A DNA stretch of 64,000 bases, taken from assembly GCA_003278145.1 (NCBI GenBank), contig QCGV01000001.1, forward strand, positions 11,616 to 75,615. Direction: 5' to 3'. The position numbers and the translations under genes were made by a program. The notes beneath the pieces were generated by a model. It was not told the origin of the DNA and searched no databases. It saw nothing but the letters and a program-made list of their open reading frames with translations. Shown here one piece after another: positions 1 to 64,000 of the stretch (its first letter is position 1; each line of letters starts with the position of its first letter). The stretch is from OCS116 cluster bacterium AG-390-A19 (GTDB taxonomy: Bacteria > Pseudomonadota > Alphaproteobacteria > MED-G09).

Positions 1-1470
1 CAATTCAGTAATGGGTTTGATTGGGATCTTCATTATACTTCTAGTGAGGATGATGGTTATATATCTCAGCCAGATACAAGTACAAAAAGATTCACTTCTG
101 CAATAAAAGGTGAGGGTGGAGTCAATAAAAACCAAACTTGGAATTTATTTGACTCTTCAAAAAATACCCAATCTTTAATTGATTGGATTTCCACAAAACA
201 AGAAACTTGGACAAATAATAAACTAGAAGTAATAGATTTTGTTTTATCTGGAGAAATAATTTCCAATTCTTTGGGAGTTATAGGATTAGCTGCAGGTCTT
301 CAGCTTAGACAAGAAGAATTTTCTGTATTAAGAGATGAGGACTCAAGAATAGAATTTGATGATCAAGGAAATATTTCTAAACCAGCTGATTTATTATTTC
401 TAGGTGGTGGTATTGAGGCGCAAGCTAAAAGGGATGCTTATGCAGCTTTTGCAGAACTCTCGATTTCCCCGAGTGATAATTTTGATATTAAGGTGGCCGC
501 AAGATATGAAGAACTTGAAAACGATAGTACTTTTGATCCTAAGCTATCAATATTATACAAATTAACGGATTATTTATCTTTCAGGGGATCTATAAGCTCC
601 TCTTTTAGAGAGCCTTCCTTATCTCAATTATATTCTGGTCAGGTTGGCTTGCAAGGTATTCAGGATTATTCAGATGGAGCTCCAAAAGGCGGGACATCAT
701 TTATAAGAATTGCTCAAAATGGAAATAGCCTTTTATCTCCAGAAGAGTCTGAAAATATAAATTTAGGAATTCTATGGAAACCAATTGAAAATTTTGATTT
801 CAAGATGGACTATTGGTCAATCGATTATTCAAACGTTATCACAATTGAGAGTGCTCAAGGAAAAGTTATAAATGACCCATCGAATTCAGATATTAAGAGA
901 ACTATTGATGGGACATTAATAGGCGTTACAACAAAATATTTCAACGCAGCAAATGTTGATACGAATGGAATAGATGTTGAATTAAACTATGAAAATAATA
1001 CAAATTTTGGTCTTCTAAATCTGGGTTTTAGAATGACACATATATTAGAGTATGAAATTCCTGGTAGTAATGGGTCGGCAATAGACGTTGTCGGTTTATT
1101 TAATCATGATAATTTTGCAAGATCATTGCCTGAAACAAAAATTGTTTTAAATACTAGTTTATCTGATAATAATCATAAAGTTTCATTTTTTGGCCGGTAT
1201 GTTTCTGATTACTCTACAACGAGGCCTTTGAGTTCAGCAGCAAAGACTGCTGGATTTGATCAAAAAATTGACCAATGGATTACTTTTGACCTTCAATACT
1301 CATATTCTTTCGTTGTATCGGGAAATGATATCAGATTATTGATTGGTGCTAATAATATTTTAGACGAGGATGTTCCAATTGTTTATGATGCAGCCAACTT
1401 TAGTTATGATCCAAAACACCATGACCCAAGAGGTAGATTGCTTTATTTTGGTTTAAAGTTATTACGATAA
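1..1470 (+). CDS. TonB-dependent receptor, C-terminal part (5' end lies outside the window)
   Basis: Frame 1 is open from base 1 (QFSNGFDWDLHYTS...) into the track ORF, so the TTG at 271 is not the real start. The sequence has an alternating beta-strand pattern and barrel-end region typical of TonB-dependent outer-membrane receptors. Confidence 0.75.
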   Translation, partial: QFSNGFDWDLHYTSSEDDGYISQPDTSTKRFTSAIKGEGGVNKNQTWNLFDSSKNTQSLIDWISTKQETWTNNKLEVIDFVLSGEIISNSLGVIGLAAGLQLRQEEFSVLRDEDSRIEFDDQGNISKPADLLFLGGGIEAQAKRDAYAAFAELSISPSDNFDIKVAARYEELENDSTFDPKLSILYKLTDYLSFRGSISSSFREPSLSQLYSGQVGLQGIQDYSDGAPKGGTSFIRIAQNGNSLLSPEESENINLGILWKPIENFDFKMDYWSIDYSNVITIESAQGKVINDPSNSDIKRTIDGTLIGVTTKYFNAANVDTNGIDVELNYENNTNFGLLNLGFRMTHILEYEIPGSNGSAIDVVGLFNHDNFARSLPETKIVLNTSLSDNNHKVSFFGRYVSDYSTTRPLSSAAKTAGFDQKIDQWITFDLQYSYSFVVSGNDIRLLIGANNILDEDVPIVYDAANFSYDPKHHDPRGRLLYFGLKLLR

Positions 1471-1491
1471 TTAATATCTTTAGTTAGTTAT

Positions 1492-2742
1492 CTATACTTT
1501 TTCAATCCTTATAGAGGTTATTTGATTTCTTTTTCTCTCTAAAATTTTGAATTTAAATCCATAAAAAATATAGGCGTTGTTAACACGCGGTATAGTTTGA
1601 GACTCATGGATAATTAAACCAGCAATAGTTGTTGCTTCATTGTCAGGGAGGTCCCAACCATAATTTCTATTTAAATCTCTAATACTCATACCACCATCAA
1701 CATCGATTGAATTTGGCATTTGATTTATAACTTCTTCATTTTCTAGGTCGTGTTCGTCGTCAATCTGACCAACAATTTCTTCTAAAATATCTTCAAGAGT
1801 TATTAAACCCATTATTGATCCATACTCATCAACAACTAATGCCATATGAAGTTTTTTCTCAAGAAAGGCATTTAATTGTTCTTTTAAACTAGTTGTTTCT
1901 GGTACAAACCATGGTTTTGACAAAACTTTTCTAATATTAATATTCTTTAAATCATTATCACTCTTTATGGCTTCTTTTATTAGAGATTTAATATGTAAAA
2001 GCCCTATAAAATTATCTGTACTTTCTTCCCATACTGGTATTCTGGTGTAAGGTGATGAAAGAATTTCTGTGATCTTACTTTCATCTATTTCATTTATATT
2101 AATGGCTGTAATATTTTTTCTATGCACCATTACATCTTCAACATTTACATCAGGAAGATCTAAAATTCCTCCTAACATATCTCTGTCACCTTTTTTTACT
2201 TCGCCCTCTTGATGATGAATAGAAATTTGTCCTCTAATTTCATCATGCGCATCAACTAATTTTTTTAAAGAAGTATTTTTTTTAACAAAAAAACTAGATA
2301 TTTTTTGTGCTAGAATTGCTACAGGTCCAAGAATAAGAATTGTAATTTTTATCAAAAAAGAAGATTTTAAAGACCAGCGATCGGAATTCTCAAGGGCTAT
2401 CATTTTTGGTAAAATTTCTGCAAAGATAACTACCAAGGTTGTCATTACAAATGTAGCTATAACTACCCCTACTTCACCAAATAAAGAAATAAACAAGCTG
2501 GTTGCCAAAACTGAGGCAAGTATATTTACAAGATTACTACCAACTAGGAGAGTACTTATAAGAGTGTCTTGTTTAGCAATAAGCTTTTCGAGTTCTTTTG
2601 CTCTTTTGTCTCCTTCATCAGCTAAATGCCTTATTCTTGCTTTAGATATAGCCGTTAGGGCAGTTTCTGAACCTGAAAAAAATGCTGAAATAATTATTAA
2701 TCCTAGAATGGATCCTATGAAAATGGCAATCGAAGTTATCAT
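1492..2742 (-). CDS. HlyC/CorC family transporter (DUF21 + CBS pair + CorC_HlyC domain)
   Basis: 416 aa with N-terminal TM helices, a central CBS-pair-like region and a C-terminal CorC/HlyC-type domain. Confidence 0.85.
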   Translation of the reverse strand: MITSIAIFIGSILGLIIISAFFSGSETALTAISKARIRHLADEGDKRAKELEKLIAKQDTLISTLLVGSNLVNILASVLATSLFISLFGEVGVVIATFVMTTLVVIFAEILPKMIALENSDRWSLKSSFLIKITILILGPVAILAQKISSFFVKKNTSLKKLVDAHDEIRGQISIHHQEGEVKKGDRDMLGGILDLPDVNVEDVMVHRKNITAININEIDESKITEILSSPYTRIPVWEESTDNFIGLLHIKSLIKEAIKSDNDLKNINIRKVLSKPWFVPETTSLKEQLNAFLEKKLHMALVVDEYGSIMGLITLEDILEEIVGQIDDEHDLENEEVINQMPNSIDVDGGMSIRDLNRNYGWDLPDNEATTIAGLIIHESQTIPRVNNAYIFYGFKFKILERKRNQITSIRIEKV

Positions 2743-3858
2743 TTATTTAAACCCATTAGAAATCATAAATGATTTTAAATAATCATCACTAATTCCATCT
2801 TTTATAATAGCGCTTCCAATATCATCTATTAAAATAAAAGTATTTGAGTTATCTTTTCTTTTTTTATCTAATGAAAAATTTATAATCATTTCTTCAGCAT
2901 GAATTTCTGTACCCAAATCTGTTATATGAGATGGAAGTCCTGATTCTTTTATTATTTTAATAATTTGCTCCTTATTCTCCATGCTGCATAAATTCATTTT
3001 AAATGATAGCTCTGCTGCTAAACATATCCCAATTCCTACTGCCTCGCCATGTAGAATTCCCTGACCATCTTTGTTGATCTTACTTTCTAAAGCATGCCCA
3101 AAGGTATGCCCTAAGTTTAAAAGTGCTCTTTTACCTTTTTCTTTTTCATCTTTTTCAACGATTTCAGCCTTCATAATGCAAGATTTCTCTACAGCTTCTG
3201 CAACTAAGGAGCTATTCAAATTTAAAATTTCTTCTTGATTAACTTCTAACCAGTTAAAGAAATCTTTATCGCCTAAAATTGAGTATTTTAATATTTCAGC
3301 ATAACCAGCGATTATTTCTCTTTTTGGAAGAGTTCTTAAAAAACTTACATCTGTAATAACTGCTTTTGGTTGATGAAATGAACCAACTAAATTTTTTCCT
3401 TCTTCCAGATTAATGCCAGTTTTTCCTCCTACAGCAGAGTCTACTTGAGATAAAATTGTTGTTGGAATTTGTATAAAGTTTATACCTCTATAAATGATAG
3501 AACTTGTAAATCCAACAAGATCACCAATTACTCCTCCTCCAAGAGCAATTAAGGTATCTTGTCTCTCAATTTTATAGCTTAAAAGTTCTCTGATTAATTT
3601 TTCTAAACTTTCAAAGCTTTTACTTTTCTCGCCTGACTGAATTATTATGGATTTTGTCTCAATTCCTCCATCTTCAAATATTTTTTTTATTTTAGGAAGT
3701 ATGAATCCAGCTACATTTTCGTCAGTTATTATAAAAACCCTAGGCCTTGATAAAATTTTTTCAATTGAGTTAATTAATATTTTTTCAATATCATCATTTA
3801 TAAAAATTTTATAAGAATTGTCTTTTAAATCTATTTTTATTTCTTTGATTTCATTCAT
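2743..3858 (-). CDS. aroB: 3-dehydroquinate synthase
   Basis: 371 aa with GGGVIGDLVGF nucleotide-binding and HGEAV metal-site motifs. It is directly coupled to aroK upstream. Confidence 0.9.
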   Translation of the reverse strand: MNEIKEIKIDLKDNSYKIFINDDIEKILINSIEKILSRPRVFIITDENVAGFILPKIKKIFEDGGIETKSIIIQSGEKSKSFESLEKLIRELLSYKIERQDTLIALGGGVIGDLVGFTSSIIYRGINFIQIPTTILSQVDSAVGGKTGINLEEGKNLVGSFHQPKAVITDVSFLRTLPKREIIAGYAEILKYSILGDKDFFNWLEVNQEEILNLNSSLVAEAVEKSCIMKAEIVEKDEKEKGKRALLNLGHTFGHALESKINKDGQGILHGEAVGIGICLAAELSFKMNLCSMENKEQIIKIIKESGLPSHITDLGTEIHAEEMIINFSLDKKRKDNSNTFILIDDIGSAIIKDGISDDYLKSFMISNGFK

Positions 3859-3862
3859 GAGC

Positions 3863-4402
3863 TTATTTTAAACTTTCTAAAGATTTTATAATAGCTTGAA
3901 GTATTTTTGTCTTATCAAGTTTATCTATTGTTATAGTTATATCAGCTTCTTCATATATTGCATTTCTTTCATTTAGGAGCAATGACAATGTATCTTCAAA
4001 GTTATCGACATTTAAAAGTGGGCGGTTTTTTTTATTTTTAAGTCTTTCTATTAATGTTTCCTTATTCGCTTTAAGCCAAATAGATATGCAGTCTTTCTTT
4101 ATTTTTTCTCGTATTTCTCTATTTATGAATGAACCACCACCAGATGATATAATAATTTGTTCATTGTTAATATTTTTTTTGAAGAAACCTAATTCTTCTT
4201 TTCTGAAGAAAACCTCACCATAATCATTAAATATGTCATTTATTTCTTTTCCTAAATTTTTTTCTATTTCTTTGTCGGAGTCGTAAAAAGGAAACTTTAG
4301 TTCCTCAGAGAGCATTTTACCAATTGTAGTTTTCCCAACTCCCATCATTCCAATCAATACAATTGAACGATTATTAAGGTTTGATATGACTTTTTTATTC
4401 AT
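3863..4402 (-). CDS. aroK: shikimate kinase
   Basis: 179 aa with P-loop GMMGVGKTT and an aroK-aroB operon arrangement. Confidence 0.9.
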   Translation of the reverse strand: MNKKVISNLNNRSIVLIGMMGVGKTTIGKMLSEELKFPFYDSDKEIEKNLGKEINDIFNDYGEVFFRKEELGFFKKNINNEQIIISSGGGSFINREIREKIKKDCISIWLKANKETLIERLKNKKNRPLLNVDNFEDTLSLLLNERNAIYEEADITITIDKLDKTKILQAIIKSLESLK

Positions 4403-4500
4403 TTTTAAATTTATAACTCTAATAATATAATAATATAACCAAATATTTGTTAATTTTTTATTTTTAAAAAATCAGATATAAACAAATAAATGAGATTATT

Positions 4501-4638
4501 ATGTTAAAAAATTCTAAAATTACCTTTTTTATTATTTTAGTAATATTGATTGTACTAACATCCATCAATATTTTTATTGAACCAGAAGTTGGTGAGGTTA
4601 CAAAAATAATTTTAAATAAAGATCTCAATTTTAATTAG
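4501..4638 (+). CDS. hypothetical 45-aa single-TM peptide (below track cutoff)
   Basis: An ATG-to-TAG ORF, MLKNSKITFFIILVILIVLTSINIFIEPEVGEVTKIILNKDLNFN, in the aroK/xerD gap. There is no clear RBS. Confidence 0.2.
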   Translation: MLKNSKITFFIILVILIVLTSINIFIEPEVGEVTKIILNKDLNFN

Positions 4639-4656
4639 ATTTAGGAAATATTTAAA

Positions 4657-5688
4657 TTGAATGATAATAAATTTACTAATTGGGATGATTATTGGTTAGT
4701 TAATTTTGAACGACTAAATATCTTTTTTGACTATTTATATTCAATAAAAGGATTAAGTAGCAATTCGATAACATCATACAAAGATGATTTTAAAAATATT
4801 TGTTTATATGTTTGGGATAAAAATTGGTTTATTGAAAATATTGGTATTAAAAAAAAACAGGATTATTCGAAGATTAATTCGAGAAAAAGTATAAATGATA
4901 AGTTATTTATTGAAAATTTTACTCATAAAATAATATCAGAATATTTTTTTGAACTTAAGAAAAAAGGTTTTAAGGAGTCAACTATTAATCGTCGTTATTC
5001 TGCTTTAAATCAGTTCTTTAATTTTGAGGTTAATGAATCAAGATTAAAAGAGAACCCCTTAGATAGAATTGATAGGATTCCATCAAAAAGAGTTTTACCT
5101 GATGTTTTATCTGAGGAAGAGGTTGAGGAAATTCTAAATTATGTAAGAAATCCAATAAATATTGGTTCTGAGAGCAAGAAAAAGAAATCGCTGCGAACAG
5201 CATGTTTAGTTGAGGTTCTTTATGCCACTGGTATGAGGGTCAGTGAGTTGATAAATTTAAAATTATCTGATTTGCGTTTAAGTCGAAGAATCTTAAATGT
5301 AATAGGCAAGGGAAATAAACAGAGAATTATCCCTATTACATCTAGAGCTCATGATATCATAATAAAGTGGATGAATTATATCCCTGAAAATTCAATATAT
5401 CTTTTTCCGTCTTATGGAATTAATGGTCATATAACGAGAGATGCAGTGAATAAATTATTAGCCGATATCTCTCTAAATACTGATATTGACAGAAAGAGAT
5501 TAACTCCGCATAAATTACGCCATGCATTTGCTACTCATATTATGAATAGGGGTGCTGATTTAAGGGTAGTGCAAGAATTATTGGGTCATTCAAGTATTTC
5601 AACAACAGAAATATATACTCATATTCTTGATACAAGACTGGTTGACTTATTAAAGAAATCACACCCTCTGTCAAAAGATGGTATATAA
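4657..5688 (+). CDS. xerD: site-specific tyrosine recombinase XerD
   Basis: 343 aa with TTG start. Catalytic-region motifs are ATGMRVSEL, HKLRHAFATH and LLGHSSISTTEIYTH. The housekeeping context (aroKB / accA) fits chromosome dimer resolution. Confidence 0.85.
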   Translation: MNDNKFTNWDDYWLVNFERLNIFFDYLYSIKGLSSNSITSYKDDFKNICLYVWDKNWFIENIGIKKKQDYSKINSRKSINDKLFIENFTHKIISEYFFELKKKGFKESTINRRYSALNQFFNFEVNESRLKENPLDRIDRIPSKRVLPDVLSEEEVEEILNYVRNPINIGSESKKKKSLRTACLVEVLYATGMRVSELINLKLSDLRLSRRILNVIGKGNKQRIIPITSRAHDIIIKWMNYIPENSIYLFPSYGINGHITRDAVNKLLADISLNTDIDRKRLTPHKLRHAFATHIMNRGADLRVVQELLGHSSISTTEIYTHILDTRLVDLLKKSHPLSKDGI

Positions 5689-5718
5689 AATATTATGATT
5701 TATTAGGTAGTAACTAAA

Positions 5719-6681
5719 ATGGTAAATTATTTGAGTTTTGAAAAACCTTTATCAGTAATAGAAGGTAAAATAAGAGAGCTTAATGAATTAAATCTGCAGG
5801 ATGATAAAGGTAAGTCCTATGTTGAAGAAATTAATAAGCTTGAGGTAAAAGCTCAAGAAACCCTTGAGTCCCTGTACAAAGATTTAAATACTTGGGAAAA
5901 AACGCAAGTTGCGAGACATCCTGAACGACCTCATTTCCTTGATTATTCTAATGGTTTAGTAAAAGATTTTATTCAATTATCTGGTGATAGAGTTTTTGGT
6001 GAGGATAGCGCTATCATTGGTGGAATAGGTAAACTTGATAATGTTTCTGTTATGCTAATAGGTCATGAAAAAGGCTATGATACAGAAACTAGGATAAAAC
6101 ATAATTTCGGTATGGCTCATCCCGAGGGTTATAGAAAATCAATTAGGCTTATGAATATTGCAGAAAGATTTAATTTACCTGTAATTACTTTTGTTGATAC
6201 TCCTGGGGCGTATCCTGGAATTGGAGCCGAGGAGAGAGGTCAGTCAGAAGCAATAGCTCGTTCCACTGACAGAACTTTATCGTTAGGTGTACCAGTAATA
6301 TCAATAATTATTGGAGAAGGTGGTTCTGGAGGAGCAATAGCAATTGCAGCCGCAAATAAAGTTTTAATGTTAGAACATTCAATTTATACTGTTGCTTCAC
6401 CTGAGGCTTCAGCATCAATCCTTTGGAGAAGTTCAGATGAATCTAAAGTATCAGCTATTGCATCAGAAATGAAAATTACTTCTGACGATTTAAAAAAATT
6501 AGGTGTGATTGATCAAATAATTGATGAACCTATTGGAGGGGCTCACAGAGAGAGAACACAAATAATTACTCAAACAAAACTTGCTATATTAGACAACCTA
6601 AAAGACTTGAGTGCGTTGAATTCAAAAGAATTAATCCAACAAAGGAGAGAAAAATTCTTAAAGATTGGACGAAATATTTAA
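5719..6681 (+). CDS. accA: acetyl-CoA carboxylase carboxyltransferase subunit alpha
   Basis: 320 aa with the conserved TPGAYPGIGAEERGQSEAIA and IGEGGSGGA blocks. Confidence 0.92.
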   Translation: MVNYLSFEKPLSVIEGKIRELNELNLQDDKGKSYVEEINKLEVKAQETLESLYKDLNTWEKTQVARHPERPHFLDYSNGLVKDFIQLSGDRVFGEDSAIIGGIGKLDNVSVMLIGHEKGYDTETRIKHNFGMAHPEGYRKSIRLMNIAERFNLPVITFVDTPGAYPGIGAEERGQSEAIARSTDRTLSLGVPVISIIIGEGGSGGAIAIAAANKVLMLEHSIYTVASPEASASILWRSSDESKVSAIASEMKITSDDLKKLGVIDQIIDEPIGGAHRERTQIITQTKLAILDNLKDLSALNSKELIQQRREKFLKIGRNI

Positions 6682-9278
6682 GCTAATCTTGCGTGACAAT
6701 TTTTATATTTCTTTCCAGAACCGCATGGGCACTTTTCATTTCTTCCAATCTTTCCCCAAGTTTTAGGATCATTTCGATCAAATTCAGTATTAATTTTCTT
6801 TTCTTTTAACTGTGGATGGTTTCTATCAATAGATTCATTGCTATTTTCTTCTAATTTTTTGATTGCTTCCTGAGAAACCATTTTTATATGAAATAATGTT
6901 CTTGTTGTATCTTCTCTAAATTTATTAAGAAGTGTCTCAAAAAGTAAAAAGGATTCAGATTTGTATTCATTTAATGGATCTCTCTGACCATATCCTCTTA
7001 TTCCGACTATTTGTCTTAAATCTTCAAGCTGGCTAAGATGATCAGTCCAGTTTTGATCTATAACCTGCATTAATATTGATTTTTCAAGGCTTGGAGTTAT
7101 TTCTTTGCCAAAACTTTCAACTTTTTCTTCATATTTATTATCAAAAAAATCATTTAATTTTTTTTCCAATATCTCTTCATCTATTTCTGGATCTTTAATC
7201 CATTCTTCTATTGGTGAGCTATCATTAAAAATTCTTTTAAGCTCCTTTTGAATTGTTTCAATATCCCAGTCATCTATAAATGATTTCTCTGGAATATTTT
7301 CTTGAATTATATCAAGAATTAAATCATGTCTCATTTCATGAATGGTTTCACTGACATCACTTTTTTGAAGTAGATCTAATCTTTGCTCAAAGATAACTTT
7401 TCTTTGATCATTCATAACATTATCAAACTTAAGAAGGGTTTTTCTTATTTCAAAATTTCTAGATTCTACTTTTTTTTGCGCTCTCTCTAGAGCAGTATTA
7501 ATCCATGGATGTACTATAGACTCACCTTCTTCAAGACCAAGTTTTTTTAAAACCATATCTAATCTATCTGAACCAAAAATTCTCATTAAGTCATCATCAA
7601 GACTTAAATAAAATTTTGATTTTCCTGGATCACCTTGTCTACCAGACCTTCCTCTTAGTTGGTTGTCGACCCTTCGACTCTCATGCCTTTCAGTTCCAAT
7701 AACAAATAAACCACCTGAGTTTAGTGATTTATTTTTGTCCTCTTCACTTCCATTGCTTCCACCTAATTGAATATCGGTTCCTCGACCAGCCATATTTGTT
7801 GCAATTGTAACGCTTCCATATTTTCCTGCATCAGCAATGATTTCAGACTCTTTCTCATGATATTTTGCATTTAGGACATTATGTTTAATTTTCTTATTTT
7901 TTAATAACTTTGATAAATACTCGGACTTTTCAATACTCGTTGTACCTACTAAAATAGGTTGTCCTTTTTTATTAGCATTAACTATTGAATCCAAAATTGC
8001 CTCATATTTTTCTGAAGAGGTTCTATAAATTTCATCATCTAAATCTTTTCTAGAAATACTAATATTTGGAGGTATTGCGATTACATCAAGATTATATATA
8101 TCCATAAACTCTTCTGCTTCAGTACTGGCTGTTCCTGTCATACCAGATAATTTTTCATATAATCTGAAATAGTTTTGAAAAGTTATAGATGCCATAGTTC
8201 TGTTTTCTGGCTGGATTGCAACTCTCTCTTTCGCTTCAAGTGCTTGATGAAGACCATCAGAAAATCGTCTTCCCTCCATCATTCTTCCAGTAAATTCGTC
8301 AATAATAATTACTTGATTATCTTTAACTAAATAATCTGTATCTTTATTAAATATTTTGTGGGCTTTTAAAGCTTGATTAATATGATGTATAAGATTCACA
8401 TTTTCCATATCATAAACACTAGAATTGTCTTTCATAAGACCAAGTCCAGGAAGAATTTTATCTAGAAAATCATTCCCTTCATCGCTTAACATTACATTTT
8501 TAGATTTTTCATCAATTTCATAGTGATTATCTTCAATTTTAGGAATTACTTTATTAATTTTATTATAAAGTTCAGTTTTATCCTCCACTTGTCCAGATAT
8601 TATAAGAGGAGTTCTGGCTTCATCTATTAAAATAGAATCAACTTCATCAACAATTGCAAAATAGTGACCTCTTTGAGATAATTGGTCCACATTATATTTC
8701 ATGTTATCCCTAAGGTAATCAAAACCAAATTCATTATTAGTTCCGTAAGTAATATCGGCTTGATATGCAGCCTTTTTATCATCTTCATTTAACTCAGATG
8801 TAACAGTACCTACTGTCATTCCAAGAAAATTATATATTTGGCCCATCCACTCAGCATCTCTTTTTGCTAGATAATCATTTACTGTGATCACATGAACACC
8901 CTTACCTGTAAGAGCGTTTAAATAAGCCGGAAGAGTTGCAACAAGGGTTTTTCCTTCACCAGTTTTCATTTCTGTAATATTACCTTTATTTAAAACAAGC
9001 CCCCCTAAAATTTGTACATCATAGTGTCTTTGTCCAAGAGTCCTTTTTGCCGCTTCTCTGACAATCGCAAAGGCATCATTTGTAATATCTTCTATTTTAG
9101 TTTTGTTTTTTAATAGTTCTTTAAATTCAAAGGTTTTATCTTTTAGTTCTTCATCAGAAAATTTTTCGTACTTTTTCTCTAATTCATTAATTGAATGAAC
9201 TTGATCTTTGTATTTTTTTAATTTTCTCTCATTACTTGAGCCAAAAATACTATTTAAAATTGAATTGAGTGCTGGCAT
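6678..9278 (-). CDS. secA: preprotein translocase ATPase SecA
   Basis: 866 aa with Walker A MKTGEGKT, the DEVDSILIDEARTPLIISG box, and a C-terminal zinc finger CPCGSGKKYKNCH. Confidence 0.97.
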   Translation of the reverse strand: MPALNSILNSIFGSSNERKLKKYKDQVHSINELEKKYEKFSDEELKDKTFEFKELLKNKTKIEDITNDAFAIVREAAKRTLGQRHYDVQILGGLVLNKGNITEMKTGEGKTLVATLPAYLNALTGKGVHVITVNDYLAKRDAEWMGQIYNFLGMTVGTVTSELNEDDKKAAYQADITYGTNNEFGFDYLRDNMKYNVDQLSQRGHYFAIVDEVDSILIDEARTPLIISGQVEDKTELYNKINKVIPKIEDNHYEIDEKSKNVMLSDEGNDFLDKILPGLGLMKDNSSVYDMENVNLIHHINQALKAHKIFNKDTDYLVKDNQVIIIDEFTGRMMEGRRFSDGLHQALEAKERVAIQPENRTMASITFQNYFRLYEKLSGMTGTASTEAEEFMDIYNLDVIAIPPNISISRKDLDDEIYRTSSEKYEAILDSIVNANKKGQPILVGTTSIEKSEYLSKLLKNKKIKHNVLNAKYHEKESEIIADAGKYGSVTIATNMAGRGTDIQLGGSNGSEEDKNKSLNSGGLFVIGTERHESRRVDNQLRGRSGRQGDPGKSKFYLSLDDDLMRIFGSDRLDMVLKKLGLEEGESIVHPWINTALERAQKKVESRNFEIRKTLLKFDNVMNDQRKVIFEQRLDLLQKSDVSETIHEMRHDLILDIIQENIPEKSFIDDWDIETIQKELKRIFNDSSPIEEWIKDPEIDEEILEKKLNDFFDNKYEEKVESFGKEITPSLEKSILMQVIDQNWTDHLSQLEDLRQIVGIRGYGQRDPLNEYKSESFLLFETLLNKFREDTTRTLFHIKMVSQEAIKKLEENSNESIDRNHPQLKEKKINTEFDRNDPKTWGKIGRNEKCPCGSGKKYKNCHARLA

Positions 9279-9427
9279 AAAACTTTATTTCCATTATTTT
9301 TTTTAATACTAATATACTCATTTAGGAAGAGCATATAGAGTTGTCAACTATAGTAAGTAAACATATTGGCATACTATAATATATAGATTATTACCTTTAA
9401 TATGATTTTTAATTTAATAGGAATAAA

Positions 9428-10669
9428 ATGATTAAGAAAATATCACCGCTTGCACCCGATAATTTTCCTAAGTTACCCTCTGTAAAAGGTGTTTTAATAG
9501 GTACAGCAAAATCGGGAACAAAATATAAAGGCAGAAGAGATATTTTTACTGCTATTTTTGAAAAGGGAACAGCTGTAGCTGGTGCATTTACTCAATCTGA
9601 TGTCAAGGCTGAGCCAGTTGAATTTTGCAGAAAAAATATAATTGATGGATCAGCAAGAGTCCTTGCAGTTAATGCTGGCTTTGCTAATGCTTTTACAGGT
9701 AAGAAGGGTAAAAAAATCAATAAATCAATTTCTTCAAATATAAAAAAAATTATTAAATGTAGGGAAAAAGATATTTTTATATGTTCTACAGGTGTTATTG
9801 GTGAAAATATTCCTATAAGACCAACAAATAAAGCCATTTCAGTATCTTTAAAGACAGAGGAAAATAAATGGGAAAATGCTGCAAAATCAATTATGACAAC
9901 TGATACTTTTCCTAAGGCAGCAGGAAAGAAGATTATTATAGATGATAAAGAAATATCTTTAGTTGGAATAGCCAAGGGCTCTGGAATGATATCGCCAAAT
10001 ATGGCAACAATGTTAGCTTTTATCTTTACAGATGCTCTAATAGATAAAACAGTTCTTCAAACACTTCTAAATATTGAATTAAGAAATAGTTTTAATGCAA
10101 TTACCGTTGATGGAGATACCTCCACTAACGATACAGTTTTAGCGTTTGCAACTGGAAAAGCCATGGATGGTAAAAATGAAAAAATAATTTCAAGAACTAG
10201 TGATCCAAGATTAAAAAAGTTTAGAGAGGCTTTTTCTGAAATAATGCATGATCTTGCAATTCAAATTATTAGAGACGGTGAAGGTGCAAGTAAACTTATT
10301 CAAATAAAAGTTTCTGGTGCAGAAAATACCTCATCAGCAAAAAAAATAGCAAGGTCTATTGCAGACTCTCCTTTAGTGAAAACTGCAGTTGGTGCCTCTG
10401 ATCCTAATTGGGGAAGAATTATAATGGCTATAGGAAAAGCAAAAGAAAAAATAAATCCTAAGAAAATTAATTTAAGAATAGGTAGTAATACCGTCATAAA
10501 AAATGGCGAGATTTCTAGATCATATTCAGAGATAAAAACTAAAAAATATATGAGTGGCAAGGATATTTTATTAGATATAAATCTTGGTCTAGGTTCTGGT
10601 TTCTCTCAAATTTGGACCTGTGATTTAACTGAGGGTTATATCAAAATTAATGCGGATTATAGAAGTTAA
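9428..10669 (+). CDS. argJ: bifunctional glutamate N-acetyltransferase / amino-acid acetyltransferase
   Basis: 413 aa with the autoprocessing region PNMATMLAFIFTDA and C-terminal INADYRS typical of ArgJ. Confidence 0.93.
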   Translation: MIKKISPLAPDNFPKLPSVKGVLIGTAKSGTKYKGRRDIFTAIFEKGTAVAGAFTQSDVKAEPVEFCRKNIIDGSARVLAVNAGFANAFTGKKGKKINKSISSNIKKIIKCREKDIFICSTGVIGENIPIRPTNKAISVSLKTEENKWENAAKSIMTTDTFPKAAGKKIIIDDKEISLVGIAKGSGMISPNMATMLAFIFTDALIDKTVLQTLLNIELRNSFNAITVDGDTSTNDTVLAFATGKAMDGKNEKIISRTSDPRLKKFREAFSEIMHDLAIQIIRDGEGASKLIQIKVSGAENTSSAKKIARSIADSPLVKTAVGASDPNWGRIIMAIGKAKEKINPKKINLRIGSNTVIKNGEISRSYSEIKTKKYMSGKDILLDINLGLGSGFSQIWTCDLTEGYIKINADYRS

Positions 10670-10679
10670 TAAAAATTAA

Positions 10680-11090
10680 ATGAAAAAATTACCAATAAAA
10701 ATGGTTTCAGCTATAGCCTTGGTTGATATTGATAATAAAGTTTTGATTGCCCAAAGACCTAAAAATAAATTTATGGAAAGTTTCTGGGAGTTTCCTGGCG
10801 GAAAGATTGAGGAAAATGAATCTCCAAATGAATGTATAGTTAGGGAAGTTAGAGAAGAGCTTGGGGTAGATATAAGTAATTCATGCTTCTCGCCGTTAAC
10901 TTTTACTACATTTGATTATGAAGATTTTTCTGTAATAATTTTCTTATATTTGAGTCGAGAATGGGAAGGGTTTATAAAAGGAAAGGAAAACCAAAATTTA
11001 AAATGGGTTCGACCAAATGAGATGTTTGAAATTAACATGCTTCCAGCGGATATACCTTTGATTTCCTTTATAAGGGATAATGTTTCATAG
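10680..11090 (+). CDS. mutT: Nudix hydrolase, MutT-like 8-oxo-dGTP diphosphatase
   Basis: 136 aa with Nudix box GGKIEENESPNECIVREVREELGV. It follows argJ, as in many alphaproteobacteria. Confidence 0.75.
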   Translation: MKKLPIKMVSAIALVDIDNKVLIAQRPKNKFMESFWEFPGGKIEENESPNECIVREVREELGVDISNSCFSPLTFTTFDYEDFSVIIFLYLSREWEGFIKGKENQNLKWVRPNEMFEINMLPADIPLISFIRDNVS

Positions 11091-11146
11091 GCTTTTCTGA
11101 ATTGGATTAATGGTCTAAAATAAAATTTAAAAATTAGGAATCATTT

Positions 11147-12178
11147 ATGTTTTTCTATCCTTTGTTAAGATCTTTACTTTTTTATTTTGATGCTGAGCTT
11201 GCTCATAGAATTACAATTAATCTTCTAAAAACATACCAAATAAAAAATAGTATAGAACATCAATCACTCAGGAGTAATATCTTTGGTTTAAATTTTCCAA
11301 ACCCAGTTGGCCTTGCTGCTGGATTTGATAAAAATTCTGAAGTTCCAAAAAACATTATTAATTTAGGTTTTGGTTTTTCAGAGGTTGGCACAGTTACTCC
11401 TCTGCCACAAAAAGGCAATTCTAAACCAAGAGTATTTAGATTAAAAAATAATCAAGCAATTATTAATCGACTGGGTTTTAATAATGATGGTTTTGAGATT
11501 GTAAAAAAAAGATTAGGCAAAATAGGAAAAAATAATATTGGAGTTAATATTGGAGCTAATAAAAATAGTGAAGATTTTATAAATGATTATTTGAAGGGTA
11601 TAGAATTTTTTTCATCGGTAGCTTCTTATTTAACTATAAATATTTCATCACCAAATACGCCTGGTTTAAGAGATCTTGAGGCTATTGAGAATTTCAGTTT
11701 ACTATTAAATGGGATTGACGAATTAAAGACAAAATCAACAGGTATTAAATTACCTATTTTAATTAAAATATCACCTGATATAAATCAGGATGATTTAGAA
11801 ATTTTATGTGAGAGAGTATTATCTAGTTCTGTTGATGGACTAATTATTTCTAACACTACAATTTCTAGGTATTCCATAGATAGTTCAGAAGAAGGAGGTT
11901 TATCAGGTCAGCCTATTTTTGAATCATCAACAAGCATGTTGAATAAGGTTTATAAATACACTGAAGGAAAAATTCCTTTAGTAGGAGTTGGTGGCATTGA
12001 CTCTGCAGAAAAAGCATACAAAAAAATAAAAAATGGTGCTAGCTTAATTCAACTTTATACTGGTTTGGTTTATAAAGGACCAAAACTAATTACTGAAATA
12101 AATAAAGGTCTTATTAAGTTTATTGAAAAAGATGGATTTAAAAATATATCTGAAGCAGTGGGAGTAGAAGTTAATTAA
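11147..12178 (+). CDS. pyrD: dihydroorotate dehydrogenase (quinone), class 2
   Basis: 343 aa with GFGFSEVGTVT, NRLGFNN, ISSPNTPGLR and GVGGI motifs. Confidence 0.92.
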   Translation: MFFYPLLRSLLFYFDAELAHRITINLLKTYQIKNSIEHQSLRSNIFGLNFPNPVGLAAGFDKNSEVPKNIINLGFGFSEVGTVTPLPQKGNSKPRVFRLKNNQAIINRLGFNNDGFEIVKKRLGKIGKNNIGVNIGANKNSEDFINDYLKGIEFFSSVASYLTINISSPNTPGLRDLEAIENFSLLLNGIDELKTKSTGIKLPILIKISPDINQDDLEILCERVLSSSVDGLIISNTTISRYSIDSSEEGGLSGQPIFESSTSMLNKVYKYTEGKIPLVGVGGIDSAEKAYKKIKNGASLIQLYTGLVYKGPKLITEINKGLIKFIEKDGFKNISEAVGVEVN

Positions 12179-12526
12179 ATGAAAGTAAAAATATATCATA
12201 ATCCAAGATGCTCTAAATCACGTCAAACCTTAGAGATTCTTAATAAAAAAAACTTAGATATAGATATAGTAGAGTATCTGAAATCACCCTTAGATATTAA
12301 TGAGATTTCTAATCTTTTAAAAAAACTAGGTTATACCGCAAGGGATTTACTTAGAAAAGGTGAAGATGTTTACAAAAATGAAAATCTATCTGATAAGAGT
12401 CTTACCGAAGATTTTTTAATTGATATGATGTCAAAAAACCCAATTTTAATTGAGAGACCTATTGTTGTCTCTAATGGTAAAGCTGTTATTGGAAGACCCC
12501 CTGAAAAGGTTTTAGAGATTTTATGA
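12179..12526 (+). CDS. arsC: arsenate reductase (glutaredoxin-type ArsC family)
   Basis: 115 aa, IYHNPRCSKSRQTLEIL ... ILIERPIV, collinear with R773/E. coli ArsC. The ATG directly abuts the pyrD stop. Confidence 0.85.
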   Translation: MKVKIYHNPRCSKSRQTLEILNKKNLDIDIVEYLKSPLDINEISNLLKKLGYTARDLLRKGEDVYKNENLSDKSLTEDFLIDMMSKNPILIERPIVVSNGKAVIGRPPEKVLEIL

Positions 12527-13128
12527 TAGTTAACAATAGTCATAATGATGGTGCCAGAGAAACAAATAAAATAAAAAATCGTCAAGCAATTATTGAGGCT
12601 GGTATTCAGACCTTTATTGCTAAAGGCGTTGCAGAAACAACCGTAAGAGATATTATACGTTCAACAGGATTAGCATCTGGTACTTTCTATAATTATTTTA
12701 ATTCTAAGGAAGAAGTACTGGTCGCCATTTTTGACGATTTTGCAAAAGAGATTGGTAAAACTGTAAGAGATGATGATGTTCAGCCTAAAGATTTTGAAGA
12801 ATTTCTTCGGATAAAATTAACACGTTTTTTTAAATTTGTTTCTTCTAAGCCTGAAATTTTTATGATTATGAGTAATAATCATAATTTAGTTAATACTTTT
12901 AGTATAAATACGCCTCAATTTATTATAGAAATTGATTACCTTAAAGAAGAAATAAATGATTATATTGAGAAGGGTGTCTTCCCTAATTTTGATGTCGACC
13001 TTTTTGCTTTAGTTATTCGTCCCATTACTGATTCGCTTGCTCAGGAAATGATGTCTCAAAAAAAAATTGATATTAATAAATATACTAAAAAATGTATTAA
13101 TTTCTTAACTAGAGGCCTCGGAGTGTAA
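12523..13128 (+). CDS. TetR/AcrR family transcriptional regulator
   Basis: 201 aa with N-terminal HTH TTVRDIIRSTGLASGTFYNYFNSKEE. Its start overlaps the arsC stop (ATGA). Confidence 0.85.
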   Translation: MIVNNSHNDGARETNKIKNRQAIIEAGIQTFIAKGVAETTVRDIIRSTGLASGTFYNYFNSKEEVLVAIFDDFAKEIGKTVRDDDVQPKDFEEFLRIKLTRFFKFVSSKPEIFMIMSNNHNLVNTFSINTPQFIIEIDYLKEEINDYIEKGVFPNFDVDLFALVIRPITDSLAQEMMSQKKIDINKYTKKCINFLTRGLGV

Positions 13129-13130
13129 TT

Positions 13131-14108
13131 ATGTATCGTTCTGTTATTGTTAATGAGTTATCTGATAATTTTTCAAATATCTCTGTTGAAACTTTTGAAA
13201 GAGAAGATCTTCAACCTGATGAGTTAAGGATAAAAGTTAAATCTGCATCAGTAAACTTTCCTGATTTATTAATGACTGCTGGTTTGTATCAATATAAGCC
13301 TGAAGTTCCTTTTATTTTAGGAATGGAGTCTTCTGGTATTGTTATTGAAAAAGGAATAGGTGTTGAAAATTTTGAAATTAATGATGAAGTCATTGTTAGC
13401 TCTTTTACTGGTTCTTTCTCTGAAGAGTTATGTGTTGATAAAATTAAAGTAAGGAAAAAACCTCAAGGTCTTAGCTGGGAGCAAGCTTCTACCTATACAG
13501 TTGCTTATTTAACTGCCTATGTTTCTCTAGTTACGAAAGGTAATTTGAGATCTGGTGAAACATTATTAGTTCATGGCGCTGCTGGAGGAGTTGGTCTTGC
13601 CGCTGTGGATATTGGTAGGTTCATTGGTGCGAAAGTTATAGCTGTTGCTTCTACTCAAGAAAAAAGAGACTTCCTTTTATCTTATGGCGCTGATTTTGCA
13701 ATATCACCTGAGAAAGGTTTTAAGGATTATGTTAAGGAGTTAACTGATAATAAAGGCGCCGATGTAATTTACGATCCTGTTGGTGGTGATGTTTTTGATG
13801 AGTCAATAAGATGTATAGCCTGGAATGGAAGACTTCTTGTTATTGGTTTTGCTTCGGGAAGAATACCATCAATTCCGGTTAATATGCCACTAATTAAGGG
13901 CTTTTCAGTTATTGGTGTAAGAGCAGGTGAATATGGCAGAAGAAGCCCTGAGGAAGGTAAAAAACATTTCGAGGAAATAGATAAACTTATAAGCAATGGA
14001 TCTCTCAATCCCCACATCCATAAAATATACTCTCTTGATGAAACTATCGAGGCTTTAAAGGAGTTAGACGAAAGACGTGTTATTGGTAAAGTTTGTATAA
14101 ATCCATAA
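13131..14108 (+). CDS. NADPH:quinone oxidoreductase family (MDR/zeta-crystallin-like)
   Basis: 325 aa with Rossmann motif HGAAGGVGLAAVDIG and an MDR fold pattern. Confidence 0.85.
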   Translation: MYRSVIVNELSDNFSNISVETFEREDLQPDELRIKVKSASVNFPDLLMTAGLYQYKPEVPFILGMESSGIVIEKGIGVENFEINDEVIVSSFTGSFSEELCVDKIKVRKKPQGLSWEQASTYTVAYLTAYVSLVTKGNLRSGETLLVHGAAGGVGLAAVDIGRFIGAKVIAVASTQEKRDFLLSYGADFAISPEKGFKDYVKELTDNKGADVIYDPVGGDVFDESIRCIAWNGRLLVIGFASGRIPSIPVNMPLIKGFSVIGVRAGEYGRRSPEEGKKHFEEIDKLISNGSLNPHIHKIYSLDETIEALKELDERRVIGKVCINP

Positions 14109-14116
14109 ATTTTATT

Positions 14117-14138
14117 TTGAATAGTGTACATTATTCAA
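14117..14138. promoter_or_regulatory. 22-bp near-perfect palindrome TTGAATAGTGTACATTATTCAA, candidate operator of the umuDC operon
   Basis: The reverse complement differs at only 2 symmetric positions. It overlaps a possible -35 (TTCAAA 14134-14139), followed 16-18 nt later by TATATA/TATAAA, about 45 bp upstream of the umuD-like ATG. Confidence 0.45.
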
Positions 14139-14182
14139 AAAATACTCTATTAGTATATATAAAGTTTAAGGAGTAATATCTC

Positions 14183-14698
14183 ATGCCAAGAGGCGGAATG
14201 CGTATCGGTGCTGGTAGACCAAAAGGTCAAGGAAAGTTTGGTGAAAAAACAAAACCCATAAGAATACCATTGAGTATGGTAGATAATGTACTTAGCTTTA
14301 TAAAAAATAATGATCTCTCTTTGCCTATTTATAGTAATAAGGTAACAGCCGGATTTCCTTCACCTGCAGATGATCATATCGAAGGAAAGCTTGATTTAAA
14401 TACTCATCTAATTAAACACCCTTCAGCTACTTTTTTTGTTAAGGCAACAGGGGATTCAATGATAGAAGCAGGTATTCATGAGGGCGATATTTTGGTTGTT
14501 GATAGAAGTTTAGAACCTCGTAATGGTAAAATTATTATTGCAGCAGTTGATGGTAGCTTAACAGTCAAAAGACTGGTGAAAAATGGAAAAAATGCAATGC
14601 TTTCTCCTGAGAATAGTAAATATAAGCCAATTAAATTAACAGAGAATAACGATATAATTATTTGGGGTGTCGTCACTAATGTAATTCATAAAGTTTAG
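14183..14698 (+). CDS. umuD: UmuD-like S24 autopeptidase (Pol V accessory subunit) with extended N-terminal arm
   Basis: 171 aa. The region AGFPSPADD...HPSATFFVKATGDSM...LTVKRL is collinear with E. coli UmuD (cleavage-site equivalent A56-G57, Ser92, Lys129). The 56-aa N-terminal arm contains GAGRPKGQGK. Confidence 0.85.
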   Translation: MPRGGMRIGAGRPKGQGKFGEKTKPIRIPLSMVDNVLSFIKNNDLSLPIYSNKVTAGFPSPADDHIEGKLDLNTHLIKHPSATFFVKATGDSMIEAGIHEGDILVVDRSLEPRNGKIIIAAVDGSLTVKRLVKNGKNAMLSPENSKYKPIKLTENNDIIIWGVVTNVIHKV

Positions 14699-14700
14699 TT

Positions 14701-15963
14701 GTGAGTAAGGTTTTCGCTCTTATTGATTGTAATAATTTTTATGTATCGTGTGAACGTGTTTTCGATCCTTCATTGATAGATAAACCAGTTGTAGTTTTAT
14801 CAAATAATGATGGATGTATAATCTCTCGTTCCAATGAAGCAAAATTACTTAATATTCCAATGGGTGCACCTTTGCATCTATATAGAAATATAATCGATGC
14901 AAACAGGGTGAAGGTTTATTCGTCGAACTATCCACTATACGGTGATATGTCGAATAGAGTGATGACCTCTTTGATGACATTAAATTCTGAATTAGAGATT
15001 TATTCAATCGATGAGGCTTTTCTAAAAATCAATAAACAAGATAATCGTAATATTGAGTGTGATATTTCAAAAATAAGAAAGAATATATTGATGTGGACGG
15101 GAATACCAGTCTCCATCGGCTTAGGTCCTACCAAAACGTTAGCTAAAATTGCTAACAGCATGGCTAAAAAAAGTGAGAATGGTATTTTCAATTTAGATAC
15201 AGAAGATAAACAAAATAAAATTTTAAGAAATATTAATGTGGAGGATATATGGGGGATTTCTAGACGATGGGGATCCAAGCTGAGAATGATAGGTATCGGC
15301 AATGCGTTAGATTTGAGAGATGCATCAGCTAATAAAATAAGACAATACCTTGGAGTTGTTGTACAACGTATTGTCTATGAGCTACGCGGTATATCATGTT
15401 TGGATCTTGATAAAATTTTACCTAAAAAAAATATCATGTGTTCACGATCATTTGGCAATCCTGTAAACAATAAAGCCACCATAAAAGATTTTATTACAGA
15501 ATATGCAATAAGAGCTACTGAGAAAGTCAGACAACAAAACACTAGGGCGCAAGGAATTTATATTTTTTTACAAACAAATAGATTTAGAAAGGAGAAGCAG
15601 TACAGCAGCGGTATTATGTTTGGTTTAAATTCTCCGTCTTGTGATACATCTATAATAATTAAATTAGCATTAAGAGCGGTAGATCAAATCTATCAATCTG
15701 GTTATTCTTATCATAAGGCAGGAATTATGATGCTTGATTTAATCCCTTCTGAAATTCACCAACAGGACTTATTCCAAAATACTAATTATTCATTATCTGA
15801 TCAACGTATGGGGGTAATAGATTTTTTAAATAATAAATATGGTTCGGGAATCATTACGCACGGTAAAATCAGACAAAAGGATAAGAGTAGGTGGAAAAGC
15901 AAGAGCTTTTATTTGTCACCACGCTATACAACACAGTGGGACGAATTACCGCAGGTTAGTTAA
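14701..15963 (+). CDS. umuC: Y-family DNA polymerase V catalytic subunit UmuC
   Basis: 420 aa with GTG start. FALIDCNNFYVSCERVFDP and SIDEAFL motifs; it sits 2 nt after the umuD stop. Confidence 0.9.
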   Translation: MSKVFALIDCNNFYVSCERVFDPSLIDKPVVVLSNNDGCIISRSNEAKLLNIPMGAPLHLYRNIIDANRVKVYSSNYPLYGDMSNRVMTSLMTLNSELEIYSIDEAFLKINKQDNRNIECDISKIRKNILMWTGIPVSIGLGPTKTLAKIANSMAKKSENGIFNLDTEDKQNKILRNINVEDIWGISRRWGSKLRMIGIGNALDLRDASANKIRQYLGVVVQRIVYELRGISCLDLDKILPKKNIMCSRSFGNPVNNKATIKDFITEYAIRATEKVRQQNTRAQGIYIFLQTNRFRKEKQYSSGIMFGLNSPSCDTSIIIKLALRAVDQIYQSGYSYHKAGIMMLDLIPSEIHQQDLFQNTNYSLSDQRMGVIDFLNNKYGSGIITHGKIRQKDKSRWKSKSFYLSPRYTTQWDELPQVS

Positions 15964-16077
15964 AAAGAATTCATTGATCGAAAAGTGATTGTGTAATATT
16001 TAAATTAATCTTTAAAAACAGGTATTTGACAATCAGCTTGTGCACCTTGGATTTCTTAAAGCACTAAAGAGAGAAAA

Positions 16078-17364
16078 ATGACAACATTAAACTTAACAGC
16101 AAACGACGATATAATAATTCCAACCAATGATGACACTACTTATAGAGGGTTAGGTGGTAATGATACTTATATATTAGTATCACAAAAAAATTCTGCTTCA
16201 GTGTCAATTATTGATACAGAGGGTAGTAACGTAATTCAGTTACCTGAATGGTCTAAAATAAAATCAATAGTAGTAGCCAAAAGTGCCCTTAAGATAACCT
16301 GTGATGATATGACAGTTTTTACCATAAATGGAGCTGACAAATTCTCATATGATATAGGAGGTAATTTTACCAATAGTAGTCTAGGTGAGATAAAAACATT
16401 CAGTGAATTTGTTGAAGTTTTCGAATTATCTCCGCCATCATCAGGAACAGTTAGTTCAGATACAAATAAAATTGTCTATGATGATCAGTTTCGCGTCCTT
16501 TATGAGGTTGAAGTTAAAAAAGAGGATAATGGTAATAAATATTATTTAAATGGTGAACTTAGCCCTGATATATCTCTAAATTCTGGTGAGAAGTATGTTT
16601 TTGATTTAAATGACGAAACTGCCTCAAATCACCCCCTATCGATTTCTGAGACAAAGAATGGAATTCATAATGATGGGGTGTCGGTGAACAATGGTATAAA
16701 TTACTATTTAAAAGGTGATAATGTAACAGAGCAAGAATTCTCATCATCATTTTCAGAAAATGCATCCCTTGAAAATGCTTTTGTTGTTTTCGAACCCTCA
16801 TCAAATGATACAGTTTTATATTATTATTGTTTATTTCATGATGGCATGGCTAATGATGCAAAGATTCTTATCGATGGATTTGTAGAGCAAATTCCGGAAG
16901 CTACTGTAACAACAATAATGGTTCAAAGTAGCGGCTCTTCAGATTACAAATTTACTGCAGAGGGTTTACAGGGTTTTGATCCAACATTGACCTTGGTAAG
17001 GGGAAAAACTTATGAGTTTGATATAACAGCAGGAGGTCATCCTTTTTGGATAAAAACAACTCAAGGTACCGGATCCTTTGATCAGTACAATGAAGGCATT
17101 ATTAATAATGGTGTATCAAATGGAAAATTAACCTTTACTGTAGCAGATAATGCACCATCGAAACTTTTTTATAATTGTCAGTTTCACGGAAGTATGACAG
17201 GAACCATAAATATTGTTGATAATAATGATAATGGAAACATTATAGAAACATCCAGTAATACAAATACAGGTGGATCTTCACCAAGTTATGGATATAGTTT
17301 GGATTTAGATATACCATATAGTTTTGGACAAGACATTATACCTACAAGTGGGTACGATATTTAA
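16078..17364 (+). CDS. hypothetical protein: RTX-like N-terminal module + two amicyanin-type cupredoxin-like domains
   Basis: 428 aa. There are two copies of a type-1 copper ligand pattern: H185...C251-x2-H254-x2-M257 (YYCLFHDGM) and H321...C367-x2-H370-x2-M373 (NCQFHGSM). The N-terminus carries GLGGNDTYIL. I see no Sec/Tat signal. Confidence 0.6.
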   Translation: MTTLNLTANDDIIIPTNDDTTYRGLGGNDTYILVSQKNSASVSIIDTEGSNVIQLPEWSKIKSIVVAKSALKITCDDMTVFTINGADKFSYDIGGNFTNSSLGEIKTFSEFVEVFELSPPSSGTVSSDTNKIVYDDQFRVLYEVEVKKEDNGNKYYLNGELSPDISLNSGEKYVFDLNDETASNHPLSISETKNGIHNDGVSVNNGINYYLKGDNVTEQEFSSSFSENASLENAFVVFEPSSNDTVLYYYCLFHDGMANDAKILIDGFVEQIPEATVTTIMVQSSGSSDYKFTAEGLQGFDPTLTLVRGKTYEFDITAGGHPFWIKTTQGTGSFDQYNEGIINNGVSNGKLTFTVADNAPSKLFYNCQFHGSMTGTINIVDNNDNGNIIETSSNTNTGGSSPSYGYSLDLDIPYSFGQDIIPTSGYDI

Positions 17365-17375
17365 AACGGTGAAAA

Positions 17376-17771
17376 ATGGCTGAATATTTTACAGTAGCAT
17401 TACTATCTATAATGATTTTCTATTCATTTGGAATTGCCTTTAATGTTCATAAAACCCTAGATAAAGAAAATGCAGGTAAGCTCTTAAGAAAACTTTTTCC
17501 TCTTTATTTTCTTTGGGGAATTATAATTTCAATATTTATTGAGATTATATTCTTATACCTAGGAACTTCCCTTAAGGCATTACTTATGGCAATTGTAGCA
17601 ATTGGCTTTCTTTATTCAAGACAAGTTTTAGTACCTTTATTGAATAAAAATAGGGATTTAGCTAATGAAGGCGATGAGGAAGCCAAAAAAGCTTTTGGCT
17701 CCCTTCATTTAAGAAGTGTTTCAATTAATATAATACAAATGGTTTTATTGGTTGTTGTATTAACCCTTTAA
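17376..17771 (+). CDS. hypothetical membrane protein (about 4 TM)
   Basis: 131 aa, hydrophobic, 11 nt downstream of the cupredoxin-like gene. Confidence 0.6.
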   Translation: MAEYFTVALLSIMIFYSFGIAFNVHKTLDKENAGKLLRKLFPLYFLWGIIISIFIEIIFLYLGTSLKALLMAIVAIGFLYSRQVLVPLLNKNRDLANEGDEEAKKAFGSLHLRSVSINIIQMVLLVVVLTL

Positions 17772-18649
17772 ACAGATCTTTTAGCCTTATCAGCGTCATT
17801 TGATGATTTAATCATGTTTCTAATACCATCCCAATCTTCATCTGAAAGTTTATCAAGACTTTGATAGAAATTTCCTGCTGACCCAAGATGACTAGCTCCA
17901 TCAATGGCAATAGTTTGACCTGTTAAGTAGTCACAACCATCGGCCATTAAGAAGGTGGCAAGATTACGAAGTTCTTGCATTTCACCATTCCGTCTCATTG
18001 GTATCTTTGCATCATTTTCATTTGAGTCAGTATCTTGTCCTGGACTAAGTCTTTCCCAGGCACCTTTGGTTGGGAAAGGACCAGGAGCAATAGCATTTAA
18101 TCTAATTCCATAATGACCCCATTCGGCAGCAAGAGATTTTGTCATTATATTAACACCTGCTTTTGACATAGCGGACGGGACTGTGAATGGTCCTCCATTC
18201 CATATCCAAGTAGTCAAAATAGATATTACTGATCCTTTTACACCTTCATCTATCCATCTTGTTCCACAAGCATGAGTTAAATAAAATGACCCCCTAAAGA
18301 CAATATTAGATATAGCTTCAAATCCTCTTGGCGTGACATCTTTTGTAGGAGAAATAAAATTACCAGCAGCATTATTTACTAAACCAGTAAGAGCTCCTCC
18401 ATCCTTCCATATTGTATCGATCATATCATTAACTGCTTCTGAAACTCTAATATCACAGGCGTAACCTTTTATTTGACCACCGGAGTCAGTAATTTCCTTT
18501 ACAGTTTCGTCTAAAACAGATTGTCTTCTTCCACAGATATAAACACTTGCACCTAAAGAAGCATATTCCGCTGCCATTTCTTTTCCTAATCCAGTGCCTC
18601 CACCAGTAACCAAAATTCTTTTTCCTTTAAGGACATCTTTTTGAAACAT
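17768..18649 (-). CDS. SDR family oxidoreductase, 2,4-dienoyl-CoA reductase-like
   Basis: 293 aa with TGGGTGLG, NNAAGNF and the S..K active-site region, resembling the DECR-type SDR subgroup. Confidence 0.8.
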   Translation of the reverse strand: MFQKDVLKGKRILVTGGGTGLGKEMAAEYASLGASVYICGRRQSVLDETVKEITDSGGQIKGYACDIRVSEAVNDMIDTIWKDGGALTGLVNNAAGNFISPTKDVTPRGFEAISNIVFRGSFYLTHACGTRWIDEGVKGSVISILTTWIWNGGPFTVPSAMSKAGVNIMTKSLAAEWGHYGIRLNAIAPGPFPTKGAWERLSPGQDTDSNENDAKIPMRRNGEMQELRNLATFLMADGCDYLTGQTIAIDGASHLGSAGNFYQSLDKLSDEDWDGIRNMIKSSNDADKAKRSV

Positions 18650-18658
18650 TTTATTCCC

Positions 18659-19420
18659 CTATGTAAGTTTATAACGACTAAATATTAATGAAACTACCCA
18701 GCCTAAAAGTCCAGATAAAATAATAGCAATAATACCATAAAGTAATGCAAAATTATTTGCAAAAAGCCATATTAATCTTGCAAATCCAGCTTGTTTTAAA
18801 TCAATGGTGCTCTCAGCATAAGATATTGCTTCACCATTTTGAAAAAGAAAATATCTAACAAAGTACTTACCCTGAAGTGAGTTTGGTGGTAGTGAAAATT
18901 CTGTTTTAAATAAACCTACTTTTCCTGGGCCAGATCTTAGAATGATATTACCCTGTTTTTCAAAAAATTGGCCATTTTTAAACATTTCAGATCTAAGTCT
19001 TTGATCAAATTCTGATTGTTTAATTGTACTATACTTTATGTCCGCTTTACCTAATGGTAAATGCTCAATACCGAGTCCTAATTTGTTAAGACCTTCTTGG
19101 TTAGTAATTTCTTCCAGTGGTTTTGAGCTTAATAAATTATAATAACTAGGGACATTTTTGTAATAAGATTTACCTCTTCCTAACCAAAAGCCAAAATACC
19201 GCTTTCTTTCTTGCATAGTTTGATTTTTAGGTGGTCCAACTACTTCTATAATTATATCTCTTTTTCCTGTAGGTGTTGCTCCAAATAGAACTATTTTAGT
19301 ACCTGAAATACCAGGTTCAATTTCAATATCCCTCTCATTTGTATCAATAACTAAATCAAGAGGAGCCTGAGCTGTCACTATTAAAACTATAAAAAACATT
19401 TTTAAATAATTTTTTATCAT
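18659..19420 (-). CDS. TIGR02186-like (Alph_Pro_TM) membrane protein
   Basis: 253 aa with a signal peptide and a C-terminal TM. Pattern: ...IEIEPGISGTKIVLFGAT...DIIIEVVGP...ERKRYFGFWLGRG. Translationally coupled to a TauE/SafE gene, the usual alphaproteobacterial pairing as I recall it. Confidence 0.6.
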   Translation of the reverse strand: MIKNYLKMFFIVLIVTAQAPLDLVIDTNERDIEIEPGISGTKIVLFGATPTGKRDIIIEVVGPPKNQTMQERKRYFGFWLGRGKSYYKNVPSYYNLLSSKPLEEITNQEGLNKLGLGIEHLPLGKADIKYSTIKQSEFDQRLRSEMFKNGQFFEKQGNIILRSGPGKVGLFKTEFSLPPNSLQGKYFVRYFLFQNGEAISYAESTIDLKQAGFARLIWLFANNFALLYGIIAIILSGLLGWVVSLIFSRYKLT

Positions 19421-20334
19421 TGTGATCCTCCTCCTCTCATTAAAGTAATGGTTTCTTCTGGTCTAATTAAGAGATCTGACGCCATAACAATTCCAACGCT
19501 TAAAACTAAAACGCCAAGTGCAACTCTTAAATACGGTCCTTCTAGCTTACTGCTCAATTTCACACCAATTTGAGCACCTATTGCTCCACCTAATAATAAA
19601 ATTAGGGCTAAAACTACATCAACCGTCTGGTTATGAAATGCATGTAAAAGTGTGACAATTGCAGTAACAAAAATAATTTGATAAAGGGATGTGCCTATAA
19701 CAACTGAAGTTGGCATTCTAATTATATAGATCATTGCTGGTATCATTATAAATCCACCGCCAACTCCCATAATAGAAGCTAAGATACCAACAACAAAGCC
19801 AACTAATAAAGGTGGAATGATTGAAATATAAAGCCTTGATTTTTTGAAGCGCATTCTAAACGGCAAACCCATTATCCAACTATGATGATAAGTTTTTTTT
19901 CTTTTTTTCTTTTTTAAATAACCCAGGCTATCTAAACTTTCATAAAGCATAAAGCTTCCAACACCAGTAAGAAAAAAGAAATATGTAAGAGTAATTAATA
20001 GATCTACTAATCCAATTTTTATTAAGGAATTAAAGATTCCTATACCTACAAAAGATCCAATTATTCCTCCAATAAGTAATAAGTTTCCTAATTTTATATC
20101 TACAGCTTTTCTCTTAAGGTGACCTATTGTTCCTGATAAAGAAGAACCAACTATATGATTTGCTTCTGATGCAACTGCAACTGCTGGTGGAATGCCTAAA
20201 AGTACAAGCAAAGGTGTCATTAGGAAACCTCCACCTACTCCAAACATACCTGAAAGTATACCAACTGACATTCCTAATATAAGAAATATAGATGGATTAA
20301 TGCTTATCTCTGCAATTGGTAGATATAGTTCCAT
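19417..20334 (-). CDS. sulfite exporter TauE/SafE family permease
   Basis: 305 aa, two-repeat polytopic membrane protein with GVGGGFLMTPLL / GVGGGFIMIPAM motifs. Confidence 0.85.
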   Translation of the reverse strand: MELYLPIAEISINPSIFLILGMSVGILSGMFGVGGGFLMTPLLVLLGIPPAVAVASEANHIVGSSLSGTIGHLKRKAVDIKLGNLLLIGGIIGSFVGIGIFNSLIKIGLVDLLITLTYFFFLTGVGSFMLYESLDSLGYLKKKKRKKTYHHSWIMGLPFRMRFKKSRLYISIIPPLLVGFVVGILASIMGVGGGFIMIPAMIYIIRMPTSVVIGTSLYQIIFVTAIVTLLHAFHNQTVDVVLALILLLGGAIGAQIGVKLSSKLEGPYLRVALGVLVLSVGIVMASDLLIRPEETITLMRGGGSQ

Positions 20335-20463
20335 TTTAAATAGTATTACCGTAATTAATTTTTAAAATATAACTACCTTTTAAAATTAATTATTATCAAT
20401 TGAGACAGTAATATTTTATTGATATATATATTGCTTATCAAACATATAGAGGTAAAGAAAAAA

Positions 20464-21699
20464 ATGACAGAAGCTTGGATAATTGATGCGTGTAGAACGC
20501 CTAGAGGAATAGGTAAAGCAGGAAAAGGTGCATTAAGTGGAATGCATCCTCAACATTTAGGAGCTGCGGTTTTAAAAGCTATTGCAGAACGAAATAAAAT
20601 TAATACTGCTGAAGTAGATGACATAGTGTGGGGTACTAGTTCCCAAAGAGGAACTCAAGGTGGAGATCTAGGTAGAATGGCTGCTCTTGATGCAGGTTAT
20701 GATGTCAAGTCAAGCGCCGTTACACTTGATAGATTCTGTGGATCTGGAATAACAAGTGTTAATATAGCTGCTTCTAGCGTGATGTCGGGAATGGAAGATA
20801 TGGTTCTGGCTGGTGGAACAGAAATGATGTCAACCTATGGGCAAGATGGAAATACTCCTTCTCCATTCATGGATAGCGGTAATAAAAGATTAAGAAGTGA
20901 ACACCCGCAACCACATCAAGGTGTATGTGCTGATGCTATTGCTACTTTAGAGGGTATTGATAGAGAGGCTGTTGATGCTCTAGCTTTAGTGAGTCAACAA
21001 AATGCTGATAAAGCAATAAAAGGTGGGCATTTTGATAAATCACTTATTCCAGTTTATAACGCTGATGGTGAATTAGTTCTTGATAAAGAAGAATTTCCTA
21101 GACCAGAAACAACGTTAGAAGGTTTGTCTCAACTCAAAGCTTCTTTCGAGTCACTTGCTGACTATCCTCTTGATGAAGAAGGAACTACTTTTAGAAAATT
21201 AGTATTACAAAAATATCCAGATCTTGAAATTAATCACGTTCATCATGCTGGCAATAGCTCTGGTGTGGTTGATGGAGCAGCTGCTTTATTATTGGCATCT
21301 CCTGATTACGCTAAAGCTAATGGAATGAAGCCAAGGGCAAAAATAAAAGCGATGGCAAATATGGGAGACTCTCCAACTTTAATGCTGAATGCCCCTGTGC
21401 CAGCTGCAAGAAAAGTTTTAGAAAAAGCTAATTTATCTATCAACGATATTGATCTTTTTGAAGTAAATGAAGCATTCTCAGTTGTTACGGAAAAATTTAT
21501 TCGAGATCTTGATATTGATCGGGAAAAAATTAATGTAAATGGTGGAGCTATGGCTTTAGGTCATCCAATAGGTGCTACTGGATCAATTCTTGTAGGTACT
21601 GTTTTAGATGAATTAGAAAGAAGAGATCTTCAGTTTGGTTTAGTAACTATGTGTGCTGCTGGAGGCATGGCGCCGGCTGTTATAATTGAAAGAGTTTAA
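20464..21699 (+). CDS. acetyl-CoA C-acyltransferase (thiolase)
   Basis: The start moves from the track TTG (20419) to ATG 20464, preceded by AGAGGTAAAG. Motifs: N-terminal MTEAWIIDACRTPRG, the active-site Cys region RFCGSG, and C-terminal NVNGGAMALGHPIGATG...CAAGGMA. Confidence 0.92.
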   Translation: MTEAWIIDACRTPRGIGKAGKGALSGMHPQHLGAAVLKAIAERNKINTAEVDDIVWGTSSQRGTQGGDLGRMAALDAGYDVKSSAVTLDRFCGSGITSVNIAASSVMSGMEDMVLAGGTEMMSTYGQDGNTPSPFMDSGNKRLRSEHPQPHQGVCADAIATLEGIDREAVDALALVSQQNADKAIKGGHFDKSLIPVYNADGELVLDKEEFPRPETTLEGLSQLKASFESLADYPLDEEGTTFRKLVLQKYPDLEINHVHHAGNSSGVVDGAAALLLASPDYAKANGMKPRAKIKAMANMGDSPTLMLNAPVPAARKVLEKANLSINDIDLFEVNEAFSVVTEKFIRDLDIDREKINVNGGAMALGHPIGATGSILVGTVLDELERRDLQFGLVTMCAAGGMAPAVIIERV

Positions 21700-21735
21700 T
21701 TCTTACCGACTCACATTTGAGCCGGTAAGAATTTA
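21700..21735 (+). terminator. hairpin after thiolase (TTCTTACCG ... CGGTAAGAA)
   Basis: 9-bp perfect inverted repeat 21700-21708 / 21723-21731, starting 1 nt after the stop. The T-run is short. Confidence 0.5.
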
Positions 21736-21744
21736 GTTAAATAA

Positions 21745-21787
21745 ATAGAACTTGTTTAATCTGGGGAGGAATAAAAACAAGTTCTAT
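21745..21787. terminator. 13-bp perfect stem hairpin (ATAGAACTTGTTT / AAACAAGTTCTAT), possibly bidirectional
   Basis: Arms are at 21745-21757 and 21775-21787, with a 17-nt loop containing CTGGGGAGG. It lies between the thiolase and a minus-strand mini-ORF. Confidence 0.4.
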
Positions 21788-21797
21788 TATTTATCAA

Positions 21798-21869
21798 TTA
21801 GACAAATGCAGGCGCAACAACGAAGATGGTAATTGCTATGAGAATAATGTGGGGCAACATTTTTAACAT
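21798..21869 (-). CDS. hypothetical 23-aa hydrophobic peptide MLKMLPHIILIAITIFVVAPAFV
   Basis: Minus-strand ATG..TAA ORF below the track cutoff. GAAGGAAAG lies 3 nt upstream of the ATG and the 13-bp hairpin lies just downstream. Confidence 0.25.
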   Translation of the reverse strand: MLKMLPHIILIAITIFVVAPAFV

Positions 21870-22017
21870 AATCTTTCCTTCTAAAAATTAATAACAATTT
21901 ATATAAACAAGATTCATGCCAATTTTTTTATTTAAAGTTATTTTTTATTAAAAAAATAAAGATAGACTTTAATATTTATTTCTGTGACAAATTTTTATCA
22001 ATCAAAGGCGGGAAAGT

Positions 22018-23175
22018 ATGTCGGAATTATCTCAATCACAAAATATAATAACACCTAAAAATCAAATAGGCTTGATAGGTATTCTTTTATGTGCATTTTC
22101 AGCACCTTTGATAATGCCATTAAATATTATAGCTATATCTCAGAGGTTTGTTGATGCCACTAATGGCCAAATAGGAACAATAGCAACATTTGAGACTTTA
22201 AGTATTTCAGTTGCTTCAATTATTTTATCAAGAATAGTAAATAGACTTGATAGAAAGAAGATTTTTTTTACAGCTGCAATTTTTGTTATTTTAGGAAATA
22301 TTTTAACTATTTTAGCCCCTAGCTTAAATTTTGTAATTTTAGCTAGAGTAGTTTCTGGTATAGGCTCTGGTGCAATTGTAGCAACAGTTGTCGCAACAAT
22401 TGCAAGAGGTTCTAATGCACAGATGACTTTTGCTTTTTTGAACTCAGGTGTTGGAGTTATGGGAGTTTTACTTCCTTTTTGTCTTCCAATAATTATTTCA
22501 TCAAGTGGAATGAATGGAGCCTACTCATTTCATTTGTTTATTTCTTTATTTACTTTTCTTTTTATTTCTTTCCTAACTCTCTCCAATGCTTCTGATGAAG
22601 AAAAAAATACAATAAATTCTTACAAAGGTTACGCAGGGTGGGCATCTATGGTTGGAACTTCTCTAATTTTCTTAGGCCATGCTGGTATTTTTGCATTTTC
22701 TGCAAGGATTGGGGCTTCATTAGATATTTCTGTTGTACAAGTGGGTTATGTTTTTATGGCTGGGGGAGTTTTAACTATTTTTGGTCCATTGCTTGCTGGT
22801 TTTATTGGTCAAAGATTTGGCAGTTTTTTACCGTGTCTTTTTTTAATAATTATTCTTTTAATTACAGGCGTAATTTTAGCTAACGTAACATCAGCCTTGA
22901 TGTTTTTTATTGTAGTTCCACTTTGTGGAATGATACCGATGATACTAACACCTTTTTTTCTAGGGGGAATTGCAAAGTTAGATCCAAGTGGAAGCTTAGC
23001 TGCAGCTCATCCAGCGTTTTCAACTATGGGTGGTGCCGCGGGACCGGTTGTCATGGGTTATGCTATTGATATGGCCGGCTTCCCTTCAATTGGTTGGGTT
23101 CTAATTGTTATGGTAATAGTTGGTACACCTCTTATATCACTGGGCCTAATAGAGGCTGACAGGATTAAAGCTTAA
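22018..23175 (+). CDS. MFS transporter
   Basis: 385 aa with about 12 TM segments and an MFS-like two-halves organisation. Confidence 0.8.
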   Translation: MSELSQSQNIITPKNQIGLIGILLCAFSAPLIMPLNIIAISQRFVDATNGQIGTIATFETLSISVASIILSRIVNRLDRKKIFFTAAIFVILGNILTILAPSLNFVILARVVSGIGSGAIVATVVATIARGSNAQMTFAFLNSGVGVMGVLLPFCLPIIISSSGMNGAYSFHLFISLFTFLFISFLTLSNASDEEKNTINSYKGYAGWASMVGTSLIFLGHAGIFAFSARIGASLDISVVQVGYVFMAGGVLTIFGPLLAGFIGQRFGSFLPCLFLIIILLITGVILANVTSALMFFIVVPLCGMIPMILTPFFLGGIAKLDPSGSLAAAHPAFSTMGGAAGPVVMGYAIDMAGFPSIGWVLIVMVIVGTPLISLGLIEADRIKA

Positions 23176-23240
23176 TAAATTTATTTAATTGAAATATTTT
23201 CGAAAATAATGTGGAATGAATTCAAGAATTGGAGGTTTTC

Positions 23241-23834
23241 ATGTCACGTATTAAAAAACTAGAACTAGATGATTGGGATAAAGAGTTGAGAGAAATGACT
23301 GCCGCTGATAGCGGTACACCCCTTGAGCAAGGTGCAATGAGAATGTTTGCTCATACTCCTGAAATTTCAAAAGGACTTACTGCTTTCGCTGGATCATTAA
23401 AACAGAATAGGTCACTCCCTGATAGACTAGTAGAATTGGTGAGATTAAGAGTGGCTTTTCATAATCAATGTAGGAGCTGTATGGCTATACGTTATAAGGA
23501 CGGTCAAGAAGATGGCATAACTGAGGATTTAGTTTGCTCACTTGAGAAACCAATGGAAGCAGAAAATTTATCCGATGCTGAAAAAGCAGCAATTCATTAC
23601 GGTGAATTATTTGCTACTAATCATTTAGCAATTAACGACGAGGTTTATGATAATTTAAGAAAATATTTTAGTGAATCTGAAATTGTAGAATTGTCTATGA
23701 CAGTAGCTTTTTTTGTAGGTTTCGGAAGACTTGCAGCTAGTTATCATATGGTTGAAGAATTGCCCGAATCTTTCCAGGTTAATGAGGAAGAAACTCTAAC
23801 ACCATGGGGAAATGAATCTGTAATTGTTAGATAG
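23241..23834 (+). CDS. carboxymuconolactone decarboxylase (AhpD-like) family protein
   Basis: The start moves to ATG 23241, after GGAGG. AhpD/CMD core LVELVRLRVAFHNQCRSCMAIR (CxxC). Confidence 0.8.
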   Translation: MSRIKKLELDDWDKELREMTAADSGTPLEQGAMRMFAHTPEISKGLTAFAGSLKQNRSLPDRLVELVRLRVAFHNQCRSCMAIRYKDGQEDGITEDLVCSLEKPMEAENLSDAEKAAIHYGELFATNHLAINDEVYDNLRKYFSESEIVELSMTVAFFVGFGRLAASYHMVEELPESFQVNEEETLTPWGNESVIVR

Positions 23835-23869
23835 TAATACTTCAAATTAAGAACTGATGGGAGCAAAAT

Positions 23870-24379
23870 ATGGTTAAAATAAAAAATATTGAAGATCTTT
23901 TGGCTGAACAAGCAGTTAGAAAAGCTGCAACTTGTTATTCAAGAGGAGTTGATAGATCAGATTTAGATCTCTTAAAATCTGCTTTTCACGATGATGCTGA
24001 AGTAAAGTATGGAAGTTATGATGGGCATCATGCAGAGTTTTGTAAAATCGTTGTCGATGGTCAAGCTGATATGGATTATACAACTCATACGGTAGTAAAT
24101 GAGTATTATGATATAGATGCCTCAAGCAATAAAGGTACGGGTGAAATATATGTCCTGGCTTTTATGGCAGCAGGTGGTTCTGAATACTTAGTTGCTGGAA
24201 GATATATTGATAATTATGAGTGTCGTGATGGAGATTGGAGAATATCTTCACGACAATATATCTTTGACTGGAGTAGAACAGGTGATGATGCCAATAATGA
24301 TCCAAATGGATTGTTTGCAGCCTTAACCTATAGAGGTAAACATACTATGGACGACATATCTTATGAAACTCTAGACTAG
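23870..24379 (+). CDS. SnoaL-like / NTF2 family protein
   Basis: 169 aa with a cone-fold pattern (AVRKAATCYSRGVDRSDLDLLKSAFHDDA...GRYIDNYECRDGDWRISSRQ). Confidence 0.7.
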   Translation: MVKIKNIEDLLAEQAVRKAATCYSRGVDRSDLDLLKSAFHDDAEVKYGSYDGHHAEFCKIVVDGQADMDYTTHTVVNEYYDIDASSNKGTGEIYVLAFMAAGGSEYLVAGRYIDNYECRDGDWRISSRQYIFDWSRTGDDANNDPNGLFAALTYRGKHTMDDISYETLD

Positions 24380-24382
24380 TAT

Positions 24383-25147
24383 TTACTTAGCTGTTAATCC
24401 AGCGTCGACTGTATATTCACTACCTGTAACATAAACGGATTCATCTGAAGCCAAGAATAGGGCGCAATTAGCTATATCTTCTGCTGTTCCCATTCTCTTT
24501 AAAGGAATGGCATCTGTTAAAGCGTTTATATCCCTACCCCTTTCTGCAACAATTTTTGGATCATTCATATTTGTTGCCATAAACCCAGGATGTATTGAAT
24601 TACAGCGAACATTAAATTCACCATATTCAACTGCAATATTTTTGGTTAATAAACGTACACCACCCTTACTCGCATTATAGGCTGAACAATTTGATAGACC
24701 AACAAGACCAGCTATGGATGAGATATTTATTATAGAACCATTTTTTTGTTCACGCATATCAGGTAAAAAAGTTTTACAGCCTAGAAATACAGACTTTAAA
24801 TTAACATTGATAGTTTTATCCCATTCTTCTTCTGAGGTTTCTTCTAAAGGTTTAATAATTGCTATTCCAGCGTTATTAACAAGAACATCAATTTTATTAT
24901 ATTTATCGAGAGTTTGATTTCTAACTTCATCCCAATCTTCAGGAGAAGTAACATCTTGTTCAATAAAAAAAGCTTCGCCACCGGAATTTAGAATTTCTTC
25001 TTCAACTTTTTTACCACCTTCGGTATCAATGTCTGTTAGAACTACTTTTGCACCTTCTCGAGCAAAAGCAATAGACATCGCTCTGCCTAAACTAGGGTTG
25101 GAAGCTCCACCTGTAACTACTGCAACTTTATTATCTAATCTTCCCAT
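24383..25147 (-). CDS. SDR family oxidoreductase
   Basis: 254 aa with TGGASNPSLG, NNAG and the S...YNASK catalytic motif. Confidence 0.9.
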   Translation of the reverse strand: MGRLDNKVAVVTGGASNPSLGRAMSIAFAREGAKVVLTDIDTEGGKKVEEEILNSGGEAFFIEQDVTSPEDWDEVRNQTLDKYNKIDVLVNNAGIAIIKPLEETSEEEWDKTINVNLKSVFLGCKTFLPDMREQKNGSIINISSIAGLVGLSNCSAYNASKGGVRLLTKNIAVEYGEFNVRCNSIHPGFMATNMNDPKIVAERGRDINALTDAIPLKRMGTAEDIANCALFLASDESVYVTGSEYTVDAGLTAK

Positions 25148-25156
25148 TATACTTCC

Positions 25157-26341
25157 TCATATTAAATTTCTGTATGGATTAAAAAATTTACGTATTTCAT
25201 CTATTAAAACTTCTGGCTCTTCCATAGGAGCAAAATGTCCTCCTGATGATTTAACATTCCAGTATTTAATATTGTGCTCCTTTTCCATCCACTTCCTTGG
25301 ACGGAATATCACATCCCCTTCAAATATTGTAAACCCTGTAATACTTTCAACCATTGGATGTCTATCATGTGATGGTTTCCAAATATTATGTATTGCCTCA
25401 TAATAATATCTTGCCGAAGTACCAAAGCTCTCGCTTAACCAATAAATCATTGCTGTATTAATTAGGTCGTCCTTAGAGAAACGGCTTTCAATGTCTCCAT
25501 TACAATCACTCCATGCGCGTCTCTTCTCTATTAGCCATGCTAGCAAACCTATTGGTGAGTCATTTAGTCCATAAGCTAAAGTCTGAGGTCTGGATGCTTG
25601 GATTTGAAAATAACCATTACCCTCCGTAACAAAGTTCATATTTTTTTCATGCCATTTTTTTTCACTATCACTATAAAAACTTATATCAGGATGAGGATTT
25701 GTAACAAAATCAATTGGGACGGCCATATGTGTATGGATTGCTGGGACTATTTCAGAATATTTATGACCCAGTTGAAGAGTTACTGCCGCTCCCCAGTCAC
25801 CACCATGTGCAAAAAATTTCTCATAGCCTAAAATATTCGTCATAAGTTTGACCCAAATATCCGAGGTTCTCCAAAAATTTATACCTGTTTCTTTTAAGGG
25901 TGTTGAAAAACCATACCCTGGAAGGGATGGAATAATAACATCAAATGAGTCTGATGCATTACCGCCATACTTTTCTGGATGAGCAAGTGGTTCAATGATT
26001 TTCTTATAATCCCAGAAAGTCCATGGCCAACCATGGGTAAGAATTAATGGTTTTGAATTTTCGCTAGATCCTTTTTCATATATAAAATGTATAGGGATAT
26101 TGTCTATTTCGATTTTGTAGTGTGAGAATTTATTTATTTCTTTTTCTTGTTTCTTCCAGTCATAGTTATTTGACCAATATTCAATTAAATCTTTTAGATA
26201 AGTTTCTTCAGTACCATATTTCCATTCTTTATTTCCAAAATCATTTATTAGCCTTGAATTTTTTACACGATTTAAGACATCACTAAGGATAGATTCTTCA
26301 ATATTTATAGTAAGTGAGGACTCTCTTAGTTTTTCATCCAT
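25157..26341 (-). CDS. epoxide hydrolase (microsomal-type, EHN domain + alpha/beta hydrolase)
   Basis: 394 aa with the N-terminal EH domain pattern (...YWSNNYDWKKQEKEINKFSHYKIEIDNIPIHF...) and oxyanion motif HGWPWTF. Confidence 0.85.
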   Translation of the reverse strand: MDEKLRESSLTINIEESILSDVLNRVKNSRLINDFGNKEWKYGTEETYLKDLIEYWSNNYDWKKQEKEINKFSHYKIEIDNIPIHFIYEKGSSENSKPLILTHGWPWTFWDYKKIIEPLAHPEKYGGNASDSFDVIIPSLPGYGFSTPLKETGINFWRTSDIWVKLMTNILGYEKFFAHGGDWGAAVTLQLGHKYSEIVPAIHTHMAVPIDFVTNPHPDISFYSDSEKKWHEKNMNFVTEGNGYFQIQASRPQTLAYGLNDSPIGLLAWLIEKRRAWSDCNGDIESRFSKDDLINTAMIYWLSESFGTSARYYYEAIHNIWKPSHDRHPMVESITGFTIFEGDVIFRPRKWMEKEHNIKYWNVKSSGGHFAPMEEPEVLIDEIRKFFNPYRNLI

Positions 26342-26366
26342 TATACAAAACCCCTTATTTAAGACT

Positions 26367-27293
26367 TTATCTTCTTCTTTGATTTCTGATAAAATTTCTT
26401 ATTTCAACAATATTCTCATAATTTTGATGACTTACTTTTATAAAACCCTGACTTTCCCCAAAAGTAATTTCTTTAAAACACTGTTTATCTTCTTTTTGTA
26501 AATTAAGATTATGATTTATAAGCTCTTCTTTGAAATCCTCTGGGAGATCTTTTCTGATAACATGAGGGCCATTCATAATAAATCCTGACAACCATATCAC
26601 TCTTAATTCATCCATATTTAGAAGTCCTTTTTTAATCATATTTTTAAAAACTCCTCTAGTGTAACCTTCCTCAGCTGAACCAACCCCAGAAACCCAAGTT
26701 GCACCAGCATCATATTGATTATTTAAGACAGCTATTATTGCTTGCTCATGTCCTCCTGCAAAACCTGTTCGACTAAAAAATGTTGATGGATTTATCCCTC
26801 TTTGATGTAATTCATATGAAGGTACAAGATAACCAGAAGTAGTATTAGGATCTGACCATGCAATTGATTTTCCTCTCATATCTTCCAGGGAATATATTTC
26901 AGAGTCTTTTCTAACATACATAGCTGATTTATACCCATTGGATCCGTCTGACTCTTTTACTGTTAAAATTGGCTCAACAGCTTTTGGATCATCTATGTAC
27001 ATTGCCGCATATGCAGATGGACCTACACTTGCATAATCAAGGGTTTTACCTAGTAATCCATGAATTATTCCAGCAACATCTGAGGCGGGGTAAAACTTTA
27101 CAGGAATTTCAAGTTTTCTTTCTAAATAAGCTCGCCAACATTCATAATTTTTTAACCTGTCTGCTTCATTTTCTCCACCGGCAAGTCCAATTTTAAATTC
27201 TTTAGGTCTATCCACTTGTGAGAAAACCATATTAGGCAAGCTAATTGTAAAAAATAAGAAAAGAAGGAAAATTAACCAATTTTTTATGTACAT
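26367..27293 (-). CDS. PhnD-family periplasmic substrate-binding protein (phosphonate/phosphite-type), orphan
   Basis: 308 aa with a signal peptide and PhnD-like blocks (DYASVGPSAY, YKSAMYVRKDS, MRGKSIAWSDPNTTSGYLVP, GGHEQAIIAV). No ABC permease or ATPase gene occurs anywhere in the window. Confidence 0.8.
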   Translation of the reverse strand: MYIKNWLIFLLFLFFTISLPNMVFSQVDRPKEFKIGLAGGENEADRLKNYECWRAYLERKLEIPVKFYPASDVAGIIHGLLGKTLDYASVGPSAYAAMYIDDPKAVEPILTVKESDGSNGYKSAMYVRKDSEIYSLEDMRGKSIAWSDPNTTSGYLVPSYELHQRGINPSTFFSRTGFAGGHEQAIIAVLNNQYDAGATWVSGVGSAEEGYTRGVFKNMIKKGLLNMDELRVIWLSGFIMNGPHVIRKDLPEDFKEELINHNLNLQKEDKQCFKEITFGESQGFIKVSHQNYENIVEIRNFIRNQRRR

Positions 27294-27501
27294 TTTTAAT
27301 TAAGCCTAAAAATTGTATTTATAAAATAAATATTAATTATTTTTATATTGAATAATGCTCCTTTTAAATGTAGCATTTTTAGATAGATCAAAATAGCAAA
27401 TAAATAATAATAAAAATAAATATAAGTTAATATGGTTTAAGAATTTATTACAAATTAAATAGTTGCTTTTTTTTCTTTATAAAATAAGGGGGCTAATTAA
27501 T

Positions 27502-30030
27502 ATGAATAACGTATCCAAAAAACTTTTAACTATTTTACTGATACCAATTCTTATGACTTTTGGATTTAAGGTTCATGGTCAAGAAGTTGAAGAAATTATT
27601 GTTACAGGGAAAGCTATCAAGGAAAGCCAGATGGCAGCTATTGAGGCTAAGCGTCAAGCTGTAAATGTTGCTGATATTATTTCTGCTGATGCAATAGGTA
27701 GATTTCCTGATGTAAATTTATCAGACTCTCTTGGGAGGCTTCCTGGTATTTCAATAGAAAGAGATCAGGGTCAAGCGAGATATGTAAGTTTTAGAGGAAC
27801 ACCAAAACGCTATACTACTACTGCATTTAACGGAATAAGTATTCCAGGTGTTGAAAACGGAAGAATTCCAAGATTTGACTCCTATCCAGCTGTTATTACT
27901 TCTCAAGTTGTAGCTAATAAAGCTATTACCGCTGATATGCCAGGTGAGTCAATTTCTGGTTTTATTAATATAAAAACTTTTAAACCTTCTGATATTGATG
28001 GATTTTCTTTATCAGCAGAAATAGGAATGGGTGAACAAGACCAAGGCGGAGGTGATACTTCAAAAGAGAATATGAGAATTTCTTATTCTGATGATAGCTT
28101 TGGGTTTGTAGTTTATGGTTCAGCTCATAATAATGAACAAGTAACAGATAATCGTGAGCCTACTTATGGGGGTGTAAAAGGCGCTCAAACTCCAGATAGA
28201 ATTGATTTCAGAAGTTATAAAGTTGAAAGAGAGAGTGAAGCTTTCGGCGGAACATTTGAAAAATATCTCGCAAATGGAGGAAGAGTATTTTTAACCTCAT
28301 TAAATACTGAATTTACAGATGGCGAAGAAAGAAATGATTTTAGAGTTTATGTTAGTGATGGAACACCAACTACTGGATCAGGTTTTACTGGAAGCGCAAG
28401 AAGGCTTTTTAATGACGCCACATATATAAATAAAACAGAAATGAATACATTAGGAATAGAGACTCCCTTGGGCGAATGGGATATTGCAGCTCAAGTAAGT
28501 AAAATTGATACAACTTTTGATACCTATATGCCTATAGGCTATTTTATTGGAGGCGGGCAGTTAAAAAACCTTTCATATGATATTTCTGATCCACAAAATC
28601 CAATTGTTAATTTTGATGGAACATATCGAGATGTTGACTATCCTGTTAAGCTTCTTGTTGATGCAATTGGAGGTCTTTATACCGAAACTGAGCAATTTAA
28701 AATAGATATAAGTAAAGATAATAATAGGGGTGAACTAAAATTTGGCCTTCAGTATGATGATAGAGTAGCGACTGGTGGTGGGGCTACTTTAGCTACAGTT
28801 TCAGTTCCTGGAGGTTATCCTGCCGATGTATGTGATCCTAAGCAATATAGACTTGGTGATTTTGCTTCTCCACGGGATAATAGTGTAGGTGCTTTCTACA
28901 CTGATAATCCAGCATTGAATGATTGTCTTAATACAGTTCGTCCACCTCGTTCAGACTTCCCTGATGATGAAAAAATAAATATAGAAGAAGTTTTATTTGC
29001 TGCTTATATAATGCAATCCTTTGAGATGGATTGGGGAACAATCGTCGCTGGTCTTAGAATTGAAGATACAGAATACGAAACAAATGGCTTTAGATTAGCA
29101 ACTGTTAGTGCAGATGACATTGGATATGGTAATGTTGCAACTGGTGCCAAAGAAGCATTATCAGTCAAAAGAAGTTATACTAATTATCTACCTAGTCTTC
29201 ATGTAAATTATGATATGGCTGAAGATGTTAAGCTTCGTTTGTCTTATTCTTCTGGTATAAGTAGGCCTTCATATATTGAGTCTAGAGCCGCAGCATCAAT
29301 AAATGACATATCTCAAGAAATAACCGGCGGTAACCCTTTCTTAAAAGAGGAAGAGTCTTGGGGTATAGATGCTGCTTTTGAGTGGTATTACGATGAGGCT
29401 AGTCTTTTTTCTGTAACAGTTTTCTACCGAGAAATTGATAATGTCATTTCTGAGTCTAATGAAAAAATAGACGGAACACTTTACTCTGACCAAGCTGTAC
29501 CAGGTGAGTTATGGGATTTATCTGCATTTGGTAATGGTAAAGATGGTGAACTAAAAGGCCTTGAGATTTCTTTAAATGGTAGACTTGATAATTATATTGA
29601 TGGGTTCTTCTCAGGTTTTGGGGCTTCAATAAATCTTGCATTAATTGAATCTGAGTACACTACCCCCGAAGGCAATGTTTTTGCTCTTCCAGGTCAGTCA
29701 GATACAAATTATAATGCCTCTATATTTTATGAAGATCATGGCTTTTCTGCTCGATTAACATATCGTTATAGAAGTGAATGGCTTGATGAAACTGAAACTG
29801 GAGCAGTATTTAATCTAGGTGGAGGTGTTTATTGGGCAGCTCAGAATCGCCTTGATGCATCAGTTAGATATGATCTTGAAGCACTCACTGGTCAAAAAGC
29901 ATCAATTTTTGCTGATTTCAATAATATAACTGATGAGTCAGATATGCGTTATACAGCTGCACGATGGAATGTAAACCAAGTCGAATCTTTTGGTAGAAGC
30001 TTCCTTGCGGGGGTTCGTTACGCTTTTTAA
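27502..30030 (+). CDS. TonB-dependent receptor
   Basis: The start moves to ATG 27502, after AAGGGGG. It has a signal peptide, a plug region (EEIIVTGKA...DSLGRLPGISI...RGT) and a C-terminal barrel ending in VRYAF. Confidence 0.9.
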   Translation: MNNVSKKLLTILLIPILMTFGFKVHGQEVEEIIVTGKAIKESQMAAIEAKRQAVNVADIISADAIGRFPDVNLSDSLGRLPGISIERDQGQARYVSFRGTPKRYTTTAFNGISIPGVENGRIPRFDSYPAVITSQVVANKAITADMPGESISGFINIKTFKPSDIDGFSLSAEIGMGEQDQGGGDTSKENMRISYSDDSFGFVVYGSAHNNEQVTDNREPTYGGVKGAQTPDRIDFRSYKVERESEAFGGTFEKYLANGGRVFLTSLNTEFTDGEERNDFRVYVSDGTPTTGSGFTGSARRLFNDATYINKTEMNTLGIETPLGEWDIAAQVSKIDTTFDTYMPIGYFIGGGQLKNLSYDISDPQNPIVNFDGTYRDVDYPVKLLVDAIGGLYTETEQFKIDISKDNNRGELKFGLQYDDRVATGGGATLATVSVPGGYPADVCDPKQYRLGDFASPRDNSVGAFYTDNPALNDCLNTVRPPRSDFPDDEKINIEEVLFAAYIMQSFEMDWGTIVAGLRIEDTEYETNGFRLATVSADDIGYGNVATGAKEALSVKRSYTNYLPSLHVNYDMAEDVKLRLSYSSGISRPSYIESRAAASINDISQEITGGNPFLKEEESWGIDAAFEWYYDEASLFSVTVFYREIDNVISESNEKIDGTLYSDQAVPGELWDLSAFGNGKDGELKGLEISLNGRLDNYIDGFFSGFGASINLALIESEYTTPEGNVFALPGQSDTNYNASIFYEDHGFSARLTYRYRSEWLDETETGAVFNLGGGVYWAAQNRLDASVRYDLEALTGQKASIFADFNNITDESDMRYTAARWNVNQVESFGRSFLAGVRYAF

Positions 30031-30049
30031 TAATTATTTTTACTGAATA

Positions 30050-30080
30050 AAAACCTCACATTTTTGTGTGAGGTTTTTTA
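30050..30080 (+). terminator. rho-independent terminator after the TonB-dependent receptor
   Basis: AAAACCTCACA-TTTTTG-TGTGAGGTTTT followed by a T-run. Confidence 0.8.
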
Positions 30081-30114
30081 TTGCATTAGAGGACTAAATA
30101 GTTAGTATTTTGTT

Positions 30115-31017
30115 ATGAGATTTATTAAGTATATATTTATTGTTTTTGTTTTAGCAGTAATCTCTGTTTTTTGGTTTAACGATAAAGAGTCTCTCTCTTT
30201 TGAAAGGCCTATTCCATTAAAATTTTCTGAAAATTTAAGAGAAGATTATAGAAAGCTTCCGTTCACAGGTGCCCATAATTTTAGAGATTTGGGAGGTTAT
30301 AAAACAGAGGATGGAAGAACTGTTAAATGGGGAAAAATTTATCGATCTGATAACCTTCATTCCTTAACTGATGAAGATCTAAAATATATGAAAAGATTAA
30401 ATATTAAATCTGTAGTAGATTTTCGTTCTGTTGAAGAAAGAGAAAGTGAGCCTGATAGACTTAACCCAGATATGACGCAAGTACTTCTTCCTATAAAGTT
30501 TCAACCAAAAGAACTAGATGATGATTCTATAAAAAATCTCATGAAAGATCTAACTTTTGGAGACTTAGACTCAAGTAATTTATTAAGGGACTTTAATATT
30601 GTAATCGTTGAAGAATTCGCAGATGAATATAAAAATTTCTTTAGACATGTTATAGAAAATAATGCCGAACCCCTTGTTTTTCATTGCACTGCTGGAAAAG
30701 ATAGGGCTGGTTTTGCAAGTGCTATGATACTAACTATACTTGGCGTTCCTAGAGAAAAAGTTATCGAAGATTATTTGTTAACAAACACATATGTCCAAGA
30801 TCATGTAGATGATAAAATGTTGGAAATTGAATTAAAAACTTTTTTTCGAGCTGATACCGATAATCTCCGTAAAATTAACTTAGTTGAGGAAAGATATATA
30901 CAAGCTGCCTTTGACACGATTGATAGTAAATGGGGTGGAATGGATCGTTATATTTCTGAAGCTCTAAATTTAAACGAAGAAGATATCTTAAAACTTCAAG
31001 ATTTCTATCTTGAATAA
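30115..31017 (+). CDS. tyrosine-protein phosphatase family protein (membrane-anchored or secreted)
   Basis: 300 aa with an N-terminal hydrophobic segment and CX5R active site HCTAGKDRAG. Confidence 0.8.
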   Translation: MRFIKYIFIVFVLAVISVFWFNDKESLSFERPIPLKFSENLREDYRKLPFTGAHNFRDLGGYKTEDGRTVKWGKIYRSDNLHSLTDEDLKYMKRLNIKSVVDFRSVEERESEPDRLNPDMTQVLLPIKFQPKELDDDSIKNLMKDLTFGDLDSSNLLRDFNIVIVEEFADEYKNFFRHVIENNAEPLVFHCTAGKDRAGFASAMILTILGVPREKVIEDYLLTNTYVQDHVDDKMLEIELKTFFRADTDNLRKINLVEERYIQAAFDTIDSKWGGMDRYISEALNLNEEDILKLQDFYLE

Positions 31018-31098
31018 ATATTAGCTTTTTATCTTTAAATTATTTCTTAAATAACTATTTTATTAGTTTATTAAATTATTGTTAAAGACAGGAATAGT

Positions 31099-31704
31099 AT
31101 GCCAAGAGAAATTCCAAAAGACCATCCTTCTTTGGATTTAAAAAAAAGCTTAGAATTTGTATTTTCTAACCTCGAAAAAGGTGTAACCGAGCGCGGTCAT
31201 CATTTTCATCTTTTGGTTCTTGGAACAATTGATAAAGATAATAAACCTCAGAATAGAAATGTTGTTTTAAGAAAAGTTGATATGGCTAATTCATTAATTC
31301 GATTTCATACTGATATAAGATCTAATAAAATCATAGACATCAAGAATAATAACTCCATTTCATTATTGGGTTATGACAAGGCTAATAAACTTCAGATAAG
31401 ATTGACGGCAAATGCAATTATTGAAGAATCTAAAGAGGTACTATCCGATGTTTGGACTAAAATGTTTCCTATGAGTAGAGAGTGTTATCGAGTTAAAGAT
31501 GCGCCTGGCAAAGTTGTTGCTTCCAGAGATGAGGTACTTTTTGAAGATGAAGGGGACGATAAACTTAATGGGTTTGAAAATTTTGTAATTATTAATTGTC
31601 ATATTAGTTCTATTGAGACACTTTTTTTGCATTCATCAGGTCATGTAAGAGCAAAATATATATATGAAAATGGAGCATTTAATGGGGAATGGTTGGTTCC
31701 TTAA
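31099..31704 (+). CDS. pyridoxamine 5'-phosphate oxidase-like (FMN-binding split barrel) family protein
   Basis: 201 aa. The general PNPOx-like pattern is a weaker recognition. Confidence 0.55.
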   Translation: MPREIPKDHPSLDLKKSLEFVFSNLEKGVTERGHHFHLLVLGTIDKDNKPQNRNVVLRKVDMANSLIRFHTDIRSNKIIDIKNNNSISLLGYDKANKLQIRLTANAIIEESKEVLSDVWTKMFPMSRECYRVKDAPGKVVASRDEVLFEDEGDDKLNGFENFVIINCHISSIETLFLHSSGHVRAKYIYENGAFNGEWLVP

Positions 31705-33177
31705 ATGACCATAAATTATAGTTCAGATAATGATATAATAATTCCCACTCAACACGATACCACCTATAGGGGACTTGGAGGAGATGATATCTATATCATT
31801 ACTAGAGCAATTAGTGATGGAGCGAAGATAAATATTGTAGATACAGAAGGAACAAATATCATCCAATTAACTGAGGGATTATCAATATCATCAAGCAAAT
31901 TTGCTTCCACAGCATTCCAAATAACATTATCAAATAACGCAGAGATAACAATTAGCTCTTCACATAAGAATCTCTATGAGATCGGAGGAAATGCTACAAC
32001 TGGATTGAAAGTTGATCAAAATAGCTATGAAGACTTTATAAGCTTTTTTGGAATTAATTCCCTACCATCTCTCAAATCTATAAAGGGGTTAACCAATCTT
32101 ATTATTGAAGGCGAAAAGTTAATCACAAACAATAAGATTTTTTCATGGGAAATAAAGAATCCTGAAAGTGTAGGTTTAGATACTAATGAAGTTAATGATT
32201 TAATGGATTTTGTAAAAAGTGAAGGAAGTAATACTCAAGCTGCTATCTTGATAAGAGGATCTAGTATTATAGCTGAATATTATGCTGATAACTTTGATAA
32301 GGACAGTGTAGTAACAAGCTGGTCAGTTGCTAAAAGTTTTACATCAACTTTAATTGGTATAGCAATTGATGAAGGTTATATTAATTCTATTGAGGATCCT
32401 ATTACGGACTACTTACCAGAGTGGAAAAATCAGGATCAAGATAAGATTTTATTAAAACATTTACTATCTATGAGATCTGGAATGGAAGATCATGGTTTTG
32501 TTTATGTTGTACCTGACATGGTAAGTCATTCATTGGATAGGGATATCATAAGACCTCCTGGAGTAGCATTCCGATATTCAAATGAGGACTCCATGCTTCT
32601 TGGCGAGATAATACAAAATGCTACTGGTATGTCTTTTCAGGAATATGCTGATAAAAAACTTTTTAATTTAATAGGTGCTGACGAGACTTGGTGGACTGAT
32701 CAAGAGGGTAATACAATTTCATATGCAAGCATTGATATGACCCCTAGAGAGTTTGCAAAGTTTGGACTTATGATTGCTCAAGAAGGAAGTTGGCAAGGTC
32801 AACAAATTGTTTCTTCTGATTGGGTTGAGCTAGCAACCTCTAAATACGATGATTTAATGTCTTATGGTTTTCAATGGTGGACAAGTGAAACTGAAGAAAT
32901 TGATTATCCATTTTTTTCGGCTAGAGGTTTAGATGGTCAGTTAATTTATATATGGCCAGAAACGGACTTAGTTTTTGTGAGATTTACTACTTATACGAAA
33001 ATAGGTGATCAAGATTCTTCTGTTGTTAGAATCAATTCAATAGGTGATCTTGAGGCTTCATATCAGCAAACTGAAACGGGTAATTTAAATACTACTAAAC
33101 TAGAGGAATTAATTTATGATGTTGGCGATAATTTAATAATGGCATCAGATTTAATTACTGTTAATGATTTTGGGTAA
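31705..33177 (+). CDS. serine hydrolase (beta-lactamase/transpeptidase-like) with RTX-like N-terminal module
   Basis: 490 aa with S207-V-A-K210 (SxxK) in WSVAKSFTSTLIGIAIDEG. Its first 125 residues or so are paralogous to the N-terminus of the 16078 protein. The ATG abuts the upstream stop. Confidence 0.8.
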   Translation: MTINYSSDNDIIIPTQHDTTYRGLGGDDIYIITRAISDGAKINIVDTEGTNIIQLTEGLSISSSKFASTAFQITLSNNAEITISSSHKNLYEIGGNATTGLKVDQNSYEDFISFFGINSLPSLKSIKGLTNLIIEGEKLITNNKIFSWEIKNPESVGLDTNEVNDLMDFVKSEGSNTQAAILIRGSSIIAEYYADNFDKDSVVTSWSVAKSFTSTLIGIAIDEGYINSIEDPITDYLPEWKNQDQDKILLKHLLSMRSGMEDHGFVYVVPDMVSHSLDRDIIRPPGVAFRYSNEDSMLLGEIIQNATGMSFQEYADKKLFNLIGADETWWTDQEGNTISYASIDMTPREFAKFGLMIAQEGSWQGQQIVSSDWVELATSKYDDLMSYGFQWWTSETEEIDYPFFSARGLDGQLIYIWPETDLVFVRFTTYTKIGDQDSSVVRINSIGDLEASYQQTETGNLNTTKLEELIYDVGDNLIMASDLITVNDFG

Positions 33178-33181
33178 AGAA

Positions 33182-33601
33182 ATGGATATAGAAAGAAGAA
33201 CGGAATATATGCGCGAAGAACCTCTTTTTCAAGGAATGGGGTTTAGTAAAATTTTAGAATTTAGCAGAGAAAATCAATCAATAAAAATTGAGTATATTGC
33301 TGAGACTCGTCATTGTCATTCTGGTAATATTGTCCAGGGCGGTTATGTGACTGGTTGGATTGATTCCGCTATGGCACATAGTGTTATGATTCCTACAGAT
33401 TTTAAATTTAGTCCTTTAACATTGGAGTTAAAAATAACTTTCTTAAAATCAGCTAATCCTGGAATTGTAATAGCTGCAGCAAAAGTTATTAAGCTGGGTA
33501 AGTCAGTGGCTTTTGTTGAAGGTACTCTTTCAAATTCAAATGGTGATTTAATTGCAAAGGGAACATCAACAAATAAACTTGTTCCAATGCCTAAACAGTA
33601 G
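33182..33601 (+). CDS. PaaI-family hotdog thioesterase
   Basis: 139 aa from ATG 33182. The track start 33164 would overlap the upstream gene and lacks an RBS. Motif HCHSGNIVQGGYVTGWIDSAMAH. Confidence 0.8.
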   Translation: MDIERRTEYMREEPLFQGMGFSKILEFSRENQSIKIEYIAETRHCHSGNIVQGGYVTGWIDSAMAHSVMIPTDFKFSPLTLELKITFLKSANPGIVIAAAKVIKLGKSVAFVEGTLSNSNGDLIAKGTSTNKLVPMPKQ

Positions 33602-34357
33602 CTATATTTCTAAGGTATCTGAAGAATTTTTATTCAAATCTTTCTCATTCATCCATGCTCTTATAGATAATGGAATTGATATAATATAACTAAGACCAAC
33701 TAAACTAAGAGTAATCCAAGGTGAATTAATCATACAAATTATGAATAAAAATGCACAAACTATTATTTTTAGATCTTTAAATTTTTTTAATTGAAACCTA
33801 ATTTGTTTTCCTGAAAAAGTTGGAACTTTACTAACCAAGAGCGATCCAATTGTAACAAAGTATATGCTGGCAATGATAGGAGTTTCATAAGCCCAGTTAA
33901 AACCTAAAAACGAATGAATGAGGGGTAATAATATTAAACCAGCTCCTGCGGGAGTGGGAATTCCAGTAAAAAAATTAGATGATTTATTATTCTTACTATC
34001 AATATCGGCATTAAATCGTGCAAGTCTTAAGCAAGAGAAAACGATAAATGATAAAACGGCTACTCTCTCAATTAACCCAGCATTTTGTATAAGTGATATA
34101 TAGATAAGTATACTAGGTGCAATTCCAAAGTTTAAAAAATCAGCCAATGAGTCTAATTCAGCACCAAGTTTAGACTCGCTTTTTAACAGTCTTGAAAGTC
34201 GACCATCTAGGACATCACATATAGAGGCCATCATTATACAAATAACTGACAATTTAAATTGACCAGATAAAGCAAAACATATGGCTATTATACCAAAACA
34301 TAATCCTATTAATGTCGTTACATTAGGAATAATTGATCTAATTGATAGTTTGTTCAT
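33602..34357 (-). CDS. pssA: CDP-diacylglycerol--serine O-phosphatidyltransferase
   Basis: 251 aa with the CDP-alcohol phosphotransferase motif DVLDGRLSRLLKSESKLGAELDSLAD. Confidence 0.88.
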   Translation of the reverse strand: MNKLSIRSIIPNVTTLIGLCFGIIAICFALSGQFKLSVICIMMASICDVLDGRLSRLLKSESKLGAELDSLADFLNFGIAPSILIYISLIQNAGLIERVAVLSFIVFSCLRLARFNADIDSKNNKSSNFFTGIPTPAGAGLILLPLIHSFLGFNWAYETPIIASIYFVTIGSLLVSKVPTFSGKQIRFQLKKFKDLKIIVCAFLFIICMINSPWITLSLVGLSYIISIPLSIRAWMNEKDLNKNSSDTLEI

Positions 34358-34384
34358 TTAAACACTCATTATTATTTCATAAGA

Positions 34385-35041
34385 TTAAGAGGATCCAATA
34401 ATTGTTTCACCTGCAATAGTTTTATCGCCTACTTTAACTTCGGATTTAAAAGTTTTTGGTAAGTAAACATCTACTCTCGAACCAAATCTAATTAATCCAA
34501 ATCGCTCACCCGAGTTTAACCGATCTCCATCATTTACAAAACTTAAAATACGTCTAGCTATTAAACCAGCTATTTGTACAACAATTATCTCTATACCATT
34601 TTCAGTTGTAATAATTACACTATTTCTTTCATTTTTTTCGCTCGCTTTATCAAGGCTTGCATTAAAAAAACTTCCTTCTTTATATTCGATTTTTTTTATT
34701 TTTCCTTTAACAGGACTTCTGTTTACATGAACATTAAAGACATTCATAAAAATACAAACTCTTAGCATTTCCTCATCACCATAGTTTAATTCTTTTGGGG
34801 GAGTTGATGAGTCTATTAAACAAACCTTACCATCAGCCGGTGAAATAATTTTCCCTTCTTCATCTGGTGTACTTCTATCTGGATCTCTAAAAAACCAAAG
34901 AATAAAAAATGTTATTAAGAAACCAAAAAAAGATAATAACGGAACAGTAGTTGCTAAAAATATTGAAATGAGTAGTGATATTGCTGAAAATTTCCAGCCT
35001 TCTCTGTGAATAATACTTAAAATTTTTATAAAATTGTTCAT
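34385..35041 (-). CDS. psd: phosphatidylserine decarboxylase proenzyme (short type)
   Basis: 218 aa with the self-cleavage region LIRFGSRVDVYLP. It forms a psd-pssA pair. Confidence 0.88.
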   Translation of the reverse strand: MNNFIKILSIIHREGWKFSAISLLISIFLATTVPLLSFFGFLITFFILWFFRDPDRSTPDEEGKIISPADGKVCLIDSSTPPKELNYGDEEMLRVCIFMNVFNVHVNRSPVKGKIKKIEYKEGSFFNASLDKASEKNERNSVIITTENGIEIIVVQIAGLIARRILSFVNDGDRLNSGERFGLIRFGSRVDVYLPKTFKSEVKVGDKTIAGETIIGSS

Positions 35042-35160
35042 AGTTTGCAGTTTATAAATAATTATTAATTATAAAATATGTCATATGTACCTTAATATTA
35101 TAAAAATGGAAGTATTATTGATATTTGCCTAAAAGTATAGTTTAAGAGTTTAGGAGAAAA

Positions 35161-35667
35161 ATGTTGTTAGAATTTTTAAAATCATCTGCTTTATTCATAC
35201 TTTGTTTGATTTTGAGTCGCTTTATAGGTTTACCTTCAAACTTTACCCCCATAATTGCTGTTGCTTCATTTCTTCCCTTTTTGACTAAGAGTAAATATAT
35301 TCAGCTATTCCTACCAGTTGGCGTTTTGATAATCACTGATCCTTTTTTAGGTTTTTATTCTTCTATGCCAGTTGTATATTTTTGCATTTTTATATCAAGT
35401 ATTTTAGCGGTTTTATCAAAAAGCTTTACTTTTAAAAATTTGATTATGAGAGGTGTTATCTCGGTATTTATTTGGCATATATTAGTTAACTTTTCCGTCT
35501 GGTTATCTGGTGGCTTAGGTTTTTCTCTCCTAAATACTTATATCATGGCTATTCCTTTTGATTTTCAGCTTTTACTAAGTACTATATTCTTTTCATCATT
35601 ATTTTATTTTTCTAGAGAACTTTTTATTAATTTTTATAATCGCTCAAATTTAAATTCAAAGGGTTGA
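35161..35667 (+). CDS. hypothetical polytopic membrane protein (DUF6580-like by memory)
   Basis: 168 aa with 5-6 TM segments and the motif GLPSNFTPIIAVASF. Confidence 0.5.
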   Translation: MLLEFLKSSALFILCLILSRFIGLPSNFTPIIAVASFLPFLTKSKYIQLFLPVGVLIITDPFLGFYSSMPVVYFCIFISSILAVLSKSFTFKNLIMRGVISVFIWHILVNFSVWLSGGLGFSLLNTYIMAIPFDFQLLLSTIFFSSLFYFSRELFINFYNRSNLNSKG

Positions 35668-35688
35668 TTTGAGCTGTAATTTAAAAAA

Positions 35689-37800
35689 ATGAAAAAACTA
35701 ATTATTTTTTTCTATATTATTGTTATCAGTTTTTCTAATATATGGGCCATGGATAATCCTTTTTTAAATAAATACGATACTGAATTTGAAATACCTCCTT
35801 TTTCAAAAATCAATAATAACCATTTTATGCCTGCATTCTTAATGGGTATAGATGAACATAATAAAGAAATAGCTAGTATAATAAATAATCTAGATAAGCC
35901 TTCATTTGAGAATGTTATCATTGCACTTGAAAAATCTGGGACCCTTTTGGATAGAACTGGCGCTGTTTTTTTTAATTTATCTGGATCGACCTCTGACGAA
36001 GAAATTCAGAACATTGAAAAGGAAATATCACCAATATTATCAGAGCACTATGACTCAATAAGTTTAAATCCCGAAATTTTTCAAAAGATTAAATATTTGT
36101 GGGACAATGCTGATGATCTAAGTCTATCTTCCGAGGAAAGAAAAATTTTAGAAGAAAAGTATAAGAATTTTATTAGAAATGGTGCTTTACTTGAGGGTCC
36201 TGAGAAAGAGAGATATTCATCAATTAATCAAGAAATATCTAAACTTTCAGTTAAATTTTCACAAAATTTATTGGCTGAGACTAATAATTTTGAGATTATT
36301 TTAACTAAAGATGATTTAGATGGTCTTCCTGATGATATTGTTATTCTAGCAAAGGAAGAGGCTGACAAAAAATATAAAGAAACAAAAGATAAAGATTATA
36401 AGAACAAATATATTTTTACACCTCACAGAAGTAGCATGTATCCTTTTCTTACTTATTCAAAGAGAAGGGATTTAAGAGAGAAGTTATACAAAGGTTACAT
36501 AAATAGAGGTGATAATAATAACGAGTTTGATAATAAGGAAATTACAGCAAAAATTTCTTCCCTAAGAGTCGAAAGAGCAAATTTACTTAATTTTGAGACT
36601 CATGCCCATTATGTATTAGATAATACCATGGCTAAAACACCTGAAGCTGTATATGAACTTCTCGATCAATTATGGCAACCAGCTCTATTAAGAGCCAATA
36701 AAGAGTTAGAAGATCTTCAATCTCTGGTTAATAAAGAGGGTGGGAACTTTAAAATTGCCTCCTGGGATTGGTGGTACTATTCAGAAAAGTTGAGAGAAGA
36801 AAAATATGATCTCAATGATGAAGAACTGAAAGAATTTTTTACTCTTAATAATACAATTGACGGTATCTTCAAAACCGCCAATAAACTTTTTGGATTATCT
36901 TTTGAAGAAAGGTTTGATATTGAGCTCTATCATGAAGATGCAAGAGTTTGGGAGGTTAAGGATAGAGATGGTTCTCACTTAGGAATTTATATTGGTGATT
37001 ATTATACACGCGCTAGCAAAAGAGGCGGCGCATGGATGAGTAGTTTTAAAGATCAATCTAACTTCGATGGGAGAGAGAGACCAATTGTAGTAAATGTTTG
37101 TAATTTTCCACCTCCATCGAATGACAAGCCCTCGCTTTTAAACCTTGAACATGTAACAACACTTTTTCATGAATTCGGACACGCTTTGCATGGGCTGGTT
37201 ACAAATACAGAATATTCAAGCCTTTCAGGTACATCTGTTTCAAGAGATTTTGTTGAGTTTCCATCTCAGGTTCTTGAGCACTGGGCAGTTGAGCCAGAAT
37301 TATTAAAACTATACGCAAAACATTATAAAACTGGAGAACCTATAGGTGATGAATTAATTTTCAAAATGCAAAATGCTAGTAAGTTTAATCAAGGTTTTGC
37401 AAATGTTGAATATTTAGCAGCATCTTACCTAGATATGGATTGGCATTCACTTAGAACTAATGAAATTCAAAATACGGTTGAGTTCGAAAATAATTCTCTT
37501 AAAAAAATAGGATTAATTGATGAAATAGTTTCTCGATATAGAACTACTTATTTCCAACATATATATTCCTCCTCTTATTCGGCTGGATACTACAGCTATA
37601 TATGGGCAGCTGTTTTAGACTCAGATGCTTTTGCAAGATTTAAAAATACAGGTGAAATATTTAATAAAGATTTAGCTGATAAATACAGAAAGTTTATTCT
37701 TGAAAAGGGTGGAACTGAAGATCCTATGGAACTTTATCGATCATTTGCAGGGAGTAATCCAGAAATTTCTGCTCTGTTAAGTGATAGAGGTTTGGAATAA
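35689..37800 (+). CDS. dcp: M3 family peptidyl-dipeptidase Dcp (exported)
   Basis: 703 aa with a signal peptide and zinc site HEFGHALH, plus a downstream E. The N-terminal NPFL...PPFSKI pattern is typical of Dcp. Confidence 0.9.
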   Translation: MKKLIIFFYIIVISFSNIWAMDNPFLNKYDTEFEIPPFSKINNNHFMPAFLMGIDEHNKEIASIINNLDKPSFENVIIALEKSGTLLDRTGAVFFNLSGSTSDEEIQNIEKEISPILSEHYDSISLNPEIFQKIKYLWDNADDLSLSSEERKILEEKYKNFIRNGALLEGPEKERYSSINQEISKLSVKFSQNLLAETNNFEIILTKDDLDGLPDDIVILAKEEADKKYKETKDKDYKNKYIFTPHRSSMYPFLTYSKRRDLREKLYKGYINRGDNNNEFDNKEITAKISSLRVERANLLNFETHAHYVLDNTMAKTPEAVYELLDQLWQPALLRANKELEDLQSLVNKEGGNFKIASWDWWYYSEKLREEKYDLNDEELKEFFTLNNTIDGIFKTANKLFGLSFEERFDIELYHEDARVWEVKDRDGSHLGIYIGDYYTRASKRGGAWMSSFKDQSNFDGRERPIVVNVCNFPPPSNDKPSLLNLEHVTTLFHEFGHALHGLVTNTEYSSLSGTSVSRDFVEFPSQVLEHWAVEPELLKLYAKHYKTGEPIGDELIFKMQNASKFNQGFANVEYLAASYLDMDWHSLRTNEIQNTVEFENNSLKKIGLIDEIVSRYRTTYFQHIYSSSYSAGYYSYIWAAVLDSDAFARFKNTGEIFNKDLADKYRKFILEKGGTEDPMELYRSFAGSNPEISALLSDRGLE

Positions 37801-37801
37801 A

Positions 37802-37829
37802 AAAAAGGAACCCGCTAAGGTTCCTTTTT
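37802..37829. terminator. bidirectional rho-independent terminator (AAAAAGGAACC-CGCTAA-GGTTCCTTTTT)
   Basis: 11-bp stem. It gives U5 on the plus strand (after dcp) and U8 on the minus strand (after the RNA candidate). Confidence 0.8.
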
Positions 37830-38093
37830 AATACCTAATCGCCCTCGATTAAGCATGCCACCCGCTCTTCTTTTAAAAACTTCTTCCCAATCCACCCCCG
37901 AGGGGACTTCTTGGTCTTCCGTTTCATGAGACTTCCTACCTTTCACTCCCCGAAGGGACTTCCTGATTATCTTTCTCATCAGAAGTGGCTACCTTCCGAG
38001 TATCGCTACTCTTCTTCTCACCATGACCCGATGACCAATCGGCTCTCACTGCGGTCTGACACCCGCCCAACGATAGCTGGTCATCGCTACCGT
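37830..38093 (-). ncRNA. unassigned structured RNA candidate (about 290 nt including the terminator)
   Basis: 51% G+C (123/240 in 37861-38100, hand count) in a genome of about 30% G+C. It has its own promoter and terminator on the minus strand. Several helices are readable by eye, including a cUUCGg hairpin that exists only in minus-strand sense. No conserved core of RNase P, tmRNA, SRP or 6S was recognised. Confidence 0.55.
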
Positions 38094-38097
38094 CGAT

Positions 38098-38126
38098 ATT
38101 ATAGAAACATGTAAATTGAATCTAAA
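38098..38126 (-). promoter_or_regulatory. sigma-70-type promoter TTTAGA-17 nt-TATAAT for the RNA candidate
   Basis: The minus strand reads -35 TTTAGA (38126-38121), a 17-nt spacer, and a perfect -10 TATAAT (38103-38098). The predicted start is near 38091-38094. Confidence 0.45.
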
Positions 38127-38145
38127 CAACTGTAATTAAACGGAA

Positions 38146-38180
38146 TTCTGTGGATAACTTTATTTTTCTGTGGATAACTT
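38146..38180 (-). promoter_or_regulatory. two perfect DnaA boxes (TTATCCACA) in direct repeat
   Basis: The plus strand has TGTGGATAA at 38149-38157 and 38169-38177 (20-bp phasing), embedded in a 15-nt direct repeat TTCTGTGGATAACTT (38146-38160, 38166-38180). Confidence 0.6.
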
Positions 38181-38189
38181 GAATTATTG

Positions 38190-38266
38190 TGGTACAGCCA
38201 CTTAGATTTGAACTAAGGACCTCCTGGTCCACAACCAGGCGCTCTAACCAACTGAGCTATGGCTGC
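38190..38266 (-). tRNA. tRNA-His (GUG), A73 / G1:U72 type, CCA encoded
   Basis: Cloverleaf: acceptor GCAGCCA/TGGCTGT, D arm GCTC-AGTTGGTTA-GAGC, anticodon arm CCTGG-TTGTGGA-CCAGG, T arm CTTAG-TTCAAAT-CTAAG, discriminator A, then CCA. Confidence 0.95.
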
Positions 38267-38320
38267 CCACAATTATATGTATCTATCATTATTATTAATA
38301 TTTCAATAGTCTTTTAACTA

Positions 38321-39118
38321 TTAAATTGGTTTTTTGAAAAGAAGTGTCATTCTATCGCTTTCACCAATTTGTCGATATTTTTCTTTATCTCCATCTTTTA
38401 AATAAAGAGAGGGTGGAAGCGTCCAAACTCCATTAGGATGATCTTTAGTATCTCTTACATTGGCATTGATTTCAGACTTTTTTGATAAAATGAAACCAGC
38501 TTCTTCTGCTAAATTTATGGTAAGCTCCTCGGTTACATAACCACTTTTTTTCATCTCTTTAATTGAAATACCAGAATTAGCTCTATGCTCTACTACACCT
38601 AAAATACCTCCAGGTTTAAGGGCGGCATAGGATTGTTCAAATACTTTTTTTACTCCACTTCCATCTTCACCAAGCCAATTATGAACATTTCTAAATGTAA
38701 GGACAGCATCAACCGTTTCATTTTCAGCAAGCTTACCAAATAGATCAACAATTTTTACTTTTTCAAAAATACTTTTACTCTTAAGTTTAGCCTCATAGGC
38801 TTCTCTCGATCTTTTTGCATAATCGCTTAAAGATGCACTGTAGGGTGCAGTAATTAACTCGCCTTCATCGTACATGTAAATTGCAAGAATTTCTGTGTAC
38901 CAGCCTCCTCCGGGTGATAATTCTACAACTGTCATCTCGGGCTCTATTTCAAAGAATTTGAGTGTTTCATATGGATGTCGAAATTTATCTCTTTCAACAT
39001 TTTCTTTTGATCTTTCCTCACTATTTACTGATTGTTCAAGATTATGCGCTTGAATTGAGAAAGAATTAAAAAGAATAAAAATAAGAATAAAAATTGAGAT
39101 AAATTTTTTCATAACCAA
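38321..39118 (-). CDS. class I SAM-dependent methyltransferase with N-terminal signal peptide
   Basis: 265 aa with signal-like MKKFISIFILIFILFNSFSIQA-HN and methyltransferase motif I VVELSPGGGWYT. Confidence 0.8.
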   Translation of the reverse strand: MVMKKFISIFILIFILFNSFSIQAHNLEQSVNSEERSKENVERDKFRHPYETLKFFEIEPEMTVVELSPGGGWYTEILAIYMYDEGELITAPYSASLSDYAKRSREAYEAKLKSKSIFEKVKIVDLFGKLAENETVDAVLTFRNVHNWLGEDGSGVKKVFEQSYAALKPGGILGVVEHRANSGISIKEMKKSGYVTEELTINLAEEAGFILSKKSEINANVRDTKDHPNGVWTLPPSLYLKDGDKEKYRQIGESDRMTLLFKKPI

Positions 39119-39243
39119 GTCCTTTATTGTCTAATAATTAGATTATAGATAATTAATAATATTAAAACATTTTTAAAAAATTTCTTTTCATTAGATTTTA
39201 TATATTTATTGTAAGTACTTCTTATTTTAAGTCGGGGATAAAG

Positions 39244-40470
39244 TTGTTTAAATCATTTCATGGATGGAGAATTGTAGCCAGCTCTGGTTTTATCAACATG
39301 TTTTCAGTTGGCATTCCTTTTTATGCCTATTCTATATTTTACATACATCTTCAAAATGAGTTTAATGCTGGAAGATTTTTAATATCGAGCACCTTATCTA
39401 TCATGATTATTGCTGCTGGAGTATTTGCTCCAATTTGTGGTCAACTAGTAGATAAATTTTCTCTTAAAAATCTTCTATCTATTGGAGCAATAATCTTTGG
39501 TATTGGGTTAATATTGCTTGGTTTCTGTCAAACCTATTATCAATTTCTAATTGTTTATGGATCAATAGTTGCTCTAGGGATGACATTATTTGGTAATCTA
39601 GCGACATCTAAATTAATCTCAAATTGGTTTAAAAAGAAAATTGGCTCTGCCATAGGTTATGCTACCTTGGGTATTTCTTTATCGGGAGTTTTTATTCCTC
39701 CTATTTCTGTCTATTTGATCAGTTTATATGGATGGAGAGCTACTTATATAATTTTTGGTATTTTTCTAATTGTTTTTTTCGTACCTTTCTGCCGTTATTT
39801 AATTGTTAATAAACCCTCTGATATTAACCAAAATGTTGATAACGAAAAATTATCTGAGGAAATTGATAATAGCGTTACTGATAAAATGATGAATATTGTC
39901 GATATACTAAGAGTTCCTACTTTTTGGATTTTAATATTAATTTTTAGTCTGCAGTTTTGTGCAAATCTTGGTGTTTATAGTCATATTTTCCCCTATGCAA
40001 CGGATTTAGGCTTTAATGCAAGCAAGGCTGGTCTTGCTGTTTCCGTCGGAGCGTTAGGCGCAGCTTTAGGAAAAATTGTTTTTGGTAAGCTTATAGATAT
40101 GATTTCTGCAAAGAAAACCTTATGGGTATCGGTATCAATTCAAGGTTTTGGGATAATTTTGGTTTCTCTCTTTTCAAGCTACTATCCTTTATTGATTTCA
40201 ATTTTTATAATGAGTTTAGGTCTTGGCGGAAGCGTTCCATTAATGAATATCCTTTTTTCAAAAACTTTTTCCCCTATAAATTTTGGTAAAGCGCTGGGTA
40301 TAGCGGTACCATTTATGGTTCCTATACAAGTTATTGGAGGTCCTCTATCAGGATGGTTATATGATATTAATGGAAATTATGATTTAGCTTTTTATTTAAA
40401 TACTGGTGTTTGTTTTTTAGCTTTTATCTTTGTTTTCTTTTTGAATATTCCAGATAACAAACAGAGTTGA
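39244..40470 (+). CDS. MFS transporter
   Basis: 408 aa with TTG start and 12 TM segments. Confidence 0.8.
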   Translation: MFKSFHGWRIVASSGFINMFSVGIPFYAYSIFYIHLQNEFNAGRFLISSTLSIMIIAAGVFAPICGQLVDKFSLKNLLSIGAIIFGIGLILLGFCQTYYQFLIVYGSIVALGMTLFGNLATSKLISNWFKKKIGSAIGYATLGISLSGVFIPPISVYLISLYGWRATYIIFGIFLIVFFVPFCRYLIVNKPSDINQNVDNEKLSEEIDNSVTDKMMNIVDILRVPTFWILILIFSLQFCANLGVYSHIFPYATDLGFNASKAGLAVSVGALGAALGKIVFGKLIDMISAKKTLWVSVSIQGFGIILVSLFSSYYPLLISIFIMSLGLGGSVPLMNILFSKTFSPINFGKALGIAVPFMVPIQVIGGPLSGWLYDINGNYDLAFYLNTGVCFLAFIFVFFLNIPDNKQS

Positions 40471-40527
40471 AAATTTATAAATATTAAAGCAAACTAAATA
40501 AAGTTAATATAAACTAGGGGATGAAAA

Positions 40528-41331
40528 ATGGGTAATAAGCATTTAAATGATAAAGTAACTCTAATTTTAGGAGCTGCAGGAAAAGATAATATGGGTCAAG
40601 TAATGGCTCGTCGTTTTGCAAAAGAGGGAGCAAAGTTAGTTCTTGCTGGAAGAAATGAGGATTCTCTTAAGGAAATTTCTGAAGAAACAGGTGGATCTTA
40701 TGTTTTATGCGATATCACAAAAAAAGAGGAAATAGACTCAATGGTTGATGAGGTGGTAAATCGTCATGGTATCTTACATTCAGCAATTCAAGCAACTGGC
40801 TGGGGTTATTTATCCCCTTTCTTAGAAAGTAAAGAAGAAGATCTCGTAAAAATAATGAATCTTCAGTTCAAAGGCCCGTATCAGTTTTTTCAGGCTTGCA
40901 TTCCTGCTATGACCGAGGGAGGTTCAATTATTCAAATATCATCTGCAACAGCAACAATTATGTTAGATAATCATGCTGCCTACATGGGTACAAAAGCTGG
41001 TATTGATCATGTTATAAGAACTGTAGCTAATGAGTTTGGTGAACGAGGTATAAGAGCTAATTCAATTTCACCTGGATTGACTGCCTCGCCTATGACAAAA
41101 GATGCAATGGCTGCACCAGGTTTAGAGGAGGCATTTTTAAGAGAATATCCTCTAGGAAGAATAGGAACATCTGAGGATATTGCAGCGATGGCAGTTTTCT
41201 TATGTAGCGATGAGTGTTTCCTCTCTGGTCAAAATCTTCAAGTAAATGGAGGTCTAACATTAAGAAGAAATCCAAGAAGCGCTGATATTGATGCATCCGT
41301 AGCTCAAGCAATGGCAAAACTTGAAAATTAA
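40528..41331 (+). CDS. SDR family oxidoreductase
   Basis: 267 aa with an atypical glycine motif GAAGKDNMG and the S...YMGTK catalytic region. Confidence 0.88.
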   Translation: MGNKHLNDKVTLILGAAGKDNMGQVMARRFAKEGAKLVLAGRNEDSLKEISEETGGSYVLCDITKKEEIDSMVDEVVNRHGILHSAIQATGWGYLSPFLESKEEDLVKIMNLQFKGPYQFFQACIPAMTEGGSIIQISSATATIMLDNHAAYMGTKAGIDHVIRTVANEFGERGIRANSISPGLTASPMTKDAMAAPGLEEAFLREYPLGRIGTSEDIAAMAVFLCSDECFLSGQNLQVNGGLTLRRNPRSADIDASVAQAMAKLEN

Positions 41332-41356
41332 ATTTTAGTTACAAAGGGTAAGTAAA

Positions 41357-41548
41357 TTGAAAAAAGGAATTAACAAGCAATCGGATGAGGTAACTGATTT
41401 GCAAATTGGTCCAACTAATCGTGGCATGGTTAGAATATATGTAACTTCAAACAATATTGACCTTCCAATGGATTTTTCTCCTGAAGAAGCAAGAAGTATT
41501 GCGGACGAATTAAATGCATCAGCACTATTGGCTGAAAAAGCTGTTTAA
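41357..41548 (+). CDS. hypothetical small protein (63 aa)
   Basis: TTG start after AAAGGG. Its stop lies 2 nt before the GPH transporter start, so it is probably co-translated. No family was recognised. Confidence 0.5.
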   Translation: MKKGINKQSDEVTDLQIGPTNRGMVRIYVTSNNIDLPMDFSPEEARSIADELNASALLAEKAV

Positions 41549-41550
41549 AA

Positions 41551-42951
41551 ATGGAAAATAATAGAAACTTCCTTTTTTATGGGATTGGTTCAGTTGCTTT
41601 TGGAATAAAAGGAAATGCCTTTTCTTGGTTTTTATTTTTCTATTACAATATGGTTATTGGTTTACCTGCATGGATGGCCTCTCTTGCATTAGCTATTGCA
41701 ACTATATGGGATGCTATTTCTGATTTAATTATTGGTTATTCTTCCGATCATACTAAATCCCGTTTAGGAAGAAGACATCCATATATGTATGCCGCTCTAA
41801 TACCTGTCCCAATTTTTTTCGTTTTACTATGGAATCCACCTACATTTGATACAGATTTTAATCTTTTTTTATATCTTCTTATTATGGCTATTCTAGTTAG
41901 AACATTTACAACATTATTTGAAATACCCAATCAAAGCCTTGGTCCAGAGATTACTAGAGAATATCATGAGAGAACTAAAATGATGTCTTTGCGTTATTTC
42001 TTTGGCTGGATGGGCGGTACAGTAATGACTATTTTAATGTATTTTGTATTTTTAAAACCTACTGCTGAATATCCAAATGGTCAGTTAAACCCAGAGGGTT
42101 ATCAAATATATGGAATTGTAGCCGCAATTATTATGTTGGTGGCTATGATTATTTCATCAAGAGGTTTAAATCATTTAATACCAAACTTATCTAAGCCAGC
42201 AGCTAATAATAATTTTAGTGAAATTAAAGATGAGCTTAAGAGTACTCTTTTAAATAAGTCTTTTTTAGTATTGTTTATTGGTGGAATTTTTGCTGGAATG
42301 GCTGCTGGATTTTCATCAGCTCTAAATATTTATTTTAACACATTCTTTTGGGGTTTTAGCACTTTTCAAATTGGTATTGTTTCTTTTGTAGCTGTGGTGC
42401 CTGGTATTATTTGTTCTATGATAATTGCAAGGGTCTTATCAAAAAGTATAGGTAAGAAAAAAGCTGCAATAATTTGCGGTAGCATAGCTTTAGCACTAAC
42501 TCCAGTACCTTACGCTTTAAGAATTTTTGAATTGGCGCCAAGCTTTGGATCTAATGGATTATTATTTATGATGAGTACATATTACTTTATAGAAGTTTCA
42601 ACTGGAGTTGCTGTTACAATTCTAGTCTCATCTATGGTATCGGATATTGTTGAAGATTCAGAGTTAACAACTAAAAAACGTTCAGAAGGTATCTTTTTTT
42701 CAGCGCAAGGTTTTTCAGCAAAAGCCGTATCGGGGGTTGGAATTTTTCTTGCAGGCCTTATTACGACTCTTGCTGGATTACCCACTGATGCAAAACCAGG
42801 AGCAATAGATGACAATATATTAATAAATGTAGCATTATTTTTTGTACCCATTTATATGATTTTATATTTATTTTCGATTTATTTTTTTAGTTTGTATAAA
42901 ATTGATCAAGATGCTCATGAGAGTAATCTTGCATCAATAAATAAAAGATAA
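41551..42951 (+). CDS. MFS/GPH (glycoside-pentoside-hexuronide:cation symporter) family transporter
   Basis: 466 aa with the GPH signature WDAISDLIIGYSSDHTKSRLGRRHPYM. Confidence 0.8.
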   Translation: MENNRNFLFYGIGSVAFGIKGNAFSWFLFFYYNMVIGLPAWMASLALAIATIWDAISDLIIGYSSDHTKSRLGRRHPYMYAALIPVPIFFVLLWNPPTFDTDFNLFLYLLIMAILVRTFTTLFEIPNQSLGPEITREYHERTKMMSLRYFFGWMGGTVMTILMYFVFLKPTAEYPNGQLNPEGYQIYGIVAAIIMLVAMIISSRGLNHLIPNLSKPAANNNFSEIKDELKSTLLNKSFLVLFIGGIFAGMAAGFSSALNIYFNTFFWGFSTFQIGIVSFVAVVPGIICSMIIARVLSKSIGKKKAAIICGSIALALTPVPYALRIFELAPSFGSNGLLFMMSTYYFIEVSTGVAVTILVSSMVSDIVEDSELTTKKRSEGIFFSAQGFSAKAVSGVGIFLAGLITTLAGLPTDAKPGAIDDNILINVALFFVPIYMILYLFSIYFFSLYKIDQDAHESNLASINKR

Positions 42952-42970
42952 TTTTAGAAAGAGGAAGACT

Positions 42971-44149
42971 ATGATAAATTTTGATAGAAAAAATGTAATT
43001 CAAGAGATTGCTGATAGTTATGTAAATAGATCATTATTCAGTGGTATTGAATGGGTTGCAGAAAAATCAGGAAAAATGGTCCTATCTGGTAAGTCAGGAT
43101 ATCAAAACTTTGAACAAAAAAAATCTATTCCTGAAAATGCTATTTATAGAATTTATTCAATGACAAAGCCTATTACTTCCGTGATGGCGCTAAAGCTTAT
43201 TGAAAGAGGTAAACTTAGATTATATGATCCTGTTTCTTCTTTCATACCCCCTTTTGAAAAACTCAAGGTAATGAATCCCGATGGCTCTCTTGAGGAGTTG
43301 AATAGACCAATGATTATTGAAGATCTTTTGACTCATCGAAGTGGTTTTACATATGATTTTTTAATGGGGTGTCATGTCGCCCCTTTATACAGTGAGAGAG
43401 ATATTTCAGATAATGGTAATAAAAGTTTAGAAGAGAAATGTGAAATTTTATCTGAGCTTCCTCTAGCATATCAACCTGGTTCAAGATTTAATTATTCTGT
43501 ATCCCTTGATGTATTGGCTAGGGTGATTGAGATTGTAAATGAAAAAGACTTTGGTGATACTCTTAAAGAAGAAATTTTTAAACCACTTAATATGAAAGAT
43601 ACTGGTTTTGGGGTTGATGAGAAAAATTTATCAAGACTTATGTCTACTTATGGAGCATCTAATTTTAAAGAAATTATGAATGTTGGACCTCATAAACTGG
43701 AGGAGACAGATGTGAGTGCTCATAATCCCTATGATAGTGAAACATTTAGAAGAGGTGGCACTGGTTTATTCTCGACATCAGAAGATTATCTGTCATTTGC
43801 TAGAATGTTGTTATCAGGTAAATCTAAAAGTGGTGAAACTTTATTATCAAGAAATATGGTTGAATTTATGAAAATTAATCGAATTCCCAATACTCAACTT
43901 CCTTTGATGTTAGGTCCTTTACCATTGGTAGGCTATGGTTGGAATTTGATAGGAAGAACTATGTTGGATAGGGGTCAAATGATGTCCCAAACTGGAAAAA
44001 ATGAATTTGGTTGGGCTGGAGCTGCTTCAACATATTTCTGGGTTGATCCTGATGAGGAACTTATAGGCATTATTATGACTCAATATTTAGGATCAATGTG
44101 GCCTATAAACGATGACTTAAGAGTGGCTATGTATCAGGCTATTGAATAA
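42971..44149 (+). CDS. serine hydrolase (beta-lactamase family)
   Basis: 392 aa with the SxxK motif YSMTKPITS, and no signal peptide. Confidence 0.85.
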   Translation: MINFDRKNVIQEIADSYVNRSLFSGIEWVAEKSGKMVLSGKSGYQNFEQKKSIPENAIYRIYSMTKPITSVMALKLIERGKLRLYDPVSSFIPPFEKLKVMNPDGSLEELNRPMIIEDLLTHRSGFTYDFLMGCHVAPLYSERDISDNGNKSLEEKCEILSELPLAYQPGSRFNYSVSLDVLARVIEIVNEKDFGDTLKEEIFKPLNMKDTGFGVDEKNLSRLMSTYGASNFKEIMNVGPHKLEETDVSAHNPYDSETFRRGGTGLFSTSEDYLSFARMLLSGKSKSGETLLSRNMVEFMKINRIPNTQLPLMLGPLPLVGYGWNLIGRTMLDRGQMMSQTGKNEFGWAGAASTYFWVDPDEELIGIIMTQYLGSMWPINDDLRVAMYQAIE

Positions 44150-44150
44150 A

Positions 44151-44537
44151 TTATATTTTTGATTTGATGAAAAAGATAAGTGCCATTACGTACTCAATAC
44201 CGGCGTAAATAACTCTTTTTTCTTCAAGACCTTCAAAATAAGGTAAAAAACCAACTGATCTTCCAACGGCAAGCCCTAACATTAGAAGACTAAAAACACT
44301 AAACCAGCTTCTTCGTGTATCAGGCTGATGAGTTGCAAGAAGTATACCAAGACCCATAAACGAGAACATCCCAGCAAGAGCTCTTATTTCACTTGCACCA
44401 GCTTCGCTTTGTATAACAACATTGAGACTTACAATATCATTCTTTGCAAAAATATTTGGATCATATACACCCACCAAACCAAGGATGAGCCACATAGCGC
44501 CAAGACTATAACAAAGAATATTAATAATAAATTTCAT
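44151..44537 (-). CDS. hypothetical membrane protein (4 TM)
   Basis: 128 aa, hydrophobic. Confidence 0.6.
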   Translation of the reverse strand: MKFIINILCYSLGAMWLILGLVGVYDPNIFAKNDIVSLNVVIQSEAGASEIRALAGMFSFMGLGILLATHQPDTRRSWFSVFSLLMLGLAVGRSVGFLPYFEGLEEKRVIYAGIEYVMALIFFIKSKI

Positions 44538-44588
44538 AATTATAAAATAAACTAATTTAGCTTAAATAAAAAGATTATTAGAAAATAT

Positions 44589-45641
44589 TTAATCTTCTAT
44601 TTGAATTCTTTCAGGGAGAAGAGGCTCTGATTCTAGAATTTTTTTGTCTATTTCTTTATTAACAGCTTCTATGTTAACCCATCTTTCTGATGAGGAGGGG
44701 TGAGTTGATGCATAAGAAATTGATCTAGGGTTTTCTACCGACATTCTCCTCCAGAAGTTTGCTACACCTTCTCTTTCAATTCCTGAATTAGCAAGAATAT
44801 ACATTCCAACATAATCAGCCTCTCGTTCAAAATCCTGACTATACATTTGTGCTCCTAGACTTCCAAATGTACCTCTTGTATTTACACCTGCACCTGCAGC
44901 TGCAAGATCAACAATCGTTCCTAATAAATAATTATTTGTCTTTTTCTCAATATGCCCCTCAATATTATGAGCTAACTCATGAGCTATAACCATTTGTAGT
45001 TCTTTATCCTCATCAATAAATCTCAGCATTCCTTGAGTTATATATATATTTTTACCATCAGCAAAAGCGTTAAGCGAATTATCCTGTCTTAAAATAATTC
45101 TATGATTACAAATTTTAACTGGATTAACCTCAAATATTTGAATTTCATTATCTCTTTCAACTTTAACTCTAACTTTATTTTTACCGAAAATTCTTTTTCT
45201 AGTATTTTTTATAATATCATCACCTTCCCAGCTATATTCAGGGGAGCTTATTTCTATAATCTTATCTTTTTTCTTTAAACCAGAAATATCAGCTGGTGAT
45301 GATTCTATGACATACAATATTTGGGGTTCATTTGTTAAACCGATTTTTTCTGAGGCGGCATTTTTATAATTTTTATCAATTTCATTGAGAGATATAACTT
45401 CAATTCCAATAGTTTCAGTTATATTTTCTTTGCAAAAATCTAGTGAGGATGAAAGAATTGGCCATGCAATATTATTTAATTTTTCGACACGATTATAATA
45501 TGTTTCAAGAGCTATTCCTTGCATAATGGCTTTTTCTTTTTCGTTGTCTGAGTCAAGACCTCTGCTTGTAATTGTAGTTGGTGACTCGCAAGATGAACAA
45601 ATTAATGTAATAGCTGTAAGTAAAAATATTTTTTTCAACAT
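44589..45641 (-). CDS. M48 family metallopeptidase lipoprotein
   Basis: The track start (45716) runs through tRNA-Phe. The real start is ATG 45641 (MLKKIFLLTAITLICSSC, lipobox-like). Zinc motif HELAHN. Confidence 0.85.
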   Translation of the reverse strand: MLKKIFLLTAITLICSSCESPTTITSRGLDSDNEKEKAIMQGIALETYYNRVEKLNNIAWPILSSSLDFCKENITETIGIEVISLNEIDKNYKNAASEKIGLTNEPQILYVIESSPADISGLKKKDKIIEISSPEYSWEGDDIIKNTRKRIFGKNKVRVKVERDNEIQIFEVNPVKICNHRIILRQDNSLNAFADGKNIYITQGMLRFIDEDKELQMVIAHELAHNIEGHIEKKTNNYLLGTIVDLAAAGAGVNTRGTFGSLGAQMYSQDFEREADYVGMYILANSGIEREGVANFWRRMSVENPRSISYASTHPSSSERWVNIEAVNKEIDKKILESEPLLPERIQIED

Positions 45642-45655
45642 TAGTCTTTCTCTAA

Positions 45656-45731
<76 letters not shown>

Positions 45732-45806
45732 AAATAAATAAATATTACCATATAATGAGGTAATATAACCTTCCGTTACTAAGAGACAAGCCTAAATATA
45801 CTATAT

Positions 45807-45956
45807 TTAAATATCAATTTTTTTCTGATTATTATCAATATGATAGCTTTCACCTAGCCATCTATTAAGATCTACTTGAGAACATCTTTTTGAACAAAAT
45901 GGGAAAAAATCTTTATTTGCAATTTTTTTGCAAGTTGGACATTTTGATTTAGTCAT
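45807..45956 (-). CDS. yacG: DNA gyrase inhibitor YacG (zinc finger), 49 aa, absent from the ORF track
   Basis: MTKSKCPTCKKIANKDFFPFCSKRCSQVDLNRWLGESYHI... carries the CPxC...FCSxRCxxxDLxxW signature. It lies downstream of infA. Confidence 0.8.
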   Translation of the reverse strand: MTKSKCPTCKKIANKDFFPFCSKRCSQVDLNRWLGESYHIDNNQKKIDI

Positions 45957-45970
45957 TAATTACCACTAAA

Positions 45971-46189
45971 TTATTTATGTCTATATGTTATACGCCCCTT
46001 TGTAAGATCGTATGGTGTCATTTCAACCGTTACTTGATCTCCAGCTAGAACACGGATTCTATTTTTTCTCATCTTACCAGCTGTATGGGCAATTATTTCA
46101 TGGTCGTTATCAAGTTTTACCTTAAAAGTTGCATTAGGTAAAAGCTCTAATACCGTTCCAGGAAATTCTAATAGTTCTTCTTTAGCCAC
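45971..46189 (-). CDS. infA: translation initiation factor IF-1
   Basis: 72 aa, [51 protein letters not shown]... Confidence 0.97.
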
Positions 46190-46264
46190 AAAGTCTCCGT
46201 TTAATAAAAATCTCTTATAGCAAACAAAATACAGTTATTAAAGTAATGAATTTTTTAAATAATT

Positions 46265-46732
46265 CTAAATATATAATGAATACATAAGAGTAAATAATCT
46301 TCGAGAGGTATTTTTATCAATGTTAAAATCTTTATTTAAAATGGATAAAAGGTTTTCAGCACCGTCATCATGAATTTTCCTTCTTACTTTTTCTATTCCC
46401 TCAATTTTTTCAACTGAACCATTTCTGATCGACTCATAATAATTAGAACAGGCATTATGATAATCCTTAAATATTTTTTTCAATTTACTTATTGAGCTAC
46501 TGAATTGATATATATCTTTGTTATCTTCATTTTTTAATTTTATTAAAAGTATTCCTTCCTCTACAGAAATATTCATTATAAATGGCCCATTACTTTTCTC
46601 ATCAATTATTTCAAAATAATTTTCAGATATTAAATCATAGATAGCCGCTTCTCTTTCATAATTTATAAATTCATTTAATTTATTTTTATCGCTATCACTA
46701 AACTCAATCTTAGAGATTTTATTATTTTCCAT
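46265..46732 (-). CDS. UPF0262 family protein
   Basis: 155 aa. Its position directly after hisD and the ...EREAAIYDLISENYFEI... block match the alphaproteobacterial UPF0262 family as I recall it. Confidence 0.7.
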   Translation of the reverse strand: MENNKISKIEFSDSDKNKLNEFINYEREAAIYDLISENYFEIIDEKSNGPFIMNISVEEGILLIKLKNEDNKDIYQFSSSISKLKKIFKDYHNACSNYYESIRNGSVEKIEGIEKVRRKIHDDGAENLLSILNKDFNIDKNTSRRLFTLMYSLYI

Positions 46733-48029
46733 TTAATCTTACCTGTATAGATTTAGCGTGTGCGTCTAAACCTTCACACTCAGCAATAATACTTGCAGAG
46801 GGGCCAAGTGTTTTTATAGTTTTTTGGTTATTTCTAATTGATGAAATTTTTTTAATAAAATTATAAACAGATAAACCAGAAGAGTTCTTAGATGCACCAT
46901 TTGTAGGTAATACATGACTTGGTCCTAAAATATAATCACCCATTGCTTCAGGTGTCCATTTTCCTATGAAGATTACACCAGCATTAGTTATATTCTTCTC
47001 AATTTTTTGAGCATTTTTAAACATTAGTGAAAGGTGTTCAGGAGCGATTTCATTAATTAAATTATAGGATTTTTTTAAATCTTTGATAATTATAATTAAT
47101 CCATTTCTATTAATACTCTCTTTTATTATTTCTGATCTATTAGATGTCTTTATAAAAGATTTAATATTTTTACTAACGTCATTAGCAAATGTTTCATTAT
47201 CAGTTATTAAAATTGATTGAGCAGACTCATCATGCTCAGATTGAGCTAACATATCATAAGCTACCCATTCAGAATTATTGTACTTATCTGCAACAATTAA
47301 AATTTCGCTTGGTCCCGCAAACATATCAATTTTAACATCTCTTACTACTTGTTTTTTTGCTTCAGCAACCCATTGATTTCCTGGCCCTACAATAACATCA
47401 ACTGGATCTATAGTTTCTGTTCCATAAGTTAGCGCTCCAATTGCTTGGGCACCCCCAACACGAAAGATTTTTTTAATTCCACAAAGCTCGGCGGCAACTA
47501 ATGAAAGCGGATTAATTTCTCCTGAAGAAGGGACAGTCATTATTATTTCATTAACACCTGCTACTTTTGCAGGAATTGCACTCATAAGAACTGAACTCGG
47601 ATAGGATGCCTTACCTCCTGGTGCATAAACACCTGCTCTTTCTAGGGGAAGCCAGCGAGTTTTAATATTCATACCTTCTTTATCTTTATAAAAGGTGTTT
47701 TTAGGCATTTGTTTTTTATGAAATCTTTCAATTCGACTAGCTGCAAGCTTTAAAGCTTTAATACTATTGGTGCTGCATAAATTTTTTGCCTTTTTTATTT
47801 CATTTGGCTTTACCCTCAGATTATTTGATGGATCTTTAATATTATCAAATTTTTTTGCGTACTTAAAAAGTGCTTCATCTTTATTCTTTTTTATATCATT
47901 GAGGATTTTTTTAACTTTTAATTCAATTGTACTTGATTGAAGTCTTTTTAAATTAATTATTTTTTCAAGATTAGTATTAAAATTTTTATCACTATATTTT
48001 ATTATTTTAATCATTTTAATCCTCTTCAT
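46722..48029 (-). CDS. hisD: histidinol dehydrogenase
   Basis: 435 aa with GGAQAIGALTYGT, QSEHDE and HLSL motifs. An alternative start at 48014 (MIKIIKY) is possible. Confidence 0.93.
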   Translation of the reverse strand: MKRIKMIKIIKYSDKNFNTNLEKIINLKRLQSSTIELKVKKILNDIKKNKDEALFKYAKKFDNIKDPSNNLRVKPNEIKKAKNLCSTNSIKALKLAASRIERFHKKQMPKNTFYKDKEGMNIKTRWLPLERAGVYAPGGKASYPSSVLMSAIPAKVAGVNEIIMTVPSSGEINPLSLVAAELCGIKKIFRVGGAQAIGALTYGTETIDPVDVIVGPGNQWVAEAKKQVVRDVKIDMFAGPSEILIVADKYNNSEWVAYDMLAQSEHDESAQSILITDNETFANDVSKNIKSFIKTSNRSEIIKESINRNGLIIIIKDLKKSYNLINEIAPEHLSLMFKNAQKIEKNITNAGVIFIGKWTPEAMGDYILGPSHVLPTNGASKNSSGLSVYNFIKKISSIRNNQKTIKTLGPSASIIAECEGLDAHAKSIQVRLNGK

Positions 48030-48438
48030 GGACAGGCTTATTTCGAATCTTCCATGAATCTCCCATATCTGTTAGAAATGCTTCAATACTCTCTACATCA
48101 ATAGTTATAGATTTATTATTAGAAAATTCTAAAAAAATTGAACCACTAGGTTTTACTTTACTTTCAAACCTTATTGCAAGAAGTACAAGAATGTCATCAT
48201 TAGATTGTTTTTCAATACCAATAGATTTTACTGTATCGGCGTAGTCAAAATGAATAGCGCATCTTATTCTAGATGGATCTTCTTCTTCGTGACGATATCT
48301 ATTCATCAATAAAGCAAATCTTTTGGTTTTATTATCGTAGCCCATTTCATTTGTTTTAATAATGGAATCTTGGGTTAGAGATGAGATGATAGTGAGCTGT
48401 TCCTCATCTTGGGCGATCAATTTCAAATTACTACTCAT
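48016..48438 (-). CDS. DUF2948 family protein
   Basis: 140 aa with LKLIAQDEEQLTIISSLTQDSII...KRFALLMNRYRHE. It sits in the conserved murA-hisD spacer position. Confidence 0.7.
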   Translation of the reverse strand: MSSNLKLIAQDEEQLTIISSLTQDSIIKTNEMGYDNKTKRFALLMNRYRHEEEDPSRIRCAIHFDYADTVKSIGIEKQSNDDILVLLAIRFESKVKPSGSIFLEFSNNKSITIDVESIEAFLTDMGDSWKIRNKPVHEED

Positions 48439-49714
48439 TCTTATCTCTTTTTCTTTCTATTGCTGCTCCGCAGGATTTCAATTTCTCTTCTATTTTATCA
48501 AAACCTCTATCTAAATGATATACTCGTCTTATAGTTGATGTTCCCTCTGCTCTCAAGGCTGCAATTATTAATGATGCTGAGGCTCTTAAATCTGTTGCCA
48601 TTAAAGGTGCTCCATAAAGTTTCTTTACCCCGTCAACAATAGCAGTATCGCTTTGAAGTTCAATTTTTGCTCCTAACCTTACAAGCTCTTGGACATGCAT
48701 AAATCTATTTTCAAAAATAGTCTCTTTAATTCTACTTCTACCTTTTGAATAGGTCATTAAAGCCATAAACTGAGCTTGTAAATCTGTTGGAAAACCTGGA
48801 TAGGGTTTTGTTTCGATATCTGTAGGCTGAATTATTCTATTTTTCTTAATAAGTTCGATAGAGTTTTTATGTGATTTTATATTTACATCAGTATTTTCTA
48901 ATAGATATCTTAAAGTTTCAATTTCTCTTATACTTATCGAATTTAATTTTAATTTACCACCTGTTGCCGCTAAGGCTAAAGCATAAGTTCCGGCCTCAAT
49001 TCGATCAGGCGGTGAAATAATATCTAAACCTTTAAGATATGAACATCCTTTTACAATAATTTTATTAGTTCCGTGCCCTGTTATGTGAGCGCCCATTTTA
49101 TTTAACATTTTAGCAAGCGAGATTACCTCTGGTTCCATTGCTGCGTTTCTTAGTATTGATTCTCCTTCAATTAAAGATGACATCATTAAAAAAAAGTGAG
49201 TAACACCAACAGATGGAAAATCTAATTTATAGTTAATTGGTTTTAAATTATTTCTCACAGATGCCTGTACGTAGCCATCTTTTATTGTTATTAAAGCACC
49301 CATTTTTTCCAACATTGATAAATAAAAGTTAATAGGCCTTATACCTATTGCACAGCCACCAGGAAGAGAAACTTTTGCTTCTCCATATCTCAAAATTAGA
49401 GGTGCTAAAACCCAAAAACTTGCCCTCATTTTTCTTACTAAATTATAAGAAGCTAAATTATTTTTTATTTTCTTTGTTTGAATGATTAATTTGTATGAGG
49501 AATTATTTTCATTTTTTAATTCAAACTCCGAACCAAGAGTTTCAATTAATTCAAGTAGGGTAGATACATCTGATAGATTAGGAATATTTCTAATTATAAC
49601 CTTATCTTTAGTTAATAAAGAAGCAATTACCATGGGAAGAGAAGCATTTTTAGATCCTGAAATATTTATTTCACCTTCTAAGAAATTCCCACCTTTGATT
49701 TGAATTAAATCCAT
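48431..49714 (-). CDS. murA: UDP-N-acetylglucosamine 1-carboxyvinyltransferase
   Basis: The start is taken at ATG 49714 (MDLIQIKGG...ISGSKNASLP), not the TTG two codons upstream. The active-site loop is PGGCAIG. Confidence 0.95.
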   Translation of the reverse strand: MDLIQIKGGNFLEGEINISGSKNASLPMVIASLLTKDKVIIRNIPNLSDVSTLLELIETLGSEFELKNENNSSYKLIIQTKKIKNNLASYNLVRKMRASFWVLAPLILRYGEAKVSLPGGCAIGIRPINFYLSMLEKMGALITIKDGYVQASVRNNLKPINYKLDFPSVGVTHFFLMMSSLIEGESILRNAAMEPEVISLAKMLNKMGAHITGHGTNKIIVKGCSYLKGLDIISPPDRIEAGTYALALAATGGKLKLNSISIREIETLRYLLENTDVNIKSHKNSIELIKKNRIIQPTDIETKPYPGFPTDLQAQFMALMTYSKGRSRIKETIFENRFMHVQELVRLGAKIELQSDTAIVDGVKKLYGAPLMATDLRASASLIIAALRAEGTSTIRRVYHLDRGFDKIEEKLKSCGAAIERKRDKNE

Positions 49715-49716
49715 AC

Positions 49717-49836
49717 TCAATCTTCTTTATTTTTTAAATTTTGTTTTTTTATTTGTTGTTTTCGCCTTCTCAAATTTTTCCTTAATGCTTCGTATAATTT
49801 TTGATCTTTAATTTTATCTTTTTCTTTATTTTTCAT
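49717..49836 (-). CDS. hypothetical 39-aa lysine/arginine-rich peptide upstream of murA
   Basis: MKNKEKDKIKDQKLYEALRKNLRRRKQQIKKQNLKNKED. Its TGA ends 2 nt before the murA ATG. The RBS is weak. Confidence 0.25.
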   Translation of the reverse strand: MKNKEKDKIKDQKLYEALRKNLRRRKQQIKKQNLKNKED

Positions 49837-49913
49837 AATTTTAAAAACCTTTAGCTTTAGACGGGTAATTATTTATTGACATACTTGTATCTTTAGTTGA
49901 TTTAACTTAGTAA

Positions 49914-49988
<75 letters not shown>

Positions 49989-50225
49989 TTTTAAATTCTT
50001 TATATATTAACATTATCATTATCTGGGTAAAATTTAAAAAATTTGTAATTTATTCTCAATTTAAACTGACTGTTATTTTTAGAATCAATTTTTTCTAAAA
50101 AAAGTAAATTCTAATTATAATTGTGTCCATATAATTTTTTTTAAATACCCAAATAATGGCTATTTTGCAGGCTTTTTATAATATTTAAAATAAATTATGG
50201 CTAAAATATGTCAAAAAAAAGGAAA

Positions 50226-50260
50226 GATTTGTTGACAAATCATTATTAAAAATATGGAAT
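50226..50260 (+). promoter_or_regulatory. candidate promoter TTGACA-17-TGGAAT overlapped by palindrome GATTTGT-TG-ACAAATC
   Basis: The 7-2-7 palindrome is at 50226-50241. TTGACA is at 50232-50237 and TGGAAT at 50255-60. A third GATTTGT copy occurs near 50270. Confidence 0.3.
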
Positions 50261-50317
50261 CCCAATATTGATTTGTTTTTTTAATAGATCATTCAAACAT
50301 GCAAGGGAGGATATAGC

Positions 50318-50539
50318 ATGCTAAATACTGCAAAAAACTTTCTAAGTGAAGTTGTATCATTAGGTCTTTTATTGATAGCTGTAGGCGTTGTTCTACAAGT
50401 TATTTTTGGTTCAGCTGTTCCATTTGTTGGTGGTGACATTGTTGGAAATTTAACAAACCTTATTGGTAGCCTTGGCGAAGGTGGTTTAGTAGGATTAATT
50501 TCAATTGGAATTATTCTTTACTTAATTCAACGTGCTTAA
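50318..50539 (+). CDS. hypothetical 73-aa two-TM membrane protein
   Basis: It has the strongest SD in the window (AAGGGAGG, 7 nt before the ATG), two Gly-rich hydrophobic segments, and its own terminator. Confidence 0.65.
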   Translation: MLNTAKNFLSEVVSLGLLLIAVGVVLQVIFGSAVPFVGGDIVGNLTNLIGSLGEGGLVGLISIGIILYLIQRA

Positions 50540-50561
50540 ATAAAAAATTATTTTTTTAATT

Positions 50562-50590
50562 AGGGGTATCTTTTGATACCCCTTTTTTTT
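50562..50590 (+). terminator. rho-independent terminator (AGGGGTATC-TTTT-GATACCCCT + T7)
   Basis: Perfect 9-bp stem, 4-nt loop and a T-run. Confidence 0.85.
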
Positions 50591-50625
50591 ATTAAATTAA
50601 AACTTATAAAATTTTGGAGTTTATT

Positions 50626-51018
50626 ATGTCAAAAACTGGTAGTTGTTTGTGTGGAGATGTTAATTTTTCCTATAAATCAGATCCTGTTATGTTCTTAATG
50701 TGTCATTGTACAGATTGTCAGAAATCAACAGGAAGTCCTGTTGCATCTATAATTGTTGTTTCTGAGAATGAGTTTAGCTTCAGTGGTCCAACCAGCAGTT
50801 ATGAATGTGAAGCAAAAGTTACTAGATCATTTTGTAAAATTTGTGGTTCTCAAGTTTTCAGTCGAATTGAGAGTGCACCAGGAGTTGTCGCAATTAAAAC
50901 AGGCGTTTTGGATGAACAACCAACTACTAAGCCTAATTTAGTATGCTGGACAAAAAGTAAACCTGATTGGTTCGAAATAAGTCACCCGGAAGTTTCCTTT
51001 AAAGAAAATCCAAATTAA
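50626..51018 (+). CDS. GFA (glutathione-dependent formaldehyde-activating / CENP-V) family protein
   Basis: The start moves to ATG 50626, after GGAG. The Cys-rich zinc motifs are GSCLCG ... CHCTDCQKSTGSP ... CKICGS. Confidence 0.85.
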   Translation: MSKTGSCLCGDVNFSYKSDPVMFLMCHCTDCQKSTGSPVASIIVVSENEFSFSGPTSSYECEAKVTRSFCKICGSQVFSRIESAPGVVAIKTGVLDEQPTTKPNLVCWTKSKPDWFEISHPEVSFKENPN

Positions 51019-51101
51019 AATGAGACATTCAGTCACATAAATTTTAAATTATTTTAATAGTATTTTTTTGTATAATTATTAAATACTAGGAATAATTAAA
51101 A

Positions 51102-52367
51102 ATGATTAAAAAATCGCGAAGAGAATTTATTAAAAATGCAGGGTTAGGGTGCCTCTCTCTATCTGTTACCCCTTATTTGATTGGAATTAATAATGAGGCC
51201 TCTTCTGAAACTGTTGGCAACTTTAATAAACATAGTTTTTTAAACCCTAATCTTATCAGCTGGAATGATATTGGTCCTCTTCAAGATCCAAACGAATTCG
51301 GCGTCATGGTTCCAAAAGGCATGCAATGTAAGTTAATTGCTCAGTCAGGAAAAAAAATATCTAATTCATATATTTGGCATGGCTCTCCTGACGGGGCGTC
51401 TATTTTTCCAAGTAACAATGGCTGGATATATGTAAGTAATTCTGAGCTTGGAGATAATGAAGGCGGCGTAGGAGTAATTAAGTTTAATAGAGATGGTAAT
51501 ATTGAAGATTCATATTCTATTCTCCAGAATTCCTCAAGAAATTGTTCAGGAGGTAAAACTCCATGGAATACATGGTTATCATGCGAAGAGCATTCCAAAG
51601 GAATTGTATGGGAAACATCACCTATCAAAAATGATCCTAATTTTCCAAAAAAAAGGGAAATGTTAGGAGCCTTTAGGCATGAAGGTGCAGCAATAGATCC
51701 AAAATCAAATTTTATTTACATGACTCATGACGATATGGAAGGTTTTTTTTATAGGTTCATTTCAAATGAAATTGCAGGTTCAGAAGAATACTATTTAAGG
51801 GGTGAATTACAAGCCGCAAAAGTTAATAGTGATGCATCAGTTACCTGGATTAAAGTCCCTGATCCACTTGCAAAAGAGAAATCAATAATAGAACAAATTC
51901 CTGAAGCAACTGTATTTAAAAGAGGAGAAGGTATTGCTTATTTTAATAGAAAGATCTTCTTCACAACTACACATGATCATAGAGTATGGATTTATGAGCC
52001 AGACATAAATAAAATATCACTTTTCTATGATGGTATTCAAAAAAATAATTATACAAATCCTTTTAATTTTTTTAACAGATGGAGAAAAGATAGCGATGGT
52101 TATGTATTAAAAAGCCCTGACCAGATGACTGTTAATGCTGATGGCTATCCTTTGGTTGCAGAAGATGGAGATAATATGGAACTTTGTTTTCTTGATAATG
52201 ATGGTTTCGCAAAACCCTTGGTTCGATTAGATGGTCATTGGCTTTCAGAAATTACAGGACCAGCTTTTTCTCCCGATGGATCAAGACTATATTTTTCATC
52301 TCAGAGAGGTAGAACCGGCTCACGAAGAACTGGTGGAATGACTTTTGAAATAAAAAAAATAGTTTAA
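51102..52367 (+). CDS. Tat-exported DUF839 / PhoX-like beta-propeller protein (short form)
   Basis: 421 aa with twin-arginine signal KSRREFIKNAGLG and the PhoX-like block NCSGGKTPWNTWLSCEE. Confidence 0.7.
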   Translation: MIKKSRREFIKNAGLGCLSLSVTPYLIGINNEASSETVGNFNKHSFLNPNLISWNDIGPLQDPNEFGVMVPKGMQCKLIAQSGKKISNSYIWHGSPDGASIFPSNNGWIYVSNSELGDNEGGVGVIKFNRDGNIEDSYSILQNSSRNCSGGKTPWNTWLSCEEHSKGIVWETSPIKNDPNFPKKREMLGAFRHEGAAIDPKSNFIYMTHDDMEGFFYRFISNEIAGSEEYYLRGELQAAKVNSDASVTWIKVPDPLAKEKSIIEQIPEATVFKRGEGIAYFNRKIFFTTTHDHRVWIYEPDINKISLFYDGIQKNNYTNPFNFFNRWRKDSDGYVLKSPDQMTVNADGYPLVAEDGDNMELCFLDNDGFAKPLVRLDGHWLSEITGPAFSPDGSRLYFSSQRGRTGSRRTGGMTFEIKKIV

Positions 52368-53054
52368 TTATTTTTGTAAAATTTTATTTGCATTTTCTTC
52401 GAATTTTTTTACTTCTTCTGAGTTATCGTCCTCCGGCAGTTCTAATGGATGAGGAACTTCAACACCTTTTTTACAGGCAGGTCTTTCTCCAACAAGTTCC
52501 ATCCATCTCATGAGGTTTGGTAAATCATCTATTTCGACACCAGACCATTTATGTATTCTAATCCAAGACCAATTTGCAATATCTGCTAATGAAAAATCAC
52601 CTGCTAGATATTCATTGTCATTAAGATGGTCATTAATGACTGTGAATAGTCTTTTACTCTCATTTTGATAACGATCTATTACAGATTGAATTTTTTCTGG
52701 GAAATATCGATAAAAGACGTTTGCTTGACCCATCATTGGTCCAATCCCGCCCATCTGAAACATTAGCCACTGAAGAACTTTTGCTTTTTTTAAAGGATCC
52801 TTTGGTAAAAGCTTACCCTCTTTTTCAGCTAGATAAATCATTATTGCTCCAGACTCGAAAACAGCTAAGTCATTTTCACCTCTGTCAACTATCGCAGGGA
52901 TGCGTCCATTAGGATTAATTTTTAAAAAAGATGACTCTTTTTGTTCACCTTTAATTAAATCTATAGGAATAATATTATAAGGAATGCTTAATTCCTCTAG
53001 AGTAATTGAAACTTTCCAACCATTTGGAGTGGATGCTGTATACAAATCTATCAT
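52368..53054 (-). CDS. yfcG: Nu-class glutathione S-transferase (YfcG-like)
   Basis: 228 aa, collinear with E. coli YfcG as recalled (MIDLY..TPNG.K...LEE ... IPAIVD ... FESGAI.IYLAEK ... QWL.FQMGG.GPM.GQ). Confidence 0.8.
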
Positions 53055-53154
53055 ACTTTTCTCACATTAATGTTTTTAAAATTACATTTAAAAAACCTTT
53101 GATCAATAAAAATATTATGATTGACGCAATGAAAATCGTTTGCAAGGTTTGTAT

Positions 53155-54480
53155 ATGAAAAAATTAACTACACCCATTTTAGTGGCTTATGGAGGTCTTG
53201 CAGTACCTCTTGCTGCTCTTGGCCTTCCTTTAGCCGTTTACATCCCTCCTTTTTATGCTGGACCAATTGGTTTGGGAGTAGGCACAGTGGGTATAATTTT
53301 TATGGTAGCAAGATTTTGGGATATCTTTACTGATCCTATAATGGGAATGATTGTAGATCGATATCCTAGCAAATGGGGTAAACGTAAGCATTGGATTGCT
53401 ATTGGTGTCCCAGTTTTAATGCTTGCGGCCTGGTTTATTTTTTTTCCAGGGGGTAGTCAGTCAACATTTTATCTTATTTTTTGGCTATTTATTCTGTATT
53501 TGGCTTTTACTTTTGTTGGATTGACTCAACAGGCATGGGGAGTTGATATTTCAAAAAGTTATAACGATAGATCAAAAGTTTATGGTTGGAGAGAGATTGG
53601 ATCAATTTTTGGAATGATGTCAGTTTTAGCTTTGCCGGCTATTTTAGAAAATGCTGGATCTAATTTTACTGAGATGATCGCCGGTATGGGTTATTTTTTT
53701 ATTATTGTTCTACCCATTACAGCACTGATTGGATTAATTATTATTCCAGATAATGGAAGAAATGAAGGGACAAGTTTTCCAAGTTTTTCAGATCTACCAT
53801 TAATTTTGAAAGATAATAGGCCTTTAATTAGAACATTATTAATAGAATTTTTATGTAGTAGCGCCTCATCAATATCTGCAGTTACATACATATATCTTGC
53901 TAAACACGTTTTTGATTTAGAAGAAATTTCAAGTAGAATACTGTTTTTATATTTCTTTGCTGGTTTATTAGTAATGCCACTTTGGATGAAAGTATCTTAC
54001 TTGATAGGCAAGCCTAAGACTTTGTTTATCTCAACAATTTTATGCTCACTTACCTTGGCTTCTTATTTATTTATAAATACAAATGATGCGCTCATAACGT
54101 TAGTAATTTTGACAATTTTATATGGAATTGGATATGGGGCACCATTTACCCTAACAAGAGCCTTAATGGCAGATATAGTTGATGCAGATGAGTTAAAAAG
54201 TAAGAAAAAAAGGCCAGGTTTATTTTATTCAATACTTACAACTTTTTCAAAAGTTGGAGCCGCAATTGCAGTTGGTCTGGTGTATACCTATTTGGAGTTT
54301 AATGGATTTAAACCAGATCAGGTTGCATCGGAAAAAATTAGAGAAATCTTATTGTTTGTTTTTGCTTTTATTCCAATGTTTTTATATTTTTGTGCTTCTT
54401 TATTTTGTATTGGGTATGAGTTAACATCAGAAAAACATAAAGAGATTCAAAAACAACTTGAACTTAGGAATGGGACTTAA
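53155..54480 (+). CDS. MFS/GPH family transporter
   Basis: The start moves to ATG 53155 (MKKLTTP). GPH signature WDIFTDPIMGMIVDRYPSKWGKRKHW. Confidence 0.8.
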   Translation: MKKLTTPILVAYGGLAVPLAALGLPLAVYIPPFYAGPIGLGVGTVGIIFMVARFWDIFTDPIMGMIVDRYPSKWGKRKHWIAIGVPVLMLAAWFIFFPGGSQSTFYLIFWLFILYLAFTFVGLTQQAWGVDISKSYNDRSKVYGWREIGSIFGMMSVLALPAILENAGSNFTEMIAGMGYFFIIVLPITALIGLIIIPDNGRNEGTSFPSFSDLPLILKDNRPLIRTLLIEFLCSSASSISAVTYIYLAKHVFDLEEISSRILFLYFFAGLLVMPLWMKVSYLIGKPKTLFISTILCSLTLASYLFINTNDALITLVILTILYGIGYGAPFTLTRALMADIVDADELKSKKKRPGLFYSILTTFSKVGAAIAVGLVYTYLEFNGFKPDQVASEKIREILLFVFAFIPMFLYFCASLFCIGYELTSEKHKEIQKQLELRNGT

Positions 54481-54506
54481 TTAAATAAAATTTTGGGGAG
54501 AATAAA

Positions 54507-55694
54507 ATGAATGGACCTCTAGATGGTGTAAAAGTTATTGATCTATCAACAATTGTATCAGGACCCTTGGCGGGATCTTTATTGGGTGACCAAGGAGCAG
54601 ATGTTATTAAAATTGAGTCACCACTGCGACCTGATAATGCCCGATTTATGGGTCCTATTAGGGGAGAAAATGGAGCATTATTTGCAGCCGCCAATAGATC
54701 AAAAAGAAGTCTTGCTCTGGATTTAAAAAAGGATGGTTCAAAAGAAATCATTTATGAGCTAATTAAAAACTCTGATGTTATAATTGATAATTTTCGTCCA
54801 GGTATTTTAAAGAAACTTGGTCTCGAATATGAGGATGTAAAGAAACATAACCCTAGAATAATTCAGTTATCGATTACAGGGTATGGAGTTGATGGGCCTT
54901 ATTCAAAAAGGCGAGTATATGATCCTTTAATACAAGCAACCGCAGGTATTGCAAATGCTCAATCGATTGACGGAACTCCAAAATTTGTAAAAACATTAAT
55001 GTGCGATAAAATTACTTCTCTTACAGCTGCTCAATCAGTTACTGCAGCACTTTATGCACGAGAAAAAACAGATGAGGGACAAAAAATTAACCTATCTATG
55101 TTAGATACAGCCTTATATTTCTTGTGGTCAGATAATATGTATAACTTTACTTGGTTAGGAGATGGTTGGGAGCCAATTCCAAATATAGCTGACTTTTATG
55201 AGCCTGTTAAAACCAAAGATGGTTATATAGCCCTAGTTGCAATAAATGATGGCGAGTTTGCAGGGGTTTGCAGGGCTATTGATAGAGAAGATTTATTAAC
55301 CGATGAGAGATTTTCAACTATGCAAAATAGAATGATGAATGTCATGGAAATGCAAAAAATTCTCTTGCATGCATATACTTTATTTACTTCTGAGGAGTTA
55401 GTTGCTCGCATGGATGAAAATGATGTTCCTTCAGCAGTAATTAATAAACTTGAGGATGTGATTGATGATCCGCAAGTAAAAAATAATGACTCAATCATGA
55501 AGCTTTCAAGCAATGATAACAATTTAATGCAAAGCCCAAAGTCACCAGCCCAATATAGTTCAACTCCTTGTTCTGATAACCCGAAATTTATGCCAGATCT
55601 TGGCGAGCACTCAAGAGAAATTTTATTAGAAAATGGTTTTTCTGATGAAAAGATTAGAGAGCTCTCTGAAAATCAAATAATAGCTGTCAGATAA
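54507..55694 (+). CDS. CaiB/BaiF family III CoA-transferase
   Basis: 395 aa with N-terminal LDGVKVIDLSTIVSGPLAGSLLGDQGADVIKIE and DNFRPG. Confidence 0.9.
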   Translation: MNGPLDGVKVIDLSTIVSGPLAGSLLGDQGADVIKIESPLRPDNARFMGPIRGENGALFAAANRSKRSLALDLKKDGSKEIIYELIKNSDVIIDNFRPGILKKLGLEYEDVKKHNPRIIQLSITGYGVDGPYSKRRVYDPLIQATAGIANAQSIDGTPKFVKTLMCDKITSLTAAQSVTAALYAREKTDEGQKINLSMLDTALYFLWSDNMYNFTWLGDGWEPIPNIADFYEPVKTKDGYIALVAINDGEFAGVCRAIDREDLLTDERFSTMQNRMMNVMEMQKILLHAYTLFTSEELVARMDENDVPSAVINKLEDVIDDPQVKNNDSIMKLSSNDNNLMQSPKSPAQYSSTPCSDNPKFMPDLGEHSREILLENGFSDEKIRELSENQIIAVR

Positions 55695-56602
55695 TGATAA
55701 GCATTAGAGGAAAAGTTTGGTTTATATTATTAGCTTTAATAAGAAAAAGGATAGGGTCTCTTTTAAAAGTAACAAAATCAAAAAGAATTGGAGCTGCTTC
55801 ACAAAGATGGAAGAAAAATAATAAATTTCTAATTTCTGAGAAATTTCTTGATAAAGCAAAGGTTATTGAATTTGAACCAAAGAATTCTGATAATGAGAAT
55901 GTAATTTTATACCTTCATGGTGGTGGTTATGTTACATGTGGCCCAGAGACTCATGCCTCATTGGTCACGCAATTGTCAGAGTTTACAATGTCTAAGGTTA
56001 TATTTCCGGAATATCGACTAGCGCCAAAGGATCCTTTTCCTGCCGCCATAGATGATTGTTTGATGGTGTATCAAGAATTAATCAGAAACGGCATTGATTC
56101 AAAAAATATTTCACTAGTAGGAGACTCTGCAGGAGGAGGTTTGGTTATGGCTCTTTTACAAATTATTCAGAGAGATAATCTTGATATACCTTCCTCTGCT
56201 GTACTGATCTCTCCTTGGACGGATTTAACATTAAGTGGGGATTCAATGTCTTCAAGAGTTGATCGTGACCCAATGTTAATGCCAGGTAAGGATATGGATT
56301 ATGTTGTTAAGTCTTACTTAGATGGAGAAGATCCTAAAAATCCACTAATATCGTCAATTTTTTGCGAAGATTTAAAATTACCGCCTATGCAAATCCATGT
56401 TGGTACTGAAGAAATATTATTTGATGATTCTTTAAGGTTATTTGAAAAATTATCCACTAGTAATAATGTCAAACTAGAAATTTGGGATGGTATGTTTCAT
56501 GTTTTCAATATTTTCTGCAAAGGATTTCTTGCTATACCTGAAGCAAAAAAGGCAAATTTACAAATAGCAAATTTTATTTCTGAAAATTATCCTAGAAAAT
56601 AA
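55694..56602 (+). CDS. alpha/beta hydrolase, hormone-sensitive-lipase-type esterase
   Basis: 302 aa with oxyanion HGGGY and nucleophile elbow GDSAGG. Its start overlaps the CoA-transferase stop (ATGA). Confidence 0.85.
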   Translation: MISIRGKVWFILLALIRKRIGSLLKVTKSKRIGAASQRWKKNNKFLISEKFLDKAKVIEFEPKNSDNENVILYLHGGGYVTCGPETHASLVTQLSEFTMSKVIFPEYRLAPKDPFPAAIDDCLMVYQELIRNGIDSKNISLVGDSAGGGLVMALLQIIQRDNLDIPSSAVLISPWTDLTLSGDSMSSRVDRDPMLMPGKDMDYVVKSYLDGEDPKNPLISSIFCEDLKLPPMQIHVGTEEILFDDSLRLFEKLSTSNNVKLEIWDGMFHVFNIFCKGFLAIPEAKKANLQIANFISENYPRK

Positions 56603-58029
56603 GGTACTAACTTTATTGCAATTATAGATACCAAAATTATTCCTATAATATTTAATGCTAATCCTGCTCTCATCATTTGATTAATATCAAATAAATTTGA
56701 TCCATATACTATTAAGTTTGGCGGAGTAGCAACAGGAAGCATAAAGGCGCAACTAGCTGCTAAAGTAATTGAGGCTGTAAGAATAAGAGGACTTTCTCCT
56801 AGACCGATCGCCATAGATGCAATTACAGGAAGAAAAACACTTGTTGTAGCTAAATTAGATGTAAGTTCGGTAAGGAAGACTATTAAACATACAGATGCAA
56901 TAACTAGTATTATTAATCCAAACGAACCAAGTGGTTCTAGATTACCACCTAACCAAACTGATAAACCACTATACGATACTGCATTAGCAAGACTTAAACC
57001 TCCTCCAAATAATATTAAAAGATTCCAAGGCACATTTTTTGCAGTCTCCCAATCCATCAATTTTTCATCTTTATTTCCACTTGGTAATAAAAAAAGAGCT
57101 ACTGATGCCACTACAGCAATAACATGATCAGTTAAATTTTGAAGACCAGGTATATTTTGAAGAAAATCTCTTGTTATCCAGGAAAAAGCCGTCAATCCAA
57201 AAATGATTAAGACCCTTTTTTCAGCAACACTCATCTTTCCTAGATTATTGTATCTTTGTTTAATTAGCTCTATAGCTTCGTTATTAGAGGAAAAGTTTGT
57301 TACAAAGATTACTTTTGTAAGAATAAACCAAGTGAGAGGAAGCATTAGTATTGCTAAAGGTAAACCCACCAATAACCAGTTGAAAAAACTGATTTGAATA
57401 TCGTAATTTTCCTCTATAAAACTTGCAAAAACGGCATTTGGAGCTGTTCCGATAAGTGTTGTCATTCCTCCAATGGTGGCTGAATATGCGATTCCTAACA
57501 TTAGGGCAGTTGCGAAGCCATTATTTTTAGTTATATCCTTACCAATATTTTGTTGAGCAATAGTTGCTACTGATATCCCAATAGGAAGAAGCATTAATGT
57601 GGTAGATGTATTCATCATCCACATTGATAAAAAAGCGCTTACACCCATAAATCCAGCAATTAAAGTTGATCCATCTCTTCCCGAATATCTTAAAATTCCT
57701 AAAGCAATTCTCTCATGTAAATTTGACTTCTGGATACTTAATGCAAGTATAAAACCTCCTAGAAATAAAAAGATATTTTTATTTGAAAATGGTAAAGCTG
57801 CTTCTGAGAAAGAAGATATACCAAACATTGGAAAGAAAATCAGAGGAAGTAATGCTGTTATGAAGAGTGGTATAGCCTCTGTAGCCCAAAGTAATGCCAT
57901 TAAAATTCCCACTGCAGCAACTCTCCAAGCTTCTATAGATAGCCCTTCAGGTTTAGGATAAAACAAAATAATTATGAAAGCTGATAATGAGAAAATTACT
58001 TTTAAGTTGATTTGATTAAAATTTATCAT
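56587..58029 (-). CDS. SLC13/DASS family anion:sodium symporter
   Basis: 480 aa, polytopic, with conserved SNxxT-type hairpin motifs (TELTSNLATTSVFLP, GTAPNAV). Confidence 0.85.
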   Translation of the reverse strand: MINFNQINLKVIFSLSAFIIILFYPKPEGLSIEAWRVAAVGILMALLWATEAIPLFITALLPLIFFPMFGISSFSEAALPFSNKNIFLFLGGFILALSIQKSNLHERIALGILRYSGRDGSTLIAGFMGVSAFLSMWMMNTSTTLMLLPIGISVATIAQQNIGKDITKNNGFATALMLGIAYSATIGGMTTLIGTAPNAVFASFIEENYDIQISFFNWLLVGLPLAILMLPLTWFILTKVIFVTNFSSNNEAIELIKQRYNNLGKMSVAEKRVLIIFGLTAFSWITRDFLQNIPGLQNLTDHVIAVVASVALFLLPSGNKDEKLMDWETAKNVPWNLLILFGGGLSLANAVSYSGLSVWLGGNLEPLGSFGLIILVIASVCLIVFLTELTSNLATTSVFLPVIASMAIGLGESPLILTASITLAASCAFMLPVATPPNLIVYGSNLFDINQMMRAGLALNIIGIILVSIIAIKLVPYFLG

Positions 58030-58130
58030 AAGTGAATTTATAACCTAGATTTATATTGAAATATTGTTAATTAATATTAGCTTGTGTGATACTAATTACA
58101 AACATTTTATATTTATGGAGAATAAAGGTT

Positions 58131-59165
58131 ATGGGAAACATGTTAACTAATAGAATGCTTAAATTGAAGACTAGACCAAAAGGTGCCGTTAGTTCAGATA
58201 ATTTCGAATTATCAGAAGAACAAGTACCAGAACTTAAAGATGGTCAAATTTTAGTTAAGGTCCTTTATTTATCTTTTGATCCTACACAGAGAGGCTGGTT
58301 GAATGATGTTAAGTCTTATGTTCCACCAGTACAAATTGGTGAGATAATGAGAGCTAGTTCAGTCGGCCAAATTATTGAGTCCAAAGATGATAATTTTTCA
58401 ATTGGCGATATTGTCATGGGCACTTTTGGTTGGCAGGAATATGCAGCTGTAGATAGTTCCTTTGGATTACTTCCAATTCAAAAATTACCCGAAGGAATCC
58501 CTCACACATCAGCTTTGAGTATTTATGGAATTACAGGATTAACCGCCTTTTTTGGCATGATTGATATCGGCCAACCTAAAGAGGGCGATACGGTTTTAGT
58601 TTCTGGTGCTGCGGGAGCAACTGGGTCTGTTGCGGGTCAGATAGCAAGAATTCACGGGGCTAAAAATGTTATCGGAATTGCTGGCGGATCTGAGAAATGT
58701 GAGTGGGTAGTAAAAGAAGCTGGATTTGATTCATGTATTGACTATAAGAAAGATGATGTTGCTTCAAAATTATTAGAATTGGCTCCAAAAGGTATTGATA
58801 TTTACTTTGATAACGTTGGTGGAAAAATTTTAGAGATTGCTCTTTCGCAAATTGCTCAGAATGCAAGAATAGTGATGTGTGGTGGTATCTCATCTGGATA
58901 CACTACTGAAGCACTTCCTCCAGGGCCATCAACCTTAACAAATTTAATTATTCAAAGAGGAAGAATGGAAGGCTTTATAGTTCTAGACTTTGCCCAACGA
59001 TTTGGCGAAGCAATGATAAAGTTAGGTACTTGGGTATCCGAAGGAAAAATTGTATATCAGGAAGATATTGCTGAAGGCCTAGAAAACTGCCCAGCTACAC
59101 TTGCTCGATTATTTGAGGGTAAAAACTTTGGGAAACAGTTATTAAAAGTTGCTGATCCAGACTAA
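58131..59165 (+). CDS. NADP-dependent oxidoreductase (MDR, alkenal/one reductase YncB/CurA-like)
   Basis: The start moves to ATG 58131, after GGAGAATAAAGG. Motifs: AAGATGSVAGQIAR and C-terminal FGKQLLKV. Confidence 0.85.
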   Translation: MGNMLTNRMLKLKTRPKGAVSSDNFELSEEQVPELKDGQILVKVLYLSFDPTQRGWLNDVKSYVPPVQIGEIMRASSVGQIIESKDDNFSIGDIVMGTFGWQEYAAVDSSFGLLPIQKLPEGIPHTSALSIYGITGLTAFFGMIDIGQPKEGDTVLVSGAAGATGSVAGQIARIHGAKNVIGIAGGSEKCEWVVKEAGFDSCIDYKKDDVASKLLELAPKGIDIYFDNVGGKILEIALSQIAQNARIVMCGGISSGYTTEALPPGPSTLTNLIIQRGRMEGFIVLDFAQRFGEAMIKLGTWVSEGKIVYQEDIAEGLENCPATLARLFEGKNFGKQLLKVADPD

Positions 59166-59232
59166 ATACCAAGATCAGTTTAATTCAATTTTTTAGGAGT
59201 TTTTAAATTTTATTTAATTAAAATTCATTTGA

Positions 59233-60636
59233 ATGAAAATAATAAATAAAATATCAAATTTTTTTTCGAAAAGATCAATTACAGCATCAATTAGAAATAA
59301 ATTGATGATGGATTGGTCTGATGAAAATAAATTTCTTGAAAATAGAGTTAAAAGAGAAAATTTAAGACAATTGGAGAAAAGATCTCATATTGTTTATTAT
59401 TTTCATTCACTGGCAGATCCATATTCATATCTAACTTCTCAAGTATTAGAAAATTTCATTAATAAATATAATATAGAATTGAAGGTGTTATTTGTATCTG
59501 ATCCAAATAATGTTTTTACTCCTGAGAGGAAAATGTTTGATGATTATTGTTTGAGAGATGCAGCAGAATTGGCAAAATATTATGGCTTGAAATTTGAAAA
59601 TGTAGATCAAATTTCTAAAAGTAATATTTTAAGTGCATATAAAATCTTGAATTACTATTATTTTCATAAAAAAATTTCCCAAATTGAATTTATAAAACTA
59701 CTGAAAGAAATTTCATCATACTTATGGTCAAATCAAACCAATAAGTTAAATCAAATAATTTCAAATTTTGATGAAGAAGAAAAAGTTATTTTTAATATTC
59801 AAGAAAATACTCTTTTAGAGGATGGTAACAAAAAATTATCTGATTTTGATTATTACTTTGGCTCTTCCTTTCATTATGAAGGCGAGAACTATTGGGGAAT
59901 TGATAGACTTCATCATTTAGAAGATAGATTAAATGAGTTAAATTTAAATAGACAAAAATCTCATTCCTATATTATTAATCATAAGGATATTAATAATGAT
60001 TTAGAAAACATTGATTTCAGTCAAATAAATCTAAAGCTTGAATTCTTCCCTTCATTAAATAGCCCATACACATACCTGAGCTTTAAAAGAATTAGAGTTA
60101 TTTTTGAAAAGTATCCTATTAAATTTGAGGTAAGACCTGTTTTACCTATGCTTATGCGTAATATGAAAATACCTCCAATTAAAGGTAAATATATTTTATC
60201 GGATGCCGCTAGAGAGGGTAGAAAAAACGGTGTCATAATTAAAAATATTTATTCACCAATTGGTAAACCTGCCGAGAAAGCTTATTCTCTTTTTCCTATA
60301 ATAAACGAGAAGGGTTTTGGTTTTGATTATCTTGAAAAGTTAATGGTTTCATCTTTTTACTATGGGCAAAATATTGGTGAGGATAAATACTTAGAAAAAA
60401 CTGTTTCTGATTTTGGTTTATCTTGGTCAGAATTAAAAAAAGAATTAGCAAATAATGACTGGAGAGAAATACTAAATAATAATTTGGAAGATATGTATAA
60501 AGGTGGTTGTTGGGGGGTTCCAACAATAAAATTATCGAGTATTAATGACGACTATGTTTATTATCAATGGGGACAAGACAGAATTCATTTTATTGAAAAA
60601 GAAATAATTTCCAAGCTCAGTATTAACCTCCAGTAA
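59233..60636 (+). CDS. tandem DsbA-like / 2-hydroxychromene-2-carboxylate isomerase (kappa-GST-like) domain protein
   Basis: 467 aa. Two N-terminal-type motifs (YYFHSLADPYSYLTS near residue 55 and EFFPSLNSPYTYLSF near residue 275) and a C-terminal CWGVPTI block indicate two fused thioredoxin-fold units. Confidence 0.6.
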   Translation: MKIINKISNFFSKRSITASIRNKLMMDWSDENKFLENRVKRENLRQLEKRSHIVYYFHSLADPYSYLTSQVLENFINKYNIELKVLFVSDPNNVFTPERKMFDDYCLRDAAELAKYYGLKFENVDQISKSNILSAYKILNYYYFHKKISQIEFIKLLKEISSYLWSNQTNKLNQIISNFDEEEKVIFNIQENTLLEDGNKKLSDFDYYFGSSFHYEGENYWGIDRLHHLEDRLNELNLNRQKSHSYIINHKDINNDLENIDFSQINLKLEFFPSLNSPYTYLSFKRIRVIFEKYPIKFEVRPVLPMLMRNMKIPPIKGKYILSDAAREGRKNGVIIKNIYSPIGKPAEKAYSLFPIINEKGFGFDYLEKLMVSSFYYGQNIGEDKYLEKTVSDFGLSWSELKKELANNDWREILNNNLEDMYKGGCWGVPTIKLSSINDDYVYYQWGQDRIHFIEKEIISKLSINLQ

Positions 60637-61654
60637 CAGACATATGACGGTCTACAGCTGGCCTTTGATTTCTTTTAGAGATATTAAATTCATGAGCTTT
60701 AGGTTTAATTTTCATAGCTTTATCAATAGAAGAATTTAATTCAGTAATATTTCCAGATCTTAATATCGATCTAAAATCAATATTATCATTTTGGCCAAGA
60801 CACATAAAAAGTTTGCCAGTACTAGTTAATCTAATTCTATTACAATTTGCACAAAAATTATTGCTCAAGGGTGTTATAAATCCAATCAAATTATTGGATT
60901 TATTTGTAGTCTTATATGACGAGGGTCCAGCAGTTTTATAATTAGTTTCTTGAAGTAAATATTTTTTTCTAATTTCTTTTTCTACATCAATTAGCGACAC
61001 ATATTGGTCTATTCTATCTTGATCAGTGAGACCCATTGGCATTGTTTCAATCAAACTAATATCAAAATCATTTTTATGAGCCCATTCAATTATTTCATTT
61101 ATTTCATTAAAATTTTTATTTTTTATTACCACGGTATTTATTTTTATTTTTAAACCATTGTCTTTAGCTGTCATTATACCGTGAATAACATTTTCTAGAT
61201 CATCTCTTCTTGTTATTTGATAAAATTTATCCTTCATCAATGTATCAAGCGAAACATTTATTCTTCTGATACCAGAATCATACAATTGTTTGGACATTTT
61301 ATTTAAGAGACTTCCATTTGTTGTTAGGGTAATTTCTTTTAAATCTCCATATGAAATAAAACGAGAGAGATTTGAAATAAAATCAATTAAACCTTTTCTT
61401 GCAAGTGGTTCGCCTCCACTAAGTCTGATTTTATTTATACCTCTTGCGATAAACAATGAACAAAGATTATCCATTTCTTCAAAAGTTAATAAATCATCTT
61501 TTGGAAGAAACTTCATGTTCTCGGGCATACAATATGTACAACGAAAATTGCACCTATCGGTTACGGATATTCTAAGGTAGTCTATAGTTCTTCCGAAACT
61601 ATCTATAAGTTTTTTATTTTTTTCTGGTGTATTAACAAGAATTTTATTCATCAC
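60623..61654 (-). CDS. moaA: GTP 3',8-cyclase (molybdenum cofactor biosynthesis protein A)
   Basis: 343 aa with radical-SAM CNFRCTYC, second cluster FCANCNRIRLTSTGKLFMCL, and the C-terminal Gly-Gly. Confidence 0.92.
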   Translation of the reverse strand: MMNKILVNTPEKNKKLIDSFGRTIDYLRISVTDRCNFRCTYCMPENMKFLPKDDLLTFEEMDNLCSLFIARGINKIRLSGGEPLARKGLIDFISNLSRFISYGDLKEITLTTNGSLLNKMSKQLYDSGIRRINVSLDTLMKDKFYQITRRDDLENVIHGIMTAKDNGLKIKINTVVIKNKNFNEINEIIEWAHKNDFDISLIETMPMGLTDQDRIDQYVSLIDVEKEIRKKYLLQETNYKTAGPSSYKTTNKSNNLIGFITPLSNNFCANCNRIRLTSTGKLFMCLGQNDNIDFRSILRSGNITELNSSIDKAMKIKPKAHEFNISKRNQRPAVDRHMSVTGG

Positions 61655-61711
61655 TTATACTAACATAAGTGATTTTATTTTAATCACTTTTTTGTAATTA
61701 GAATAAAAAAA

Positions 61712-61876
61712 TTAGTACTTTTTAACAAGTTGATAATGAAACCATAAAACAAATAGTAAATTAATAGGTAACGATAAAAAGAATAGATCAGGCATTGTAT
61801 TAATTAGAGATACAAGACCTATAAATAGAAACATAGTACCGAAAATACACATTGATAATTTAAATAATTCATTCAT
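61712..61876 (-). CDS. hypothetical 54-aa two-TM peptide upstream of moaA
   Basis: MNELFKLSMCIFGTMFLFIGLVSLINTMPDLFFLSLPINLLFVLWFHYQLVKKY, below the track cutoff, ending 57 nt before moaA. Confidence 0.3.
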   Translation of the reverse strand: MNELFKLSMCIFGTMFLFIGLVSLINTMPDLFFLSLPINLLFVLWFHYQLVKKY

Positions 61877-61958
61877 TTTAGAAACTTTCTGATAAATTTA
61901 TATTTTATTAAAGCAAAAAACGTGCCATTAATATTTATCAAAAAAAATAAATATAGAA

Positions 61959-63392
61959 ATGGCTAAATTATCACAAATACCTGGTATAAAATTATCACAA
62001 AATATTGCTTTAACTCCTCAATTAATCCAGGCTATTAAATTATTTGAACTCAATAATTTAGAGCTTGAAGAGTATATAAATAAAGAAATTATTGATAATC
62101 CTTTTCTCGATAAAGATGATGGATCCAATGAAGAGGATGTTAACGATAATTATAATGAAGACAATTTATCAGAAAATATTACATCAATTGAAGATGAAAT
62201 TGATATATCAACTCAGGAAAACCCAATAGATGATCAATCAAATATTTTTGATAATACTTATTCAGGCGAAAATTCTGAAATAACAAATTATATAGAAGAG
62301 ACAATAAGTTCTAAAAAGTCTTTAAACGAGTCTTTGACTGAGCAAGTTAATTTTACTTTTAAAGATGATTTAGAGAAAAAAATAGCTCTTTTATTAATTG
62401 ATAATTTAGAGAGCAGTGGATTTTTAAAAATTTCTCTCAAGGATTTCTCATCTGAGATTGGTATCAGCGAAAAAATAATAAATGATATTTTGGTGAAATT
62501 AAAAAAATTTGACCCTATTGGTGTTTTCTCACAATCATTAGAAGAGTGTTTTTTTTTACAGCTAGAGGATAGAAAACTATTAAATAAGAGAATTGAAAAG
62601 TTGATAAGTAACTTAGAAATTCTAGCTTCAGGAGAAATTAAAAAGTTATCAAAGATTTGTCAAACCGAAGAAAGCGAAGTCTATGAAATGCTAAAAATTC
62701 TGAGGTCATGTAATCCTAGGCCTCTATCATCTTTTGATGAGAATGATCGTAATGATATTAATGAACCAGATATTATTGTAAAAAAAGTTAAATCTAGGTG
62801 GGTTGTAGAGTTAAATGAAAATACTTTACCCAAGGTATTAATAAATACTGGTTATTATGAAGAGCTTGCCTCTAAAAAACTTACAAAGGAAGATAAAGAT
62901 TATTTAGCAACTAGATATGCCTCTGGTAAATGGATGCTAAAAGCATTGGAACAAAGATCTGCAACAATTTTAAGAGTTTCCAGAGAAATTATAGAGCAAC
63001 AAAATTTGTTTCTTGAGAAAGGCCTTGCTTATATAAAACCAATGATTTTAAAAGATATCGCTAAGGAGCTAGACTTACATGAGAGTACTATTTCAAGAAT
63101 AACAAACTCAAAAGAAATTGATACACCTAGGGGTATATATCCTCTTAAATTCTTTTTTTCTAAGGCTATTTCTAGTGATGGTAAGGAGGATATTTCTTCT
63201 CAATCGGTAAAGTCAAAGATAAAAGATTTAATAAATAATGAAACAGATAAAACATTATCGGATACAAAGTTAAAGGATTTACTTAGTGTGGATGGTATTA
63301 AAATTGCTAGAAGAACGATAACTAAGTATAGAGAAGAAATGAATATTCCCTCATCTTTTGAGCGAAAGAAAATTAAAAAACTTAGAATTTAA
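61959..63392 (+). CDS. rpoN: RNA polymerase sigma-54 factor
   Basis: 477 aa with region I LTPQLIQAIKLFELNNLEL, an acidic region II, the HTH and RpoN box ARRTITKYRE. Confidence 0.93.
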   Translation: MAKLSQIPGIKLSQNIALTPQLIQAIKLFELNNLELEEYINKEIIDNPFLDKDDGSNEEDVNDNYNEDNLSENITSIEDEIDISTQENPIDDQSNIFDNTYSGENSEITNYIEETISSKKSLNESLTEQVNFTFKDDLEKKIALLLIDNLESSGFLKISLKDFSSEIGISEKIINDILVKLKKFDPIGVFSQSLEECFFLQLEDRKLLNKRIEKLISNLEILASGEIKKLSKICQTEESEVYEMLKILRSCNPRPLSSFDENDRNDINEPDIIVKKVKSRWVVELNENTLPKVLINTGYYEELASKKLTKEDKDYLATRYASGKWMLKALEQRSATILRVSREIIEQQNLFLEKGLAYIKPMILKDIAKELDLHESTISRITNSKEIDTPRGIYPLKFFFSKAISSDGKEDISSQSVKSKIKDLINNETDKTLSDTKLKDLLSVDGIKIARRTITKYREEMNIPSSFERKKIKKLRI

Positions 63393-63480
63393 ATGTTAAA
63401 ATTGAATGTATAAAATATTTATGCTTATACAATTGTATGTATAACGCTAACAAGATATGTTCTTTGAGAAGAGGATAATT

Positions 63481-64000
63481 ATGAATAAAAAATTAAAACC
63501 AAACTCTTATGCTGCTTTGGATGCAGAAAACCATTTTCATCCATACTCAAATGCTCGAAGAATTGAAGAGCAAGGACCGATGGTGATTTCAGAGGGAGAA
63601 GGTATTTATGTTTGGGGAGACGATGGAAAAAAATACTTAGAGGCAATGGCAGGTCTTTGGTCGGTTGCTGTTGGTTTTGGTGAAGAAAGATTAATTGATG
63701 CTGCTACCAAGCAATTAAGTAAACTTCCGTATTATCCATCTTTTTCCCATAAATCACATCCTGCGGTGGCTGAATTATCTCAAAAATTAGTTGAGATGGT
63801 TGGACTTGATATGAGCAGAGTACATTTTACCAATTCTGGTTCTGAGGCAAATGATACCGCAATGAAATTTGTTTGGTACTATAATAATGCCCTGAATAGA
63901 CCTAAAAAGAAAAAATTTATTTCCAGAATAAAAGCTTATCATGGGATAACGATTGCATCAGGAAGTTTGACAGGAATGCCATTAATGCATAACGATTTTG
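63481..64000 (+). CDS. class III (omega) aminotransferase, 5' part (runs off the right edge; absent from track)
   Basis: Open frame from ATG 63481 to the window end: ...GEGIYVWGDDGKKYLEAMAGLWSVAVGFG...FTNSGSEANDTAMK...YHGITIASGSLTG. Confidence 0.85.
   Translation, partial: MNKKLKPNSYAALDAENHFHPYSNARRIEEQGPMVISEGEGIYVWGDDGKKYLEAMAGLWSVAVGFGEERLIDAATKQLSKLPYYPSFSHKSHPAVAELSQKLVEMVGLDMSRVHFTNSGSEANDTAMKFVWYYNNALNRPKKKKFISRIKAYHGITIASGSLTGMPLMHNDF

Follow-up and report, generated by a model that had tools for sequence, protein, structure and literature searches.

Positions 37799-38095 of the window (the whole 64-kb stretch of DNA that was analysed) hold, on the minus strand, what is by comparative sequence analysis a stand-alone structured non-coding RNA gene that had not been described before. 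In the best reading, the RNA forms a new family that is confined to one subclade within the marine OCS116 alphaproteobacteria. A probability of about 45% is given to a clade-restricted, trans-acting structured RNA whose transcription would be set by DnaA, and within this reading we infer both the control by DnaA and the mode of action. The preliminary description of this DNA had proposed a stand-alone structured RNA of no recognisable family, which is supported by the lack of an Rfam family, the 24 homologues, the compensatory pairs, and the lack of a conserved open reading frame.

Locus, transcript boundaries and consensus fold

The predicted transcript (37799-38095, minus strand) is about 295 nt long, with a 5' end expected at 38091-38095 and a 3' end at 37799-37803. 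The 5' end was placed there because the covarying helix P1 begins at 38095, and the 3' end because the terminator marks it. The covariance-model match to the window spans 37796-38095 with 366 bits. An exact count gave 123 G+C among the 240 nucleotides of 37861-38100, bearing out the 51% that had been counted by hand. The 240-nt segments richest in G+C in the whole 64 kb all fall in the RNA region (maximum 0.525), the next-best segment elsewhere reaches 0.458, and overall G+C is 0.318. A gap of 10 nt separates the locus from the 3' end of the tRNA-His gene, and dcp is the convergent gene downstream of the RNA. The dcp gene is 91-95% identical to that of OCS116-cluster or 'Rhodobiaceae' genomes, so the host belongs to the OCS116 cluster and not to Pelagibacter, and the earlier assignment to Pelagibacterales was wrong. 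Pieces of the RNA gene are annotated as hypothetical proteins on both strands in public databases.

A promoter scan recovered the putative sigma-70 promoter TTTAGA-17-TATAAT (38126-38098, minus strand; 10/12 match) that had been proposed earlier, but hexamers this close to the consensus occur only in the subgroup to which the window belongs. They are not kept in groups B and C, and no promoter of this type was found in the scanned relatives L001, L085, and L088. An overlapping putative promoter, TTGTTT-17-TGt-TTCTAT (38129-38101, minus strand), has its TTG and TGnTTYTAT positions conserved across subgroups, and what is kept at this position is a TTG...-17-TGnTTYTAT arrangement of the extended -10 type. 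Judged from this conservation, transcription of the RNA would start at an extended -10 type promoter. At the other end, the scan identified the intrinsic terminator that had been described with a U8 tract (37799-37829, minus strand; 12-bp stem at 37829-37802, U8 at 37806-37799), and it is unchanged in every homologue. The dcp stop codon (37798-37800) shares nucleotides with its U-tract, and since the terminator is symmetric, it probably also ends the convergent dcp transcript.

The consensus fold has 78 pairs in 14 helices, arranged in a 5' domain, a central three-way junction, and a 3' hairpin with the terminator. Across the 24 sequences, 99.0% of pair cells were paired compared to 33-52% with slid partners, the first percentage being somewhat inflated because the pair-count alignment was fitted to the model. 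Compensatory double changes occurred in 16 pairs against 1-5 in the slid controls, and the covariation score was 0.174 against 0.02-0.05. An independent MAFFT/RNAalifold alignment still contained 12 compensatory pairs. The conservation and covariation on which the earlier proposal had been made to depend were thus both found in the 24 homologues. The minimum free energy z-score of the window RNA was -4.2, with 0 of 100 shuffles folding as well, and relatives scored -3.4 and -4.3. Variable columns made up 36-44% of the 5' and central domains, in contrast to the invariant junction strands and helix P14.

The 5' domain (37986-38095, minus strand) consists of P1 to P5, as assigned by RNAalifold and pair counts. 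Compensatory changes were found in six pairs of P1 (38095-38086 / 38077-38068) and in one pair each of P3 (38045-38039 / 38031-38025) and P5 (38011-38007 / 38002-37998). P2 (38066-38063 / 38054-38051) and P4 (38023-38020 / 37989-37986) were likewise obtained from RNAalifold and pair counts, and P5 is capped by a GNRA tetraloop that reads GCGA, GCAA, or GUAA. A 9-bp helix of CGAUGACCA with UGGUCAUCG had been suggested within this domain; the strands are pairable, but they are better read as a 6-bp contact between the loops of P1 and P3 (38032-38083, minus strand), in which UGACCA (38083-38078) would kiss UGGUCA (38037-38032). The two hexamers can pair in 100% of 23 sequences, and their only changes, from C-G to U-G and from U-A to U-G, preserve pairing by wobble. 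The data are compatible with this proposed loop-loop contact and do not amount to proof.

The central domain (37867-37985, minus strand) is closed by P6, in which CUUCU (37985-37981) faces AGAAG (37871-37867), a helix that is pairable in 24 of 24 sequences and never varies. Arm 1 (P7-P9, 37979-37926) carries three compensatory pairs in P7 and one each in P8 and P9, and arm 2 (P10-P12, 37925-37876) carries one in P10 and two in P11. The junction strands between them are invariant. Both arms are purine-rich and paralogous, as 0 of 500 shuffles scored as well, and the two copies are partly homogenised. The composite helix CUUC..AUGAGA / UCUCAU..GAAG of the preliminary description held only in part: AUGAGA/UCUCAU stands with three compensatory pairs, but the CUUC/GAAG closing pair is lost in 17 of the 24 sequences, and the distal AGAAG is a likelier partner of CUUCU than the local GAAG. 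The two paralogous CCC-UUCG-GGG hairpins were confirmed, with a compensatory pair in one of them. The hairpin noted as CUUAAUCG-AGGG-CGAUUAGG was recovered as well, though as an invariant element. It corresponds to P14 (GCUUAAUCG-AGGG-CGAUUAGGU, 37833-37854, minus strand), all 22 nt of which are identical in the 24 sequences, 17 of them retrieved independently of the P14 pattern.

No Rfam family matched the whole window at gathering thresholds, in agreement with the earlier expectation, and at E<=10 three divergent variants (the window, L001, and L088) gave scattered sub-threshold matches, none of them consistent. The conserved cores of RNase P, tmRNA, SRP, and 6S RNA, which could not be found by eye, were not found by Rfam and ARAGORN either. 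RNase P RNA (type A/B) had no Rfam match in these three variants, even at E<=10 with relaxed filters. For tmRNA, including the two-piece form, ARAGORN returned only three tRNAs, and Rfam no tmRNA or alpha_tmRNA match. 6S and SRP RNA had no match at E<=10, and the consensus fold is a multi-domain junction and not a rod. A hammerhead-core-like CUGAUGA...GAAAC occurs at the three-way junction. A hammerhead ribozyme was rejected, as AUGAGA pairs with UCUCAU with three compensatory pairs, four nucleotides separate the helix from GAAA, A9 is a G in group C, and no Rfam hammerhead matched. A CsrA sponge of the CsrB/RsmZ type was also rejected: all eight GGA motifs are outside hairpin loops, and they are kept in 4 to 23 of 23 sequences. 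PrrB_RsmZ scored 12.7 bits compared to a gathering score of 44. Atu_C8 (RF02502) was discarded with 21.5 bits in the window and 17.5 bits in L001, compared to a gathering score of 50.

Distribution and upstream DnaA boxes

The 24 distinct homologues are 77-97% identical and derive from one single-cell genome, several MAGs, and ocean metagenomes; a further search through spurious ORF translations returned the same clade only. The upstream flank varies among tRNA-His, a gene for a protein of 1109 aa, and a 4HBT thioesterase gene, and in some loci dcp is swapped downstream for a 12-20 nt dcp remnant with tRNA-Arg. The RNA and its proximal DnaA box persist in all these contexts, and on this evidence the box and the RNA together form a self-contained unit that survives rearrangement of its flanks. 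Within the RNA, variant L099 lacks the 5' domain, and variant L118 has one arm of the central domain deleted. The locus is a rearrangement hotspot at which the RNA is present or absent among relatives, and the RNA and dcp phylogenies disagree. In sister lineages, with a dcp that is 76-81% identical, the locus contains no such RNA, and the function of the RNA is therefore taken to be non-essential. No second copy of the RNA was found in the window or in any related locus.

Two perfect DnaA boxes, both overlooked in the preliminary description, lie upstream of the promoter on the minus strand, 20 bp apart. Box 1 (TTATCCACA, 38169-38177) is part of the repeat AAGTTATCCACAGAA at 38166-38180 and lies at about -74 to -82 from the predicted start. 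Box 2 has the same 9-mer (38149-38157) within a second copy of this repeat (38146-38160), at about -54 to -62. These are the only perfect sites in the 64 kb, where 0.7 are expected, and the extended 11-mer GTTATCCACAG equals two perfect E. coli oriC sites. By 9-mer identity, the boxes are of the high-affinity R type. Throughout 177 kb of related loci, perfect boxes occur nowhere but upstream of the RNA, spaced 20 bp apart, and the RNA-less loci L002, L003, and L098 contain no boxes. Box 1 is kept in every homologue with an upstream tRNA-His or 1109-aa gene and is lost where the 4HBT flank replaces it; the distal box is dispensable in three loci. Among the homologues whose upstream sequence is long enough, only L099 lacks box 2, and no box was found in the short upstream sequence available for it. 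In the homologues, one or two consensus boxes thus always accompany the RNA, L099 excepted, and the flanks of the boxes are tightly conserved along with them.

A replication origin at this locus was rejected, as GC-skew shows no inflection across the window and near-consensus boxes are in no excess over chance. An origin-encoded RNA like CcnA was rejected on the same lack of a GC-skew turn and of extra boxes, and the promoter contains no full TTAA-N7-TTAA.

Proposed role and alternative explanations

In the preferred reading of a DnaA-set, trans-acting RNA, DnaA would bind the putative high-affinity boxes at about -58 and -78, which lie on the same helix face because they are 20 bp apart, and would set transcription of the RNA. 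Caulobacter uses DnaA as a transcription factor (PMC10532879). Most subgroups have a core promoter that falls short of the consensus, as would fit a gene that depends on an activator. The level of the RNA might then follow DnaA status, and the RNA could act in trans as a protein-binding scaffold or decoy. The invariant junction and 3' hairpin may be recognised sequence-specifically, and the two near-equivalent arms may represent two copies of one binding surface. Counted for a protein-binding mode were the invariant junction and P14, the duplicated arms, the GNRA-capped P5, and target complementarity that did not exceed background in the window. No candidate for a partner protein is encoded in conserved synteny. 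Counted against the preferred reading were the narrow distribution of the RNA, the variant L099, the dispensability of the distal box, the fact that box-driven activation and repression are both conceivable, a DNA-level role that the boxes might have apart from the RNA, and the A/U-rich stretch and U-tail, which also fit a base-pairing sRNA of the Hfq type.

Such an Hfq-type sRNA, with the same gene and promoter, would bind mRNAs at pyrimidine-rich sites through invariant purine-rich strands such as UUUUUAAAAGAAGAG. Invariant in all homologues and preceded by the A/U-rich AUUAAAAA, the terminator has the rho-independent form with a U-tail (12-bp stem, U8) that is expected of Hfq-dependent sRNAs; invariant stretches exist, and several A-R-N-like triplet runs are visible. 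However, these stretches lie mostly inside helices of the consensus fold, and known seed-type sRNAs come nowhere near the complexity of this RNA, with its 295 nt, 14 helices, and invariant junction. Among 61 translation-initiation regions of the window, about 5% of a genome, the best duplex reached -23.6 kcal/mol compared to a minimum of -27.7 kcal/mol in the shuffled background. A base-pairing mode is therefore judged unlikely, though it keeps some weight.

The boxes themselves could be primary, as a titrating or recharging site like datA or DARS or as a relic, with the RNA unrelated or only modulating their occupancy by transcription. Clusters of DnaA boxes outside the origin are established in the chromosomes of E. 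coli and B. subtilis, and the boxes found here are of the high-affinity type and tightly conserved with their flanks. This explanation is nevertheless quite improbable: across 177 kb neither the boxes nor the RNA occur without the other, selection to preserve structure acts strongly on the RNA itself, there are just one or two boxes of which one is dispensable, and their fixed site directly upstream of the promoter resembles a transcriptional operator.

Coding of a small protein, alone or as part of a dual-function RNA, is very improbable. The peptide would be rich in Lys, Arg, and Glu, 30-48 aa long, end in KFLKEERxAxLIEGD, and be controlled by DnaA like sda. An ATG-initiated frame with the same UAG end is open in 24 of 24 variants, it is annotated by gene callers (P0122-P0131), and its pN/pS is 0.38-0.56. 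Yet control frames gave pN/pS values of 0.30-2.5, a range that includes that of the ORF, with similar values of 0.30-0.61 among them, and variable columns are spread evenly over codon positions ([6,5,5] and [3,6,7]). Subgroups disagree in start codon, length, and N-terminal frame (30 vs 48 aa, with a 2-nt indel), both AUGs lie inside the covarying helix P7, and the U-poor, purine-rich composition makes chance open frames likely. The codon-periodic signal of a conserved ORF, which the preliminary description had held to speak against an RNA, was thus not found in the homologues.

There is only a very slight chance that a mobile element integrated beside tRNA-His and that the RNA was left behind by it or is carried as its cargo; such an RNA could have served, with its DnaA boxes, to control the replication of a plasmid or phage. 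In favour of this, kissing loops combined with DnaA boxes are reminiscent of the way plasmids control their replication, the tRNA gene has its 3' end 10 nt away, the locus is a rearrangement hotspot with presence and absence among relatives, and the RNA and dcp phylogenies conflict. Against this, searches of 50,697 phage and 72,556 plasmid records gave no match, and IMG/VR contained no true match: those to a GC-rich 18-mer were chance matches in contigs of 59-71% GC, and a specific 21-mer gave none. No integrase, att repeat, or antisense promoter was found, and there is a single copy per locus. The alternative contexts hold a dcp 3' remnant and for this reason appear to have arisen by local deletion and not by transposition.

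A highly diverged universal RNA (RNase P, two-piece tmRNA, 6S, or SRP) missed by the Rfam models is barely conceivable, since size and GC content do resemble those of housekeeping RNAs and GGAAGUCC and GUGAAAGG loosely recall conserved regions of RNase P by eye, but three variants had no match at E<=10, ARAGORN found no tmRNA, sister lineages miss the RNA at the locus, and a three-way junction with duplicated arms, one of which can be lost, fits none of these RNAs.

Taken furthest, the preferred reading of a DnaA-set RNA would make it a DnaA-gated, RNP-forming RNA of about 295 nt and a new RNA layer of replication or cell-cycle control in streamlined marine alphaproteobacteria, sequestering or scaffolding a cell-cycle or growth regulator via its junction and twin arms and possibly feeding back on DnaA; this extension is regarded as decidedly unlikely.

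Comparison with known systems

The OCS116 clade is abundant, uncultured, and oceanic, with small genomes and few regulators. Well-supported stand-alone structured RNAs of about 300 nt are rare, and those discovered in the past proved to be ribozymes, RNP scaffolds, or global regulators. The DnaA boxes upstream are a hint that an RNA may connect DNA replication with gene control. If DnaA drives the RNA, the status of the replication initiator would be read out through RNA, which would be a new and directly testable link to replication physiology in oligotrophic bacteria. A covariance model would also correct the hypothetical-protein annotations of the RNA gene. Beyond CcnA, no literature on non-coding RNAs of OCS116 or on DnaA-regulated sRNAs was found, and we found no other structured-RNA gene outside an origin that has consensus DnaA boxes in front of it.

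Like OLE, GOLLD, ROOL, and the raiA motif, the OCS116 RNA is a GC-rich, covariation-supported intergenic island found by comparative genomics and with no known function, and it shares their multi-helix folds, GNRA loops, and pseudoknot-like contacts. It differs in having no Rfam match, in its smaller size and much narrower distribution, and uniquely in the DnaA boxes at its promoter. Atu_C8, a Rhizobiales sRNA and also alphaproteobacterial, gave the highest-scoring Rfam match below threshold. This match involves a 3' hairpin with terminator, but it extends over the last ~100 nt only and owes its score to the terminator and to generic hairpin geometry.

Independent transcription, a terminator-defined end, and a length above that of seed-type sRNAs are shared with the protein-sequestering RNAs CsrB/RsmZ (CsrA), CrcZ (Hfq/Crc), and 6S (RNA polymerase), as are repeated purine-rich modules. 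In contrast to these, the OCS116 RNA has only two repeat units, placed in a conserved three-way junction, and no 6S architecture, and unlike in CsrB/RsmZ, its GGA motifs are outside hairpin loops and several are poorly conserved.

CcnA of Caulobacter crescentus is a cell-cycle ncRNA of 182 nt inside the chromosomal origin that is driven from a CtrA box, contains weak DnaA boxes within its gene, and base-pairs with the ctrA and gcrA 5' UTRs (PMC8959179). Both RNAs are stand-alone alphaproteobacterial ncRNAs tied to sites of replication or cell-cycle regulators (DnaA and CtrA boxes in CcnA), and both are proposed to couple gene expression to the replication cycle. The two were not found to be related in sequence or structure. 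The OCS116 RNA, in contrast, is about 295 nt long, encoded away from the origin, and preceded by two perfect DnaA boxes upstream of its promoter, with no full CtrA box.

The sda gene of Bacillus subtilis is a short checkpoint gene with DnaA boxes in its promoter region that encodes a protein of 46 aa. The OCS116 locus resembles it as a short gene with DnaA boxes at its promoter, through which the status of the initiator would be read out as a regulator. Coding is unsupported at the OCS116 locus, however, and its product would instead be a structured RNA.

An RNA gene between tRNA-His and dcp

Between tRNA-His (38190-38266) and dcp, which encodes an M3 peptidase (35689-37800; Pfam Peptidase_M3), lies the gene of a structured non-coding RNA that is conserved, covaries, and ends in a terminator. 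It strictly co-occurs with consensus DnaA boxes. Five elements follow one another here on the minus strand, convergent with dcp: AAGTTATCCACAGAA, present twice, a promoter-like AT-rich stretch, G-rich sequence of ~295 nt, a hairpin of 12 bp, and U8. The predicted RNA spans 37799-38095, terminator included. The G+C count of 123/240 for 37861-38100 in the preliminary description was exact on recount. The best 240-nt windows in the 64 kb reached a GC fraction of 0.525 and all lay in the RNA island, with the next best elsewhere at 0.458 and an overall value of 0.318. Purines make up 61% of the RNA sense strand (A84 C50 G99 U68), and the minus strand of the region folds to -102.3 kcal/mol (z = -4.2), which 0 of 100 shuffles equalled. 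The stretch at 39000-39300, between a 265-aa gene and a divergent MFS transporter gene, is intergenic and very AT-rich (19-22% GC).

Rfam 15 at gathering thresholds found three tRNAs only in the window, in agreement with the earlier statement that the RNA has no recognisable family, and ARAGORN detected no tmRNA there. The best Rfam match at E<=10 with relaxed filters, Atu_C8, was rejected, as its 21.5 bits fell short of the gathering score (50) and the match rested on the 3' hairpin and terminator. No consistent family emerged from an Rfam search of two divergent homologues. The RNA is a new family without assignable relatives.

Homologues were gathered by nhmmer, a metagenome scan, a protein-collection search, dcp C-terminal fragments, and R1, a covariance model of the RNA. 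nhmmer placed the RNA downstream of dcp in loci L001 and L052, while a single metagenome scan, for which an invariant 21-mer was used, recovered seven true homologues. Protein-collection queries with an antisense 67-aa ORF and a sense 48-aa ORF led to protein clusters P0001 and P0122-P0131, whose contigs gave further loci, and C-terminal dcp fragments gave three more RNA-bearing loci (L099, L102, and L104). R1 found exactly one RNA copy per locus and no second copy elsewhere in the window. The total came to 24 distinct sequences in three subgroups, with 77-97% identity to the window, besides which one aberrant variant was 59% identical. Phage and plasmid collections and IMG/VR held no true match, and the phylogenetic range of the RNA is narrow. 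Since dcp is 95% identical to that of a 'Rhodobiaceae' MAG and 91% to that of an OCS116-cluster single-cell genome, the host is an OCS116-cluster alphaproteobacterium and not Pelagibacter. Outside the OCS116 subclade (loci L004-L080), the closest dcp sequences belong to Gammaproteobacteria and Bacteroidota (56-59% identity), not other alphaproteobacteria, and a lateral acquisition of dcp is suggested.

Consensus fold and coding potential

MAFFT and RNAalifold with 12 sequences yielded 78 pairs, of which 12 showed compensatory double changes; very few were broken. In the 24-sequence alignment, which was model-guided and hence fitted to the model, 99.0% of pair cells were paired, 16 pairs had double changes, and the covariation score was 0.174, compared with 33-52%, 1-5, and 0.02-0.05, respectively, when partners were slid by 1-3 columns as a control. 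Compensatory changes occurred in helices P1 (6 pairs), P3, P5, P7 (3 pairs), P8, P9, P10, and P11. P7 is the AUGAGA/UCUCAU helix noticed earlier, which becomes AUGGAG/CUCCAU. Conservation, covariation, and the Rfam nulls together bear out the preliminary description's overall reading of a real structured RNA gene of no recognisable family.

The 5' domain comprises P1 to P5, the last of which ends in a GNRA loop in every case (GCGA, GCAA, or GUAA). The central domain is closed by P6 and carries two arms on an invariant three-way junction, and the 3' part consists of an invariant 22-nt hairpin (P14) followed by the terminator. A pairing formerly described as a 9-bp helix is better read as a 6-bp contact, UGACCA/UGGUCA, between the P1 and P3 loops; it is 100% pairable, its sole changes yield U-G wobbles, and the data are compatible with a loop-loop kissing interaction. 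The local CUUC/GAAG pairing, formerly proposed together with the AUGAGA/UCUCAU helix, lacks an intact closing pair in 17 of the 24 sequences, and a long-range alternative, CUUCU/AGAAG, is pairable in 24/24 and never varies. The two central arms are paralogues (0/500 shuffles score as well), and in subgroup C the likeness between arms (0.82-0.89) exceeds that to orthologous arms. A natural variant (L118:1-420) lacks exactly one of them through a 53-nt deletion between the repeats, which is recombination between the two arms; a P6 strand of this variant carries a U-to-A change as well. An ENA contig (L099:1900-2066) keeps the central and 3' domains with a completely different 5' ~90 nt and no DnaA boxes in 69 nt of upstream sequence; it represents a genuine domain swap or else an assembly chimera.

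All variants have an open reading frame that ends ...KFLKEERxAxLIEGD*. Its initiating AUG and its upstream frame differ between subgroups (A and B, 30 aa; C, 48 aa), the A/B ORF and that of C are set apart by a 2-nt indel, and both AUGs lie inside the covarying P7. The codon-periodic substitutions of a conserved ORF, named earlier as evidence against an RNA, were not seen: start and frame shift, variable columns are even over the three codon positions ([6,5,5] and [3,6,7]), and pN/pS (0.38 and 0.56) lies within the 0.30-2.5 spanned by the other two frames. A translated peptide is a slim possibility that nothing found supports. The 'hypothetical proteins' in public collections over 37815-38114 (P0001, P0122-P0131) are translations of the RNA gene, comprising an antisense 83-aa JGI cluster and sense 48-, 64-, and 82-aa clusters, including NCBI MAG locus VXY52_03500, and are likely mis-annotations.

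Promoter, DnaA boxes, and rearrangement of the locus

The terminator of the preliminary description was recovered by scan at 37829-37802. It is symmetric (A5-stem-T8, 37799-37829), the dcp stop codon (37798-37800) falls partly within its U-tract, and it is probably a single bidirectional terminator shared by the convergent genes. The putative promoter TTTAGA-17-TATAAT (38126-38098) was likewise recovered (10/12 matches), but its near-consensus hexamers are not conserved among relatives, and no promoter was found at the corresponding position in L001, L085, and L088. Conserved at a fixed position across homologues is TTG...-17-TG-n-TTYTAT, of the extended -10 type, whose -10 element ends 5-6 nt ahead of the first base of P1. 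From this position relative to P1, a start is predicted at ~38091-38095, which would put the boxes roughly at -54 to -62 and -74 to -82.

Two perfect TTATCCACA DnaA boxes, previously unnoticed, lie on the minus strand at 38169-38177 (distal, box 1) and 38149-38157 (proximal). No other perfect box occurs in the 64 kb (0.7 expected), and near-consensus boxes in the window are not enriched (16 vs 21.7 expected). The extended 11-mer GTTATCCACAG has two perfect occurrences at E. coli oriC. In 177 kb of related loci, all perfect boxes were found just upstream of the RNA and none elsewhere, with paired boxes spaced by 20 bp. In three loci (L002, L003, and L098), the RNA is absent from the dcp/tRNA-His interval, and there are no DnaA boxes either. 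In L098 (1164-1739; dcp ~81% identical), a DUF6580-like ORF of ~500 nt lies in this interval, with the RNA and DnaA box both absent. The window shows no GC-skew turn, and the locus is therefore not the replication origin.

Most loci have the order tRNA-His, boxes, RNA, and convergent dcp. In one lineage (L087:808-4137), tRNA-His and the boxes are separated by an inserted 1109-aa gene that has a zinc-protease motif (HEIGHALGLDHPF); the 3' side of tRNA-His is an insertion hotspot. In L086, L108, and L117, everything as far as mid-box 1 has given way to a 4HBT thioesterase flank, and one box is left. tRNA-Arg(TCT) stands in place of dcp in L086, L114, and L118, where 12-20 nt persist from the dcp 3' end. 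Because the flanks break within box 1 or leave dcp remnants, these contexts are attributed to local deletion and insertion, not transposition. The proximal box and RNA survive in every rearranged context, and boxes and RNA form a self-contained module in a rearrangement hotspot. Similarities of dcp and RNA are incongruent (95 and 77% in L001, 91 and 97% in L052, respectively), which indicates recombination at the locus.

Proposed function and known systems

Judged from sequence, DnaA would bind the boxes and set transcription of the RNA, a reading given a probability of about one half. A weak core promoter preceded by high-affinity sites that share one face of the helix has the look of an activator-dependent promoter, and repression through DnaA oligomerisation would be equally possible. 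The RNA itself might act in trans as a scaffold or decoy binding a protein, which is a speculative and rather doubtful proposal. It was put forward because neither the junction strands nor any of the 22 nt of P14 vary, against 36-44% variable columns in the 5' and central domains. In addition, the arms are duplicates that have been partly homogenised, seed-type sRNAs have far simpler folds, and target complementarity within the window does not rise above background. An Hfq-type base-pairing sRNA, to which the U-tail and an A/U-rich stretch would be suited, is a plausible alternative and the main rival for the mode of action.

Stand-alone bacterial structured or regulatory RNAs are already known as a kind; what is not known is one coupled, away from an origin, to consensus DnaA boxes. 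In Caulobacter, DnaA is an established transcription factor (PMC10532879). CcnA, a cell-cycle RNA linked to regulator boxes, provides an alphaproteobacterial precedent, from which the RNA described here differs in location, size, driver, and mechanism (PMC8959179).
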